Assembly (NCBI RefSeq): GCF_006345805.1
Contig: NC_043004.1
Span: 8,246,001-8,310,000 of the forward strand
Reading direction: 5' to 3'
From: Octopus sinensis
Taxonomy: Eukaryota
DNA: 64,000 nucleotides
The position numbers and the translations under genes are program-made. Numbering within the stretch: position 1 is the stretch's first letter; every line of letters begins with the position of its first letter. Under the pieces are notes generated by a model, which ran no database searches, was not told where the DNA came from, and saw only the letters and a list, made by a program, of their open reading frames with translations. Below are positions 1 to 64,000 of the stretch, in pieces.

Positions 1-35
1 TAGAAAGCACGAAATTCTTGAGCATCTCATATATA

Positions 36-58
36 CATTAATTTCTTGTCTCATATAT

Positions 59-142
<84 letters not shown>

Positions 143-228
143 ATATATATATATAAATTCTTGTCTCATATATATATATATATATACATTCTTGTCTCAT
201 ATATATATACATATATACATTCTTGTCT
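36..228. repeat. (TA)n microsatellite punctuated by four copies of TTCTTGTCT(CA)
   Basis: Motif ttcttgtct recurs at ~42, ~158, ~189 and ~220, separated by TA runs. Confidence 0.85.
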
Positions 229-329
229 AAGTGAGCAGGAATTGCAAACGCAATCCCTACTTCGGTTCTATATGAATGAACATATAGCAGGTTCTACACA
301 CTTTTAACAAACGATTGTGTTTAACACTT

Positions 330-1000
330 CCTTATGTCAGAAAACATACAAATATTTTTTTGTGTCCGATTATGTATATTTCTTTGCACGGAGGCGCTTC
401 TGCACATCTTGGGCATTGACATGAGTAATGATGCATCTTTCTACGCGCATATTAGTAAGTTAGCAATTATAATGCAGACGGCTGGCTAGATGGACCCTTA
501 GAACTTTCAAAATAAGACAACAGGAAACCAAAATTGATGTTCGAATCGTTTCTTCCTAATTTCCATACGTTCTGCATTTAAGATATTCTACTTAATGGCA
601 CGCTTTCGATGGTTTCTGGTATGAGGCAGTTAAGAATACACTTCAGTCTTTGATTCGAGTTATAGATTTCTTGACAAGGAGTGCGATGTTTACTTATATA
701 TCTGCATCCTGTCCAGTTTTTTCTCTGTAAGAGATTCATTGTTCTCTATTTACCCTGTTCTCCTGTAGTTACATGATTAGCGTAGTTCTTAGCTTTTTTC
801 ACCATGTAGCATTTTCTTACCCTTTCTCTGTTTCTCCGTTCGTCTCACAACCGCCATTTCTGCCTTGAATTCGTTGACTTCGTTTATGAAATTCTTTTAT
901 TTTCTGTTTCGTTGCTATTTATATTTTTCCTTTATTGTTTACGAAATATTTTTTTCGTCAAACAGTCGGCATTTTATGACAGTTTCAACTTATAGAAATC
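330..1000 (-). pseudogene. Possible degenerate LINE ORF1/gag-like remnant
   Basis: Minus-strand translation with stops and frameshifts gives a coiled-coil-like stretch (NEVNEFKAEMAVVRRTEKQRK), a KNYA motif, then Cys-rich pieces (HYNC*..RC, CQCPRCAEA..CKE) reminiscent of zinc knuckles. The match is weak. Confidence 0.3.
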
Positions 1001-1902
1001 TTTTTCCTTCCTGTATCCGCGTTAAACATAATCTTTCTCTGCCAGACTTTAGGTGGTCTACGAAATTTAGTAATGATTAGTTTTTGTTTTGTTTCTCCAG
1101 TTAAAATATTAAGTAACTAAAACTTACAGCTGAGGCAGCTAAAGTACCAATACGTGTTACCTTATTTTTGCATTTCTTTTTGTTTTATACGTTAATCTAA
1201 TATGTTTTTTAATACTCTTTCCCACATTTCTTCATTTCTGTGGAATATTTTCATGGACAATGAAACAGTAATTGTTTAAATGAGTGTAGTATTTTGAAAA
1301 AAAAGGCATGTTTTCCAAGAACATACAATGGAAATGCAAACTGATATTTTAAAGTCTATATTGCTTTGTTTACTTTTTGCACATTTTTATGAAGCTCAGC
1401 CTGAAAGTTTTCCTGGGATTCAATAATTCTGTGTCAATTTATGCACCAACGGAAAAATCACAAAATTTTTTAAAGCAATTTATTTCAAGTATAATTGATT
1501 CATGTGTTACCTGAGTACTACTGCTAACACATACGCTCACACACACACACAACGTACACACAGCGAGCGCACGCGCGCGTGTGTGTGGAGGCAATTATGC
1601 AAGACATTACCGAAAGGACATGACTGTATTGTTGTTCTCATCCATGTCTACTCCATGGTATTTCATTTGTCCCCTGCAAATTGATAAAACAATTGTAATC
1701 CATGGAATAAATGTATTACCAGCTACTCCATCCCTGGCTTGTATATATATATATAATATGAGGGAATATTATTCCAAACTTACAGGGAAAAATTCAATTT
1801 AGAAATACTAAATCAAATTTCACAAAATATAATATAATATATATATATTTGTATATATATATATACATACATACATACATATATATATATATATATTATA
1901 TA

Positions 1903-1936
<34 letters not shown>

Positions 1937-1940
<4 letters not shown>

Positions 1941-2734
1941 CAATAATATGTTACTTTACTCGGTAGTCAAGATAAAACTCTGAGTTTCAGATGCCGAAGA
2001 GGAAATCCACAACACCATCTCTTCGGTTATCTGGCTACTTGAAAACGCTATGAAAAAATACCGTTAAATAAAGGGAAATTACTGTGTTATAACTCTGCTT
2101 GCCTGCGTACTTATACATCGCTCGCATTTTTCGTCATAAAAATTATGTAAAAATACATAAAAAATATATATAAAAATATATAAAAATATATAAAATTTTC
2201 TTGGGAGATAACATAGAAAGCATGTTCTATCTGTTTTCTTTAGGGGACCAAAAACGTAACAGAAATTTAGTCACATGTGGGCATGATCCGAAGGTGCGGT
2301 CTATGCGACATGGAGAGATGGCTTATCTGGAAAAGCAGCTTAGACCCTACTACATGTCTAAATACAAGGACAGAACTTTTCGGATCATGCCCACATGTGA
2401 CTAAATTTCTGCTACGTTTTTGGTCCCCTAAAGAAAACAGATAGAACATGCTTTCTATGTTATGTCCCAAGAAGATTTTATATATTTTTATATATTTTTA
2501 TATATATTTTTTATGTATTTTTACATAATTTTTATGACGAAAAATGCGAGCGATGTATAAGTACGCAGACAAGCAGAGTTATAACACAGTAATTTCCCTT
2601 TATTTAACGGTATTTTTTCATAGCGTTTTCAAATAGCCAGATAACCGAAGAGATGGTGTTGTGGATTTCCACTTCGGCATCTGAAACTCAGAGTTTTATC
2701 TTGACTACCGAGTAAAGTAACATATTATTGTATA
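1937..2734. mobile_element. Long foldback (356-bp inverted arms, 86-bp spacer), Penelope-like element 3' end with inverted pseudo-LTR
   Basis: 1937-2292 is the reverse complement of 2379-2734 with about six substitutions by eye. The spacer and right arm translate as RTFRIMPTCD*..RKQIEHAF, like a PLE GIY-YIG C-terminus. Each arm has a hammerhead-like motif. Confidence 0.8.
2639..2701 (+). ncRNA. Variant type-I hammerhead-like motif (antisense twin at 1970-2032)
   Basis: AGATAA-CCGAAGA-[GATG..CATC stem II]-T-GAAA-CTCAGA-GTT-TTATCT. Stem I is AGATAA/TTATCT. The core has U4>C and the triplet is GUU. Confidence 0.5.
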
Positions 2735-2869
2735 GATAAATTTCCTCTATTTATATAATATTGAGGTCTCTTTCTTTCTTTTGTTATCTTACAGTTTTAT
2801 CAATATATATATATATATATATATACTTACACATATTCATATAAGTGTGTGTGTGTGTGTGTGTAGTGG

Positions 2870-3087
2870 GGACGGTGATCTTGCAGAATCGCTAGCACGC
2901 CGAGTAAAATACCTGGCAGTATTTCGCTTTTACGTTCTGAGTTCAAATGCTGACGGGGTCGACTTTGCATTTCATCCTTACGAGGGTCGATAAAACACGA
3001 ACGAGACGATACTGAGGTTTGTACAATCGAATGTTTCCTTAGCCTTCAAATGGGTGGTCTTGTTCTCTGTGTTAGAAATAATTATCA
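2870..3087 (+). mobile_element. tRNA-derived SINE family A (Meta-domain-like), diverged
   Basis: Contains gttctgagttcaaat (B-box-like) and gtcgactttgcatttcatcc, matching the family consensus seen elsewhere in the window. Confidence 0.8.
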
Positions 3088-4061
3088 TATCAAAATAACC
3101 CTCAACCCTTCTGTTTTATATTTTACTTTCACAGAGCTTTGTCTCAATTCGCGGCATGCAATATGTCTGCGTTCTGTATGTGCTGTTAACTGATACATGC
3201 GTCGGTTCTACTATTGAAAATGTGGTTGCAATTTCTCCTCCTGTCTGTCTATAAGCAAAGAAACACTTTGTATAGTTATAAAAATTTGAATTGAGCGGTA
3301 TCTCAGATATGAAATAAAATACAACATAGTGACATTATTTTACGTGGCTTTACTTGTTTTGTGTTTAAAAATAAACAACTGAATGAATGAATTTGAGACT
3401 AATTTATTAATGCTGTAATACTCGAACGTGTTTCAAGTTAAATCCTGCAATATTTGGACGACTATATGTGTGTCGTAGTAGAGATTAACATAAGTAGATA
3501 TTTAAATAAGATATCCTTATGTAGGATATGCAACGAGGGTGTTTTACTAGATTTCAGATTACGGCTCTCATAACTCTCGTAAACTGTAACATAGTATAAA
3601 CTAGGGAGTAGGGTATCCTCTTGATGTAAAACTACGCGATAAATATGATTTGTATGGAGGTATATATGGATACATTTACGTTTACAGAAGTGAAACGGAG
3701 AGTAATATGAATCCTTATAATGATTTGATGAAGATTATGAATAATCAAATGTAATAGAATATATCTATAATGTTACGAAGTTAAGTTTAATCTCTTCATA
3801 AAACTCAAGCATCAACAAAGCTACTACTTAACTCGTGTTTTCTGTCGCATGAATCAGTTAACAAAACGGAGTATTTAAATGAGAGGTAATTTTCCCAAAT
3901 GTTTTGACACTATTCAGAAAGTTTAGTGAACGCGCAACAGACAGCTTAAAATAAATAATAAAATAAAAACGCCACGCCCCGCTATAAAACAACACGTCGT
4001 AAGTACCTTGATATATACTAATGGTAAGCTGATATTACATTAATATTTCTGCTCAGCTGAA

Positions 4062-4351
4062 GGCGGCGAGCTGGCAGAAACGTTAGCACGCCGGGCGAAA
4101 TGCTTAGCAGTATTTCGTCTGCTACTACGTTCTGAGTTAAAATTCCACCGAGGTCGACTTTGCCTTTCATCCTTTCGGGGCCGATTAAATAAGTACCAGT
4201 TACGCACTGGGATCGATGTAATCGACTTAATCCATTTGTCTGTCATTGTTTGTTCCCTCTATGTTTAGCCCCTTGTGGGCAATAAAGAAATAAGAATCAT
4301 TAGCACGTCGGTCGTACGTTCTAAGTTCAAATTCCGCCGAGGTCGACTTTG
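4062..4351 (+). mobile_element. SINE family A plus truncated second module
   Basis: Head ggcggcgagctggcagaaacgttagcacgccgggcg and core gtcgactttgcctttcatcctttcgggg. The second module ends at the LINE junction. Confidence 0.9.
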
Positions 4352-6336
4352 TCATGTTTACATTTGACAGACGTTTTGACGGGAATATTCCACCAGTATT
4401 CCTTGCACTGATGTTTATGAATGTATTTCATAACAGTGTTGTTTTCTTAGTTTATTTCAGGAAACTCTTTTTTGCGGATGGCATTGTAGAATGTTTTAAT
4501 AACAACATTGTGCCGCATAGGCAGGTAGTACTGTGACGACATTTTAGGACAGCTGCTAATCACATGCGTGATGTCTTCCACAGAAACATATCATAGCCTA
4601 CATATCCGGTTGCTTCTTGGGATTACAAAGTACCTTGTTCACCAGGTACTTTGTGGCAATCTCTTGTTCCTGGGTTGCAAACGCATAGCCTTCAAAGTGT
4701 AATGTGATGTAATGGTCTTGTGTCCAATTGAGGCTGTGCTCCATGTCAATTCTACTGTCTTCTTCAAGCTTCCAGGTAACATACCCATGCATAGTCTTTT
4801 TACTTTTTGTATGCTGAGTGATCTCCATCCAAGTCTTCTCTGAGGTAAGAGAGCCCAGCTGTTTGGGAGCTGTATAGGAGATCAACAGAAGAGAGTGCTT
4901 CTGAAGGATCTCACTGCCAACTCGTACAATGTTGCTCTCTTCACTTTTCAGTACTGTATTTATATATTTATTTTTGCTGCTGTTGTTCAGCAGGCGCTGC
5001 CTGAATGATACCATACGGCATTGATCTCAGGCCTCTACCACCATCATGGTAGAGTCTGTCAACATCAATGTTTCTGTGGAAGTTCCCAGTTGTTGTCAGG
5101 ATTTTGCGGGTTTTGATATCTATGGAGTAGATTTCCTCTGCAGACCAATCAAGTATCCCAAATGTTGGGATCAGTACTGATACTGCAATGCCTTGTGGGA
5201 TATTTTTTTTGTTGTAAGAGGAGAGTTCTGACTGCCATATTTTCCTAAGTCTGCTGTAATATACTCGGGTCACTCTATCTTTATTCACAGTGCCCTCATA
5301 TGATACATTTTCCCCTATTAGGTACTTGTAACATTCCTTGTGTGGAATGGGGGAGATCATGCACAGGTTTTGGGTTTGGGGACTGATTTTCCTCGTTCTA
5401 TAACCAAATATAAACATTTCTTTTGGCCAAATTCTATGCCTATATCAGATGAAAACATTGTTATTAATTCCAGTTGTTTTTTGGTATTGTTAACACTTTT
5501 AGCATAAATCTACAAAGAAATTATGAGTTACAATGATATTTCTCGCAGTTGAAGATTCTAGCATGTAACAATTTGTTTTGTGGCGTAGGAACGATAATGG
5601 TTTCAGTGCCAAAATGAAAAGAAGTACAGAAAGACTATCTCCCCGGAATCTTCCCTTTGAAATGCCTATAGTATCTGAAACAGTTGTTCTGTTCTCAGTT
5701 GGAAGGATGAGAATTGTCCATGTCTTTGTGAGTCTCTCTCTATAGCAGCAGTTAGTGTGGTAGGTACCTTTGCCAAATGTAGGCACATCAACAGCTATGA
5801 ATGAGGGAAGGAGTCGAATGCCTTCTTATAGTCAAACCGTTCTGTCACAAGGTTTCTACGTTGTTTTCTTACTTCAGGCAGTAAAGCTTTGTTTATTAAA
5901 AGTTGCTCGGCACATCCCCACACTTCCTTCTTTCCAACAGCCTGCTCATCAGTCACAATGTTGTTCGATTCACAACGGTCCTGGAGAAATTGGTTGTGGC
6001 AACTTGTGTACAGTTTTTACATAATGTTTAGACAAACAATGTGCCTGTGGTTTTCTGCCATCTCGGCGATTTCATTTTTGGCGACAATATTTGTCCTTGC
6101 TGTAGCAAGCCAATTTGGTATATCAGTCTGACCTTCCATAGTCCTTTTGAAAATAGATATCAACTGGTTTCTATAAGATGTCAGATTCTTGTACCTATAT
6201 CTAACTATTAGGTCCCTTCCAGGTGCCTTCCCATTCTGCAGTTTGCTTACTGCTATAGCGAAGGTTTCTGCATCAATTTTGTATGTTTTACTGTTAGTGT
6301 TGGTACAGTATTCTCTCTCAATTGCATTTAATCATG
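4352..6336 (-). mobile_element. Degenerate R4/Dong-clade non-LTR retrotransposon (RT + CCHC finger)
   Basis: Minus-strand fragments: KGRFRGDSLSVLLFILALKPLS, THNFFVD (RT), YKYLIG, DVDRLY..GGRGL, MHGY, AxQEQEIATKY, EDITHVISSCPKMSSQYYLPMRHN, EYWWNIPVKTSVKCKHDK. Many stops and frameshifts. Confidence 0.88.
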
Positions 6337-7289
6337 ATGTATGTATGTATGTATGTATGTATGTATGTATGTATGTATGTATACCTTAGAATATCAAAAC
6401 TGGTTTCCAGAGCAAGTTTTTCTACGTATTTCTACTTCTTTTCGATCTGTCTAGTAACCACGTCGCTGTTGAGCTTGCTAAAGAAAAGTTAAGATTTCGT
6501 AAAACAAAACAATGTATTTTATTAGTTTTTTTTTTACCACACTTGTAAAACCGTCGGGTTTTCTTCAATTGTTTGTAAGAAACCAGAGTGGATATTTAAT
6601 CAAGCAAGCCAGCAAAAAATAAATACAACTTAATATTATTTTTGCTGACTGGTTACATATTTAGTATGGTGGGAGGTAGACGCAAGTTGGGGTATCACAT
6701 TCCTGCTTGTCTGACCTTTCTGCATTACTCCAATTATACACAAAACGTTTGCTAATGGAACATGATTTCAATAAAATAAAAGATGAAATGCGCAGATGTG
6801 CAGAACAGGAAGTTGCATCGATGCGAGACTGCTACATGTCTATAAATTGAAATGTACTCAGGAATCGAGGCATTATTTTTCTAGAGGTTTCTTGCTGTTA
6901 TGTATGTATATATGTATATATAAAATACAGTGTACATTTAAATGCATGAGGAATCCACTCGTGAGATAGGGAAATCTTATCGGCCCAGTTGTATTATGTA
7001 AATTATCAAGAATCATTGTTATGCTTTTTAGTATTAAGATATGCCGGGTGCATTCGGTACGTTTATAGTTTTGTAACATGTAGGTTATATTGAACAGAAA
7101 TGAGTATTCTGAATCATAATATTTTATTTATGCCAAGGATTTCGTATTTAGTCTTATATCAAATTTGATATTTTAGAGAATGTTCAAAATAATTACATTC
7201 ATTTCATTAGTTTACAGGAATGAGGATGGTAAAGGTGATAAAACCAAAGGTGGTGGGGGGTGCTTTGCTTTCTATCCTCATAAAAAATC

Positions 7290-8190
7290 CTGAGTCCATC
7301 TCGAGTAAAGTTATGATTCATTACAATAAACAGCAGCAGCACACTAGAATTAACGAGTGTTTCGTTGGCTTACCGTACCGGGTTAAAGGCCGTTTGCAGG
7401 AATACTTAGCTTCTATAGAACACCAGGAATACACATCATGGGTTTCGAGTTACAGGTACAAGAGTTTTGCTTTCAGATTCGGGAAAGAAATAGCTTAACC
7501 CATAAAACGTTGGGATTTGCACTTACATAGCGTGGACTGCTGCGCACATTTTATGAAAATGAAAGTTTTACATAATCTGAAAAGTCATTAGTTGAACTAG
7601 TAATCCTCTTGCATTCTGGGGGATATCGGAGTGTTTGAGTGACTTTAGACCCCAACAAACGCCCATAAATTAAATGCATCTATCTGGGCCACATCCTGGA
7701 CTGTCGACCTGTGCCTGACGGCTACGATTGTGACCCGTCGCGCTTTACGTATTAATATACACATCCACTCACATCTTTTCACAATTCCTCTTCTCACAAT
7801 TTGTTTATTCACAGACAGATACATCCAGCGCTAAATAAATAGTAGTTTAATCCTTTCTACTGAAAACAAATTGTAAAATAGTAAATAATGATAATAATTT
7901 ATTTTTAACTCGGCGCAAACCCGTATAATTTAGGATGGTTAGAATATTGTGATGTTCGTAATTTCTAAAATTAGCATACTTAAATATATAACAACGTCGC
8001 CATGATAGATCGTTAGCCACTACACGCATTTTTTTCTCTCCTTGTTTTTTATTCTGTGTCCTTTTCTGTAGAAGAGCGTAGGCTCGAAACGTAAAAGACT
8101 TTTTCTATTCCTGAGCGTTATACTAATACATGTTTGTTTTCTACACTACCTGTCTTCGTCTTTTGTTTTTTTCGTAAACTCTCCCTATAT
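7290..8190 (+). mobile_element. Probable old Penelope-like remnant (degenerate GIY-YIG + 3' repeat)
   Basis: ORF 7220-7498 includes SSKVMIHY..ECFVGLPYRVKGRLQEYLASI, which is GIY-YIG-like. FW..TLDPN lies near 7615-7655. A minimal hammerhead-like motif follows at 8061. Confidence 0.4.
8061..8097 (+). ncRNA. Minimal PLE-type hammerhead-like motif, core-mutated
   Basis: CTTTT-CTGTAGA-A-GAGC-GTAG-GCTC-GAAACGTA-AAAG. The layout matches PLE minimal hammerheads (CUGAnGA-A-stem-GAAACGUH), but the core reads CUGUAGA. Confidence 0.5.
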
Positions 8191-9112
8191 AACAACTTCA
8201 CTCGGCCTTTTCAAAGCTCATCTCCTACTCTACTTTGTAGAGAAAGAAGTTAGCTCACCTCAAGCTAATAATTCCTAGCGTTGTTACAAAGCCACACATT
8301 TTGGGACAGAGGAGAGCCAATTAAATCGATTAAGTACACGATGAAAAGATAGTGGAGAGGGGAAGGAAACCCCGGCGAAATTTGAACCTAAAATGGAGAG
8401 GAACGTAGCTAATTATCATTATATATTTTACTGGTTTCCCTACCATTCCTGGTAGTCTAACCATTTTCATCATAGTGAAACAACAACAACAACAACGACG
8501 ACGGCGACGACGACTTATAGAAAGTTAATCAATAAGTGTTGCTGGTCCCCATTGCCTGTCTGTTTTATAGCTTCAGTGTGCTGTTAGGCGTAAAGGAAAC
8601 AAAATATTGAATGAAACAGCAACGAATAACAAAAGGCAAACAAAAGAAAAAGAAACGGAAAGAAAAAAAAAAGACAGGATGGAAGTCCCAAAAGTTAGTC
8701 TGGAGCTGCAGATAATATTTCCAAGTTGAAGGTAATGGAAAGGGAATAGAATATTGGTGACATAACCGAATCATATTTGGTGACAAAGCTTCGTCACTCG
8801 TAGTATGACACTGTTTTGCGAAAGCCAAACAACAACATGGAAGGGAGACTCAGACACACACAAATACGAAACACAATATTTTTCTTAAGTTTTGTAATAA
8901 ATAAACAAATAAAAAGTTTGGAAAATGGTTGAATTGTCTGAGAGTCGCCTTCTGACAAACTGTACCTGAACGTTACGAGTTCAATAACCGGTGGGGACAA
9001 CTTTACCTTGCAAGTTTCCTAGATCGATAAAATATGTATCATTTAAATATGGAGGATGATCTAATCGATTAAATCCGTCTCTATCATGTTTGATCTTGTA
9101 ATACGTGAATGA

Positions 9113-9331
9113 GTTCTTTCTACAAAAGGTAAAACACCTGATATTTTATGGGACAGGTAAATCAATTACATCGACGCAGGTGTTTATCTGATAATTATTT
9201 TATCGACGTCAAAAGAATGAAAGGCAAAGGCGACCTCGGCGGAATATGAACACTCAGACTGTAAATCCGGAAGAAGAAATATCTCCAAGGATTTTTGTCC
9301 GACGCACTAACAATTCTACCAGCTCACGCCT
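9113..9331 (-). mobile_element. SINE family A, diverged
   Basis: gaatgaaaggcaaaggcgacctcggcggaat is the reverse complement of the family core. Confidence 0.75.
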
Positions 9332-9340
9332 TTAATGAAT

Positions 9341-9922
9341 AATCTTTTCTACTCTAGGTACCAGTCCCGAAATTTTGGGGGAGGGGGCCAGTCGGTTAGA
9401 TCAACACCATTACGTAACTGGTACTTAATTTATCGATCTCAAAAGGATGAAAAGCAAAGTCGACATTGGTGGAATTTGAACTCAGAACGTAGCGGCAGAC
9501 GAAATACCTATTTCTTTACTACCCACAAGGGGCTACACACAGAGAGGGCAAACAACGACAGACAAACGGATTGAGTCGATTATATCGACCCCAATGCGTA
9601 ACTGGTACTTATTTAATCGACCCCGAAAGGATGAAAGGCAAAGTCGACCTCGGCGGAATTTGAACTAAGAACGTAGCGGCAGACGAAATACCTGTTTCTT
9701 TACTACCCACAAGGGGCTAAACACAGAGAGGACAAACAAGGACAGACAAATGGATTAAGTCGATTATATCGACCCCAGTGCGTAATTGGTGGTTAATTTA
9801 TCGACCCCGAAAGGATGAAAGGCAAAGTCGATCTCGGCGGAATTTGAACTCAGAACGTAAAGACAAACGAAATACGGCTACGCATTTTTCACGGCGTGCT
9901 AACGGTTCTGCCAGCTCACCCC
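9341..9922 (-). mobile_element. SINE family A trimer (head + three core modules)
   Basis: Three tandem copies of ggatgaaa(g)gcaaagtcga...ggaatttgaact.agaacgta at ~9445, ~9629 and ~9813, with a single head at ~9890-9922. Confidence 0.9.
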
Positions 9923-10569
9923 TTACGCCTGTAATGAATATTATAAACACACTGCCATAAGTTACATTTAGTTTTATTTATGTGATTCTCTTTTTCTTCG
10001 TCTCTTTCTTTATTTTCATAGTGCGAAGAACCAGCAAACAACACCGTAGAGCTGAAGGTCGATTTTCCACTGACGACATTTTGTTGCTCGATGAAATAAA
10101 TATTCGACACAAACTATTTGACAAGTCACCCATTTACTCAGCGCTTCTTGTAAGCAAATATAGGAAGTCCTAATACAAAAACAGATAAAATCACCGAGGG
10201 TGTTGTTGCTAGTCATGTTTTATATTAACAAAACAATCAATATTGTAAAATGAAAGCTCCTTCCTTCGCACTCTCTTGAAATGAATGAAAAATAAACAAG
10301 AAGAAATCATTGATTAATGTTTATCTTAATGTTAATCTGTTCATCTACTCAACAACTACAAAATGTGTTTCGAACAAAAAGAACGATGCATACATACACG
10401 CGTACATTTGTGTGTGTGTGTTCATACCATATGTATATATATATATATATATATATTCAGTTGAATATGGTACTTAAGTTAAAGGTACCAGAATTTAGTA
10501 TGGTATTATCCATATAATTCAAAACGGGGTGATTACAATCAAAATAAGCAACAAGGATATCCAGAGGTA

Positions 10570-10659
10570 ATGCAGTACAATCGTTTCATGCGACTCCATT
10601 TAATTGAACAATGCAAATATTACATCAGTTTTAAAATGTAGAGCAATCTTCAGCTGCAT
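10570..10659 (-). ncRNA. Type-I hammerhead-like motif with long stem II
   Basis: Minus strand: ATGCAG-CTGAAGA-[~59 nt]-GAAAC-GATT-GTA-CTGCAT. Stem I is a perfect 6 bp and the triplet is GUA. Confidence 0.65.
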
Positions 10660-10787
10660 AAAATTTACTACTATGATATTGTTGATGAAACATGTCCTTT
10701 GTCTATCTACTTATCCTCTTTGTGATTTTGGTTAATAGAATAACTATACAAATGAATCCTTTGAATTTAACTAAATTCTATGTTTTT

Positions 10788-10877
10788 ATGGAGCTGAAGA
10801 TTTCTCTACATTTTAAAACTGATGTAATATTTTCATTGTTCAATTAAATGGAGAAGCATGAAACAATCGTACTTCAT
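10788..10877 (+). ncRNA. Type-I hammerhead-like motif with long stem II
   Basis: ATGGAG-CTGAAGA-[59 nt]-GAAAC-AATC-GTA-CTTCAT. Stem I is 6 bp with one G-U pair. Confidence 0.65.
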
Positions 10878-11207
10878 TACAAAAATACATATGTATATAT
10901 ACACATGTATTGGAATTTTCTCTGATTTTTCAGATTTTTGTATGCTAGGCTATTGGTTTTAAATTGATATTAATTAAATTAATATCCAATTTATCTCCCT
11001 CATTATTTAAATGTTAAAATAAATATGTTCTCTAATATGCAGCATTAACTGCAGTAAATTATTTGCTGCAGTTTTTGTTTCCGGAATTTAGCGCGCCAGA
11101 ACTCAGACATTTGAAATTAACCCCAATGTAATAGTTAGAACTAAGTACGTATCTGTTTTATACAGAAAACCGGTGGTTAGTTTTACAAATTATATTGCTT
11201 TTGGAAC

Positions 11208-11684
11208 GATCGTACTGATGAGTCCTACGGACGAAGGATTACGTAAGTGATTTATTCGTTAATAGTCGAAACCGGTATACTCTTTACTCTCTCTTTTACT
11301 TGTTTCAGTCATTTGACTGCGGCCATGCTGGAGTACCGTCTTTAGTCGAGCAAATCGACCCCGGGACTTATTCTTTGTAAGCCCAGTACTTATTCTATCG
11401 GTCTCTTTTGCCGAACCGCTAAGTGACGGGGACGTAAGCACACCAGCATCGGTTGTCAAGCAATGCTAGGGGGACAAACACAGACACACAAACACACACA
11501 TATATATATATACATATATACGACAGGCTTCCTTCAGTTTCCGTCTACCAAATCCACCCACAAGGCATTGGTCGGCCCGGGGCTATAGCAGAAGACACTT
11601 GCCCAAGATGCCACGCAGTGGGACTGAACCCGGAACCATGTGGTTGGTTAGCAAGCTACTTACCACACAGCCACTCCTGCGATT
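11208..11684 (+). ncRNA. Type-I hammerhead ribozyme split by a SINE insertion (11208-11280 + 11681-11684)
   Basis: GATCGTA-CTGATGA-[stem II capped by GTAA tetraloop]-GAAA-CCG-GTA-TAC|SINE|GATT. Rejoining gives TACGATT, which pairs with GATCGTA. Confidence 0.75.
11281..11680 (-). mobile_element. tRNA-derived CORE-type SINE family B (octopus OR-like), near full length
   Basis: Reverse complement has a tRNA head (gcaggagtggctgtgtggtaag..ggttcagtcccactg), a CORE-like atcttgggcaagtg, an internal TA/TG repeat and an (AGAGTAA)n tail. Confidence 0.92.
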
Positions 11685-11993
11685 AATTCTTGATTTTTTA
11701 TATAATTTTCAACTGCCTTGCCCGCCTATTGTTCTGGTGTCCGCTGAATTTTCTCTAGAGAACATTCTGTCTTTGTAGTTTGATCGTGGGTGATCTATTT
11801 CTAGCATATGGCTGTCCACATCGTGGTTTTTAGCTCTTAAAATATACACATGTATTGGAATTTTCTCTGATTTTTCAGATTTTTGTATGCTAGGCTAATG
11901 GTTTTAAATTGATATTAATTAAATTAATATTCAATTTATCTCCCTCATTATTTATATGTATAGATATGTATGTATATATATATGTATGTATAC

Positions 11994-12024
<31 letters not shown>

Positions 12025-12049
12025 TGTATGTATGTAGTATGTATGTATG

Positions 12050-12129
<80 letters not shown>

Positions 12130-12134
12130 AGAGA

Positions 12135-12368
12135 TACGGCGGTAAGCTGGCAGAAGCGTTAGCACGCCGGGCGAAATGTTTAGCGATATTTCGTCTGTCT
12201 TTACGTTCTGAGTTCAAATTCCGCCGAGGTCGACTTTGCCTTTCATCCTTTCGGGGTCGATAAATAAATTACCAGTTTCGTACTGGGGTTGATGTTATCG
12301 ACTTTATCTCTTTGTCTGTCCTTGTTTGTCCCCTCTATGTTTAGTCCCTTGTGGGTAGTAAAGAAATA
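12135..12368 (+). mobile_element. SINE family A
   Basis: Head, core and gtagtaaagaaata tail match the other copies. Confidence 0.9.
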
Positions 12369-12532
12369 TATATATAAGAGATAATGGTGTTACTGAGACC
12401 CAAAGGTGCCAGGTAATGCTGAATAAGTGCTATAGACAGACCATAGTTAAGTTCGGTAATTTTGCGAATAAGGGGTTCTTATATATATATATATATATGT
12501 ACATACACAACAAAAGTGAAAGAAAGCTAAAC

Positions 12533-13020
12533 TTCCTTAACATGTTTCAGCATACTTCTGCCTGGCGGCAAATTTTGTAATTCACCTTGATACGAATAAA
12601 AGCTCTCAGGGGGCGAGACGAACAGGATAAATATTCTTAAATTACATTTAAATTACATAGTTTCAGGTTTAACTTTCAAATTAAATAAACAAATTTTAAA
12701 ATAACTAATTTAATAAGTTTGACTTTCCACAGCGCTATCGCTTCATATTTACGAAGAAACATGAATAATTTTCTTTTTTTAAATGGCTGTGGACGAATAA
12801 GCTAATATTTAAAAATTATTCATGTTTCTTCGTAAATATGGAGCGATAGCGCTGTGGGAAGTCAAACTTATTAAATTTAAATTAAATTAATTATTTTAAA
12901 ATTGATTTATTTAATTTGAAAGTTAAACCTGAAACTATAGTATACTATTGACTCAGTAATTTTGAAATACTTATTCTGTTCGTCTCGTCCGCTGAGAGCT
13001 TTTATTCGTATCAAGGTGAA
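12533..13020. mobile_element. Foldback (arms 12581-12772 / 12812-13020) with degenerate hammerhead-like motif on the minus strand at 12533-12612
   Basis: The arms are reverse complements with indels. The minus strand reads CTGAGA-GC..GC-T-GAAACATGTT, a PLE-type palindromic stem III. Confidence 0.65.
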
Positions 13021-13483
13021 CTGCAGATGTCTCTTTAAAGCAATATGCACGGAAATAGTAGCTTCTATCTCCTTCTACACACACACGCACACACACACAA
13101 GCACATACATACATATGTGTATACATGTATATGTGCGGATATGTGTGTCTGTGTGTGTATATCTGTGTATATGTATGTGTGTGTATGTGCCTGCATTTTA
13201 TATGCGTATATACTGTATAGAAACATGTTTGTGTGCGTGTGGTTCACTGAGCGAAACCTTTAAGTGAGAGATCCCCATTCATAACGACGCTGTCTGTCCA
13301 GGATGTAAACTCTCCCAGTTTAGTTGAAGATTAGATAGCAGAGGCAATCACTTTAAGACGGCTATCAGCTCATCACACGTGCTTATAACGTAGTCAACCT
13401 CTTGGCTTCACTTACAGAACCAGCTTTCACTGATATGACACGTTCGGTAAAATGATATTCACAAACTAATAAATAAATAGTTA

Positions 13484-13560
13484 CCACCACCACCACCACC
13501 ACCACCACCACCACCACCACCACCACCACCACCACTAACAATAACAAAAACCACAACAAC
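13484..13560. repeat. (ACC)n/(ACA)n microsatellite
   Basis: Direct reading. Confidence 0.9.
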
Positions 13561-14571
13561 AGAAATTCAATAATGTTTGTTTAATAGACATGATGATAAT
13601 AATTTCTTCTCACGAGGAATTTGTTCTTTATTAATGGAGGCAGATACAGTCACATGATTGACGCTACTGTTTCCAGCAAGGTCATGTGACCTAGCAGACA
13701 GAACAGCCATATTTCACCCACTGTCTTGATTAGGAAAGATAGAACGGTGTATGTTGTCACTGAAATACAAAAATGAGGGGTGATCACAACTGGAACATCT
13801 TTAACAACAGATCTGGTCGTTCAGGCCTGCTTCATTAGTCTGCTTTAGTATGTTTTCTTCTCGTGTCTTGTGACTCATAAAATTGATTACCTGGTTTCCA
13901 TAGCATGGTGATCAAAATCACAAAATTGACCCCTGAACGAAACGCCGGTCCGTTGCAAGGCCAGTAATTTTCTTTTTTGCTGGGGAGAGGCAAATCATTT
14001 ATATCGATCCATTATTTACCGATCCAGGAAAGGATAAAGTGCAAAGCTGACCTCGGTGTCATTTGAACTTAAATAGTAAAGAATCGGAATAAATGCCGCT
14101 AAGCATTTTGTCCTTCTGTCGGCTCGACGCCCAAAATTAATAAAACCAACAGATGTCGCTTTGGTTGTTTAAGCCATCCAGAAACAGAGTTCTTGTCATG
14201 AATATTCCACTCTATTTTCACACATAATATATTTAGGACTACATTATCCAAAGTTAGTGCTCTTATTTTCTATAACAGCAGGTGTGATTTCATGGTGGTG
14301 TAACGAGATAGAGCTCTTCCTCACCTCATAGGCACACCTGTGGTTTTCGTCTCATCTTGTTTGCTCATCATTACAAAGATGATCATGTATCATTTAAATC
14401 TGTCATATCATTACTTACACGTAAGCATAAGCTGAGGGGGGAGTTGTCAAAGGCCAGTATTACTCTCTCGTCATGGGGCCTACGTTGACCCGTAAGAATT
14501 TCAAGATGGCGGAAGGTAGGTTTGAATGTAGTAGACTAGTAGGATTGGTTTGTTGTCATAATGTAATTTCG

Positions 14572-14766
14572 ATTTCAAATTTTGGCTCAAAGCCAGCAAT
14601 TTCGGGGGAGAACTGTACGCAATTAAGAAATTAAGTACGCAACTGGTCCTTAATTTATCGACCCTGAATGGATAAAAGGCAAAGTCGACGTCGGCGGAAT
14701 TTGAACTCAGAATGTAAAAACGGACGAAATGTCGCTAAGCAGTTAATCCGGCGTGCTAACGTTTCT
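14572..14766 (-). mobile_element. SINE family A
   Basis: Reverse-complement core: aaggcaaagtcgacgtcggcggaatttgaactcagaa. Confidence 0.8.
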
Positions 14767-14791
14767 CATGTAATATTGACGCGTGTTTCAA

Positions 14792-14966
14792 GGCGCGAGC
14801 TGGCAGAAACGTTAGCACGCGAAATGCTTAGCGGTATTTCGTCTGCCGCTACGTTCTGAGTTCAAATTCCGCCGAGGTCGACTTTGCCTTTCATCCTTTC
14901 AGGATCTATAAACTAAGTACCAGTTGTGTACTGGGGTCGATCTAATCGACTGCCCCCCCCCCAATA
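14792..14966 (+). mobile_element. SINE family A (head-to-head with the preceding copy)
   Basis: Head ggcgcgagctggcagaaacgttagcacg plus family core. Confidence 0.88.
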
Positions 14967-15539
14967 TTGACTGGTGTTTTGCCGGCTTCCATGGTAAGGC
15001 CAACAGCAAGAAGAAAATATTTTCAATAGGTTTTTCTTTTTATATTTTTGTCAGCTGGAAAAGGGCACTGTTCAGGATCCTTTACAAGGGTCTCCGGGTA
15101 TGGGATTTGGAAGCAGAGGAAGAGAGGAAGTTTTCTCTAAACCGGACACCTGACTTGAATGCCTGTGGCATATATGATTCCACTGAAGTCTCCCCACCAA
15201 CTCGTAAGGCACGAGGTAGTGGTGTTAAGTTGGGTCACGGATCAACCCTACCAACCAAGTAAGTCAACACACAACGCACAAAGAGCTGGAACAACTACCG
15301 TATAGTATTTCCTCCGATGCTTTGACTTTTACGCTAATTCCACTACCACAGACTTTTTTTTATCGACTATGGAAAGGAGAAAGGCTAAGTTTGCCCGAGA
15401 AAGAGTTGAACTCAAAACGTAAGAACCAGGAATAAATACTTCAAAGTATTTAAGCCAATTATCTGACGAATCTGTCAGGTAAAGTTAAAAGGTACAGGTA
15501 ACGTTCAGACACTACTGTCTCGAGTCCTACAACTCATAG

Positions 15540-15762
15540 GACTGGTTACCCTTTGCCAAAACGCATAAACGACTGAGATCACAGTATTCCTCCTGGACAG
15601 GACGCCAGTCCATCACAGGTTGTCTCATTTATAGCCGAGTGGACTGGTGCAACGTGAAATGAAGTGTTTGGCTCAAGAACACAACGCAATGGCCGGTGCA
15701 GGAATCAAATCCACGATCTTGCGATCGTAGGTGCAACGCTCTATCTCCCTGCGCCACGTGGC
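15540..15762 (-). mobile_element. tRNA-derived SINE family C (V-domain-like)
   Basis: gaagtgtttggctcaagaacacaac is the reverse complement of gtgttcttgagc.aagcactt, also present at 23628 and 57860. Confidence 0.7.
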
Positions 15763-16288
15763 TTGACAACTGTCATTTTGCCGCCTTAAAGAGACTGGCC
15801 CTTAACTGAATGGCGTGGGGTTGTATCTGAGGCGAAATTAATCTGTATTTAATTTGAATCTCAAGAAACTGGAGAGAAATTTACACAGCAACCTTACGGC
15901 GGGGAAGATGTTTGGTTGTTAAGATCTGTTTCTTGTGTAAGGCGTGACGTTTAAGAACGTAAAAGACAAAAATAGGTCTGAGGTTAATGGGAAATGGCGC
16001 GAATAAGTTCGAGATGGAATTTTATAATTTGTTTTCGTTGGTCTATTATTAGAAGTGCAAAATAAATTCTGATTTATTTACTTATTTACTTCCTAAAAAC
16101 ATTATTTAAAAAGAAAACGGGAAAACACATTAGTCTAATTAATTGTCGTAAAGTGGCTTAATTTTTTAAGATTTCCCGTAAAAAGAAAAGAAATAGTGTT
16201 ATTGTTTTATTTTCTATATTATATAATGTCAGCAGAATGGTTCTAGGTTTAGTGTTGATACGTTATACAGAAAGCCGAGAAAGGGAGG

Positions 16289-16306
16289 CACACACACGCA
16301 CACACA

Positions 16307-16345
<39 letters not shown>

Positions 16346-16427
16346 ACACAGAGTTCATAAATACATACACACACAAATATATATGTATATCTGTATATGT
16401 GTACAGATAGGTATGTATGTATGCTTG

Positions 16428-16501
<74 letters not shown>

Positions 16502-16968
16502 CTATCTATCTATCTATCTATCTAACTATCTATACATACAGACACAAAATATTTGTGTTTGTGTATGTGTATCTACGCACACATGCATGAAGATGTGTAT
16601 ATATATATGTATAAAATTGAAAGAGGAGAAAGAGATGAAGAGAGAGCGAGTGTGTGTGTGAGATAAATAGATAGAGAGAGAGAGAGAGAAAGAGGGAGAC
16701 AGAGAAAGAGAGAGGGAGAGAAGTGAGAAGGAGGGAGAGAGAGAGAGAGAGAGAGAGAATGCGAGCACGTGTGGAAGAATGATAGAGAGAAATACCAATA
16801 TCAAACGGCTTTGTGAGTTATCAGAAGCATGAAATTAAAATTTTCCCATTCCCCCGAATTGATAGAATATAACCTAACACAAAGCCTGTTCTGTATATTC
16901 CCTCTCTCCCTCTCCCTCTCCCTCATACATACACATCCTTACTCTCATTCTTTTTTTTTTTGCGTGTA

Positions 16969-17047
<79 letters not shown>

Positions 17048-17062
17048 ATTGATAGATAGATA
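16289..17062. repeat. Compound microsatellite block (CA, TATC, GA)
   Basis: Direct reading. It explains several spurious ORFs. Confidence 0.9.
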
Positions 17063-17369
17063 GGAACGTATATACATAAGCTTTACACAGAATTCTATGT
17101 ATGAGTGTCTTATGGGTATTTATGTGTGGGTGTATGGGTGTGTTTAAAATTGGCACGAATCCTAATTCGTCGAAGTCAAGCCTTTTTCGCTGAGAGTGCT
17201 CTACAACTGATTAGAAATACATTAAAGCTGCTAAGAAAATGTTTATGATTACGAAGCAGATCGCCAAAGGAGAATCCATGAGGTACGAATACAATGAAAT
17301 GGTGCACATATTCGTAAAGATTAACGTATATATTACATACCGCCTAAATCTATAGTCCTGGAAACTTTT

Positions 17370-18190
17370 ACATTGTATTTAATGGTAGGTTTTGAAAACA
17401 TGTTTATAGGCGTGAATACAAGAAATCCCACCCTCCCTACTTGTGTTAAGGAGTCTACGTTTGAAATTTAAGATTTGGTATAATGTTTCCACTAAAGAGA
17501 ACAAAAGTCATTGCCAATTTTATAGGCAATTATTAATTTCAACTCCACAGTAAACATTTTATTCTTCTCCTTTAAGTCCCAAATAAATTTACTTAGATTG
17601 GTGTAAGACGACTTATTTTTATTATTAAATGTATAATTGTGATTTGCGATGCATCTTTTGATATAGTTTTGCGTTGCACCGACCTAAGAGAAATTCTTAC
17701 CTTCAGAATTCACTTTACATCTATACACGAGATTTTTTTTGTTTACAATAATTATTAAACAAACAGTTATTTCAATCTTTGCAATCACAATATATATTTT
17801 CATTTCTATTCATATTACTATTATGATTTATACGATAAGCGTTACTTCTATTCTTTAGGTTATAATGGAATTTAAAGTGGGTTGGTTCCCCTTGTACATT
17901 AGAAGAATAATTCATACATTTTTCACTAACATTATTTCCTAGAGTATTATTGTTGCATTTAATCGGATAATTATTGTTATAAAACTTTGATAATTTCCTT
18001 TCGTCAAAGGAAGAAATAATCTGAGACATATTCTTCGAAACAGAAAAATCCACACGCAGAAAACTGGAGTTAATTACATAATGATATCTATTTTCTTTGG
18101 TAAAATGTTTAGAAAATAGTTTGTATAAAGATCCAACTAATTCAATTTCTCAAATTGATTTAATTGGGTATGGAAATAATTGTAGGTGAA
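17370..18190 (-). mobile_element. Penelope-like element ORF C-terminal remnant (linker + GIY-YIG endonuclease)
   Basis: Minus translation: LFSKHFTKENRY..LRVDFSVSKNMSQIISSFDERKL..IYCDCKD..NLVYRCKVNSEGKNFS*VGATQNYIKRCIANHNYTF..TNLSKFIWDLKEK..FCSL..LLNTSREGGISCIH. Confidence 0.88.
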
Positions 18191-18408
18191 ATTGAGTTTG
18201 ATATTGTTCAGAATAGTATTTTTTTCTAATAAAGTGATGCCTATATTTCAGTTTTTTCTTTTTCAATTTCTCATACATAAAAAAAAGAATACTTACATCT
18301 ATCACTGCGAAGCTAAAATCTTTGGTTTTCTTAAGAGTATTTATATCCTTAATTCAGTTAGATTTGAACAATTACTGAATTAGATGAATATTAGTTTCCA
18401 CTGGTAAA

Positions 18409-18520
18409 ATGGCGAAGATTGAAGTCGATATTTCTATGAAGGACATTGCAATTCCACCCAAAATGGAGAACGTAAAGGACCCAATTCATAAAACAGTTGA
18501 ATTCATCCGTAGACTCAGAA
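18409..18520 (+). mobile_element. Penelope-like ORF N-terminus fragment
   Basis: MAKIEVDISMKDIAIPPKMENVKDPIHKTVEFIRRLR resembles the PLE ORF start (xSxKNIPIP..Y..LIxKxExFIxRMRW). Confidence 0.7.
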
Positions 18521-18546
18521 GCGACAGAAAAATCACTAAATTAATT

Positions 18547-19131
18547 AACCTTTGCGGAGGTAAGACACAAATTCTTATTCATTTAATCTTCCCACAATGC
18601 CTATATTAATTTAGTGATTCTTCTGGGGTATCGGGGCTTTTTGACTCCTATCTTTAGCAAATCAGGTATTTATTAGTGTCCACTTATATATATAAATACA
18701 TTCATATTTTATATATACTTATTAATTTTGCCTATTTACGCCTGAGGCCACTTTTAAGAATAATAATGTTCTTATATATATTTATAAATAATTTTACGTA
18801 ATTATTTTGTTTCAATAGTTCAATGGTGCTTGGACATTGAAACGATCACAGGTATGGTAGCAGTGGATAGCAGTGATTGCTACTTGTAGATTTCACAGAA
18901 GAGAATCGAGTACCTTTGGCGCTAAATTCGAAATCATGGTATCAGATTAACTGGCCATTCCTTCTGCAACCTTTGCGGAGGTAAGGTACAATTTTTATTC
19001 ACTTAATTCTTCCTACCATGCCTCTATTAATTTAGTGATTCTGTAGGTTCGAAGTTTTTTTACTCTTATCTTTATCAAACCAGGTGCTTATTAGAGCCCT
19101 CTTAAATATAAGTATAAATATATTTCATATT
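18547..19131 (+). repeat. Diverged ~160-bp direct repeat (18547-18710 / 18968-19131) with a hammerhead remnant between, PLE pseudo-LTR-like
   Basis: Both copies begin aacctttgcggaggtaag and share tattaatttagtgattct. At 18895-18940: CAGAAGA-GAAT..ATTC-GAAA-TCATG-GTA. Confidence 0.65.
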
Positions 19132-19132
19132 C

Positions 19133-19200
<68 letters not shown>

Positions 19201-19211
19201 GTGTCTGTCTG

Positions 19212-19290
<79 letters not shown>

Positions 19291-19373
19291 GCATGTATTT
19301 GTGTGTGTTTACGTCATCGTAATTTACCGGTACGACAAAAGAACCGATAGAATAAGTACTACGCGTTCAAAGT

Positions 19374-19423
<50 letters not shown>

Positions 19424-19436
19424 GTATATATATATG

Positions 19437-19514
<78 letters not shown>

Positions 19515-20349
19515 GCACACAAGCATAGAAGCGTATATCAAATATACGAATACATGTGTAAATATACACGCTTCTGCGCACATGATTTTTGCTAGTGCTT
19601 CTCTGCATTTATATAAAATATATAAGGAAGTAGGCGCGTCCACGTGTTGTCTATTTGTTAGCATGTATTCAGATATGTGGTTATATATATAAACATCCAT
19701 TTGTATGCGTGCAGACGTACTGTGGAGTTTTATTTTATGTATGTACTTTTTAATTTTACGTTTGTGTGAGCGGATGTTCTATTGTGTAAATGTGTGCGAG
19801 TGTGGTTCTGTGTAATGAGATAAGCCGTTCGAAATATTCATTTCAGTCAGTCTCGCTTGAAATCTGATCGATGTACATTTATGTAATCTACTTTGAGATT
19901 AGGGAGTGTTGGTAGATGAGTCTCCTGGGTACAGAACAATCATCTACCAGGATGCCGAAATGGTTGAATCCACCTAGCCCTCACAAAATGACACACTCTG
20001 CTACAATTTCAACGTTGTCAGCACATAACGGCGGGCTTATTTTTAATATTTTTTTAAAAACATGCTGTACGAACTTTAACTTCACTTTTGGGAGAACTTC
20101 GGGTTAAAATGACCCGCCATCCCTGCTTCCTCCCCGCCAATGAGATTGTTCTAGTTGCTCATTCTGCTGCTATATTTGAGTCCATTCCTCTCGCTCAGCG
20201 TATAGACTGGATCGGATAGGGAATGGTCAAGGCATGTTGCTGTGGTTCTGCTTTAGGATTTTGTAAATATGTCTACAGATTTGTGCTAACCGAAATCCTA
20301 GATACAATGGCCGTCGGAACTTACATAGCAACCACATATGATCTGTGTA

Positions 20350-20558
20350 GGGGGAACTTGGGAGAGTTGAGCTACAACAATTTTGCCTAAATCTATAAAT
20401 TATAAAACATAATTACTGCCACCTATTGGAAGCCCTTCTAGAAACGTTTCTGCTGATCGAATGCATTAAACAGGCGTAAGTAGTTTATTTCTTGAAAAAA
20501 TCAATTTTTACACCAAAAAGTAAAAGTTGGATTTGAAGGTAAGCATGTTCATACTTCT

Positions 20559-20597
<39 letters not shown>

Positions 20598-20611
20598 TAG
20601 TAGTAGTTGTA

Positions 20612-20656
<45 letters not shown>

Positions 20657-22635
20657 CATTTTGATTGAATGCGTTTTGTCATGTACCTATATCGTTTTTC
20701 TATCACTGGCCGTTAAAAAAACCGTGTGGCTAACGTTGCAGTTACAATGATGCCGGAAGTTAAGATGGAAGGAAATGGGAAGAGTTGGGACAGCTATAGA
20801 TGGGACAGCTATGTGTCCCAACTCTCCCTTTATTAATGCGTGGTGAAAAAACAATTTTAACCTGTTGATTTTATTACTTCCTGTGATAAAGAGAAAAAAT
20901 TCTGGTAGCTGTTAATGAGTTGTGTTTGGTTTCTAGTTTAAGTGCCTTGAAGCTAAACTGCATAGGGCTTCAATTCAACATAAAAGATTAATGTTTGATC
21001 TACCTACCTAAAATTTTGTGTATGGCTGAGATCGAAGAGCGAGAGATTGCGTCAGGGAAGGATGCAGTATCCGTGCTGCTGCCAAAGATTTCAGTATCGT
21101 AAGAATGACACTAAAATGATTACAACGAGCAAAACGAAGTGTTTGGGTACGAAAATTGCAGGATAAAAAAATATGACATTTTCATCAGAGATGGAAACTG
21201 AGTTATCGACTCACATAAAGACATTGGCTGAGCAGTTCCACGGACTCACACGTAAGTTGATAGTGGAATATGCATTAAGAAACAATGTTACGGTCCCTGA
21301 TTCCTGGCAACAAAACGGAATGACTGGCAAGCATTTTGGATATCCTTTAAAGAAAGAAACCATCAAGCAATTCGAACACCAGAAGCTTGCTAGAGCAAGT
21401 GCGTTCAATCGCTATAACATTGACAAGTTTTACGACAACTTAAAGGATGGTAAGGGTCTGCACAAGTTTGAATGCCACGACATTTATAATGCAAATGGAA
21501 CCGAATGCACAACTGTGAAGCAATCTGAAAATGTTGTTGTTGCAGAGGGAGTGAAAAAAGTAGGATCGATAACTTCTGCCGAGAGAGGACACTTTGTAAC
21601 AGTTGTGCATGCAGTTAATGCAGCAGGAAGTGTTGTTCCATCACTGCTGATCTTCCCACGAAAAAACAATAGGGATTATTTAATCGAAGTGGTCCTGCAG
21701 GGTGTATCGGAAGAGTCAATTCCAGTGGATGGATTAATGGAGATCTGTTTATGACTTTTATAAAAACACTTTATAGCCTTCACCAGGCGCAGGAAAGAGA
21801 AGAAAGCGTTGTTAATTTGGACAGTCACGAAACTCATCTGTTCCTTGCAGCCATTGACTTGGCCATAAAAATGGGATGATATTATTAACAATGTCTCCTC
21901 ATACAAGCCATATGCTTCAAACGTTGGATGTGAGCTGCTATAAGACATTCAAAACGGCATATAGTCGAGCAGTTGATAACTGAATGCGTTCCCATCCCGG
22001 AAATTCGATTACAAAATATGACATTCCTCAGTTCGTTTCCGATTCTGAGATACATGGTCTTACTGCTCAAAACATTATCTTTGGGGTTCAACGAACGGGA
22101 ATTTATCCCTTTAACCAAGATGTTTTCTGTGAGACAGAGTTTGCGCCTGCAGTAGTAACAGACTGAGATCTTCCAACAGTCTCTTATGAAAACCAAGGAG
22201 ATGTTCTCCAATCAAGTTTTAAAGAAACACCAGTTTCTTATTCAATGACAGAATCACCCAACATTTCCCAGGAGCCGTCAACGTCCCCGAAACTGCTACT
22301 CAGAATGTTGAACGAAGTGCAGTTCGAAATGCTTCAAATCATTTATATGTGGTTATATAAGTGTTTCATTTTAGCGTACAATCAATTAAAATATCACTTA
22401 TCCGAAGTCCCCCTATGTCTCGACTCTCACCACCCCCTGAGAGGGTTTGATCAAATCATTACCATTTATAAAGCATGCTCTCGTTTCAGTTTACACCCAT
22501 TTGAAACTATATCTCTGGCGTATATACGTTACAAGTCTATGAATGTTACAAGTTGGTAAAGAATTCTTTCTTATGTACAGAGAGTCCGTATCATATTGAA
22601 ATGTAAGAAATGACTCAACTCTCCCAAGCTTCCTC
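20350..22635 (+). mobile_element. Degenerate pogo/Fot1-like (DDE_1, CENP-B-type HTH) DNA transposon with TIRs and TA TSD
   Basis: TIRs TA|GGGGGAACTTGGGAGAGTTGAG and CTCAACTCTCCCAAGCTTCCTC|TA. Internal frames: SIRAAAKDFSI, ETELSTHIKTLAEQFHGLT, KVGSITSAERGHFVTVVHAVNAAGSVVPSLLIFPRK, SGWIN, LDSHETH, SHMLQTLDVSC. Confidence 0.9.
21060..22166 (+). pseudogene. Frameshifted DDE_1 (pogo/Tigger-like) transposase
   Basis: Motifs are spread over several frames with stops, and the first catalytic DE motif reads IYNANGT. Confidence 0.85.
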
Positions 22636-23627
22636 TATATATATATCAATCGGTTCTACCTTCGCTTATAGTACTTGGTTCTTGATGCTGTTCCTAAATT
22701 TCATGTCAGGATTGATCTCATAATCCCATGATCAAAAGTGTTTCCACCGTGAAACATGCCATCTTTTTCGCAGCCACATTATATTTATGGCTATATCATC
22801 GAACGAGTGCGAATATTTGGTTGCTAATCTAAATAAACAAATGCGTAGAAGCTCCCTTATTAGCATTATTCACAGAATTTATGTGTAGGAGGCATTTTTA
22901 TTTAATATTTTGTGCTGCCTGTGGTGATGCGAAATTAGATGGCATTACGGTAAAACTGTATTCTAACAAGTTCTCTAGGAATTCATAGGAAGTTCACAGT
23001 TACGCGTTTCGTTTTAATGTGTTGCATTGCTGCGGATTTTATTGTCGGCGTTTTATTGTTACGACTCGCAGCCAAGCGGAAGAACGCTGTAAAATGGCAG
23101 TTGGCATCTTTATGAAAGATACTTCTTTTAAATTTAGAACGTTTTATAATTGATACGATGTTGTGTAGTTGTTTTATTGCCTAATAAAAGTGCAGTGTTT
23201 CACAGAAAGGTCGTAATGTAGCGAGATATATTCAGCAGTATAATTCAACATGTGTTTATATACCTGAATATTTTTGGGTATTGTTAAAAAATTTTAATCA
23301 TTCCAGTCTATAAACACGGTTTTCATTGCATGCGAACTTCATAGGGCATTATGTTCAGTGCGTCATTTATTATATGTGTATTCCTAGACATAAGCATGTT
23401 TATACGAAGCTTTATCCTTATATGGAAGTTAAGAAAATTTGGAGTCTTTGTTAAAATACGCGGTTCTATCTTCAAACTGTGCGTAGAGAAACGTTATATA
23501 CGTATGCAGTGTGTATGTGTTTGTGTGTTGTCTGTGTGTTTATATGTGTTTGTGTGCGTCTGTGTGTGTTCATTATTTCGAACTGATTTACTTGAGATTT
23601 CAAAAGGAGAGTTACATTTTGGAAATA

Positions 23628-23800
23628 CGTGGCCGAGTGGTTAGGGTTAAACTCACGATCGTCACTATCGCAAGATCTTGGTTTCGATTCCTAGACAGGG
23701 TAATGTGTTGTGTTCTTGAGCAAAGCACTTCATTTCATGTTACCTCAGTCCACTCAGCTGCAAATATTTAACCCTGCGACGTACTGTGATATCCTGTCCA
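23628..23800 (+). mobile_element. SINE family C
   Basis: cgtggccgagtggttagg (A box), gtttcgattcc (B box), then gtgttcttgagcaaagcactt. Confidence 0.75.
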
Positions 23801-24165
23801 AGGTTGATCTTTTCATCTCCGTCATTTATATATCATAATAACCGACCCCTGAATTTTCAGACACGAGACAATACGTCCAGGAACTGATGATGATGGACAC
23901 GATCCAGATAACTGATAAGAACATTAATTTTGAAAGGATCGTATGAACAAAAAAGGTACCGGGGTCGATTCGTTCGGCTAAAAATTCTTCAACATGGTGC
24001 CCCAGCATGGCTGCAGTTGTATAATAAATATATAATATAATATCTATCTATCTATCCACCTACCTACCTACCTACCTACCTACATACCTACCTACCTACG
24101 TATGTATGTGTGTATGTATGTATGTATGTATGTATGTATGTATGTATGTATGTATGTATGTATGT

Positions 24166-24717
24166 GTCAGGTCATTTTCGAGTGCTACTGGTAACATGTA
24201 ACCCAGTACAACCTGTTGCATGGTCGGGTCGTTGGCGACTAAACCGGCAACCCCACCAAGATTGCTTGGTGAGGAGGGTGTTTATTGGGCACCCTGCAGG
24301 ATGAAAAACAAAACTCGTCAAAGGGCGGAGGAACTCTAGAGAGTCAACGGCCATCCAATAAATGCCTTAAGGCTGTATCATGCGCGGGGACATAGAAATA
24401 ATCGGACTGAATACCCGATCGCGCGGTTAAACCATTGGGAGTGAAGGACTCCTAGCCTTTGTCAGGGCATCCTTCTAGGAGAAGGTAGCTCAGGAAACTG
24501 GGATAACTCCGACATAAAACCTGCGGCTCAGTGATTACCGATGATGTTGACTTGTTCTTCTTTTCGGATTATGGCTGCTGTTGCTTAGTGAGTGGGATTG
24601 ACTCAGTGCACAGCCTTTCCTCACTATAAAAAAAATCTTCTTGCACAGGCATTGCATGATATCAACATTGATTAAGCTTCGTGCAATGGCCATACTCGAT
24701 AACGAGGGGGCAGCCAC
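24166..24717 (+). mobile_element. ~550-bp non-coding RTE-like (5'UTR-derived) non-autonomous element flanked by (TATG)n
   Basis: GC-richer block with (TATG)n on both sides. gggcatccttctaggagaagg...aaaacc resembles the RTE 5'UTR motif. An HDV-like fold lies at the 5' end. Confidence 0.65.
24170..24247 (+). ncRNA. HDV-like ribozyme fold (imperfect)
   Basis: P1 GGTCAT/ATGGTC; P2 CCAGT/ACCGG; P3 ACA/TGC with L3 ACCTGT; P1.1 CC/GG; P4 TCG-TTGG-CGA; J4/2 CTAA. There is one A-C mismatch each in P2 and P3. Confidence 0.55.
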
Positions 24718-24804
24718 TATGTATGTATGTATGTATGTATGTATGTATGTATGTATGTATGTATGTATGTATGTATGTATCGATCCATCCATCCATCCAT
24801 CCAC

Positions 24805-24879
<75 letters not shown>

Positions 24880-25945
24880 GTTATCGTTGCCACAAAATGT
24901 ATTGATATAGCGTTAAGGAAACCTTCCGATGTCAGAAAATGAAGCTGATGAAGAGAATATTAGCAAAGAAGTTTCGGTGTGATCACGTGTCGTTCCGTCT
25001 CTCTGTTAACAATTGGCCGATGTATGTGTGTGCTACACATATATCCGTAAATGCTTGTCGTAAGTAACCTCCGGTTCAAATCGAATATGATTCAATGAAG
25101 GACGTTTTTTCATGTGAGAAGGTGGGACAGGTTCTCCTTTTCGCTGGTGGCGGAAGTGAGATTGAAACCAAGACTCATATATTGCTACAGCAGGAAGCAA
25201 CGGATCAAGATATCATGCTATCTTCAAACCGGATATGGGAACCGAATGCTTGCGAAAGAATTGCCTTTCATAGACGCCCATAGGTCAAATGACGGCGTTA
25301 ATCCGAGTGACACTTTAAGCACAGCATTCAGCAAGAGATACAATTCGTCTGGCGGGGGGCTTCTGCATAGTTTCCATTTACCAAATCTCCCTCCCAGATT
25401 TGCGTCTATCCGTGGCATTGATAGCAGACACATGTTTAAAGTACTACGTTGTTGGACCCGACTCAGAATCGCGAAATTGGAACGCAAATTTCTTAACTTC
25501 ACAGACACGCCCTTCAATATGGTTCCAGCAATTGGTAACCCACTTGAGTTACCATTAATCAAGGAACAACTGCCTCAAGATCAAATTCTTTCGAAACTGG
25601 CTTTAATTGTGTCTTACTGCAAAAGTTTATCAAATTTACAACCAGTAATATATTGGTGTAGATACTGTGGAATCGATAATTCTACTACAGCTGATGGTCT
25701 TGCACCTAGTCATAAGAGAGAGAGACGGGGGGAGAAAGAAAGAGAAAGAGTGTATGTGAGGGAGAGGAAGAGAGAATTTTTGTATGCGCACGCACGTGTG
25801 TTTATCTGAGAGAGGGAAAGGGAGAGAGAGAGAGGGGGAGAAGGAAATTGAAGGTGACTGAGTGATTAAAAAAAGGAAAAGTGAAGAGGAGAAACGCTAA
25901 AACCTAACCTGCTTGGTTTGAACGTGCAGGACTTTTGCTGTCATA

Positions 25946-26337
25946 ACTCTCTTTACTCTTTTACTTGTTTCAGTCATTTGACTGTGGCCATGCTGGAGCA
26001 CCGCCTTTAGTCGAGCAAATTGACCCCAGGACTTATTCTTTGTAAGCCTAGTACTTATACTATCGGTCTCTTTTGCCGTACACGCTAAGTTACGTGGACG
26101 TAAACACACCAGCATCGGTTGTCAGGCGATGTTGTGGGGACAAACACAGACACCCCCCACACACATATATATATGCATACATATATACGACGGGCTTCTT
26201 TCAGTTTTCGTCTACCAAATCCACTCACAAGGCTTTGGTCAGCCCGCGGCTATAGCAGAAGACACTTTCCCAAGGTGCCACGCAGTGGGACTGAACCCGG
26301 AACCATGCGGTTCGTAAGCAAAGCTACTTACCACACA
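25946..26337 (-). mobile_element. SINE family B
   Basis: Colinear with 11281-11680. Confidence 0.92.
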
Positions 26338-27438
26338 ACATTGAGTTTTTGTTTCAATCAATGTGTAAAATAATGAAAAATTAGTGAAACAATTGCTTGG
26401 AGCGCAAATTAACAAGAAGTTTAGATCGGAAGTTTTAAATTAGATCCCTTTAAAGCAGGAAGTTTGAATCATAGAATGTCTCTGGTGGGCTGATAAGGTC
26501 TTTCAGCTCAATAACCCACTCCCAGGAAAAATGAGATCATGACATATTCGTTTTTGATTTAGCTAGAAATTCATAGGGGATTTGTAAAAAGAGCCAAGTC
26601 AATCTCGGCACATGGCTGGTTCTTAAGTTATCGATTTTGGAGACGTAGGGAGTAAAATTAGCAACAGATGGATTTGAACTTAGAAACTTGAGGTGTGAAA
26701 TTTAAACACCGTAGCGATTTAATCCGGCGCTTTATCATTTTCGCTAATTCGCTACTCTTTAAAACATAGTTATAATATATTAGAAGCAGCGGATAAACGA
26801 ACTGAGCCATTGCATGGAGACAGCTGTGGAGGCCATCAAATGTAGATGAATCTATCAACAAACACAGACAGACAATTGAACACACACGAACACACACATA
26901 CACACAAACAAAATCCTCCACAAACACACACACACACACACACATGTATGCACGCTCACACCATCAAACGTCGACATTAAGGACATAAAACTTATAATAA
27001 TATAATTGACACAGTTTTGGTGTTGATTTTCTTTACCATCCTTTACTTCCTCTTTTCATTGAAGAGTGAAGACCTCAATGTAATTCATGTATGTACCCTC
27101 CTCACAATACCTCACACACACACACACAACTATCCTTTTCTATTATGGCATCTGTTATTATAATTATCAAACCATGGTCAATTTTCATAACATTTTTTTC
27201 TTGTGATTTTTAGTTTGTTTATCTAGGAAATGATATTTCGTATTTATTAGCTGTCTCTTACAAAATAATAGCTTTCGGTCCCCAAGGATTGTTTTCTCAT
27301 TTTAATTTTGATACGAATGTATTCATCTACAAGCAAGCAGGCAGACAGGCGGGCCGGCAGGCAGGCAGGCAGGCGAGGCAGGCGGGTAGGCGGGTATAGA
27401 AATACATACGGATACAAAACGAGTAACGCTTATGTATG

Positions 27439-27518
<80 letters not shown>

Positions 27519-27549
27519 ACATACATATAAAATTATGAATACATTTAGC

Positions 27550-27702
27550 GTCATGGCTACGCGATGCTGAAGCTCACTTTGGAACCACGGAATTTCGAGT
27601 TCAGTCTCACTGTGCAGCATTTTGGGCAAGCGTCTCTAACTCAAACCCTGGGCCGACCAATGTCTTGTAAAAAATTAATTTGGTAAACGAATCCCGTCGT
27701 AT
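27550..27702 (+). mobile_element. SINE family B 5' half, diverged
   Basis: gagttcagtctcactgtgcagcattttgggcaag..gggccgaccaa. Confidence 0.7.
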
Positions 27703-27777
27703 ACATACATACATACATACCATACATACATACATACACATATATATTATGCGTGTGTGTGTGTATATATATATATT

Positions 27778-27810
<33 letters not shown>

Positions 27811-27842
27811 ATATATATATAGATAAGGACAAAGCTCCTTTA

Positions 27843-27879
<37 letters not shown>

Positions 27880-28204
27880 AACTATCTACAGTATATAGAT
27901 ACATAAACATGAATATATATGTATGCATATACACGTATATATATCTCAAAATACATGTCTGTATGTAGGTATGTATAAAAAAGGGTAAACATGAAATGTC
28001 ATTCCTGCGGAATCGACCATTTTACTTGCTGTAAAGCTGAGCATCAAGGCAGTTGCAGAGCTGCAAGCGTCCAAGTTGGAATCCTTAGACTAACAAACGA
28101 TGGTTGTTGCTACCAGGGGCCTGTCAACAACGAACTCAATTCACACAGTATGAAATATATACATCTAATACAGATATGCATATATATATATGTACATATA
28201 TATA

Positions 28205-29215
28205 CAGGGTATTCCAAAAAATTGTGTACATACATTGACTGACTATAAATTTGGTGTCTATTGAAAGACATCTTATTTTCAAAATTTAATATAATCTACG
28301 GATAGAATTTAATTTTTGTATGAATAGCTGTTTTGAAACTGGTTCGGACACTTCTCATAACTCAAAACAATGGAATCGCAAACATAAAAAAAAAAAACAT
28401 TTCATTCGGTATTTGTGAGCATTCTCATTCAATGACTGTCCTCGTTTCGTCGACTGTTGCTGGTTTCCATTATAAAATTGATCTTTTAAGTTTTCCGTTG
28501 AAAAGTTTAGCGGTGTTTACGTCCGCTGAACGTAGAGCATTTTCTGTTGGACCTCTTCAACTAATCTACCTTTTTGGCAAAATCTAATGAAGATAGTCCC
28601 TTACATTATTATGGTAGTGTTGGAAACTCTATATATTATTGGAAACTCTATAAACTCTATTTCTTGAAAGTCCTCTTCAATGCTTGGCACGAAAAATTGT
28701 CGCAGCAAGTTCAAATAAACCAGTCACAATACCTTCAAAAAGAATGGTCCAGTTAATTCTCTTGAGAATAAGCTGCATCATAATGTATCTCTTGATAAAT
28801 TAACTAACATGATGTTCATCTGTAATATGTGAGTTTTCAGGCCTCCAGTCGGTGCAAATGTGGAACCATTTCAGTTAAATGTTACTTCATCACTCCAACC
28901 AATCTTTGTTGGAAAGTGTGCATCTACACATCTTGTCAAAACACCACTCTTTAGTCAGGAGCATTTTCACTGAGAACATGGACTATTTTGGAACAGTGAC
29001 GCTTCCAATGACAGCGCTTCAAAATTCCGATGGACGCTTGATTTTGAAATTTCTATTTCCCGACTTATTTGCTCAGCAGATTTTCATGAACTCTGGCAAT
29101 ACTTTTCTAGAACCATTTCTTGCTTTGTGGAACTAGTCGATGTCCACGGTTTTCCTTGTGAACATTTTGAAAAGTTCCTTCTGTTTCAAGCCTATTTCTA
29201 ATTGGAATGATGGTA
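28205..29215. mobile_element. Tc1/mariner-superfamily (DUF4817-HTH type) remnant(s)
   Basis: TA|CAGGGTATTCC terminus at 28205. Minus strand 28630-29215 encodes RNRLETEGT..KSAEQISREIEISKSSVHR..IGWSDEVTF..WRPEN..GPFF..LNLLRQFFVP with stops and frameshifts. Confidence 0.8.
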
Positions 29216-29220
29216 AATTG

Positions 29221-29258
<38 letters not shown>

Positions 29259-29263
29259 TGTGT

Positions 29264-29321
<58 letters not shown>

Positions 29322-29491
29322 TCTATCTGAAACTTTCCCCGAAACTGACTTTGTTTTTAAACTTCCAGTAGCATTTTAAGTTAAATTTCCTTTGTTCCGA
29401 TCTTAGTCTGACTCCTTTCACTATTTCTAATGGGTTTAATCTAAAAAGAAATGAAAATTAAGTTATCAGCTGTTAAAACAGCAGCAGCAGC

Positions 29492-29527
<36 letters not shown>

Positions 29528-30653
29528 AAACTAACAAGGTTTTATGTTGTGATGGTGACATAAAACCATCCATCTCTCTTCCCCTTGAGGAGCCACACCT
29601 TATTCACTTTGTTGTTACAACGCAGATAGCCATATTTCAATACACCTGAACGTATACCCTTGAGAGAGAGAGAGCAGAGTCTTCAATATGGAAATCTGAA
29701 ACTAGGTAAATGGTGAAAAGTATTTTGAAGATACGGTTTCAAAAGTATTTTGGACTAATAGGGTGCATTTTGGAGTATTTATCAAAAAAAAAAAAAAGAA
29801 AGAAAGAAATTCTACATACCTTTTCCAAGTAGTTACGTGTTGCAAGCATCTATGCACTCGTCTCTGATGACAGCATCTCAGTGAAAATGAAGGATTTCAG
29901 CGTGCACGGGGTACTCTAAAGAATACGGTGTTATTTATTCAAACGTAAAATAAGCAATAACATGCCGTGTTCAAAGTGATACTCTAATTTAAAAAAAAAA
30001 AATTAAAAATAAAGCAAACGCCACCCCAAGGGAAAATACCCAAACCGATGAGATAAACAGTTTCTGTGATGTAGAGATACCTCTATTCTTTTACAGCAAC
30101 CATTCTCGGGTACAAACTCCAAAAGTCTTTGTCAATTATATCGATATCAGGTACTGATATATCGAATCTTATAGAAAAGTAGATACATTGAACATTATCG
30201 ATATATTGCACTTTATCGAAAGGTAGATTTTACCAGAGTTATGTCCGTTTAAAAAGAGTAACGTCTGAATTTTTACCCTCTGCGTCCAAGTCGTATTGAG
30301 GTCCACAAGTCATCCTGCCGGGGTCAATTGAATATGTGATAACGAATTATTAGGCGCTAAAGAAATTGCTAGTTTCTTTTCAAAATCATTTGTATATTTG
30401 TGAAAAAAACTAATTTGTACTTACCAATTTTATTAAAATAGGAATCGATAGTTTTACATATTTATACAAACACGTCTATTTTAACAGAATTTTAATCTTC
30501 TAGATTTGTTCGCCCTAAAATGCGTAGGTATTAAGACTTTTCTGAAGATATACCATTTCTGACGAAATTGCATCAACCATACATTGAAAATATATTCCAG
30601 TTTTGGTGATCTTCACACGAAGACAAATAGTTTTACATATACACATATACAAT

Positions 30654-30695
<42 letters not shown>

Positions 30696-30696
30696 A

Positions 30697-30929
30697 ATAG
30701 TAGGCTTCCGTCGGCCTCGAGGGCCATGGATCGACGTTCAAAAACAAATCATGTCAGCTACTGATGGTAGTGCAGCATCTGTTGTGGCTGTAGAGGCCCA
30801 CACGGAAGTGGCAGTCATGTACATAGCAACTACATTTGAAGGAGCTCTCTATCGGCGCTACTGATTTTTCCTTACGTCGAGTGCAATTTTTTTTTCTTTT
30901 GATGGCGAGTTCCTGTTTTTCTTCCGTTC
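30697..30929 (-). mobile_element. RTE-clade LINE 3' end, cut by the assembly gap
   Basis: Minus translation RRKEKSVAPIESSFKCSCYVHDCHFRVGLYSHNRC matches the RTE C-terminal zinc finger (FxCxxCxRxCxSRIGLxSHxRxC). It is followed by ccatggccctcgaggccgacggaagcc. Confidence 0.8.
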
Positions 30930-31029
30930 NNNNNNNNNNNNNNNNNNNNNNNNNNNNNNNNNNNNNNNNNNNNNNNNNNNNNNNNNNNNNNNNNNNNNNN
31001 NNNNNNNNNNNNNNNNNNNNNNNNNNNNN
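30930..31029. other. Assembly gap (100 N)
   Basis: Direct reading. Confidence 1.
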
Positions 31030-31913
31030 AACCGTTTGCGACGACAGTAAAGAGAATTATTCTTCAGACTATCGTCTGTTGTCGTTTCTCGGCCATATCT
31101 ATAAACGGGAACATTACAAAATGAGAAATATACATATACACACACATATATACACACACATATATGTACACTCACACACACAAACACAGGGATGCTCTGG
31201 AAAGCAAATAAAACAAGAAACAAACGAAAGACAAACTAAGCACCGCAACCGTAAAGACCCTTAAAAAAAACATTTTACTGACGTCGCTCGGTGATTTTGA
31301 CCGAATAAACAGCTTATTGTTGGCGTTGGTATTTATTCTCAATGGCGACATTGACACATTGACTAACTTCATTTTCTAAATAGATTTTTTGTTGTCTTTT
31401 ATGTATTACAAGACATTTTCAAGACTTCCTCCGCTATTACAAAAAAGAGAAAATATAACGAATAAATAAATAAAGAGAAGATAAAGAAAAAAGCGAAAGA
31501 AACGAAGAACCTTTACAATTTGTTCCATCTGGTTATCAACCTGTCACCTAGCTATGAAAATATAAATAAAGAAACTAAAACAAAACTCAGTAAACTACGT
31601 CCTTATCACATGAATGTATACTGCTAAGCGACGATAAGATAAGAAAGTGGTACTTTCGACCCAGGGTTGTAACCTTTAGAAGCTTCATTCCAAGAATTAA
31701 AGAAACATTTGAGGAGAAAGTTGTTTCAAAGGAGTTCAAGAAGTGACGTAGTTTATATGTCGCTGAGTCTGTCATCGTTTTAAAACTCGAACTACATGTA
31801 GCACTACTCTCCGGCTTCGTATATATCGTGTGGTGCATACTTAAGCTGCCATATAAAAGGATCTCTTTCAAGCTTCGTAAAAAAGGCCTTCAAGCACACA
31901 CATTCACGTGCGC

Positions 31914-31969
<56 letters not shown>

Positions 31970-31989
31970 TCCTTTCTGTGTACATTATC

Positions 31990-32020
<31 letters not shown>

Positions 32021-32049
32021 CTCCCCGCTCTCCCCGCTCTCTTTCATAT

Positions 32050-32083
<34 letters not shown>

Positions 32084-33302
32084 ATATATATATACAGAAA
32101 ATACAGAGAAAATAGCAGATGATTTACCGAAGCCATTGATGTATACTCATATAAATGCAACAATGTATTTTTAGGTACTTTTCCGTGGACAGGGAAAGAG
32201 TTATCGACATGTCTCTTGTTTCACTGTTTAGCGGAGTTATTCTTAGAGGCTCGGCACACCTCATTCTATCTGCAAAATAACTGACATGCAACTAATGCCT
32301 TTATAAGCCTCTCCAAACATGGTCTTCTCATCGAATCGGAAATACCAGTTTGCATAATACTGGTGAGTACACTTGTAGTTAATTAAATGATTTACTTCGC
32401 TGTACATTAAGCAGCTGAAATATGGGAAGATTACGGATCCGTACGAAACGAAAATCGAACATGATTTCATCGAAATGCCACAAATATATAAACATGAATG
32501 AAAGACATGATTTTTCAGCGTTCTACCAAACACCAATAAATCAGAACTAATGGATGGCTTCAAGACTGATTATGTAAACGGTGTTTCGAATTAAGTTGTA
32601 GCAGCGCGTTGCCCAGGCATTCTGTGGTTAGTCTTGGGAATATGCTATTCTCGCGACCCTTTGCTGTTTAGCCAAGAATGTGCGTGCTAAAAGTCATTAT
32701 AAGTGTTTAATATGACAGCGAAATTGCAAAGATAGTGAAACGTTAGCACTGGTCAATGCTTCGGAAATAGAGAGGAAAGCAGCTGGTTTCCGGTCTCAGG
32801 AGCAGATGAAGGTGAAACCACCACCACCTGACATGATCCTAATAGTCCTTTGCTATTCCCTTGTCAAATTGGTTAGGAGCTGGAGGTGTAGGAAAATGGT
32901 TGGCCGTCGTGAGAGAAGAAAAACAAAGAGAGAGAGAGAGCGAGAGAGAGAAAGAGAGAGGGAGAGAGAGGGGGGAAGGTGAATACTAGTAGAAGATATC
33001 TAAGATGTACACTCTATGAACCTAGAAATAGAGATTACTACTCATAAAATGTCGCTGGGATACTAGAAGAGGAGTTTGCTCCCTTTTGGTTGTTCTTCAT
33101 CGTAGTCATCGTGGTAAAATGAATTCTAAAGCAAATATAGTTCTTTGACTCGAAGATTTTACACCAGCAGCAAGAAATATGTTGTTATTGTGGGAAATAG
33201 TTTAACGTTGTAACAACTGGTTCATATCTTACTTAAAATATGGGTCATTGCTCCTTACTCAGATAATAACTATCATTGTGTGGTTTACTTTGCGATGTGG
33301 AC

Positions 33303-33396
<94 letters not shown>

Positions 33397-33752
33397 TATA
33401 TATATATATATATATAACATGTATGTATGTATGTATGTAATGTATGTATGTGTATGTGTACTATTTTGATATTTTTCGTTTCGTAAAATGAATTTATTTA
33501 TATACATCTCTAGATTCATATAAATAAATTTCTACGTATTTACATATAACTTTGAGTAACCGGTTATCGTAATAGATGGAATGTATCGTATTAAATAGCA
33601 ATATAGTAGCTATTTAGGCACAAACACATATACACATACATACACACAGACGCAGAACACATGCACACACACGTCTCTCCTTCACTCTCTCCCATCCACG
33701 CATAGAAACATATACGGACATATATATATGCATACATAATACACACACACAC

Positions 33753-33785
<33 letters not shown>

Positions 33786-33787
33786 GA

Positions 33788-33853
<66 letters not shown>

Positions 33854-35007
33854 ATAATCTTCATCTAGATTTGAACTCAAATTCGATCCCTGGTTTATAT
33901 CAGCCCCTTTCTTCAAGGGATTCGAACGTATAACACAACAGTGGCAGTGTTCTCATGAGAAACGATTTCCAAATGTTTCACGTCACGTCACACGAAATAA
34001 GCTCGACTTTTTCTGAAAATGACAGACTGAACGGCCATGCGTACCTTCCTATCACGCTGCAGTATTTTTGCTGAACAAAACCCCTTATATTTATGAGCGA
34101 ATTTTAACCTATTTCTCGACGAGACAGGCTGACACCCTGCTGAAAACCAGGCAAGACATACGAGATAAGCCTAATCCATATATCAATTTAGATAGGTTTT
34201 CTTGCTTGTTCCTATTTGAGTGTACTAAATTTCGTATGAGATATATGTGCGCATGTTTATGTGTATGTGTGTATTTATGTAAGAATGTACGCATGCGTAT
34301 ACATACATACATTCATACATACATACATACATACATACATACATACATCCATACATACATACATGTATGCATGCATGCATGGATACATAGATATATGTGT
34401 GTGTATCTATGTATGCGTGTATGTATGTATGTCTGTATGTATATATGCGTGTATGTAATTCTGTATATCAAAAACCAAATGCAAAATCGAAAGCCGGGTG
34501 TATATGAAACATTGACGATAAATATCATTGGTTTGATGCTAAAGGACGATTGGAAAGGGTAAAAGGTTATTACGTTTGGTACCTGGCGTTTGTTGGAACA
34601 TCCGAAAGAAAAGTCCAGGTAAACTTAGGCAGACAAAGAAGAGAAAGGAGGTAAATGATTAGAAGTAAGGAAAAAACGCACGTCGCTTCTGTTCACACTT
34701 ACACACACACACATACACACACACACAAACACACAAACACACACATATTCAAAGTGAGCTAGAGGTTGTGAATCCAACCAACAAAGGGATAATATCTATC
34801 CAATATACTGCTGGTAGAAGACCCAATTATTAATACACAAGTGTTTTTTCAATGCATGGCATTTACACTACTGAATGTAATGTGAGGGTAAAAAGTTGTT
34901 TTACCTTTAATTTATACGGCAAGAAGAAAATGGAGGGGATCCAGAGGGAGTATGCACCAACTGTTAGACATTATATTATGTCTATTTATTTATTTTAAAC
35001 AATTCTA

Positions 35008-35486
35008 GGCGTAGGAGTGGCTGTGTGGTAAGCAGCTTGCTTACGAACCACATGGTTCCGGGTTCAGTCCCACTGCGTGACACCTTGGGCAAGTGCTTTC
35101 TACTATAGCCTCGGGCGGACCAAAGCCTTGTGAGTGAATATGGTAGACGGAAACTGAAAGAAGCCGTCGTATATATGTATATATATATTATATATAGATA
35201 TATATATATATATATATGTATATGTGGTGGTGTGTGTGTGTGGTGTGTGTTTTGTGTATTGGTTGTGTGTGTGTGTGTGTTGTGGTCTGTGTTTGTCCCC
35301 ACAACATCGCTTGATAACCGATGCTGTGTGTTTACGTCCGTAACTTAGCGGTTCGGCAAAAGAGACCGATAGAATAAGTACTAGGCTTACAAAGAATAAG
35401 TCCTGGGGGTCAATTTGCTTGACTAAAGGCGGTACTCAGCATGGCCACAGTCAAATGACTGAAACAAGTAAAAGAGTAAAAGAGTA
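35008..35486 (+). mobile_element. SINE family B, full length
   Basis: Head ggcgtaggagtggctgtgtggtaag, CORE-like accttgggcaagtg, TA/TG middle and (AAAAGAGT)n tail. Confidence 0.93.
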
Positions 35487-35574
35487 ATTTTGAGAATATA
35501 TATACATATGTAATGATTATCTTTTACATACATAAGTACCAGTAATTTCTATACAAGGGAAAAAGAAGAACGGT

Positions 35575-35700
35575 TTCTTATAGCTGTTTCTGCCAAGATG
35601 TCACATTAACCCACATGTTATTTCCATCATTTCAGGGTACTGTAGTGATTGGTAGATACAATTAGGGTACATGAGTGTGCCTCTAGGCTTCATCAGAGAG
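35575..35700 (-). ncRNA. Type-I hammerhead-like motif with ~100-nt stem II
   Basis: Minus strand: CTCT-CTGATGA-A-GCCTAGAGGCAC..GTGACATCTTGGC-A-GAAAC-AGCT-ATA-AGAA. The stem II base pairs (GCC/GGC, AGA/TCT, CAC/GTG), and stem III has one mismatch. Confidence 0.55.
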
Positions 35701-35784
35701 TTCAGAAGACCGTCTAAAGAATTCAGAGGGCTAATTTATGTATACACATACACACACAGCGCGGGCGCACTCGCACACACACGC

Positions 35785-35798
35785 ATATATATATATGT

Positions 35799-35848
<50 letters not shown>

Positions 35849-35860
35849 TATATATATATA

Positions 35861-35909
<49 letters not shown>

Positions 35910-36039
35910 TGTATAAATATATATATATATATATATATAATATATGTATATATATATATATATATATATGTAATATATATATATATATATATGTATATAT
36001 AATGTATAATATTATATAATTATATATATATATGTATAT

Positions 36040-36108
<69 letters not shown>

Positions 36109-36112
36109 CATA
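35785..36112. repeat. Long imperfect (TA)n tract
   Basis: Direct reading. Confidence 0.95.
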
Positions 36113-37226
36113 TAGGTATGTACACACATACATAAGAATCCGTTATTAACAGGTATAGTACAATATTCCTATTAAGAGTGTATAAGAAGAGAAATAATAA
36201 GTGACATATGTCTAACGGTTGATGCATACTACCTCTGGGTCCACTCTATTTTCTTCATGTCGTATGTATATATATATGTGTATGTGTGTGTTTGTGTGTG
36301 GTGTGTGTGTGTGTGTGTGAGTGTGTGTATATATGTATGTATGTATGTGTGTGTGTGTGCATGAGTTGTGTGTGTATGATTGTTGTGTGTATGCAAATAT
36401 GCAACTTTCGTTCGGCAGTATTTTTAATAACTTAAATGGGAACACAACTCAAATACACACACACACACAACCACACACACACACACCATCACACAGACAG
36501 AGGGACAGTCACAAACACACACACCTGAAATATTTTCAAAGGATTATATTCGTGTCGAGGTTTGGATTTCTGACTGCCAGATTCCATTCTTGTAAATAGA
36601 TGTTTGACAATCACAGAACATTCGGGAGTTATTTATAACGTAAACTAAAACCACATTTAGATAAGATTGTGGCGTACATCATCACCCCCACCCCCACACG
36701 ATATGCATAATTCTCTACGGGTATAGAGATACATGTGTGTGTGTGTGTGTGTGCGATTGCAAGTATATATGCATATATTCATATACATACACATATATAG
36801 ATATATATGTATATATGCATGTGTGCATAAGTAAATGCTCACACACACATATACATATATACATACACACATATGCACACATCTACCTCATTCCTCAATT
36901 ATAGCTGTCCCCATTTATACTTTCCCTGCAGAGTAATCTGAAGGTATCTTTCGCTACCATTTTTATTTCTCGGTGGTATTTGGTCGAGGGAACCGCTAGA
37001 AACACCAATGAAAATCACCAAATCACACTGTATTGAAAATAGAGACGCATTGTAGAATTCTGTTCGATAACCAATTCGGGAAGGGAAGAATTGGCGCAGT
37101 CCTTTGTCTTCTGACATATAACCATAACCAGATTGAAGATTAAACACCAACAACAATCACACCAACAGCAATGACTGAAAATTTCGTTTCAAAGAATTTA
37201 CATAGAGGAGTATTTAGTTTTATATA

Positions 37227-37606
37227 TCTCTCTATGAAGTCTGTGTATGGCAGGTTTGGTAGCCTTCAACTAACACTATCTCCTCCGAAACCCTGCGGCG
37301 CAAGTTGACCAAAATTGAAAGTATGATAGAAGAAGGCTTGCTCTTCCTTCTGTAGAAGAAAAATTCAAATCGGACCATGTTAACCCCAAAAATTATTTAC
37401 ATCAAAAACATGCTTTTTTTTTCTATGAAAATCCCTATTTTTTACGATTTTTTTACTGCTGTGTCGTCATTTTTCGGTGTATTTCAACCAGAAAAATATT
37501 CACTTAAAGAGAATAACAAGCTACATAATGCACAATTTTTACTTTTCAAAAGTTCCAATTTTAAAGGGTCGAAACAAACCCGAGCAACGCCGGGCGATAT
37601 TGCTAG
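37227..37606 (+). mobile_element. Non-autonomous Helitron
   Basis: A|TC 5' end, GC hairpin CCCGAGCAACGCCGGG (37579-37594) about 10 nt before a CTAG|T 3' end, and no TSD. Confidence 0.75.
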
Positions 37607-38422
37607 TTTTATCATAAATTACGTTAGTAAGAAGACAGTATAAATAGCAATCAATAAAGTATTTATATCTATGTTTGTACAAGTGCAATTTTGAATTTGC
37701 TTTCTGGTTTTAAGGCTGGGAACATCATTTCACCTGTTTTAGTTTGTTTAGATCGAAAATCGTTACAATTCATTCACATCTGAGTAAACTCCGTCCACCC
37801 ATTTCAGAACTAAAAAAATCAAATGCACAGTATTTTAAATACAGTAGTAATACTCAACAGCTTTCTGATTTATTCCACCGCCTGACCAGACGCCATCTTT
37901 TACTTTCAAACAACTTGGTTTCCTGTTTTGCAAATCATATTCAGGAAATATTCGTCAACACTTAACTTTTAGTGTTCAATGTCTCATTATTTTTAATTGG
38001 AGTTTGACTGTTGGTAACCAACTATTTTAAAATTAAAATTTAATGCCGAGCGGATACATTATTGATGCGGCCCGTAATGGCAACAAAAGGACTAATATAG
38101 CTGATTGATTGGTTAACTGAATGATTAATCAAACAATCGATGAGTTAATTAGTTAAATGTTTAACGAATTGACGAATAATGCTAAAAGAAATTAAATAGA
38201 ACCAGTGTGTGTGTTTATTATTGGTATAATGACCTTCCCGAGATGCAACGAAATTTCTTTCAACTCACATCAAGAATCTTACAAGCCAAATGCAATAACG
38301 AAATAAAGCAACTCTATTTAGATTATTTTAAATTAATCAGCGCGCTCAATTTGGTTTAAGAATCTCCGAATTCTTTTATAAAATTTCAATAAACAAATCC
38401 CGAGCATTTGAATAATAGCTCA

Positions 38423-38637
38423 TTCTAATTTTGACAGACGGCCAGCAGCTTTTGAAGAGAAGGGAAAGTCAATTACACCGATTCCAATGCTCAACTGATC
38501 CCAGTTATCTTATTGACCCCTGAAAGTATGAAAGAAAAAGTCGCCCTCGGCAACATTTGAACTCGGAATTTAAATATCGGAAAAAATGTCGCTAAGCATT
38601 TTCTCCGGTATGCTACTGATTCTGCTAGCTCGCCATC
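38423..38637 (-). mobile_element. SINE family A, diverged
   Basis: gacccctgaaagtatgaaagaaaaagtcgccctcggc..tttgaactc..gctagctcgcc. Confidence 0.7.
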
Positions 38638-39231
38638 TTAAAAATTCTTTCGACTTACAGGTAAAAGGGAGGGGGCAAGTCTGGACAAGGAGGCCTCGGT
38701 GGAATTTGAACTCCGAACGTAAAATCGGAAGAAATCCGTCTCGTTGCTTTAATAATACCTAGTAATCCTGTCTCTCCCCTTCGCATAAGTAGATTCGTTT
38801 GAATTTGAAGTTATTTAAGAAACAAATTCTTACATTAATCAAAATTCCAATTTAAATATTCCTGTAACAATCTTGCTTAATAGAATATAATTTAGCAATT
38901 TAATGGCGAGAAAAATGTGTTATTTTCATTAATAGTTTAGTCATTGGCGATTTCACGACGAAATAACATGCTAGAAAGTGGTTAGTATCAGAAGAAGTCT
39001 TTAGCTAAGACAGAAGGGGAAAAAAAAAGAGGTTAGTGGGGGGTGATACTGGATCAATTGATATGTCAAGTAAAGAAAATATTTAGTTTGCTCTCGAATG
39101 AATGTTGATATTTACCTAAGTAACTGATAAAGATAGCAGCTGCTTTGGATAGGTCTCAGTACTGCTGCGGATGGTAAGGAAAATATAAATAAACACCAAC
39201 GTCTGAATTGTTTTCCATACACTGGGAACAG

Positions 39232-39306
<75 letters not shown>

Positions 39307-40184
39307 TAGATAGATAGGTAGATAGATAGATAGATATGCATATGTATATGCATGTGTGTTGTGTGAGTGAATTTCTTCCTTTCATTGATATATTTTTGTC
39401 AATTAGTAACAACCAAATTTATGAATCCGTCATCTATTCTAAGTAGACTATAGAGTCGTCTATCTGGTATATATTATTTTTAGGATCTTTCTCGCTTCTT
39501 TTGAATTGTATTGGGACAATTTTAAATTATGCCAGGTGTTGGCTGGATAGACGTTAATGTTTTAGACGTCCAGGGATGTATTTTATGAACACGCAATAAC
39601 CCGAATGGGCAGTTAATATTTCCTTGAGATTCGACTGACGCACGGTCACAAGGGAAAAATTTGTACAGCAGCAGACATTTTGGGGAAAATAAAGAGGGTA
39701 ATAGTTAATTGAAGAGAAGTAGGGAAAAGAGGAACAACACAGAAAAGAAACAACAAGAACGAAGGGAACACTGAAAAGAGAAGCGAAGAAAGAAATTGCT
39801 ACCGATTATCAACCTTTCTAAGCAAGTTTTGCTAGGATATGTAATGCCCCCATGACCACCACCACAGATGTGAGAGAATGCCAATATATATGTATGCATA
39901 TGTGATGTATGTCTCTTCTGTATTTAATCATTTAAATTCTTCTTCTGAGATGGTTTTTAAGAAAGGTACAAAGCTCCATCGTTGGAATGTGGATAACGAA
40001 AACAACGTCACATTTTAAACCTGAGAAAAGTCTTGCAGAGTTTTACAGTGCCGCTTACAGATTGTATTTGTAATGTGCGAATCAGTTGGTTGATTACATT
40101 TTTTTTTTGAAAATCCAAGCTTATCCCGGTTGCTGGTCAGGCATTTCCTTACAAAAGCAAATTCTCCAATTATCATTAATGTAA

Positions 40185-40313
40185 ATTTGTAATCCGGATG
40201 TGGAAGCTGGAGGTGTTGAAGAAGTTGTCACAGTTATCTTCTTGCTCTATGATTTTCAAAGAAATATTCTCATCAGCAGGACAGCTGACCTCTATGACCG
40301 CTTGTTTGAACCA
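40185..40313 (-). mobile_element. R4/Dong-clade restriction-like endonuclease fragment
   Basis: Minus translation AVIEVSCPADENISLKIIEQEDN resembles the RLE motif IIEVSCPxDxN..KxxEKxxKY. Confidence 0.65.
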
Positions 40314-41839
40314 TGTATGTATGTATGTATGTATGTATGTATGTATGTATGTATGTATGTATGTATGTATGCATGCATGTATGTATGCATATCTGTATAT
40401 ATGTATAAACATATATATGTGTTTGTGTGTGTGTAAGTGTGTGTGTGTGTAAGTGTGTGTGAGTGTCCTTTGTACCGAACATTTTGGACTCTATACAAAA
40501 TGTAGAGTATGACAATATTCGATATTTCGTTACTCGGTGACATGTACTGATTTATAATGATAAAAACAAGAACACTCATAAAGCCTAAGACAGAGCCATA
40601 TTCTTATATTTATTAACTCAGATCACGTGGGTCTCACGCAATGATGCTTGAATGATTTACTGCACAAAGTGAAAATATCCCAGCTGAAGAATTTTTTAGT
40701 CGTGTAAGATTGTTATCGGGAAAATGGAGACGTTTTCGTCTGAAGAAAACACATTTCTTTACTTCATAATGTATTACAATTCATATTTAGACCAAATTTT
40801 GGAGTATTACATTTTGGTTTAAATTTTAAGTGTCGAAACTTTTGGCAGTCAAAGTACCCTCAGTAGATTCCACCAGACAACAATTCAAAAACCACAGGCA
40901 CGGGATTTTATCTCAAATACTAGTTATACCAATGATATCGGTGTTAACTATAGCGACGTATTGTGCTTTCCATAAAAATAAAACAGAGACACATTTTATG
41001 GTCATTTTATAGGAACAAATGTGTATTTGTTGATTATTCGCAATGTTTTTCCTGCTGGCTTTACAGCCTCCAGCTCCGTTCACTGTGGAATATTGTGTGA
41101 CCTATTAATGTTATGTTGGACTGAGGCTTTCTACGGGATTTTCGATATGGAAACATGTTGCATCATAATTTATTGTGTGTCATTGGAGTTGTTTTCTTCT
41201 GTTCCCGTTAAAGCAGTGAGTTGACTGCCATTACAACACTCAATAAGAATAATGCGCACTGTTTGGTCAACTCTCTGCACTCTTAATTTAAATCCAGCCA
41301 AGGTCGACTTTGCCTTCTATCATCTCTGGGTACACCAAAGCCCTTAACTGTTTATGGAAAATCAAAAATATGAAATCGAAAGTCGGTTAAAAAAAAGAAT
41401 AACTTAAATGTGATAATACATTTATTTCGGCCATATTACCATTCGCTACCACTATGTCCAAGATAAATATAAGCTTGGTTCAAAATGACGAAAACACTAG
41501 TGCCAAGGGCCGTGCCCGAAACGATAGATTTCATCTCACCTTCTGGCATTCAATGAATTATACATTTCTTGCGACTTCCACGTTCTAATTTTAAGTTATA
41601 CGGAGATCTCTTTCATATACATATTTCAACCAAACTCGGTGGACATAGGATGTACCAGTCTTTTTTCGGTGTCAATTAATTCTTTGATTATTCAAAGAAC
41701 GCATTTTAAAATAGTGGAGGATAGAATATAATTCTATTAAATCAAATTCTCATTTTTGAAATTATGAAGTTCACAGTTAAACATGTCAATGTGTTAACAT
41801 TTCTGTCTATTAAACGTTTGTTTACTGTCACAGAATATA

Positions 41840-42055
41840 CGAGGGGCTACTGAAAAGTTCCTTGCTTTGGGTAAAAGAAACTACATGAGGATCAGTTAAT
41901 TACGATTTTATTCAACATATTCACCTCTCAGATTTACACACTTATTGCTGCGGTTCTTCAGTTTTTCTAAACCTTGTGAAAGTACTCGACAAGTTGGGCC
42001 TCGAACAAAGCCTTTCGCGATAGCCTTAAGGTCAAAAACTTTTCAGCACTCTTCG
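41840..42055. mobile_element. Mariner-type MITE
   Basis: TA|CGAGGGGCTACTGAAAAGTT ... AACTTTTCAGCACTCTTCG|TA. Confidence 0.75.
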
Positions 42056-42066
42056 TATTGATGTTA

Positions 42067-42274
42067 CTGGGTTGGTGCATAATTACTGCGGCTTTTTTTT
42101 CAACAAATTTTATTCAACAAAAACAATAAAAACAAATAACAAAAACATCTTTAAATGATTATTCCGGAGCATATTCATCATTTACTTCAATTACTGTTTT
42201 TATTAAATATTGTTATTGTTTTTGTTGAATAAAATTTATTGCAAAAAAGCCGCAATAATTATGCACCAACCCAA
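42067..42274. mobile_element. Mariner-type MITE with ~62-bp TIRs
   Basis: TA|CTGGGTTGGTGCATAATTACTGCGGC ... GCCGCAATAATTATGCACCAACCCAA|TA. The terminus resembles Hsmar1/MADE1-type TIRs. Confidence 0.85.
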
Positions 42275-42933
42275 TATGATTAGACGAGACGACCTCGTTC
42301 CACAAAGAACATTCAACTTGTAAATGCATTACAAAACGAGATATTTAAATGCGTCACTTTCTGTTTTTTTTTTGTTTTGTATGAAATGGAATAAATAATT
42401 ACATAAACTGTACTATGTATCTTCGGACAGTAATTATATGGTTGTAGCTATTTGAAGAATATAGTATCAGAGTTTAATGTAATTCTTAACATATGGTGGT
42501 AACATGCATGTAATATCTGTCACCAGTTTGAAAACACATTGAGAAGTTCTGCGAACAGTTCAGTTTGCCGAGTAAATAGAATTACAGCTTTGCTTTGTAG
42601 CAAGTTAAAAGTCAAACTATAAGAAAAACTGTTGTGTGTGTTTGTGAGTTTGTGTGTGTGAGTGTATGTGTGTGAGTATGTGCGTGTGCGAGTGAGTGTG
42701 TGTATATGTGTGTGTGAGTGTGTGTGTATATGTGTGAGTGTGTGTATGCACATATGTGAGTGTAAGTTCGTGTGTGTATGCGCTTTCTAAATGACTTGCA
42801 ACTTCTTTTTAGTTAACCGGGAATGCTAATTAAAAAGATATTAGCGTTACATTTGCGAAAATAAAATGACCACATAAAACGCATTATCTTCATTATAATA
42901 CACATATGCACGCAAACCTACAGACATACTTTT

Positions 42934-43062
42934 GCTTCCCAGCCATATGGTTTTCGGTTCAGCCCCACTGCTTGGCATCTTGGGTAAAAAAATCTTCTAC
43001 GATAGCCTCCGGTCGACAGAACCCATGTGAGTGGATTTAGTAGACAAAATAAAAGAAGCTCG

Positions 43063-43129
<67 letters not shown>

Positions 43130-43132
43130 CGG

Positions 43133-43176
<44 letters not shown>

Positions 43177-43370
43177 TTGTCTCCCATCAGCCCTTGACAA
43201 CCGGTGTTGGCTTGTTTATGTTCCCGTAAATTAACGATTCATCAAAAGAAACCGATGGAAAAAATATCAGGCTTAGAAAAATAAAAGTACTGGGATCGAT
43301 TTGTTGAACTAAACCCTTCAAGGCGGTGCCTCGGCATGGTCGCCGTCCAATGACTGAAACAAGTAAAAAA
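42934..43370 (+). mobile_element. SINE family B, diverged
   Basis: ggttcagccccactg..ggcatcttggg, cttgacaaccggtg and tgactgaaacaagtaaaa. Confidence 0.85.
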
Positions 43371-43403
43371 CTATGTGTGTGTGTGTGTGTGTGTGTGCAT
43401 ATG

Positions 43404-43467
<64 letters not shown>

Positions 43468-44449
43468 TGTGTGTGTGTATGTGTGTGTGTGTGGTGTGTG
43501 TGTGTGTGTGTGTGTGTGTAAGCGTGATAATAATATAATGTTACAAATTGTATTTTTGTATTTGTCACTGAAAATTTATCAACTCAAAGCAAAATCTCTC
43601 GAGGTTTTACTAGAAATTTCCTCCTCCGATACCAATTATTAAACACCCAGAATCAAGTCTCGAATTCTCTTCAGTGTAATCAATCACTGAGAATTTGGCA
43701 CGTTCAAGTACTCAAGAATTCATTATTAAACATGGTGTTTACGAAAATAAAACTTGAGAAAAAAACTTGTATACAAATTGTTAATTATATAAGTGTTGAT
43801 GGAATTTTGGTTTCGTCGAAACGGTCGAGGTGACATTGTGATATAATCCCGCATCACATTCAACTCTGACTCAATGAAACACTCTCGCGCCATACAGCTG
43901 TTTCAACCGTTGTTTATGGTTGGAGTCATTTCAGTTAAATTATAGTGCTAATGCAAAAAAGAAAAACAAAACAAAACATTAGCATGTAAAAATTAATGCT
44001 TATTTTACCATAAATACTGGAAAAGAAGCATAAAAGTGATCATGTCAAGAATATGACAGGCCTGTCTGTCCTACTTAATATGTGGGTAATGCCTCTCGGA
44101 TTAATATGAACAGTATATCTCGTATTTTTCTCTTCTTCCTTTCATATTGTGCTGCATCAGTATGTAACATATTTCTGATGTTCTGGCCAGTTAGGAAATG
44201 TTCAGGTTTGTAGTTGTAAAACAACATTTATATCTCAAGTCACATTCCACTGTTTGTATTACAAATATATACATTATAAATTTTAAGATGTATTACATTC
44301 GTCGTCGTGCCACGACGACGAAGGTTCCAGTTTATCCGATCAATGGAAGAGCCTGCTCGTGAAATTAACGTGGCTGAGCACTCCACAGACACGTATTTTC
44401 ATAACGTAGTTCTCCAGGAAGATTCAGCGTGACATAGAGTGTGACAGGC

Positions 44450-44489
44450 ACAGGCTGAGTGATTAAAATGTTCTCTTTACAACCATATA

Positions 44490-44534
<45 letters not shown>

Positions 44535-44747
44535 AGTGCCTTTGTGCGATAACCGCTTGATAACCGGTGCTAGTGGGTTTGCTTAAGTACCCGAGACTTA
44601 GCAGTTCGGCAAAAGGACCGATAGAATAAGTTCCAGACTTTTAAAGAAAAAATTGAAGAGGTCAATTATTTTGGCAAAATCTATCAAGGCATATTTCCAA
44701 GCATGGCCGCAGTACAGTGAATGAAACATGTAACACATAAAAAGAGA
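44450..44747 (+). mobile_element. SINE family B, diverged and internally deleted
   Basis: ggctgagtgattaa head remnant, cttagcagttcggcaaaaggaccgatagaataag and gcatggccgcag. Confidence 0.7.
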
Positions 44748-45574
44748 GGACGAGTTGCTTGTGATTTTAAATGCACACAAGAACCAGCTTCGTTCCTACA
44801 AACAGAAAGTGTTATAAATTTTGAAATATTTCACAGCACGACTTTCTAGACGCTATTTTGCTGCTTATATTTTAAAGAGAATCTTTCAGTCGAATGTAAA
44901 AAGAAAACGTGACCACAGATGTTCCACATAACTTGTGTCATATCAGAGTCTTGTTGGACGTCAACTGGGACAGATGTCATTTTAATTCTCTGCAAAAATA
45001 TTTTTATATAAACTGTAAAAATTTAACGATAACGAAATGTTTCGGTTATGCTAAGGATACGAACCAGCTTTTATATCGCAAAATAGAGCGACATTCGGAC
45101 GGAAAAAAATCTAGTCCTCGTTTAAAACATGTGGTAGGAAGATAGATATTTAATACCCACCAGCAGCCCAGATATATGTATTCTCAGTGAAGTATTGTAT
45201 CGCTTTGTTTATTTGTTTTCGTATATTTTACTAACATGGCGTTACACACACGTACAGGCACGCAGACACTCAGGCGCACAGACTTAGTCGCAGACGTACG
45301 TTCACACTCATAACTACACAAGTATCTATGTATATATATCTGTCTATGTGTACATGCATATATGTATAAATGTATGTATATGTATATATTCATGGGTATA
45401 TGTAAATATATATGTGCAAATGTATGTATGTACGTATATATCTCTCTATATATATATAATTACATATAATTATATATACATATATGTATATATATGTATA
45501 TGTATATGCATGTATGTGTATATATATATGTGTAGGTGTGCGCGCGTGCATGAGTGTGCGTGCGTGCGTGTACG

Positions 45575-45681
<107 letters not shown>

Positions 45682-45983
45682 GTGTGTGTGTGTGTGTTTG
45701 TATACAGTCAAAATCAGACTGAAAATATGTATATATGTTGTAGTATACATGTCTACAATGATTAAACACCCGCACCCTTGAAAGTATGTATGGTGTATGT
45801 TGGTGTGCGGGTACAAGTGGTGTCTCTCCTTTACCCTTTATTTTATCGAAATCATTCTGGGTGTTCTTGGATGTGTAAATAAACTGAGAGGAAGTGTCGA
45901 ATGCAACGTTGCTACGCATATACGCACGCACACACCACACACACACAGACACACTTGCACTCTCTCTCTCACACACACACATT

Positions 45984-45995
<12 letters not shown>

Positions 45996-46017
<22 letters not shown>

Positions 46018-46083
46018 AGTGAGAGAGAGCGAGAAAGAAAGAAAGACAGAGAGGTAGAGATAGATATAGATAGATAGATAGAT

Positions 46084-46123
<40 letters not shown>

Positions 46124-46485
46124 ATCAGAAAATGAGGCCAAATTCGAAACACCTCTTGATGTAACTAAAGAAAATAGAAGAGGGTAATACAAAATTTATG
46201 TCTCGTTCATTCGATGTCTCTGTTTTTGTGCCAACATATCTCGCGTCCATATTTTAAAGTTGTGTGCCTGCAGAAATTTTGGTTTAAAATCCAGTGTACG
46301 TATTTGTATTTCGTTTTTACTTATCAATTTAATGTTGAACACAAATGCCCATGTCCCGATACACGTACAAACACAGACATGTACATATGTAGATAAACAT
46401 AGGCATATACAGAAATGTGCATGTGTGTGTGTGTGTGTGAGTGAGAGAGAGCGAGAAAGAAAGAAAGACAGAGAGGTAGAGATAG

Positions 46486-46541
<56 letters not shown>

Positions 46542-46857
46542 ATCAGAAAATGAGGCCAAATTCGAAACACCTCTTGATGTAACTAAAGAAAATAGAAGAG
46601 GGTAATACAAAATTTATGTCTCGTTCATTCGATGTCTCTGTTTTTGTGCCAACATATCTCGCGTCCATATTTTAAAGTTGTGTGCCTGCAGAAATTTTGG
46701 TTTAAAATCCAGTGTACGTATTTGTATTTCGTTTTTACTTATCAATTTAATGTTGAACACAAATGCCCATGTCCCGATACACGTACAAACACAGACATGT
46801 ACATATGTAGATAAACATAGGCATATACAGAAATGTGCATGTGTGTGTGTGTGTGTG
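45996..46857 (+). repeat. Near-perfect 418-bp tandem duplication bounded by (TG)n
   Basis: gccatcagaaaatgaggcc occurs at 46121 and 46539. The unique parts look identical by eye; only the GA/GATA repeat lengths differ. Confidence 0.92.
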
Positions 46858-47231
46858 TTTATATGTACGTACGCATCAGATATGTTGCATATGGTTGATT
46901 TCTTAAGATATCATTTGCTAGTCAGGACCACAAGCCTATGCTGCTTTGGAAAAGAGGTTCCGTACCAAACATGTCGCCGCCGGCTGAACGTTGCTGAACA
47001 ACAAATGTTTTAACATCAATCATAATGCGAACCTAAACGTTTTCAGAATCAAAGTGGATGCATTGTAAGTGCTAAGTATAAAAAAAATACAACTTTATAT
47101 GGAAGAGAAAACTTCCCTGAAAAGAATGCTTGAGCTTCGCTGATGATTTTTCATGGTAGAAGACCTCAATGTTACTAATTATCAAAATATAAAGCTATGT
47201 TATAGGTTGGAACAAAGACATCGAATGAACA

Positions 47232-47540
47232 AGACATAATCTTATAATCTGCATTTAGCAGAGTTATGGGCCTAAAATTATCTGTTTGATACCCGTTGTT
47301 CGGGTCCTTTCTCAGCAGCACCACCACGCCACGGCTTACAACACTGGGTATTTTCCCGTTCAGCTGCCAAGACATCTCCGAACAAGTCTGGCATTTGAAG
47401 ATAAAGCACGAAGGGCGGCGGACCATCCATCCCCCGGAGACTTCTCCCGTGTGCACCTCGTCATCGCGTCCAGTATGTCTTCAACTGTTACCGGCATTTC
47501 GGAGAACTCCACATCCCTGGCCGAAAGGCGCGGCATGCCA
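47232..47540 (-). mobile_element. Tx1/L1-clade LINE RT fragment
   Basis: Minus strand: CTRxKSPGDG..MPDLFGDVLA..GKIPSVVSRGVVVLLRKDPNNG..DNFRPITLLNADYKIM. Confidence 0.85.
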
Positions 47541-47541
47541 T

Positions 47542-47700
47542 CGAGCTGGTAGACTTGTAGGCATGCCGGTCGAAATGCTTTGCGTTATTTCGTCCGTCTT
47601 TAAATTCTGAGTTCAAATTCCCCCTAGGATGACTTTGCCTTTCAGCCTTTCGGGGTCGATAAATGAAGTACCAGTTGAACTCTGGGGTTGATGTAATCCA
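47542..47700 (+). mobile_element. SINE family A
   Basis: ttctgagttcaaattc..gactttgcctttcagcctttcggggtcgataaa. Confidence 0.8.
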
Positions 47701-48518
47701 TGACAAAAATCGCAGACTACAGCTTACACGTGAGCACAGAAACATAAATTTCACAACTTGCGAAGTAAACTCAGCGATGTCACTTGGCACACTGCCACAT
47801 GAAGGTCACTTGCTAGCTCTCACTGCTCATGCAACCGTGTGCTGCCATCTGTTGGCACGCTACAGAATTAGTCCGGGAATGTTTTGATACCATCTCGTAG
47901 GTGCATTAAAGGCACAGGACGAATACAGACTTCGTATTCCTCTCATGGTTACATCAAAGATATCCAACAATATCCGACTTTATCCATGAACAATATACTT
48001 GGAACTTCCTTCCCCTGACACTAATGGTATCCTCCAGATTTATAACCTCCTCAGAATCGATGAAGTGTTCCTGTTATTTTCCAATACTCTCTGAATAATT
48101 AACAGTCTCATTAAGAGATAATGAGGAATTATAAGATGTTCGGAGATAAGAGCATTCTTGGAGAAGACATCTATAAAAGAACATTGAAAGTGGTTGAAAG
48201 AGCTTCAAATACCGATTCCTCAAATATTGAGAAATAAAAAGCCGTTAGTTCTCGACGTGGTTTTTTAAAAAAATTAACGATGAAATTGTAGAAAATGATG
48301 ATAGGGTTATGTGCTTTAGAAATTGCTTATGATATAATCATCGAATTAACTTTGACGATTAAGTTGCGATCAATAGATTATTTTATTAAATGGTTTTATG
48401 TTAATATTAAAATGAAATACTTTATACAAAAGTAAAAAGGCAAACGTCATTTTTTGATGAGTGCCACACTAGTTTATAACTTTTACTTGAATCAGTGCAT
48501 AATTTGTGACTAAATATA

Positions 48519-48747
48519 TAGTAATCTCTCGCCATCGCGCGGTTCACCAATCACGGCTCACCTATCACGGTTTATTAAGCTTTCATCGATTCCGCCGTGG
48601 TGTTGTTTTGCATTTATAATAAAATGAATATATACAAATTATAAAAATAAAAAACATATACAGTACAGTACTGTTTCTACTTCGCGGATTTTCACCTATC
48701 GCGTGGTGTTTTAGAACATAGCACCAACGATAATCGAGGGATTACTG
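48519..48747. mobile_element. Tigger/pogo-type MITE
   Basis: Imperfect TIRs (T)AGTAATCTCTCG ... CGAGGGATTACTG, with internal repeated TCACCTATC(A/G)CG motifs. Confidence 0.7.
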
Positions 48748-49173
48748 CATAACTGATTCAGCTGATCCGGAATGTTACTAGTATATCCCACTGGATAAAA
48801 TCAAAATTTGGTTTTCTAAAGACTTGAACTCATATCAGTGAAAGTGTAGTATAGTTATATAAAACCTAGTTATATATTGTTTCTTTAAAATCACAACGAA
48901 CGGTTATTCTTTTGCTTGAAAAGTCATTACTATCATTGATATATTTTGCTTGAGAAGAGAGAAATACCAACTCAAGGATTCCTTTTCGACGTAATAATAC
49001 CACAAAATAGTCTTTCTTAATTGGGTTAGAGAGAAAGTGGAGATTAATACATAATTATAACTTGTGATGTACGGAATTATTATATTTTGAAATGAAAAAT
49101 TAAAAAATAAAACAACTCTTCACACTTGAAGTTGTATATAAAAATAATGGGAAAACGAAACCAGAAATAAAAT

Positions 49174-49571
49174 ATTCTATTCTATTTGGTACAAGGCCCA
49201 AAATTCCGACGGGAGGGGGCCAGTCGATTACATGGACCGCAGTACGCAACTGGTACTTAATTTATCGATCCTGAAAGAATGAAAGGCAAAGTCGACCTCG
49301 GCGGAATTTGAACTTAGAACGTAAAGACAGACGAAATACCTATTTCTTTACTACCCACAAGAGGCTAAACACATAAGGGACAAACAAGGACAGACAAACG
49401 GATTAAGTCGATTATATCGACCCCAGTGCGTAACTGGTACTTATTTAGTCGTCCCCAAAAGGATGAAAGGCAAAGTTGACCTCGGCGGAATTTGAACTCA
49501 GAAAGTAGCGGCAGACGAAATACGGCTACACATTTCGCCCGGCGTACTAACGTTTCTGCCACCTCGCCGCC
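49174..49571 (-). mobile_element. SINE family A dimer
   Basis: Head plus two core modules, the same layout as 62721-63118. Confidence 0.9.
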
Positions 49572-50637
49572 TTCCAGAAATAAAATGTTGAAATTACACC
49601 AGGAAGAGCTGATCCTGTTTGAATGTGACCAATATAGTGTTGGTAAATGTTTTCCAAGAGATAAGGTTTTGAATTTGAGATTTGACGGGTTGGGATGTTT
49701 ACGTAGATTTAAAGGAGGCGTAGTCCAAAAAAAAAAAAAAGAAATAATGATAAATAAAAAGTAAAGTTGAAAATCCCTGTTATGTGTATTTGTTTAATTA
49801 TATGCTACTGTATTAAGCGCTGTATCATATTAAATTTTTGATTAGACGCCTCAGAAGAGGGGGTACTTACGTACCATCAAGAGGGGCGTAGAATAAAAAT
49901 GCGTTAAAAATCACTGTTCTATTATATAATTAGGTATCATTATATAAAATCTGATGATATATCGCAGTTTGATTTATTATTTTGTCTGAACAAACATGGA
50001 AAGGACTATGACTTCCGATTCCCGAGGGACGTCAAAATTCGTTGGTGTGGTTGGTGTCACTAATTTATAAGGTGTATTTCATTAGTGCTGAATCTGACGA
50101 GCAATCGTATAATTGAAAGGAGAAATACATTGGTAAGGCGAGAGAGTCTCCAGGCTAACGATGGCATTCTGGGTAGAAGGAAAGAAAAGCTACTGTCATC
50201 ACTTTATGAAACTCTTCTAAACGGAGCTGATGGGTGCCAGGCCAGAGGTTGTTATATGACAGCAGATAAAGGTTCGTCTTGAATACAAACAAAATTTATT
50301 TAAGCATTTCATTTAATCAAATTTTAATTAGGTTCCCGAAATGTAATACATATAGGTCGAAAGAAAGAAAATATCATTCACTTCGTGGTCGCTAATTCCA
50401 TTTATGATATTACCGAATGTGATGTGACTCAAAGATAAAGTGCAAATGGACTGACGTCTCACTTTCAATTCGAAAGGGTAATTGCATTTTGCATTGGGAA
50501 TAATTCACAATATAGGTCATACGCACAGAAATGAAATTCACTACAGATATATAATTTCATTAAATACGTTGCTAGACACACATTCATAGATTTATGCAGG
50601 CATATAATAATAATAATAATAATAATAGTAATAATAA

Positions 50638-50717
<80 letters not shown>

Positions 50718-50721
<4 letters not shown>

Positions 50722-50908
50722 CACCAGGACTTACAAACACATATAACATACAGAAAATTGCACTACTAGGCACTGCACACATCCTACGCAGAACACTTTC
50801 CATACAATAACCATCAGAGCATCACAACAAATCACAGCACATACCCAAGGCACACAGAGCTGCGCTCGGTAGTGAAGTGAAAGCACGCTATAAAAATAAA
50901 ACTACTGA
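50718..50908 (+). mobile_element. R4/Dong-clade LINE 3' fragment inside (TAA)n
   Basis: KTPGLTNTYNIQKIALLGTAHILRRTLSIQ* (R4-type C-terminus), then a 3'UTR and an (AAT)n tail. Preceded by (TAA)n/(TAG)n. Confidence 0.85.
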
Positions 50909-50914
50909 ATAATG

Positions 50915-50976
<62 letters not shown>

Positions 50977-50994
50977 AAGAAGAAGAAGAAGAAG

Positions 50995-52660
50995 AAGATA
51001 AACAATTTTGTGAAGAAAGCCATGGGGGAATGGGAAACAGACTTTACATGTGTAAATGAATCAATAAATAACGGTAAAATACGCTGGGGCTCACTTCGAG
51101 GAGATTCGCTCACTTCGTTACTCTTCTTCATTGCGCTAATCTCTTTGACAAATATACTGCGAAAATCAAAACCTGCCTATGAGTTTACCAAAACCAAGAT
51201 GAGAATAAATCACCTACATTACATGAATGACCTTAAGATATATACTAAAAGTGAGGCAGGCCTGGATTCTCTGATCGAAACAGTGAGAATATTCAGTTAA
51301 GAAATTAGAATGCAGTTTGAGGCAGATAAGCTCGCAGTACTATCTATGAAGGGAAGCTGGAAGATAATGTCTGATGGCATAAAATTACCACACGACAATA
51401 TAATTCGATCACTGTAGAATAATGAGGAGTAGAAATACCCTGGAGTACTGCAATACCACAAGATAATGGAAAGAGAAATGAGAAAGAAAGTCAATAAAGA
51501 GTAGAAAAGGAGAATTAGGAGGATGCTCGGAGCAAAATGAAATGGAGGGAACATCATTAAAGCCACAAACACATGGGTAATGCCAGTTTGGAGATACTCT
51601 GCTTCCTTTCAGAATTGGGCAAAGATTGAGCTGCAGAACTTAGATAGAAGAACCAGAAAGCAGTTAACAATGCACAATGCACTCCACCCTAAAAGTAATA
51701 CCGACCGATTTTTATCTGCCAAGAAGGGCATCTTGTAGAGGGTTACTGGACGCGGATGGCACTGCGATGCTGGGACTGGAAAGTTATAGAGCGCGGGGTA
51801 AAGAAAGAATTCTTTCAGCAGCCAGAGAGACCCCAAAAGTGACAGAAACAGTAAGAGAATTCAAAGAGAAAAGGAAGAACAACAGAATGAAAAAAAAAAT
51901 GGAACTGCATGGCCAATTCATGCAACAAACCAAGATTTTATAAGTGAAGCTCGCTGGCTTTGGTTGAAAGACAGGAACTTGAAACAAGACAAAAGAATGT
52001 TAATTATAGTCGCTGAAGTATAAGCCTTTAGAACAAAGATCGATAAAACTCAGTCAGACAGCAAATATAGAGAAGAGACGAGGGTATCAGTTACATTTTC
52101 AGAGAGTGTCGTATACTAGCGCAAAACGAGTATAAACGCAGACATGACTGTATAGGCATGACTGTGATAAAAGTGAGAATTATAGGATATTATGGAACTT
52201 CGCCATAGAAGATTGACCATATTATTGAAAAAGAAAAAAAGGCATGATTATAGAGAACAAAATAGACAAACAATGCAAAATCATAGATTTTTCAATTCTC
52301 TATGTTAGTAGAATCAATACCAAAGAAATGGAGGCGGGGGAGAAATGAGAAATATCAGGATCTTGCTAGAGATCTGAGGAGACTTTGACAGACCAAGACC
52401 ACACTAATTCCTGTATTAATTGCTGCGCTTGGCACAACATCCAAAATTCTACCTCAAAGATTGAAAGAAATTAGAATTGAAATTGGAGTTGTTGACCTGC
52501 AGAAAAGTACCATCTTATATTCTGCAAGAATCTTAAGAAAAAATTCTTAAGATTTGAGGAGATTTGTTGTCCCGAAAGCTCAAGATGAAATACCTGCTAG
52601 CTAAATTAGCATATATCAGCGTAACGACAGCAACAACATCAGCAGCAATAGTAATAATAA
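50995..52660 (+). mobile_element. Degenerate 5'-truncated R4/Dong-clade LINE
   Basis: GDSLTSLLFFIALISL..INHLHYMNDLKIY, KYPGVL, NTWVMPVWRYS, LDRRTRKQLTMHNALHPKSNTDRFYLPR, MELHGQF, ECRILAQNEYKRRHD, KYQDLARDL, LQKSTILYSARILR; ends in a (CAA/TAA)n tail. Confidence 0.9.
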
Positions 52661-55600
52661 TCTATGTTTTTTTCTAATTAATTTTGAAATGCTGAAACGG
52701 TTGTAAGTGTAGGTCGGTCTAATATCAAGAAATCTCGTCACGGCCGAGTTATTTCTAAAAGTGTATTAAATGATGTATGAAGATTTCACTTCCGTACTCG
52801 GCATTAACGGTTTTTAAAACCATAAAACACCATTTTCTCATATCGTCGCGTACCCCGCCCCCACCGCCCACGCAACCCGCTGCAGATGAAAGTGAATGTT
52901 TAAATCATTGTCTTTTATAACTGATTTATGATGTTTTAGAAGTTTTTCATGAAAAGCCGAGATATTTACGACAGGTGGAGCTGAAAGATTAAGATGACAG
53001 TTTAATGCTTGAAGCAATAAAATAATGCGAAACCAGTCAACTAAAAGAAAAAAATATTATAGTATTTGTTTATATAAATTCTTTTGAACAAAAAAATGCT
53101 ACGATATATAGAAGGAAATCTAGAGATCTTTAGAAAATTAAAGGAAATATTTAAATAATGTTAAATAAAATGCGAATGAAATTAATGTGAACAAAATGAA
53201 GAAAATAGTGTGGTACTAATTATATTTTTAAATTTCAGGAACATTTTGAATAACCTTAAACTTTACAGTTAATGAAAAACATGATTAGTTTCCGTTCAAG
53301 CTGAAAACCAACGAATTTCTTTTCTAAAAAAAATATAATTTAATACAGAGAGCTTTATAAAGATAATTGTTATATTGGTATAAGGAGATTGAAGTAGCAA
53401 ACAATGGTGTTGTCGTTGTTGCTGTTGTTGTTGTTGTTGTTGTGTAGCCATTGGTCAGCCCTGTTTGGATAGACCCATACTTTAAGAAATTTCTAGTTAC
53501 GGCCATTGTCTTCCATCTTTCGAGACATGTTTTGAGAAAGTAGGGGATATGATTTAAAGCTAATTTAACTGCTGTTTCTAGCAGCTGAGACGACTACACA
53601 GAGTCTGTATAGATGTTTGTGCAGTGGGAAAACTTTGCTATTTTCGGAAGAGGGGGGAAGGGAGGGTATAAACATTGAATCTTTTCGCCGCGGACATTAT
53701 CTGCATAAGTGAACTGAAGTAGCCACAGCTGGGAGTAGTGTCAAGCTTAAAAGTTCACCTCACCAGAACATGATTAGCCTACTAAATGGCACTTATATAG
53801 GATGCCTTTAAATTTAGTGAAAATATCCTCGGATTAGATGAAAGGACCCTGGGGAGCCTTTCTCACGATCACGTTTCGAATTCCATAGTAATGACTAGTT
53901 TACTCTATATACATTCATAACCTCTCTACGTCTACATTGCCTGCAAATCAATAAAACTAATCATCCATTGATGAATAGATTTGCTTCGGCAATTGTTGCA
54001 TTTCTTTGAGATAAATGAAATAATGATTGCCATAATCGAAGCAATTGTTCTTATTTTTTCTGATTCATTCAACTGTAAAACTAAGATATCTGCCAGTTCA
54101 GTTGTGCAAGTCAGCGTATTCGGAGTCTTCTCTCATTAATTTATCTGAATTTAACGGTGTGATGCACAAAACGTAAAAGAGTGGAAAACTTTGCCAAACC
54201 CCTACTTAGATTTCAGATGGAACATTTCCTTTCAACTCCGAGTAAAGTTACGTTCGTACTTTTAAACTTGCTTTAATAACTTTTAATTTATTCATCATTA
54301 ATGAAGTTTGCAAAGTTTGATCTTGTATCACTTGTGAAAAAGAAAAGTAATCATATTATATACACCATTATTTCATCCTATATTTGCAACATAAAGCTTA
54401 TCAGTTTTCTCTTATATACAATTATAAACGTAGAGAAGTGGCCCTTTTCTGCCATTGGAAGCAGTTTGTGTATATATGCTGAAAGGGGACTAACTTTTAT
54501 ATATTAGGCAAATCATTATTGAACGTATGTATAATACGCCATAAAAACACTCTTGTAAATATGGCAGTGGTCAACAAAATTCAGTAACTTTGTCCACCGA
54601 AGAACAATTCTCTTTAATATTTTTATTAACAATTAACACTTCAACAGAAAACTAGTGTCTTCTGATAATTACTGCCAGAATCCCAAGCGCAGGAGTAAGA
54701 ACAGAGTTTGAATCTGCGATTAATACAAATCCAATTCATTTTACCACTACTGCACATAAAGGTCTTACTCTAAAATATATGGATTTATGTTATCATTTAG
54801 GCCGTCATCTGACGAGTCCGATAAGACTTTCAATAGCTGTTTTCCTTTTCTGTGAAATTTTACAATTCTGTTCAAGGATTGAGGGGCAAAACCTCTTGTA
54901 GCCTTACTCCAACCATTTTAGGCATATGATACATAAACAGGTGCGAGCTCCTATAGTTTCGTTCGGAATGATTTTCTTTTCAAGGGTTATTCAACGACGC
55001 AACCGGTCTTCCTTTGCTATTAGCCCAAAGCTACTCTCGCCTACTCTCTTGGGCCCACTTCTGGCTCTCTGCTGTCCACAATAGTTTAACTTAGGACGGC
55101 CAGATACTCAGTTACCATGAGTGACAAAGAGAATGCACTGCAGGATTCTTCCGGATAGAAAGGTTGTGCACCAGAGGAAGGATTCTTATGCAAAGAGGCT
55201 TCCTGGTGGCTGAGGCTGAAAACAAGGAGTAGCGAGCAGAAGCAGCATGCACTAACTACAACTGCTAATTATAAATACTACCACTCCAACACTACTGTCT
55301 AACCACTTCACACTCATCTTGCATACAAGCAGACGGACAAGAATTTCTGTGTCCACGAATTTATGTTTAGCTCAAAGAAGAACAACGGAAAGCAAATTTT
55401 GACACACATTGCATGGTGTAAGCTCTAACGAATGGAAATTGCAATCAGGTTTCGAGTTACAACCGATGTTCGCTACTTATTCATCAGTAATAGTTTTTTG
55501 AAGGGCATATACACCACCACTTCCCACTTCGCCTTTCTCTAAATGTATTTATATTCTGGGCGTTGAAACTTGAAGAACCCTAAGAACACTATATGTTCTC

Positions 55601-57354
55601 TTTAATGGCCTTGAGACTTGTGTGAGGAAAGGAAGAAATGGCACACAGATCAGAGATCTAAGACTTGCAACGACATGCACTCACTAAAGGCACTCAAGCA
55701 CCAGTGTTGAGCTTGGTGCCATTAAATCGAAGACAAATATATAGAACAGTTTCTTCGATGGGTTTCCATAGAATTTCCGTCTCCCAAAGTTTATTCACAA
55801 TATAATTAATCACTGAAGGTTATGACAAAAGATACTTGCCAAAGGACTCCACGCAGTAATATTTAAACTGAAACTGAATTGTAAACGTTTTAATCAGAAA
55901 GCCATGCTTGCCACCAAACACACACGTACACATGCCTACGTCCACCTACTGCTACATAACCCAGACAATGATACAACATAAGGACATATCCTCAAAGCTT
56001 TATACCAGAATATTTTTGTATTTTAGAGAGAAAGCGGGGACTTATGCAGCAAAGAGTATTTCAATATTCTTAGTATTTCGGCTCGATCCTCGAATTCCTA
56101 AGTACAAATCAGCTGTGGTTAATTTTAACTCATCACCATCCGGTTCGATAATTAAGTACCACTAATGTACTTAATATAAATCGTGCATTCCGTAAAACGT
56201 AGTCACTCATATGGGTCTATGTAAGAAGTCAAGACTTTCTTTCCCTTATTTATGGCTGACCGATGAAGTACCCGACGTCTGTCGAACCACAACGAAGTAG
56301 AGATTATTCTAATCCAGAAAGATCCTTTTAACGCTGTTAACCTTTTGACTATAAAGAAAATACTCAATACAACAGGAAAACATTATGACTGAAATAACTT
56401 GAAACAGCTGTCACAGCAAAACATGCAAATAGAATAAAACTGTGTAACCAACAAAAGTAGTAAAAATGTAACTAATTATGCCAATTAGCCCAGTTGCATT
56501 CTAATAAACCTCTAGAGAACTGTAAACTTCTGGAATGAATCCATAGATGATTACTACTATGAAAAGTGTATCAGTTATCATTCCCAATTTTATTCCTTTC
56601 AGAATATAAAAATCTGAGTCCTCATTACTGCCACAACACCAGCGTCGTCATATCATGATCACTTCTACAGTTATAATCTATCATTGATACTCTCAAAAAA
56701 CTCAGAATTCACAGACAAATGTGAAAACCTGTTAGAGATCTTCTGTAAAATATACCGCTTCTGATTTATAAGGTTAGTTAGTTTGAAGTGGACCATATAT
56801 CCACTGGATTGAGTTTTGGCTTCGGTATCCACTCCAATGTTTTGGCCTGCGATAAGGGTCAAGTTCTGAATTCACTTCTATCTTAATTTTCATTTTTGAA
56901 ATATTTTTTAATCAGCATTGAAAACCTAACCAGATGCTTGTCTTCTATTGTACAATACTTTCACTGTTCAACACATTTCCACCAAGCAGGAATGATAATC
57001 CCGTTTTAAAGAAACAAGTAATAAGTGAACTTCAAGACTAATCCAATTCAACGTATTGGCGTTCATTGCATTTTTCATCTGAAATAAGATGTCGTCAATT
57101 TATGGTTGCTACCACTTACTTGAAAGTCTCAGACATCACTGAAGACCGTGCTGTATTCTGTTATCAAGGCTGTCATGTTTATCTACTTACTTCTACCGAA
57201 TGAGTGCAGTCTGGGTGGAAGATAACCTTTCCGAAATTGGTTGTCCTTCTTCTTCTTCTTCTTCTTCTTCTTCTTCTTCTTGAGCTAAATGTCTTGTACT
57301 CTTGATTAATAGCATTTTTGCTAGAGATTACAACACACACACACACGCACACAC

Positions 57355-57437
<83 letters not shown>

Positions 57438-57859
57438 ATATATATACATATGTATTAACACAAAAAGTTAAATTCTGGTCATAGAGTCTTTAAAGGTTTC
57501 GTGTCCATGAAAGCCTTAAATAGATAACAAATGATTGAGACGGAAAATAGAAAATACGAGAAGCCTCATCACTCACAACGATCGTTCCGAACCACCATGT
57601 CTCAATCTCTTGCAGTTGGGATACTGTACAACTGGTTGTGGTGCATCTCTCGGTGCAGACGTGTCTCGTCAGGTGATGTTATAAAAGCTATCTCGTTAAA
57701 TAAACCCTATTCCGTTCGCTTTTAATATAATATGTAGTTTGTGAGGTCAGATTTGAGCTGTTGTACATATATGTATATATAAATACATATATATTCTTTA
57801 TTCCGTTATTCTTTTATATGTTTCAGCCATATTAATTGGCCAATTCTATGTGACTGGCT

Positions 57860-57968
57860 CTTGGTGAGCTGAAGTGTTTTGCTCTAGAACACAACGCACC
57901 ACCCGGTCTAGGAACTGAAATCGCAATCTCACGATCGTAAGTACAACACCTTAACCACTAGGCCATGC
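57860..57968 (-). mobile_element. SINE family C fragment
   Basis: gaagtgttttgctctagaacacaacgc..cttaaccactaggcca. Confidence 0.7.
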
Positions 57969-58540
57969 ACATGGAAAAGCATAATCCGCAGAAATAACGT
58001 TAAAAGAAGACACAGAGTCTCCTCAGTTTGGACTCAAAATTAAAAGATGCGACCACATTCAGCATCATTATATTTATATATTTCTGCAACTCAGAAAGAA
58101 ATATCCTTCCGAGCGTGTTTAATCAAACTCAAAATGATGAACAATAAAAATCAATATCCGAAGATGTTCGAATACGGAAGAAAATGGTGCGCTTTTCGGT
58201 CGGCGTCGGCTCTCAAAATCGCTTGTTAGTTCGTAAAAGTTAGCAGTTGATTGAAAGGATTAGAATAGTTTATTTTTTATTGAATTCACAGTTATGAAAA
58301 TAAAAAGACAACACCAGCTTGATTTGAGGAAGTAAGGCAGATTCTACCAATGCGATTTTTGATGTAAACCCAAAGAAAAAGTCTTTAAATACATGTTCAC
58401 AAGGATAGTGAGGTTTTACAATACTGGAAAAATTAAGTTTCTCTCATGCAAAGCAATTTTTTCAGGGTCACCAAAGATACAAATAAAATTCAAATAAATC
58501 TGTCAGAGAAAAAGAAACATTTTTCTATGAATAGTAAGAA

Positions 58541-58765
58541 TGGTTTTAAATTTTTGGCACGAGGCCAGTAATTTCGGTGTGTGTGTGTGTGTGTGGGGGG
58601 AGTCAATTATATCAATCCTAGTGTTTTATTGGTTCGTATTTTATCGATCCCGAAAGGATGAAAGGCAAGACAACCTCAGAATAATTTGAACTCAGAAAGT
58701 AAAGACGGACAAAATGTTTAGCGGCATTTTGTCCGGTGTGCTAACGATTCTGCCAGCTGTCCGCC
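58541..58765 (-). mobile_element. SINE family A
   Basis: ccgaaaggatgaaaggcaag..tttgaactcagaa..ctgccagct. Confidence 0.8.
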
Positions 58766-60055
58766 TTACTATGAAAACTAATAATGTTTACTAATTTTGG
58801 CTTGGAAGGGAAAAGTAATTTTCTATGGATCGGCTGACATTTATTTTATCGGTTCGGTATTCGTGAAAAGAAAAGTTTATCTCACCAAAACTTGAAGTCA
58901 AAATCTGAGGATTCATAATTGAATATTACAAAACATTTTTGTGTATTTGGCGCTCCTTTAATTCTGTTATCCAGCTTTTCAACGAATCCCCACCCCATCA
59001 ATAAGATCTGCAACAAGAAAAAATATCACATTAACACGATTCGACACCAAACACCCTACTGAGTAAGAATTAACGAATTAGGTTTGATGAATTCAAGAAA
59101 AAAAGAAATATCAAAATTCAATGACAGTGTTAAAAATATATAAAAAAAAGGTTTAAAATATTGAACAAGAATAGCATTAGGACTTGCCATTGAGCTTAAA
59201 AATATCCAACGTTGAATGATATAAAGCAGAGACTAAAAGACATGTTTATATTTTGATTAAAGAGCGAGAGCTGTGTCTAACTGACAGTGTGTGAGATATA
59301 GATCATTTCGAGAAGGAGTGAGAGGTGCAAGGGGAGAGAAGCAGGAGGCGTTAAATCATGTCCACGAAAAATGATAAATTATAGGATTAATCAAAGAATT
59401 TATTCTTATCAAATTTATTCCCACAGAAACGTTCTTCTCAACAGATGCTTTCAGCCCATTTGATAATATAAGATTTTGTCGAATATTTATTTATATATTT
59501 ATACTGAGAGTGTAAGACAGTTCGAATCTATACATACTGTATGGTACCCTTACGATTCTGTGTTCAAACTGTGCCGAGTTTTAAAATGCAGTTTCCATAA
59601 GGCATTAGTATCTTTATAAATGAAACACCGAGAAGAAATGGATGAATTACCAAAAGGTATTTCATTTCATTTATACCTGAAAATACTTTCGGTAAAAAGC
59701 AAGACCACAATAACTTCTATCTGTGTGTGTGTCGTATATGAGTGTTGGACAAAAGCTCATAGCACAAAAGCCTCCTAGCACAAAAGCCCCATAGTTAAAG
59801 TGTGAAAGTGGACAAAGCCCCCCCCCCCCGACATAAGCCCCACGGTCATGGTGCCGAAGTAAACGCTTTCCCTTTTGTTAGAATTCAGACAATATGTACA
59901 TTGAGTAGTAAAGAGTCTTGTGCTCTGTTATTCTGTTCTACTGTTTTTTATTTTCGATTCAATATATTTTGTTTTCTTAAAAGTTTTTTTTTTACAACCG
60001 TGATTTCCGTTTTTGTTTACGTGAAATTATACAAAATTATTTTTAAGATTTGGCT

Positions 60056-60441
60056 ATTATTTCTAGCATGTGGAGAGACCTTCTAGGACAGGCTTAACTT
60101 CATGTGCTGGCTGAAAATCACCTAAAAAAGATTCTGGGGTCGATACATTCGACTAAAAATTCCTCAAGACGGTGCCCCAGCATGGCCGCACTCCAGTGAT
60201 AGAAATAGGTAAAACGATATTTAGAAAATAAAAGAATTGAAGAATAACCAAAAAGTATAACTGAGGGGGTTATTTCTAGTACGTGAAGAGACCTTCTAGG
60301 CTTAACTTCATGCACTGGTTGAAAATCATTAAAAAAATTCTGGGGTCGACACATTCGACTAAAAAAGAAACAGATAAATGGCGGTGCCCCAGCATGGCCA
60401 CAGCTCATTAGCTGAAACTGGAAAAATCGAAAAATCAAAAG
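60056..60441 (+). repeat. Diverged tandem duplication (~213-bp period) carrying SINE-B 3' tails
   Basis: ttatttctag..gagaccttctagg..ttctggggtcga..cggtgccccagcatggcc appears twice. Confidence 0.8.
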
Positions 60442-61065
60442 TAATTTAATTGGTTCTTCCTCTCGCACAGTGGTTGCAAACCTAGAAACTTTACATTTGT
60501 TAATTTTGGAGATGTGACTTTTATCTGTGTTGTTGTTAATAGTGGTGGTGGTGTTGGGGAAGGTGGAATTTTCAAACATGTTGAATCGTCAATTGCATTT
60601 TGAATTTATTTCTGGTTTTCGTGCCCATTGTTGTTGTTGCTGTTGTTTATTGTTGATGTCGATTCTGGTGGTAGTTGTCGTCGCAGTGGTTGTGTTATTT
60701 TCACGTTTTTTTTTCATTTGTATTGTTTTCGACCGTGTTTTTGTTGTTGACTTTTGTCTGTTTATACATTCTCTGTTATCAGGCAGCACCAGAAAATTGG
60801 TAAGGTATTGGCTGTTGGAGCAGCAAACTATCGGCTGGAATTACGAAACTGTCTTTTCTTTTTCTTTGAAAAGTATGTAAGCTCTCTGTTACAATCGTCG
60901 AAGTTCACCTTGAAGGGGAATCATTTCTTAAAATCAACCTCACACTGTAGTAGTTGCTATAGTAACAAAATGGGGACAAAATTGCTTTCTTTAAAACAAA
61001 ACTCGATAACAACTTATGAGTCCCAAAACAATTCTTTTTCTCTTGCAAACGTAAACATAATAATA

Positions 61066-61824
61066 ATGGTTTCAAATTTTGGCACCAGACCAGCGAGTTT
61101 GGGGAGGAACTAAGTCGATAACATCGATCCTGGCACTTTTTTTTAGCGATTCCGAAAGGGTGACAGGCTAAGTCCACCTCGGCAGAATTTGAACTCAGAA
61201 CGTAGCGGCAGACGAAATACCGCTGAGCATTTCGCCCGGCGTGCAAACGATTCTGCCAGCAGCCACAAGGGTATAAATGAGGAGGACTTAGAGTAGCGCC
61301 ATTCACCCTTGCCATATTTGCCACAATCCCCCATCTTTTCACAAATTCGCTGAATGGTAGCACTTCTCTCTCCACCCGAACTTTCTTTTCCAAGGGAAAC
61401 TTAATAATAATCCTTTCTCCTATAGGCACAGGGCCTTAAATTGTCAGTGGGGTGGCTGGTCGCTTATATCAACCCCAGTGCGCAACTGGGACTTATTTCA
61501 TACACCCCGAAAGGAAAGAAGGCAAAGTCGACCTAAGCGTAATTTGAACTCAGAACGTAAAGATGGTCAAAATGCCGCTAAGCATCTTGCCCGTCCTGCT
61601 ATTACACCACCACCACCACCACCACCACCTCCAACAACAACAATGATAATAATGATCCTTTCTACTAAAGGCACAAGGCCAGAAATAGTGGGGAAGGGAG
61701 CTAGTCGATTACATCGACCCCAGTGTTTCACTGGTACTTAATCTATCGACCCCGAAAAGATGAAAGGCAAAGTCGACTTCAGCGGAATTTGAACTCAGAA
61801 CGTAAAGACGGGCGAAATGCTGCC
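61066..61824 (-). mobile_element. Cluster of three co-oriented SINE family A copies (61066-61262, 61408-61600, 61652-61824)
   Basis: Each contains the reverse-complement core ...aatttgaactcagaacgta. Confidence 0.85.
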
Positions 61825-61838
61825 ACAGGGACATCAAT

Positions 61839-62212
61839 AAGAAGATGGAAGAGAAGGAGAGAAGAAGAAGGAGAGAAGAAGAAGGAGGAGGAGGAGGAGG
61901 AGAAGAAGAAGAAGGAGGAGGAGGAGGATGAGAAGAAGAAGAAGAAGAAGAAGAAGAAGAAGGAGGAGGAGGAGGAGGAGGGAGGAGGAGGATGAGAAGA
62001 AGAAGAAGAAGAAGAAGAAAGAAGAGAGAAAAAGAAGACGAAGAAGAAGAAGGAGGAGGAGAAGAAGAAGAAGAAAAAAGAAAAGAGAAGAAGAAAGAAG
62101 AAAGAAGAAGCAGAAGAGGAGGAGGAGGAGAGAAGAAGAAGAAGAAGAAGAAGAAAAAGAAGAAGAAGAAGAAGAAGAAGAAGAAGAAGAAGAAGAAGAA
62201 GAAGAAGAAGAA
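61839..62212. repeat. (GAA)n/(GGA)n polypurine tract
   Basis: About 370 nt of almost pure purine on the + strand. Confidence 0.95.
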
Positions 62213-62720
62213 TTAGTGAGATGGGATGAGAAGCTGTTCATGTCACATGACAACAATTCGGCGATATTTGAAATGTTCGTTGATTGATACTTAACAATTT
62301 GACACACATTTACATCAACGCCTTCAATAATCAGACGTGAGATTTGTTGCCTGCGAACATTTGAAATGGTTCTTGTTATGTTATTCTATCTTTCAAACTC
62401 CAAAACACAGTGAGTAGCAAACATCCATTAAACACACACGAGATACAGAAGTGAACTCCATGAATAAATAAATATTAAATATATTTCCAACAATCATTTC
62501 GATGTTTGTCTTTCTACTCTGCTGTTTCTTCGATGTTTTTTTTTTTTGTTTGGTTTCTTATGTGTATTCTTCTTATTTTGATTGACCAATGAGATCCTGA
62601 CTAATTCAGAAATTCTTTTAGCAGAATATTTTTGTTTTGTGTTCTTCTGTTAATGACAGGTAATCACATAAAGGTGTAGATTGATGGCTTTCATTAGGTG
62701 TTAATATAACTGAACTCCAG

Positions 62721-63118
62721 GGCGGCGAGCTGGCAGAAACGTTAGCACGCCGGGCGAAATGCTTTGCGGTATTTCGTCTGCCGCTACGTTCTGAGTTCAT
62801 ATTTCGCCGAGGTCAACTTTGCCTTTCATCCTTTTGGGGACGACTAAATAAGTACCAGTTACGCACTGGGGTCGATATAATCGACTTAATCTGTTTGTCT
62901 GTCCTTGTTTGTCCCCTCTGTGTTTAGCCCCTTGTGGGTAGTAAAGAAATAGGCATTTCGTCTGTCTTTACGCTCTGAGTTCAAATTCCGCAGAGGTCAA
63001 CTTTGCCTTTCATCCTTTCGGGGTTGATAAATTAAATACCAGTTGCGTACTGGGGTCGATTTAATCGGCTGGTCCCTCCCCTCGGAATTTCGAGCCTTGT
63101 GCCTAGAGTAGAAAAGAA
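62721..63118 (+). mobile_element. SINE family A dimer with imperfect TSD
   Basis: Head, core, tail 1, second core, tail 2. Flanked by tataactgaactccag / tatatctgaactcag. Confidence 0.92.
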
Positions 63119-64000
63119 TATATCTGAACTCAGCAACTCCCTACACGATTCTATGACGGAGGATTTTCATGCGAGTTCGACTTTCTAAGAGCAACAACCG
63201 AATCTCACCCTCTCGTCTAAAAAGAGAAACAAAAATTACGATGCATTTGATAACGAAGTCCCAGTTATACTATTGCTGGAATCAGACAATATGGTCATAG
63301 CTTCAATGCCTAAACATCCTCTGATCCCATGTCTGTTCGATTAGGGTTGATCTGGTACTCAACAACATCAAGAATCCAATACGAGGAGAAAATCATACCA
63401 CCTTCGGTCGTCATTAGAAAAAAATGTCGGGGTGATATAGTGCAAAGCAGAGTATGAGAAAACATACGCACGTAAAATGTGGAAAGGTCACGGATGGAAT
63501 GTCGGCTGAGGATAACTGGGGGTTAAACAACAACATAATTTTACAATAAAAAATAAATTTGCTTTTTCATGGCTGAATTTTATTGTAGTAGATAAAATAT
63601 TAAATATTCATTTTTTGGAGCTAGATTCTTTGATTTTTTCATTATATATTTTGAGGCAACAGGAGATAGTAAGTGCTGGATTAATCAAATATATCGCTAA
63701 ATTCTGTGACAAAACAAAATTCCCTTATAAATCCCTGTCAATAAAATTTGCCCGTTTTCCTTTTAAATTGAAATAGGCCCATATAAACTGAAAACAAAAC
63801 AAAAATGCTCTTCTTTTGCAGCCAGAATCTGTTAGTAAGAACGAATAAGAGACGGAAAATATCACAGCAAAATGATGGGTTATTTTACTGCGATTTATAA
63901 AATTGTAACTGAGAAGAGTGATACAAGCAATCGGTGAAGTTCAAGACTAATCCAATTCAACGCAATGGCGTTCATTGCATTTTTCATCTGAAATAAGATG

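What the first reader, a model, noticed from the sequence alone, without database searches (positions are those of the whole stretch)
10897..11954. Retrozyme-like unit: ~545-bp non-coding direct-repeat element carrying a canonical hammerhead
Seen: two 113-bp direct repeats (10897-11009, 11842-11954; 2 mismatches) enclose a canonical CTGATGA...GAAAC hammerhead and no ORF. Removing the inserted SINE gives a ~545-bp period, i.e. one monomer plus a partial second. Known: PLE pseudo-LTRs and metazoan non-LTR retrozymes are tandem hammerhead repeats whose transcripts can self-process to monomers or circRNA. Inference: this is a slightly-more-than-unit-length insertion of a cephalopod retrozyme or non-autonomous PLE. 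I do not know of a described family with this sequence.
Basis: partly seen in the sequence, partly recalled or inferred. Interest (0 to 1): 0.75.

Follow-up and report, generated by a model that had tools for sequence, protein, structure and literature searches.

The report
Hammerhead mini-retroelement copied by Penelope
This is one broken copy of a 545-base, protein-free repeat with a hammerhead self-cutting RNA motif, present at over a hundred places in this genome and likely copied by the enzymes of Penelope-type retrotransposons, possibly from a circular RNA; it is a new family of a known kind of element.

Summary
The two 113-bp repeats (2 mismatches), the 545-bp period after removing a 400-bp SINE-like insert, and a type I hammerhead are real. 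The hammerhead is not canonical: helix II is 46 nt and helix III is a short palindrome. In this copy the insert breaks helix I.
The unit is a dispersed family. Of 122 mapped loci, 113 end at one of two fixed points 113 nt apart, nearly always in (TA)n. 5' ends are variable, 50 loci have an inverted 5' arm, 46 exceed one unit, and one is an ~11.6-unit array. No copy has an ORF upstream in register. This is Penelope-like element (PLE) anatomy without the ORF. The 113-bp 'direct repeat' is the optional PLE tail on a copy that begins at the unit start, not a terminal repeat.
The hammerhead and the whole-unit fold are conserved, with compensatory changes in a sister family. [quoted passage not shown] Cleavage, circular RNA and the partner PLE are not shown.

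The parts
10897..11954 (+). Whole insertion: one 545-bp ORF-less unit (u1-u545) plus 113-bp tail, interrupted by a 400-bp insert
   Evidence: 95% identical to nearest copies
10897..11009 (+). Unit start u1-113 (first 'direct repeat'); the 5' junction follows the truncated arm of a neighbouring element
11208..11277 (+). Type I hammerhead: helix I 5' strand 11208-11214, CTGATGA 11215-11221, 46-nt helix II 11222-11267, GAAA 11268-11271, palindromic helix III ACCGGT, predicted cut after GTA 11277
11278..11679 (-). 400-bp high-copy SINE-like insert (ends ambiguous by 2 nt), head at the right, tail at the left; splits helix I
11678..11841 (+). Rest of unit u382-545: helix I 3' strand (TGCGATT), U-rich strand of the predicted central rod, terminal hairpin; ends at the first preferred 3' end of the family
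11842..11954 (+). Tail: second copy of u1-113, ending at the second preferred 3' end of the family
   Evidence: 41 of 122 loci end here
11955..12127 (.). (TA)n/(TATG)n tract, the inferred target site
10456..10880 (.). Adjacent, separate ORF-less element of another family: two inverted arms, each with a hammerhead motif (CTGAAGA at 10794 + and 10653 -)

Best explanation
The stretch is one decayed copy of a 545-bp ORF-less, hammerhead-bearing repeat family that is likely mobilised in trans by the reverse transcriptase/GIY-YIG protein of a Penelope-like element (PLE). Shown: dispersed copies, two fixed 3' ends 113 nt apart, (TA)n junctions, variable 5' ends, inverted 5' arms, more-than-unit and multimer copies, no linked ORF, and a conserved hammerhead and fold. 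Inferred mechanism: the few copies with two hammerheads are transcribed; the palindromic helix III lets two motifs cut as a dimer and release a 545-nt monomer, which is probably circularised (about 45% likely). The PLE protein nicks (TA)n DNA and starts cDNA at one of two internal sites, about 165 or 278 nt downstream of the cut site. It copies backwards across the unit junction and the cut site, and stops at random. Priming on both strands would give the inverted arms. The window copy started at the second site (hence the tail), stopped at the unit start (hence the apparent 113-bp terminal repeat), and was later disabled by a SINE-like insert in helix I.
For: 3' ends: 72 of 122 loci at the unit end, 41 at the tail end, 9 elsewhere. 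(TA)4 lies at the 3' junction in 102 of 121 loci against 13% of 3,236 flank windows. Inverted 5' arm in 50 of 122; in 38 its outer end is again the unit end or tail end. These match the PLE features in PMC8557442 (partial tandems, inverted 5'-truncated copy, tail at either end, microsatellite bias) and PMC11167929 (two internal RT starts define the tail, both strands cut and extended, AT-rich targets). Coding RT+GIY-YIG elements with long open frames are in the genome and also end in (TA)n. Hammerhead: 92.8% of cells paired and 39 two-sided changes against 22.5+/-4.1 shuffled; helix III stays palindromic or nearly so through indels (CCGG, CCTAGG, CCGCGG, CCGCCGG); G at position 17 in 1 of 139. 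A sister family at 82% identity keeps 86.9% of predicted pairs against 76.4+/-2.3% under randomised substitutions, with 6 compensatory pairs, 5 of them in the hammerhead. The consensus folded as a circle has z -8.5 and a real copy z -4.5, 30 shuffles each. Both repeats within an insertion share subfamily alleles: 345 of 363 sites in direct pairs and 449 of 467 in inverted pairs, against about 59% expected.
Against: No partner PLE was found. None of the coding families whose 3' ends were compared resembles the unit; only a sample of the 5,029 and 7,601 first-look candidates was fetched. Insertion ends are not enriched at the cut site (3 of 121 forward and 0 of 46 inverted 5' ends within u377-387), so DNA gives no direct sign of cleavage. 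In the only in vitro PLE system the ribozyme was dispensable. About a fifth of copies (25 of 125) have A at the first helix II position, opposite C, which may weaken the ribozyme. The covariation counts reflect few independent events, and rows of alignment A1 were picked by a motif pattern. Locus sets were selected by query, so the proportions are not genome-wide rates.
Confidence: 0.8

Rival explanations
1. Same element and enzyme, but the template is an uncleaved linear multimer (or RT jumps between RNAs); the hammerhead acts late or not at all and no circle exists.
For: Ribozyme mutants did not affect insertion in vitro and no RNA ends were seen at the cut site for the anole PLE (PMC11167929). 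No end enrichment at the cut site here. Eight of nine Xenopus dimers did not cleave in vitro (bioRxiv 10.64898/2026.07.22.740005). In L028 the two hammerheads have different helix III variants, as a jump between RNAs would give.
Against: New subfamily alleles appear in both repeats of an insertion along a ladder of at least four subfamilies, which a monomer-equivalent template explains directly. A trimer query found one array among 40 scored candidates, and none of 71 dispersed copies nests inside the array's clade. The hammerhead is kept by compensatory change.
Confidence: 0.4
2. The unit is only the pseudo-LTR of an ordinary coding PLE; copies are 5'-truncated stubs.
For: PLE stubs with one terminal repeat are common. 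PLE coding fragments lie near 6 of 123 loci, and in L026 unit sequence is fused to a PLE C-terminus.
Against: All 31 loci that extend upstream of u1 enter another unit. None of the 6 has an ORF leading into the unit: three lie downstream on the same strand, two on the opposite strand, one in an inverted arm. The sister family behaves the same in 30 loci (two tblastn hits, L349 separated from the unit by (TA)n; L339 not inspected). An ORF-less 11.6-mer exists.
Confidence: 0.07
3. A LINE-mobilised SINE-like element (inversions by twin priming), or a satellite/local duplication with a chance hammerhead.
For: LINE twin priming also makes 5' inversions (recalled); the genome is rich in LINEs (PMC13282606 passages, related species). 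Some array units share private changes, so local exchange occurs.
Against: No poly(A) or target duplication at 3' junctions. Inverted arms often repeat the 3' end already present in the forward arm, or carry the tail, which twin priming from one RNA end does not give. Copies are dispersed over most chromosomes. The reversed control pattern had 0 hits.
Confidence: 0.05

Closest known systems
Metazoan non-LTR retrozymes (Cervera & de la Pena 2020, PMC7229834; Li et al. bioRxiv 10.64898/2026.07.22.740005)
   Same: ORF-less head-to-tail unit, one type I hammerhead per unit, GC 33%, highly self-paired predicted circle with the ribozyme free to fold, co-occurring PLEs; PLE origin already proposed there.
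   Different: Unit is 545 bp against 150-450 bp in the 2020 paper (the preprint's range reaches 972 bp). Nearly all copies are 0.3-1.6 units, with one array in 122 loci. Helix II is 46 nt. Neither main text mentions tails or inverted arms, which this family shows. Circular RNA is not shown here.
EN+ PLE insertions (Craig et al. 2021, PMC8557442; anole Poseidon PAc, Frangieh et al. 2024, PMC11167929)
   Same: Partial tandems, 5' truncation, inverted 5' copy, optional tail at either end, AT-rich/microsatellite targets, 3' ends downstream of a hammerhead and inside the next unit.
   Different: No ORF; tail 113 nt against 30-40 nt; partner not identified.
Non-autonomous Chlamys elements such as MRC1 (PMC8557442 passage)
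   Same: Non-autonomous PLE with pseudo-LTRs and head-to-tail multimers.
   Different: Those usually match an autonomous family at the 3' end and Chlamys lack canonical hammerheads; here no 3' match was found and a hammerhead is conserved.
Minimal PLE hammerheads (Cervera & de la Pena 2014, PMC4209133)
   Same: Type I, short palindromic helix III (dimer type), enlarged helix II, optional extra base at the 5' side of helix II.
   Different: Helix II of about 18 bp in 46 nt is far longer than the 7-8 bp described.

Membership tests
Non-autonomous PLE | No RT/EN ORF in or linked to the unit | tested here: met
   (6 PLE proteins vs 123 loci, mostly +/-1.5 kb; none in register)
Non-autonomous PLE | Partial-tandem copies with variable 5' truncation | tested here: met
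   46 of 122 loci longer than unit+20 nt; 5' ends spread over the unit
Non-autonomous PLE | Inverted 5'-truncated copy at the 5' end | tested here: met
   50 of 122 loci
Non-autonomous PLE | Optional tail at either end (two RT starts) | tested here: met
   41 of 122 forward tails, 20 inverted arms ending at the tail end; 113 nt, longer than the 30-40 nt described
Non-autonomous PLE | AT-rich/microsatellite target | tested here: met
   (TA)4 at 102 of 121 junctions vs 13% background
Non-autonomous PLE | 3' sequence shared with an autonomous PLE | tested here: inconclusive
   No match in the coding families sampled; sampling incomplete
Non-autonomous PLE | Mobilisation by PLE protein | not testable with these tools
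   needs an in vitro or cell assay
Non-LTR retrozyme | Type I hammerhead in every unit, under structural constraint | tested here: met
   broken in the window copy
Non-LTR retrozyme | Tandem copies with at least two complete hammerheads | tested here: met
   array C2:2545382-2552323 with 8 intact pattern matches; L002, L012, L028; rare, and not met by the window copy itself
Non-LTR retrozyme | Low GC, highly self-paired monomer | tested here: met
   GC 0.33, 67% paired, z -8.5; prediction only
Non-LTR retrozyme | Self-cleavage | not testable with these tools
   needs in vitro transcription
Non-LTR retrozyme | Linear and circular monomer RNA in cells | not testable with these tools
   only contigs were available; see Tried and rejected
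Canonical type I hammerhead (Rfam) | Rfam gathering score; 4-bp helix II with loop 1-loop 2 contact | tested here: not met
   0 matches in the window (interrupted copy only; intact copies were not scanned); helix II is 46 nt

The most novel reading that the evidence does not exclude
A 545-nt circular RNA is the true replicating form of a PLE-dependent lineage that has evolved on its own through at least four subfamilies and two sister families. The 11.6-unit array, with its inverted arm, tail and (TA)n end, is a single rolling-circle cDNA. This genome holds at least four unrelated families of the kind. They would be natural minimal substrates showing that retrozymes are inserted by PLE enzymes and that PLE more-than-unit copies come from circles.
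Probability: 0.3. Interest if true: 0.7.

Novelty: new member of a known kind. Interest (0 to 1): 0.42.

Why it matters
That PLE proteins move animal retrozymes has been proposed from co-occurrence and sequence trees. The two papers read on this do not use insertion anatomy. This family joins the retrozyme unit (hammerhead, tandem, self-paired monomer) to PLE insertion marks (two RT starts, tail, inverted arms, TA targets). It offers a short ORF-less substrate for the open question of how PLEs make more-than-unit copies and what their hammerhead is for. The window copy itself is a dead insertion with no sign of host function.

Tried and rejected
RNA: no RNA holder listed on record. Contigs of 4 runs were laid on L004 and 4 on the array, 7 different runs in all. 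They cover parts of the unit, but RNA is a guess there and contigs cannot show ends, strand or level, so nothing is concluded. One run shows a loose A-run after u540 in 6 contigs; unexplained.
Partner search: GIY-YIG family search (147 matches, 30 loci; 20 wider stretches, 10 of them re-fetching those loci), the PLE next to L093 (20 loci), a second PLE clade (30 of 150 loci), short-helix-II hammerhead pattern (30 of 175 hits), a family sharing the tail (30 loci), the sister family (30 loci). None gave a coding element with this unit.
Within-copy versus between-copy divergence (5.8% vs 9.1%, 69 pairs) cannot separate circle from multimer. Lack of full dimers among dispersed copies is expected from truncation alone. 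The star-shape test of the array (277 derived alleles, 148 shared pairs; dispersed groups about 190 and 77) is compatible with one event but not decisive. The insert's position at the cut site was considered as a mechanism and left as chance: one case in 122 loci, and these SINE-like tails often abut TA. Rfam gave nothing. An exact 16-mer from the window was single-copy because it holds private changes. Earlier findings: none returned. PMC5785220 was a mis-recalled id (unrelated paper); the 2017 paper on dimeric PLE hammerheads was not seen.

Full report
Observation. The repeats at 10897-11009 and 11842-11954 are 113 bp with 2 mismatches, 945 bp apart. Between them lie a hammerhead motif (CTGATGA 11215, GAAAC 11268, GTA 11275-11277) and a 400-bp high-copy insert on the minus strand, giving a 545-bp period. 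There is no ORF over 77 aa. Comparison with other copies shows that the insert sits 0-2 nt after the predicted cut and removes the 3' strand of helix I. The window motif also has a helix II mismatch and folds no better than shuffles. Rfam gave no match. The window copy is therefore very likely inactive.

Family. The window lies at G000:C8:8246001-8310000 in a 2.72-Gb assembly. A 19-mer at the hammerhead has 111 exact hits and its reversed control 0; I estimate a few hundred copies when truncated ones are included. I mapped 122 distinct loci on a 544-nt consensus. Duplicate fetches, one of two identical segmental copies (L068) and one diverged relative (L251) were dropped. The loci were chosen by three different queries, so proportions are indicative only. 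72 end at the unit end, 41 about 113-120 nt into the next unit, 9 elsewhere. (TA)4 lies at 102 of 121 3' junctions against 13% of flank windows; no poly(A) or target duplication is seen. 5' ends are scattered. 50 loci have an inverted 5' arm, and in 38 its outer end is again one of the two 3' ends, so these are two 3'-anchored cDNAs joined head to head. Some carry the tail alone as the inverted arm. 46 loci exceed one unit. All 31 that run upstream past u1 enter another unit. One locus (C2:2545382-2552323) is an array of about 11.6 units with an inverted tail arm and a (TA)n end. A trimer query found no second array among 40 scored candidates.

What the 113-bp repeat is. Craig et al. (PMC8557442, passages) list partial tandems, an inverted 5'-truncated copy, a 30-40-bp tail at either end and microsatellite bias as PLE features. 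Frangieh et al. (PMC11167929, parts 1-2 of 4) show that a PLE protein cuts and extends both strands of AT-rich DNA and starts at two internal RNA sites whose interval is the tail. The family matches point by point, with a 113-nt tail. The window copy used the second end and stops at u1, which creates the look of terminal repeats.

Ribozyme and fold. In 93 motifs picked by a core pattern (91 distinct), 92.8% of cells pair and 39 show two-sided change against 22.5+/-4.1 shuffled; these reflect few events. Helix III stays palindromic or nearly so across indels, the dimer-type design described in PMC4209133 (parts 1-2 of 4). Position 17 is G in 1 of 139. A younger sister family (82% identical, same anatomy in 30 loci) has a different but paired helix I (135 of 140 cells in the 20 loci parsed). 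It keeps 86.9% of all predicted pairs against 76.4+/-2.3% under randomised substitution, with 6 compensatory pairs against 2.4; none of the 6 is long-range. Folded as a circle, the consensus is 67% paired with z -8.5 and the hammerhead helices formed. Against activity: 25 of 125 copies have A at the first helix II position.

Template. The repeats within one insertion share subfamily alleles at 345 of 363 (direct) and 449 of 467 (inverted) diagnostic sites, against about 59% expected (array excluded). The tree of 82 units is a ladder of subfamilies; the 11 array units group together and no dispersed copy nests among them (that node did not reach 0.95 support). So the ORF-less unit evolves as its own lineage and each new allele reaches both repeats, as a monomer-equivalent template (circle or jump) would give. 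Ends are not enriched at the cut site, which argues against a linear cut monomer as the usual template but does not separate a circle from an uncut multimer. I put the circle at about 45%.

Partner. Coding RT+GIY-YIG elements with frames of 775-883 aa are present; a cysteine motif between RT and nuclease suggests the Neptune/Nematis type (passage; inference). They carry their own hammerhead variants and end in (TA)n, but none sampled resembles the unit. PLE fragments near 6 of 123 loci are out of register. The partner is unidentified.

Comparison with what is known. Non-LTR retrozymes (PMC7229834, passages and parts 2-4 of 6) are ORF-less tandem hammerhead units expressed as circles in coral, mussel and axolotl, with PLEs proposed as movers. 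A 2026 preprint (10.64898/2026.07.22.740005, parts 1-3 of 5) argues they are non-autonomous PLE derivatives; it sampled no mollusc. Non-autonomous PLEs with head-to-tail copies are described in green algae. Searches for octopus+Penelope+hammerhead and cephalopod+retrozyme listed no description of this family. The O. vulgaris repeat paper has no mention of ribozymes in its main text (PMC13282606, passages). Repbase, Dfam and that paper's supplements were not examined, and bioRxiv supplements are closed, so the family may exist as an unnamed consensus.

Verdict. A real, new family of a known kind: a non-autonomous PLE with retrozyme-type unit. Its value is that it shows PLE insertion marks on a retrozyme unit and gives a small test substrate. 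Cleavage, circularity, expression and partner remain inferred. Interest 0.42.

Noticed in passing
window 10456-10880: A second ORF-less family with inverted arms and a long-helix-II hammerhead; two 3' ends into (TA)n, no PLE ORF in 20 loci. Its core (CTGAAGATTGC...GCATGAAA) resembles the short hammerhead in the 3' end of coding PLE family L135/L142, a candidate partner by eye.
   Followed up: partly
L151-L170 and L119 (3' UTR); L026 inverted arm; L108, L121, L133, L141: Coding PLEs carry apparent core-variant hammerheads: A3-U8 (ATGAATA) and U3-A8 (TTGATAA) in place of C3-G8. U3-A8 is in PMC4209133; A3-U8 had no occurrence in the one paper returned by one search.
   Followed up: partly
L233-L235, L245-L247, G000:C4:158033749-158034647: A young ~358-bp GC-richer tandem family with a compact hammerhead, dimers and trimers, inverted arms and (TA)n ends; circular fold z -3.5. 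It is a better candidate for an active retrozyme than the window family.
   Followed up: partly
L221-L224, L228, L229, L236 and others: Another ORF-less hammerhead family (CTGATGAGAAATC...CGAAACCGGTA) with inverted arms and TA ends, unrelated in sequence to the unit.
   Followed up: partly
L273-L302: A ~500-bp family with a fixed, Helitron-like 5' start (label recalled) whose last ~80 nt match the tail of the unit (u40-122) and end in (TA)n at the same point; the tail may be a transferable integration signal or a captured piece.
   Followed up: partly
L137:6380-6892; L141:241-632 and 6878-7627: More distant sister units (65-70% identity), one with a hammerhead at the homologous place and one apparently lacking it.
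   Followed up: partly
L026, inverted arm: Unit sequence u129-193 is fused directly to the C-terminal coding end and 3' UTR of a coding PLE, a possible template switch.
   Followed up: partly
L308-L337, 3' UTR: An abundant second PLE clade has a hammerhead-like motif with CTGATGC in place of CTGATGA and two 3' ends.
   Followed up: no
window 9390-9941; 12576-13025; 46000-46857: A 184-bp tandem of another SINE-like repeat, a nested inverted-repeat (MITE-like) element, and a 418-bp near-perfect tandem duplication.
   Followed up: no

Follow-up and report, generated by a model that had tools for sequence, protein, structure and literature searches.

A SINE insertion at the predicted scissile bond of a type I hammerhead in a retrozyme-like repeat of Octopus sinensis

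The closest described systems to the repeat considered here are the metazoan non-LTR retrozymes and the Penelope-type elements (PLEs). Retrozyme units are reported at 150-450 nt in the available parts of two accounts (PMC7229834; bioRxiv 10.64898/2026.07.22.740005). For PLEs, the role of the hammerhead in cells is an open question, and its cleavage is weak in vitro. In the sole reconstituted system, cleavage was dispensable (PMC11167929). Blunt joins with microhomology are a described product of TPRT in nested SINE insertions, as far as the available text of PMC2881922 goes. A single nested SINE insertion is ordinary in itself and matters only if its position is mechanistic.

The locus described here lies in a 64,000-nt stretch of Octopus sinensis DNA, the whole of which we call the window. 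In it, a near full-length SINE (SINE-A) interrupts a type I hammerhead, and comparison with related copies places it at the predicted scissile bond, at offset 0 or +1. The features of the locus are given below, with the cleavage position 11277/11278 predicted from the hammerhead consensus and the unit positions of the host repeat numbered from this predicted cut site.

10894-11277, forward strand: left part of the window copy of the repeat, unit 160-544, 92% to a natural tandem unit (L021)
10897-11014, forward strand: left terminal direct repeat, 97.5% over 118 nt to 11842-11959
11208-11214, forward strand: stem I, 5' strand GATCGTA; across 60 copies, two-sided change affects 4 of its 7 pairs
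11215-11221, forward strand: hammerhead core CTGATGA; the strict core pattern is passed by 142 copies
11222-11267, forward strand: long stem II closed by a GTAA loop, with a mismatch at T11266 that few other copies have
11268-11277, forward strand: GAAA core (11268-11271), palindromic stem III (ACCGGT) and H17; scissile bond predicted after 11277
11278-11677, reverse strand: SINE-A, near full length, tail at 11278 and head truncated; slidable by 1 nt to 11279-11678
11678-11681, forward strand: 4-nt microhomology TGCG, common to full SINE heads and the first bases after the predicted cut in empty sites of the TG clade (see below)
11678-11684, forward strand: stem I, 3' strand TGCGATT, intact; predicted to pair with 11208-11214 with a probability of 0.55-0.70 in the interrupted allele
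11678-11959, forward strand: right part of the window copy, unit 1-280, ending at a fixed 3' end of the family before a TA microsatellite
11842-11959, forward strand: right terminal repeat, 97.5% over 118 nt to 10897-11014

The repeat that hosts the hammerhead had been missed by the preliminary description of this DNA. The window copy (10894-11959) is about 1.2 units long with the hammerhead inside it, and the spacing of its terminal repeats (945) minus the 400-nt SINE equals one unit of 544 nt, the length seen in natural tandems at L003, L021, L209 and other loci. Deletion variants of 463-500 nt occur, and shortened tandem units of 463 to about 500 nt are seen in L026/L027, L271, L276 and L277. 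A DNA search of the genome (2.72 Gb) with the sequence left of the SINE returned 44 matches from the best 40 scored of 695 candidates, and 29 other loci found with this left part run colinearly into the sequence right of the SINE, which therefore interrupts a repeat. By exact pattern, one part of the repeat has at least 473 copies genome-wide and the stem I/core part has 150. Uninterrupted copies, the first thing that the preliminary description had proposed to look for, do exist and are colinear across the gap, with 83 exact copies of GAAACCGGT-N3-7-ATTAATTCTTG from the CCGG subfamilies found by a genome-wide pattern. At L209 (G000:C2 2,548,000-2,553,500), 8 units of 544 nt stand head to tail in an array, the majority having both an intact core and a longer CCGCCGG stem III. 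In the window, the repeat is directly preceded by a MITE-like long inverted repeat (10567-10880, 75%), and two others lie at 12591-13010 (79%) and 1914-2757 (96% over 379-nt arms).

No ORF or common flank is tied to the 544-nt unit in 101 loci, and no RT plus GIY-YIG ORF between pLTRs, the arrangement that marks an autonomous PLE, is linked to it in these loci. Short reading frames near repeat copies in L040 (540-941, reverse strand) and L006 (1040-1250, forward strand) resemble, by eye and without Pfam support, pieces of Penelope-type ORFs, and may point to a partner element. The 5' starts of 326 segments, taken from 256 loci, are scattered, and an excess of starts at the cut site, considered as a trace of cleavage, was rejected since a single segment begins there. 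The 3' ends of these segments form three clusters, at unit 171-180 (96), 271-300 (116) and 121-150 (43). Back-to-back pairs mostly join an end at 270-300 to an end at 115-182 (58 of 86), and none of the 86 joins two ends of the same fixed class. The repeat thus has the 5' truncation, inverted arms and fixed internal 3' ends of Penelope-style mobilisation, together with tandem non-coding units that each carry a hammerhead, as in retrozymes, at a unit length of 544 nt, outside the approximately 150-450 nt of that class. From these sequence features we file it as a non-coding, Penelope-style repeat that is retrozyme-like rather than a retrozyme proper, since its unit exceeds the reported lengths and its circular RNA is putative.

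The interrupted hammerhead itself is real on comparative grounds, with the pairing of stems I, II and III kept across subfamilies beyond chance. The CUGANGA, GAAA and UH elements occur in order with stem I open, which is the type I arrangement, and the parts of the motif named by the preliminary description (GATCGTA at 11208-14, CTGATGA at 11215-21, stem II at 11222-67, GAAA at 11268-71 and CCG-GTA to 11277) were all verified. Its reading as a Penelope/retrozyme-type hammerhead with a palindromic stem III, here of 1 bp, that a SINE has broken is supported. We examined 60 of 132 distinct copies, chosen for an intact core and related to each other; pairing held in 90.6% of their cells, and slid controls gave 32-40%. 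Cells changed on both sides number 115 in these copies compared with 37 after shuffling, although the number of pairs with two-sided change (10) shows no excess over shuffles (9.9). In the 142 copies that pass the strict core pattern, stem III takes the forms CCG, CCGAG, CCGCCG and CCTAG, all of which favour intermolecular pairing over a hairpin by prediction, as is expected of dimer-active motifs in the available text of PMC4209133. ACCGGT gives a self-duplex of -10.3 kcal/mol with no hairpin predicted. Self-cleavage after UH is inferred from this sequence pattern. Rfam Hammerhead_1 matched one of four loci scanned, the uninterrupted copy L025, with 29.9 bits and an E of 0.00058, which falls short of the gathering score (34), and no match at gathering level occurs in the window. 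An inner register, CTGATGA-GTCC-TAC-GGAC-GAAG, was considered as a complete upstream hammerhead and set aside, since its hairpin and GAAG are not kept across subfamilies whereas the outer register covaries. More diverged relatives of the family's hammerhead with different stem II sequences were seen in L278 and L299 (about 1500). In L264 and L275 only the hammerhead region has been duplicated, in local tandem over about 55 and 95 nt, which brings two palindromic stem III halves close together.

The window sequence confirms a 400-nt SINE, unit sequence resuming beyond it and the lack of a TSD. The preliminary description had further placed the SINE 3 nt downstream of the cleavage triplet, with TACGATT as the empty site, and here the related copies lead to a different position. 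The sequence allows the 400-nt insert to be placed at any of the offsets 0-3, of which 2-3 imply TACGATT and 0-1 imply TGCGATT, and TGCGATT is intact at 11678-84. The family was expected to continue TACGAT after GGTA; 99 of 216 copies do read TA there, but 101 read TG (two mis-anchored rows among the 216, L013 and L055, both read TG in colinear comparison). All ten of the copies nearest to the window copy read TG, as GGTA|TGCGATT, as do 18 of the nearest 20, and the window copy bears every one of the six diagnostic states linked to TG. A tree of 124 rows, from which the insertion site was omitted, nests it in a clade of 74 rows (support 99/93) that comprises 69 TG, 2 TA and 2 other. Given this membership of the TG clade, TAC at 11278-80 is mostly SINE tail, and the SINE adjoins the predicted bond 11277/11278 or stands 1 nt after it. 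Several tree neighbours read GGTT rather than GGTA; with a GGTT host state, A11277 would also be SINE-derived and the position would still hold within 1 nt. Two further features of the join had been missed. Relative to the ribozyme the SINE runs antisense, the GAGTA tail lying to the left, and its head, which lacks its first bases, is joined via the TGCG microhomology. Under the TG reading all host bases are kept, and the sequence is colinear and complete on both flanks. No second occurrence of the SINE/hammerhead junction was found genome-wide, so an amplified chimera is ruled out; none of the listed sequencing-run contigs over 10930-11465 bridges the junction, an observation that carries no weight.

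Whether this insertion silenced an active ribozyme, as the preliminary description supposed, is unproven from the sequence. Prediction still pairs the 5' strand of stem I with 11678-84 across the insert, but H17 is now 400 nt away, and on this structural model self-cleavage at the interrupted bond would be lost. The window copy has no second hammerhead in cis and carries a private stem II mismatch (T11266) that had been overlooked, so its prior activity is uncertain. As a lone copy it was probably already a weak cleaver before the insertion, because a 1-bp stem III needs a partner that is absent in cis.

SINE-A has A/B box-like tRNA-type motifs in its head by eye, although ARAGORN gives no tRNA, and its tail repeats GAGTAAAA, with 49 exact tail tags in 0.83 Mb. 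Junctions could be parsed cleanly for 30 of 56 sampled tails, the other 26 being dropped, and among these unselected insertions the tail is preceded by TA in 18/30 and by GTA in 3/30. Other full-length SINE-A copies have no TSD in 5/10 cases and only TA-repeat matches in the other five, so the lack of a TSD at the window insertion is normal for SINE-A, whereas a second SINE family has TSDs of 15-22 bp in 3/3. Private divergence is similar for the SINE (5/327 nt) and the host copy (8-10/412 nt), and dating therefore leaves simultaneous and later insertion unseparated. Two more SINE-A copies stand at 25949-26337 and 35010-35487 of the window, which also holds a partial tandem of the second SINE family (9339-9931) and a SINE copy with a TSD at 12138 (12138-12373). 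In L083 (about 500-1400), a 55-nt repeat piece spanning the cut site lies between two SINE-A copies, one antisense and head-truncated and the other sense and 5'-truncated, possibly an inversion with a captured hammerhead piece.

In the 544-nt family, the 113,570 nt of sampled unit that serve as background contain three internal insertions in total: the window SINE, a sense SINE in L089 and, at unit 174, a tandem piece of retro-like sequence. The L089 insertion (G000:C8748, about 33,460-33,730) is of the second SINE family and interrupts the hammerhead of that copy; its TSD, a standard one of 21-22 bp, spans the cut site, and neither nick falls at the bond. A genome-wide gap pattern with 11 matches found SINEs only at the window and L089, a second gap search gave no matches across about 430 intact copies, and a third gave 10 matches across about 360 intact copies with the window as the sole insertion, both copy numbers being estimated by sampling. 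Chance accounts for 8/11 and 4/10 of the matches, and the rest, the SINE cases apart, are local duplications or shortened tandems. For SINE-A at the exact site, roughly 0.01-0.06 events are expected even with a 6-fold TA preference, a figure to be read in light of the case having been selected.

The genome-wide enrichment of SINEs next to hammerheads that the preliminary description had suggested looking for does appear in a second hammerhead family, F2, though gap searches of the 544-nt family gave no second case. A genome search for any hammerhead core followed by an antisense SINE-A tail returned 32 matches, 15 with SINE-A. F2, which has a 4-bp stem I and an ATCGAT palindrome in stem III, gave 424 anchor matches against 14 for a control, and 69 of 71 sampled were real; we count at least 424 copies. 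A genome-wide search of F2, covering the antisense orientation of SINE-A, found 14 matches, which reduce to 9 internal events after two duplicated pairs were merged and two matches at a terminal microsatellite and one degenerate copy were set aside. Four of these events lie at +4/+5 from the predicted cut (L313, L315, L320 and L317/L318, at locus position about 1500), with different head joins and with F2 resuming in three; the others lie at about +48 (two), -20, about +12 and +27, which leaves offset 0 without an event among the nine. From the background of 49 tags per 0.83 Mb, 0.025 events are expected at a 2-nt site and 1.4 over 110 nt, so four independent +4/+5 insertions in 424 F2 copies stand against an expectation of 0.025. 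Among 69 unselected F2 copies there was no colinear insertion in either orientation (1.5 antisense expected). A short target motif of six bases or fewer is an unlikely cause of the cluster, as it would have to occur in about 3 of 30 background flanks and is seen in none (p about 0.03), and a longer motif is possible. With duplications of 0-4 nt and varied head joins, the F2 insertions have the anatomy of TPRT. On these sequence comparisons SINE-A is probably biased toward DNA just 3' of hammerhead motifs, and hammerhead sites may attract it.

Another kind of join was seen in F2. Seven of the 69 unselected copies (L325, L330, L340, L391, L370, L377 and L371) are short pieces that begin 9-28 nt ahead of the anchor, end 4-17 nt past the predicted cut and run straight into SINE sequence. 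Their partners are the same approximately 50-nt sense LINE/SINE-tail-like 3' piece in four, a sense SINE-A head in two and an antisense 5' part in one. These chimeras fall into at least two subfamilies and are candidates for recurrent template switches or for a hammerhead-headed SINE. In L309 (about 1020-1060, G000:C10998), a hammerhead-like sequence has an antisense SINE-A tail possibly flush with its GTC triplet. L309, L305 and L300, all hammerhead-like with SINE-A nearby, have no relatives among the sampled loci.

The mechanisms weighed here, TPRT and RtcB chemistry, and the hammerhead numbering are taken from the cited papers together with established knowledge. We think it likely that the junction arose by an ordinary DNA-level, target-primed insertion into an already integrated copy of the repeat, a reading we favour because of the usual TA target, the lack of a TSD, the head microhomology, the colinear host and the unique junction. 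A LINE endonuclease would nick the strand of ribozyme sense just after GGTA or GGTAT. The TA end would prime on the GAGTA tail of the SINE, and the cDNA would extend almost to the SINE 5' end and join by the TGCG microhomology of 4 nt. No host sequence would be lost, and a TSD would be absent or 1 nt long. The exact site would likely be owed to the TA preference of SINE-A, probably helped by the bias for DNA 3' of hammerheads. The low expectation at the exact site and an F2 cluster unexplained by a motif of six bases or fewer weigh against so ordinary an origin, and the similar private divergence of SINE and host gives no sign of the later insertion that it implies. Moreover, antisense orientation and a bond-flush tail are also predicted if the 3' end of the cleaved RNA, its cyclic phosphate removed, served as primer for reverse transcription of SINE RNA while the repeat was itself being retrotransposed. 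In that case the reverse transcriptase would run off the monomer 5' end, anneal the SINE cDNA by the 4-nt microhomology and continue upstream, with repeat and SINE inserted in one event. This would also predict the intact TGCGATT, microhomology at the first four post-cut bases, no TSD and similar ages of SINE and host, and the sense F2-SINE/LINE-like chimeras in 7/69 copies suggest that such RNAs may meet on the reverse transcriptase. We nevertheless hold priming by the cut RNA to be decidedly unlikely. It has no second case among about 360-430 copies of the 544-nt family, no F2 insertion among the nine at its predicted offset, no clustering of 5' starts where the cut would fall and, besides candidate L309, only the window case flush with the cut among the 15 SINE-A matches of the core-plus-tail search; hammerhead cleavage was also dispensable for transposition in the one PLE tested in vitro (available text of PMC11167929).

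The preliminary description had left it between chance and an RNA-level join or template switch to explain the closeness of the SINE to the bond. Pure coincidence, at one of 120 TA sites in the unit and with the F2 cluster as a separate long sequence-specific hot spot, we regard as unlikely. The site does belong to the main target class of SINE-A, F2 does have a second repeated site at about +48 (two events), the F2 offset of +4/+5 differs from the 0/+1 seen here and the window case was picked for being striking; yet two unrelated hammerhead families share the same SINE on the same strand within 5 nt of the predicted cut, and both SINEs among the three internal insertions in 113.6 kb overlap the site region (1/2 with the index case removed, p about 0.11). 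The antisense cluster in F2 thus leans toward a non-random position, while the 544-nt family supplies no second case. As for a join between RNAs, RtcB-type ligation of an antisense SINE RNA between the cleavage products, followed by reverse transcription, is very improbable. Both product ends are intact under the TG reading, and tRNA ligase circularises retrozyme RNA in vitro (available text of PMC7229834), but ligation would require antisense SINE RNA with cuts at the two natural ends of the SINE, offers no prediction of the 4-nt head microhomology and has no other insert of any kind at the site in two gap searches. The antisense orientation and the microhomology therefore disfavour ligation, and a template switch is without a second example in the family. 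Beyond the single event, it is doubtful, though worth stating, that hammerhead cleavage sites direct antisense retro-insertion in general, at the bond or shortly past it, with the cut RNA end, or an R-loop or fold that it forms on genomic copies, giving the primer or nick from which a LINE enzyme would write SINE cDNA. Were that so, retrozymes would be SINE traps and the window locus a frozen record of priming by a ribozyme product; insertions that mark the bond would be in-genome evidence of cleavage, with the ends entering reverse transcription. The F2 cluster makes this mechanistic question countable from existing genome data. A literature search, conducted without supplements and most subscription journals, found no paper on SINE insertion at hammerhead cleavage sites.

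Set beside the described systems, in the available parts of the papers cited, the 544-nt repeat resembles metazoan non-LTR retrozymes in its non-coding, AT-rich, head-to-tail units with a type I hammerhead each (PMC7229834; bioRxiv 10.64898/2026.07.22.740005) and in having dispersed monomers, dimers and an array of eight (L209). Its weak stem III capped by a palindrome is also like that of axolotl retrozyme motifs that cleave as dimers. Unlike retrozymes, its unit is 544 nt and most copies are of 0.3-1.5 units with inverted arms; its self-cleavage is predicted and its circular RNA putative. With the pLTR hammerheads of PLEs it shares a large stem II, a basal bulge, G10.1-C11.1 and a palindromic stem III (PMC4209133, PMC8557442, PMC11167929), although its stem I has 7 bp compared with 4-5 in minimal PLE motifs (PMC4209133). 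Its 5' truncation, inverted 5' arms, fixed internal 3' ends and TA-rich flanks are likewise those of PLEs (PMC8557442, PMC11167929), but unlike in PLEs no ORF is linked to any copy examined. The SINE, for its part, has its tail at the first nick, a slight 5' truncation, head microhomology and a blunt join, as do nested TPRT insertions of SINEs in the available text of PMC2881922, and departs from them in hitting the predicted scissile bond of a ribozyme and in the +4/+5 clustering of the same SINE in F2.
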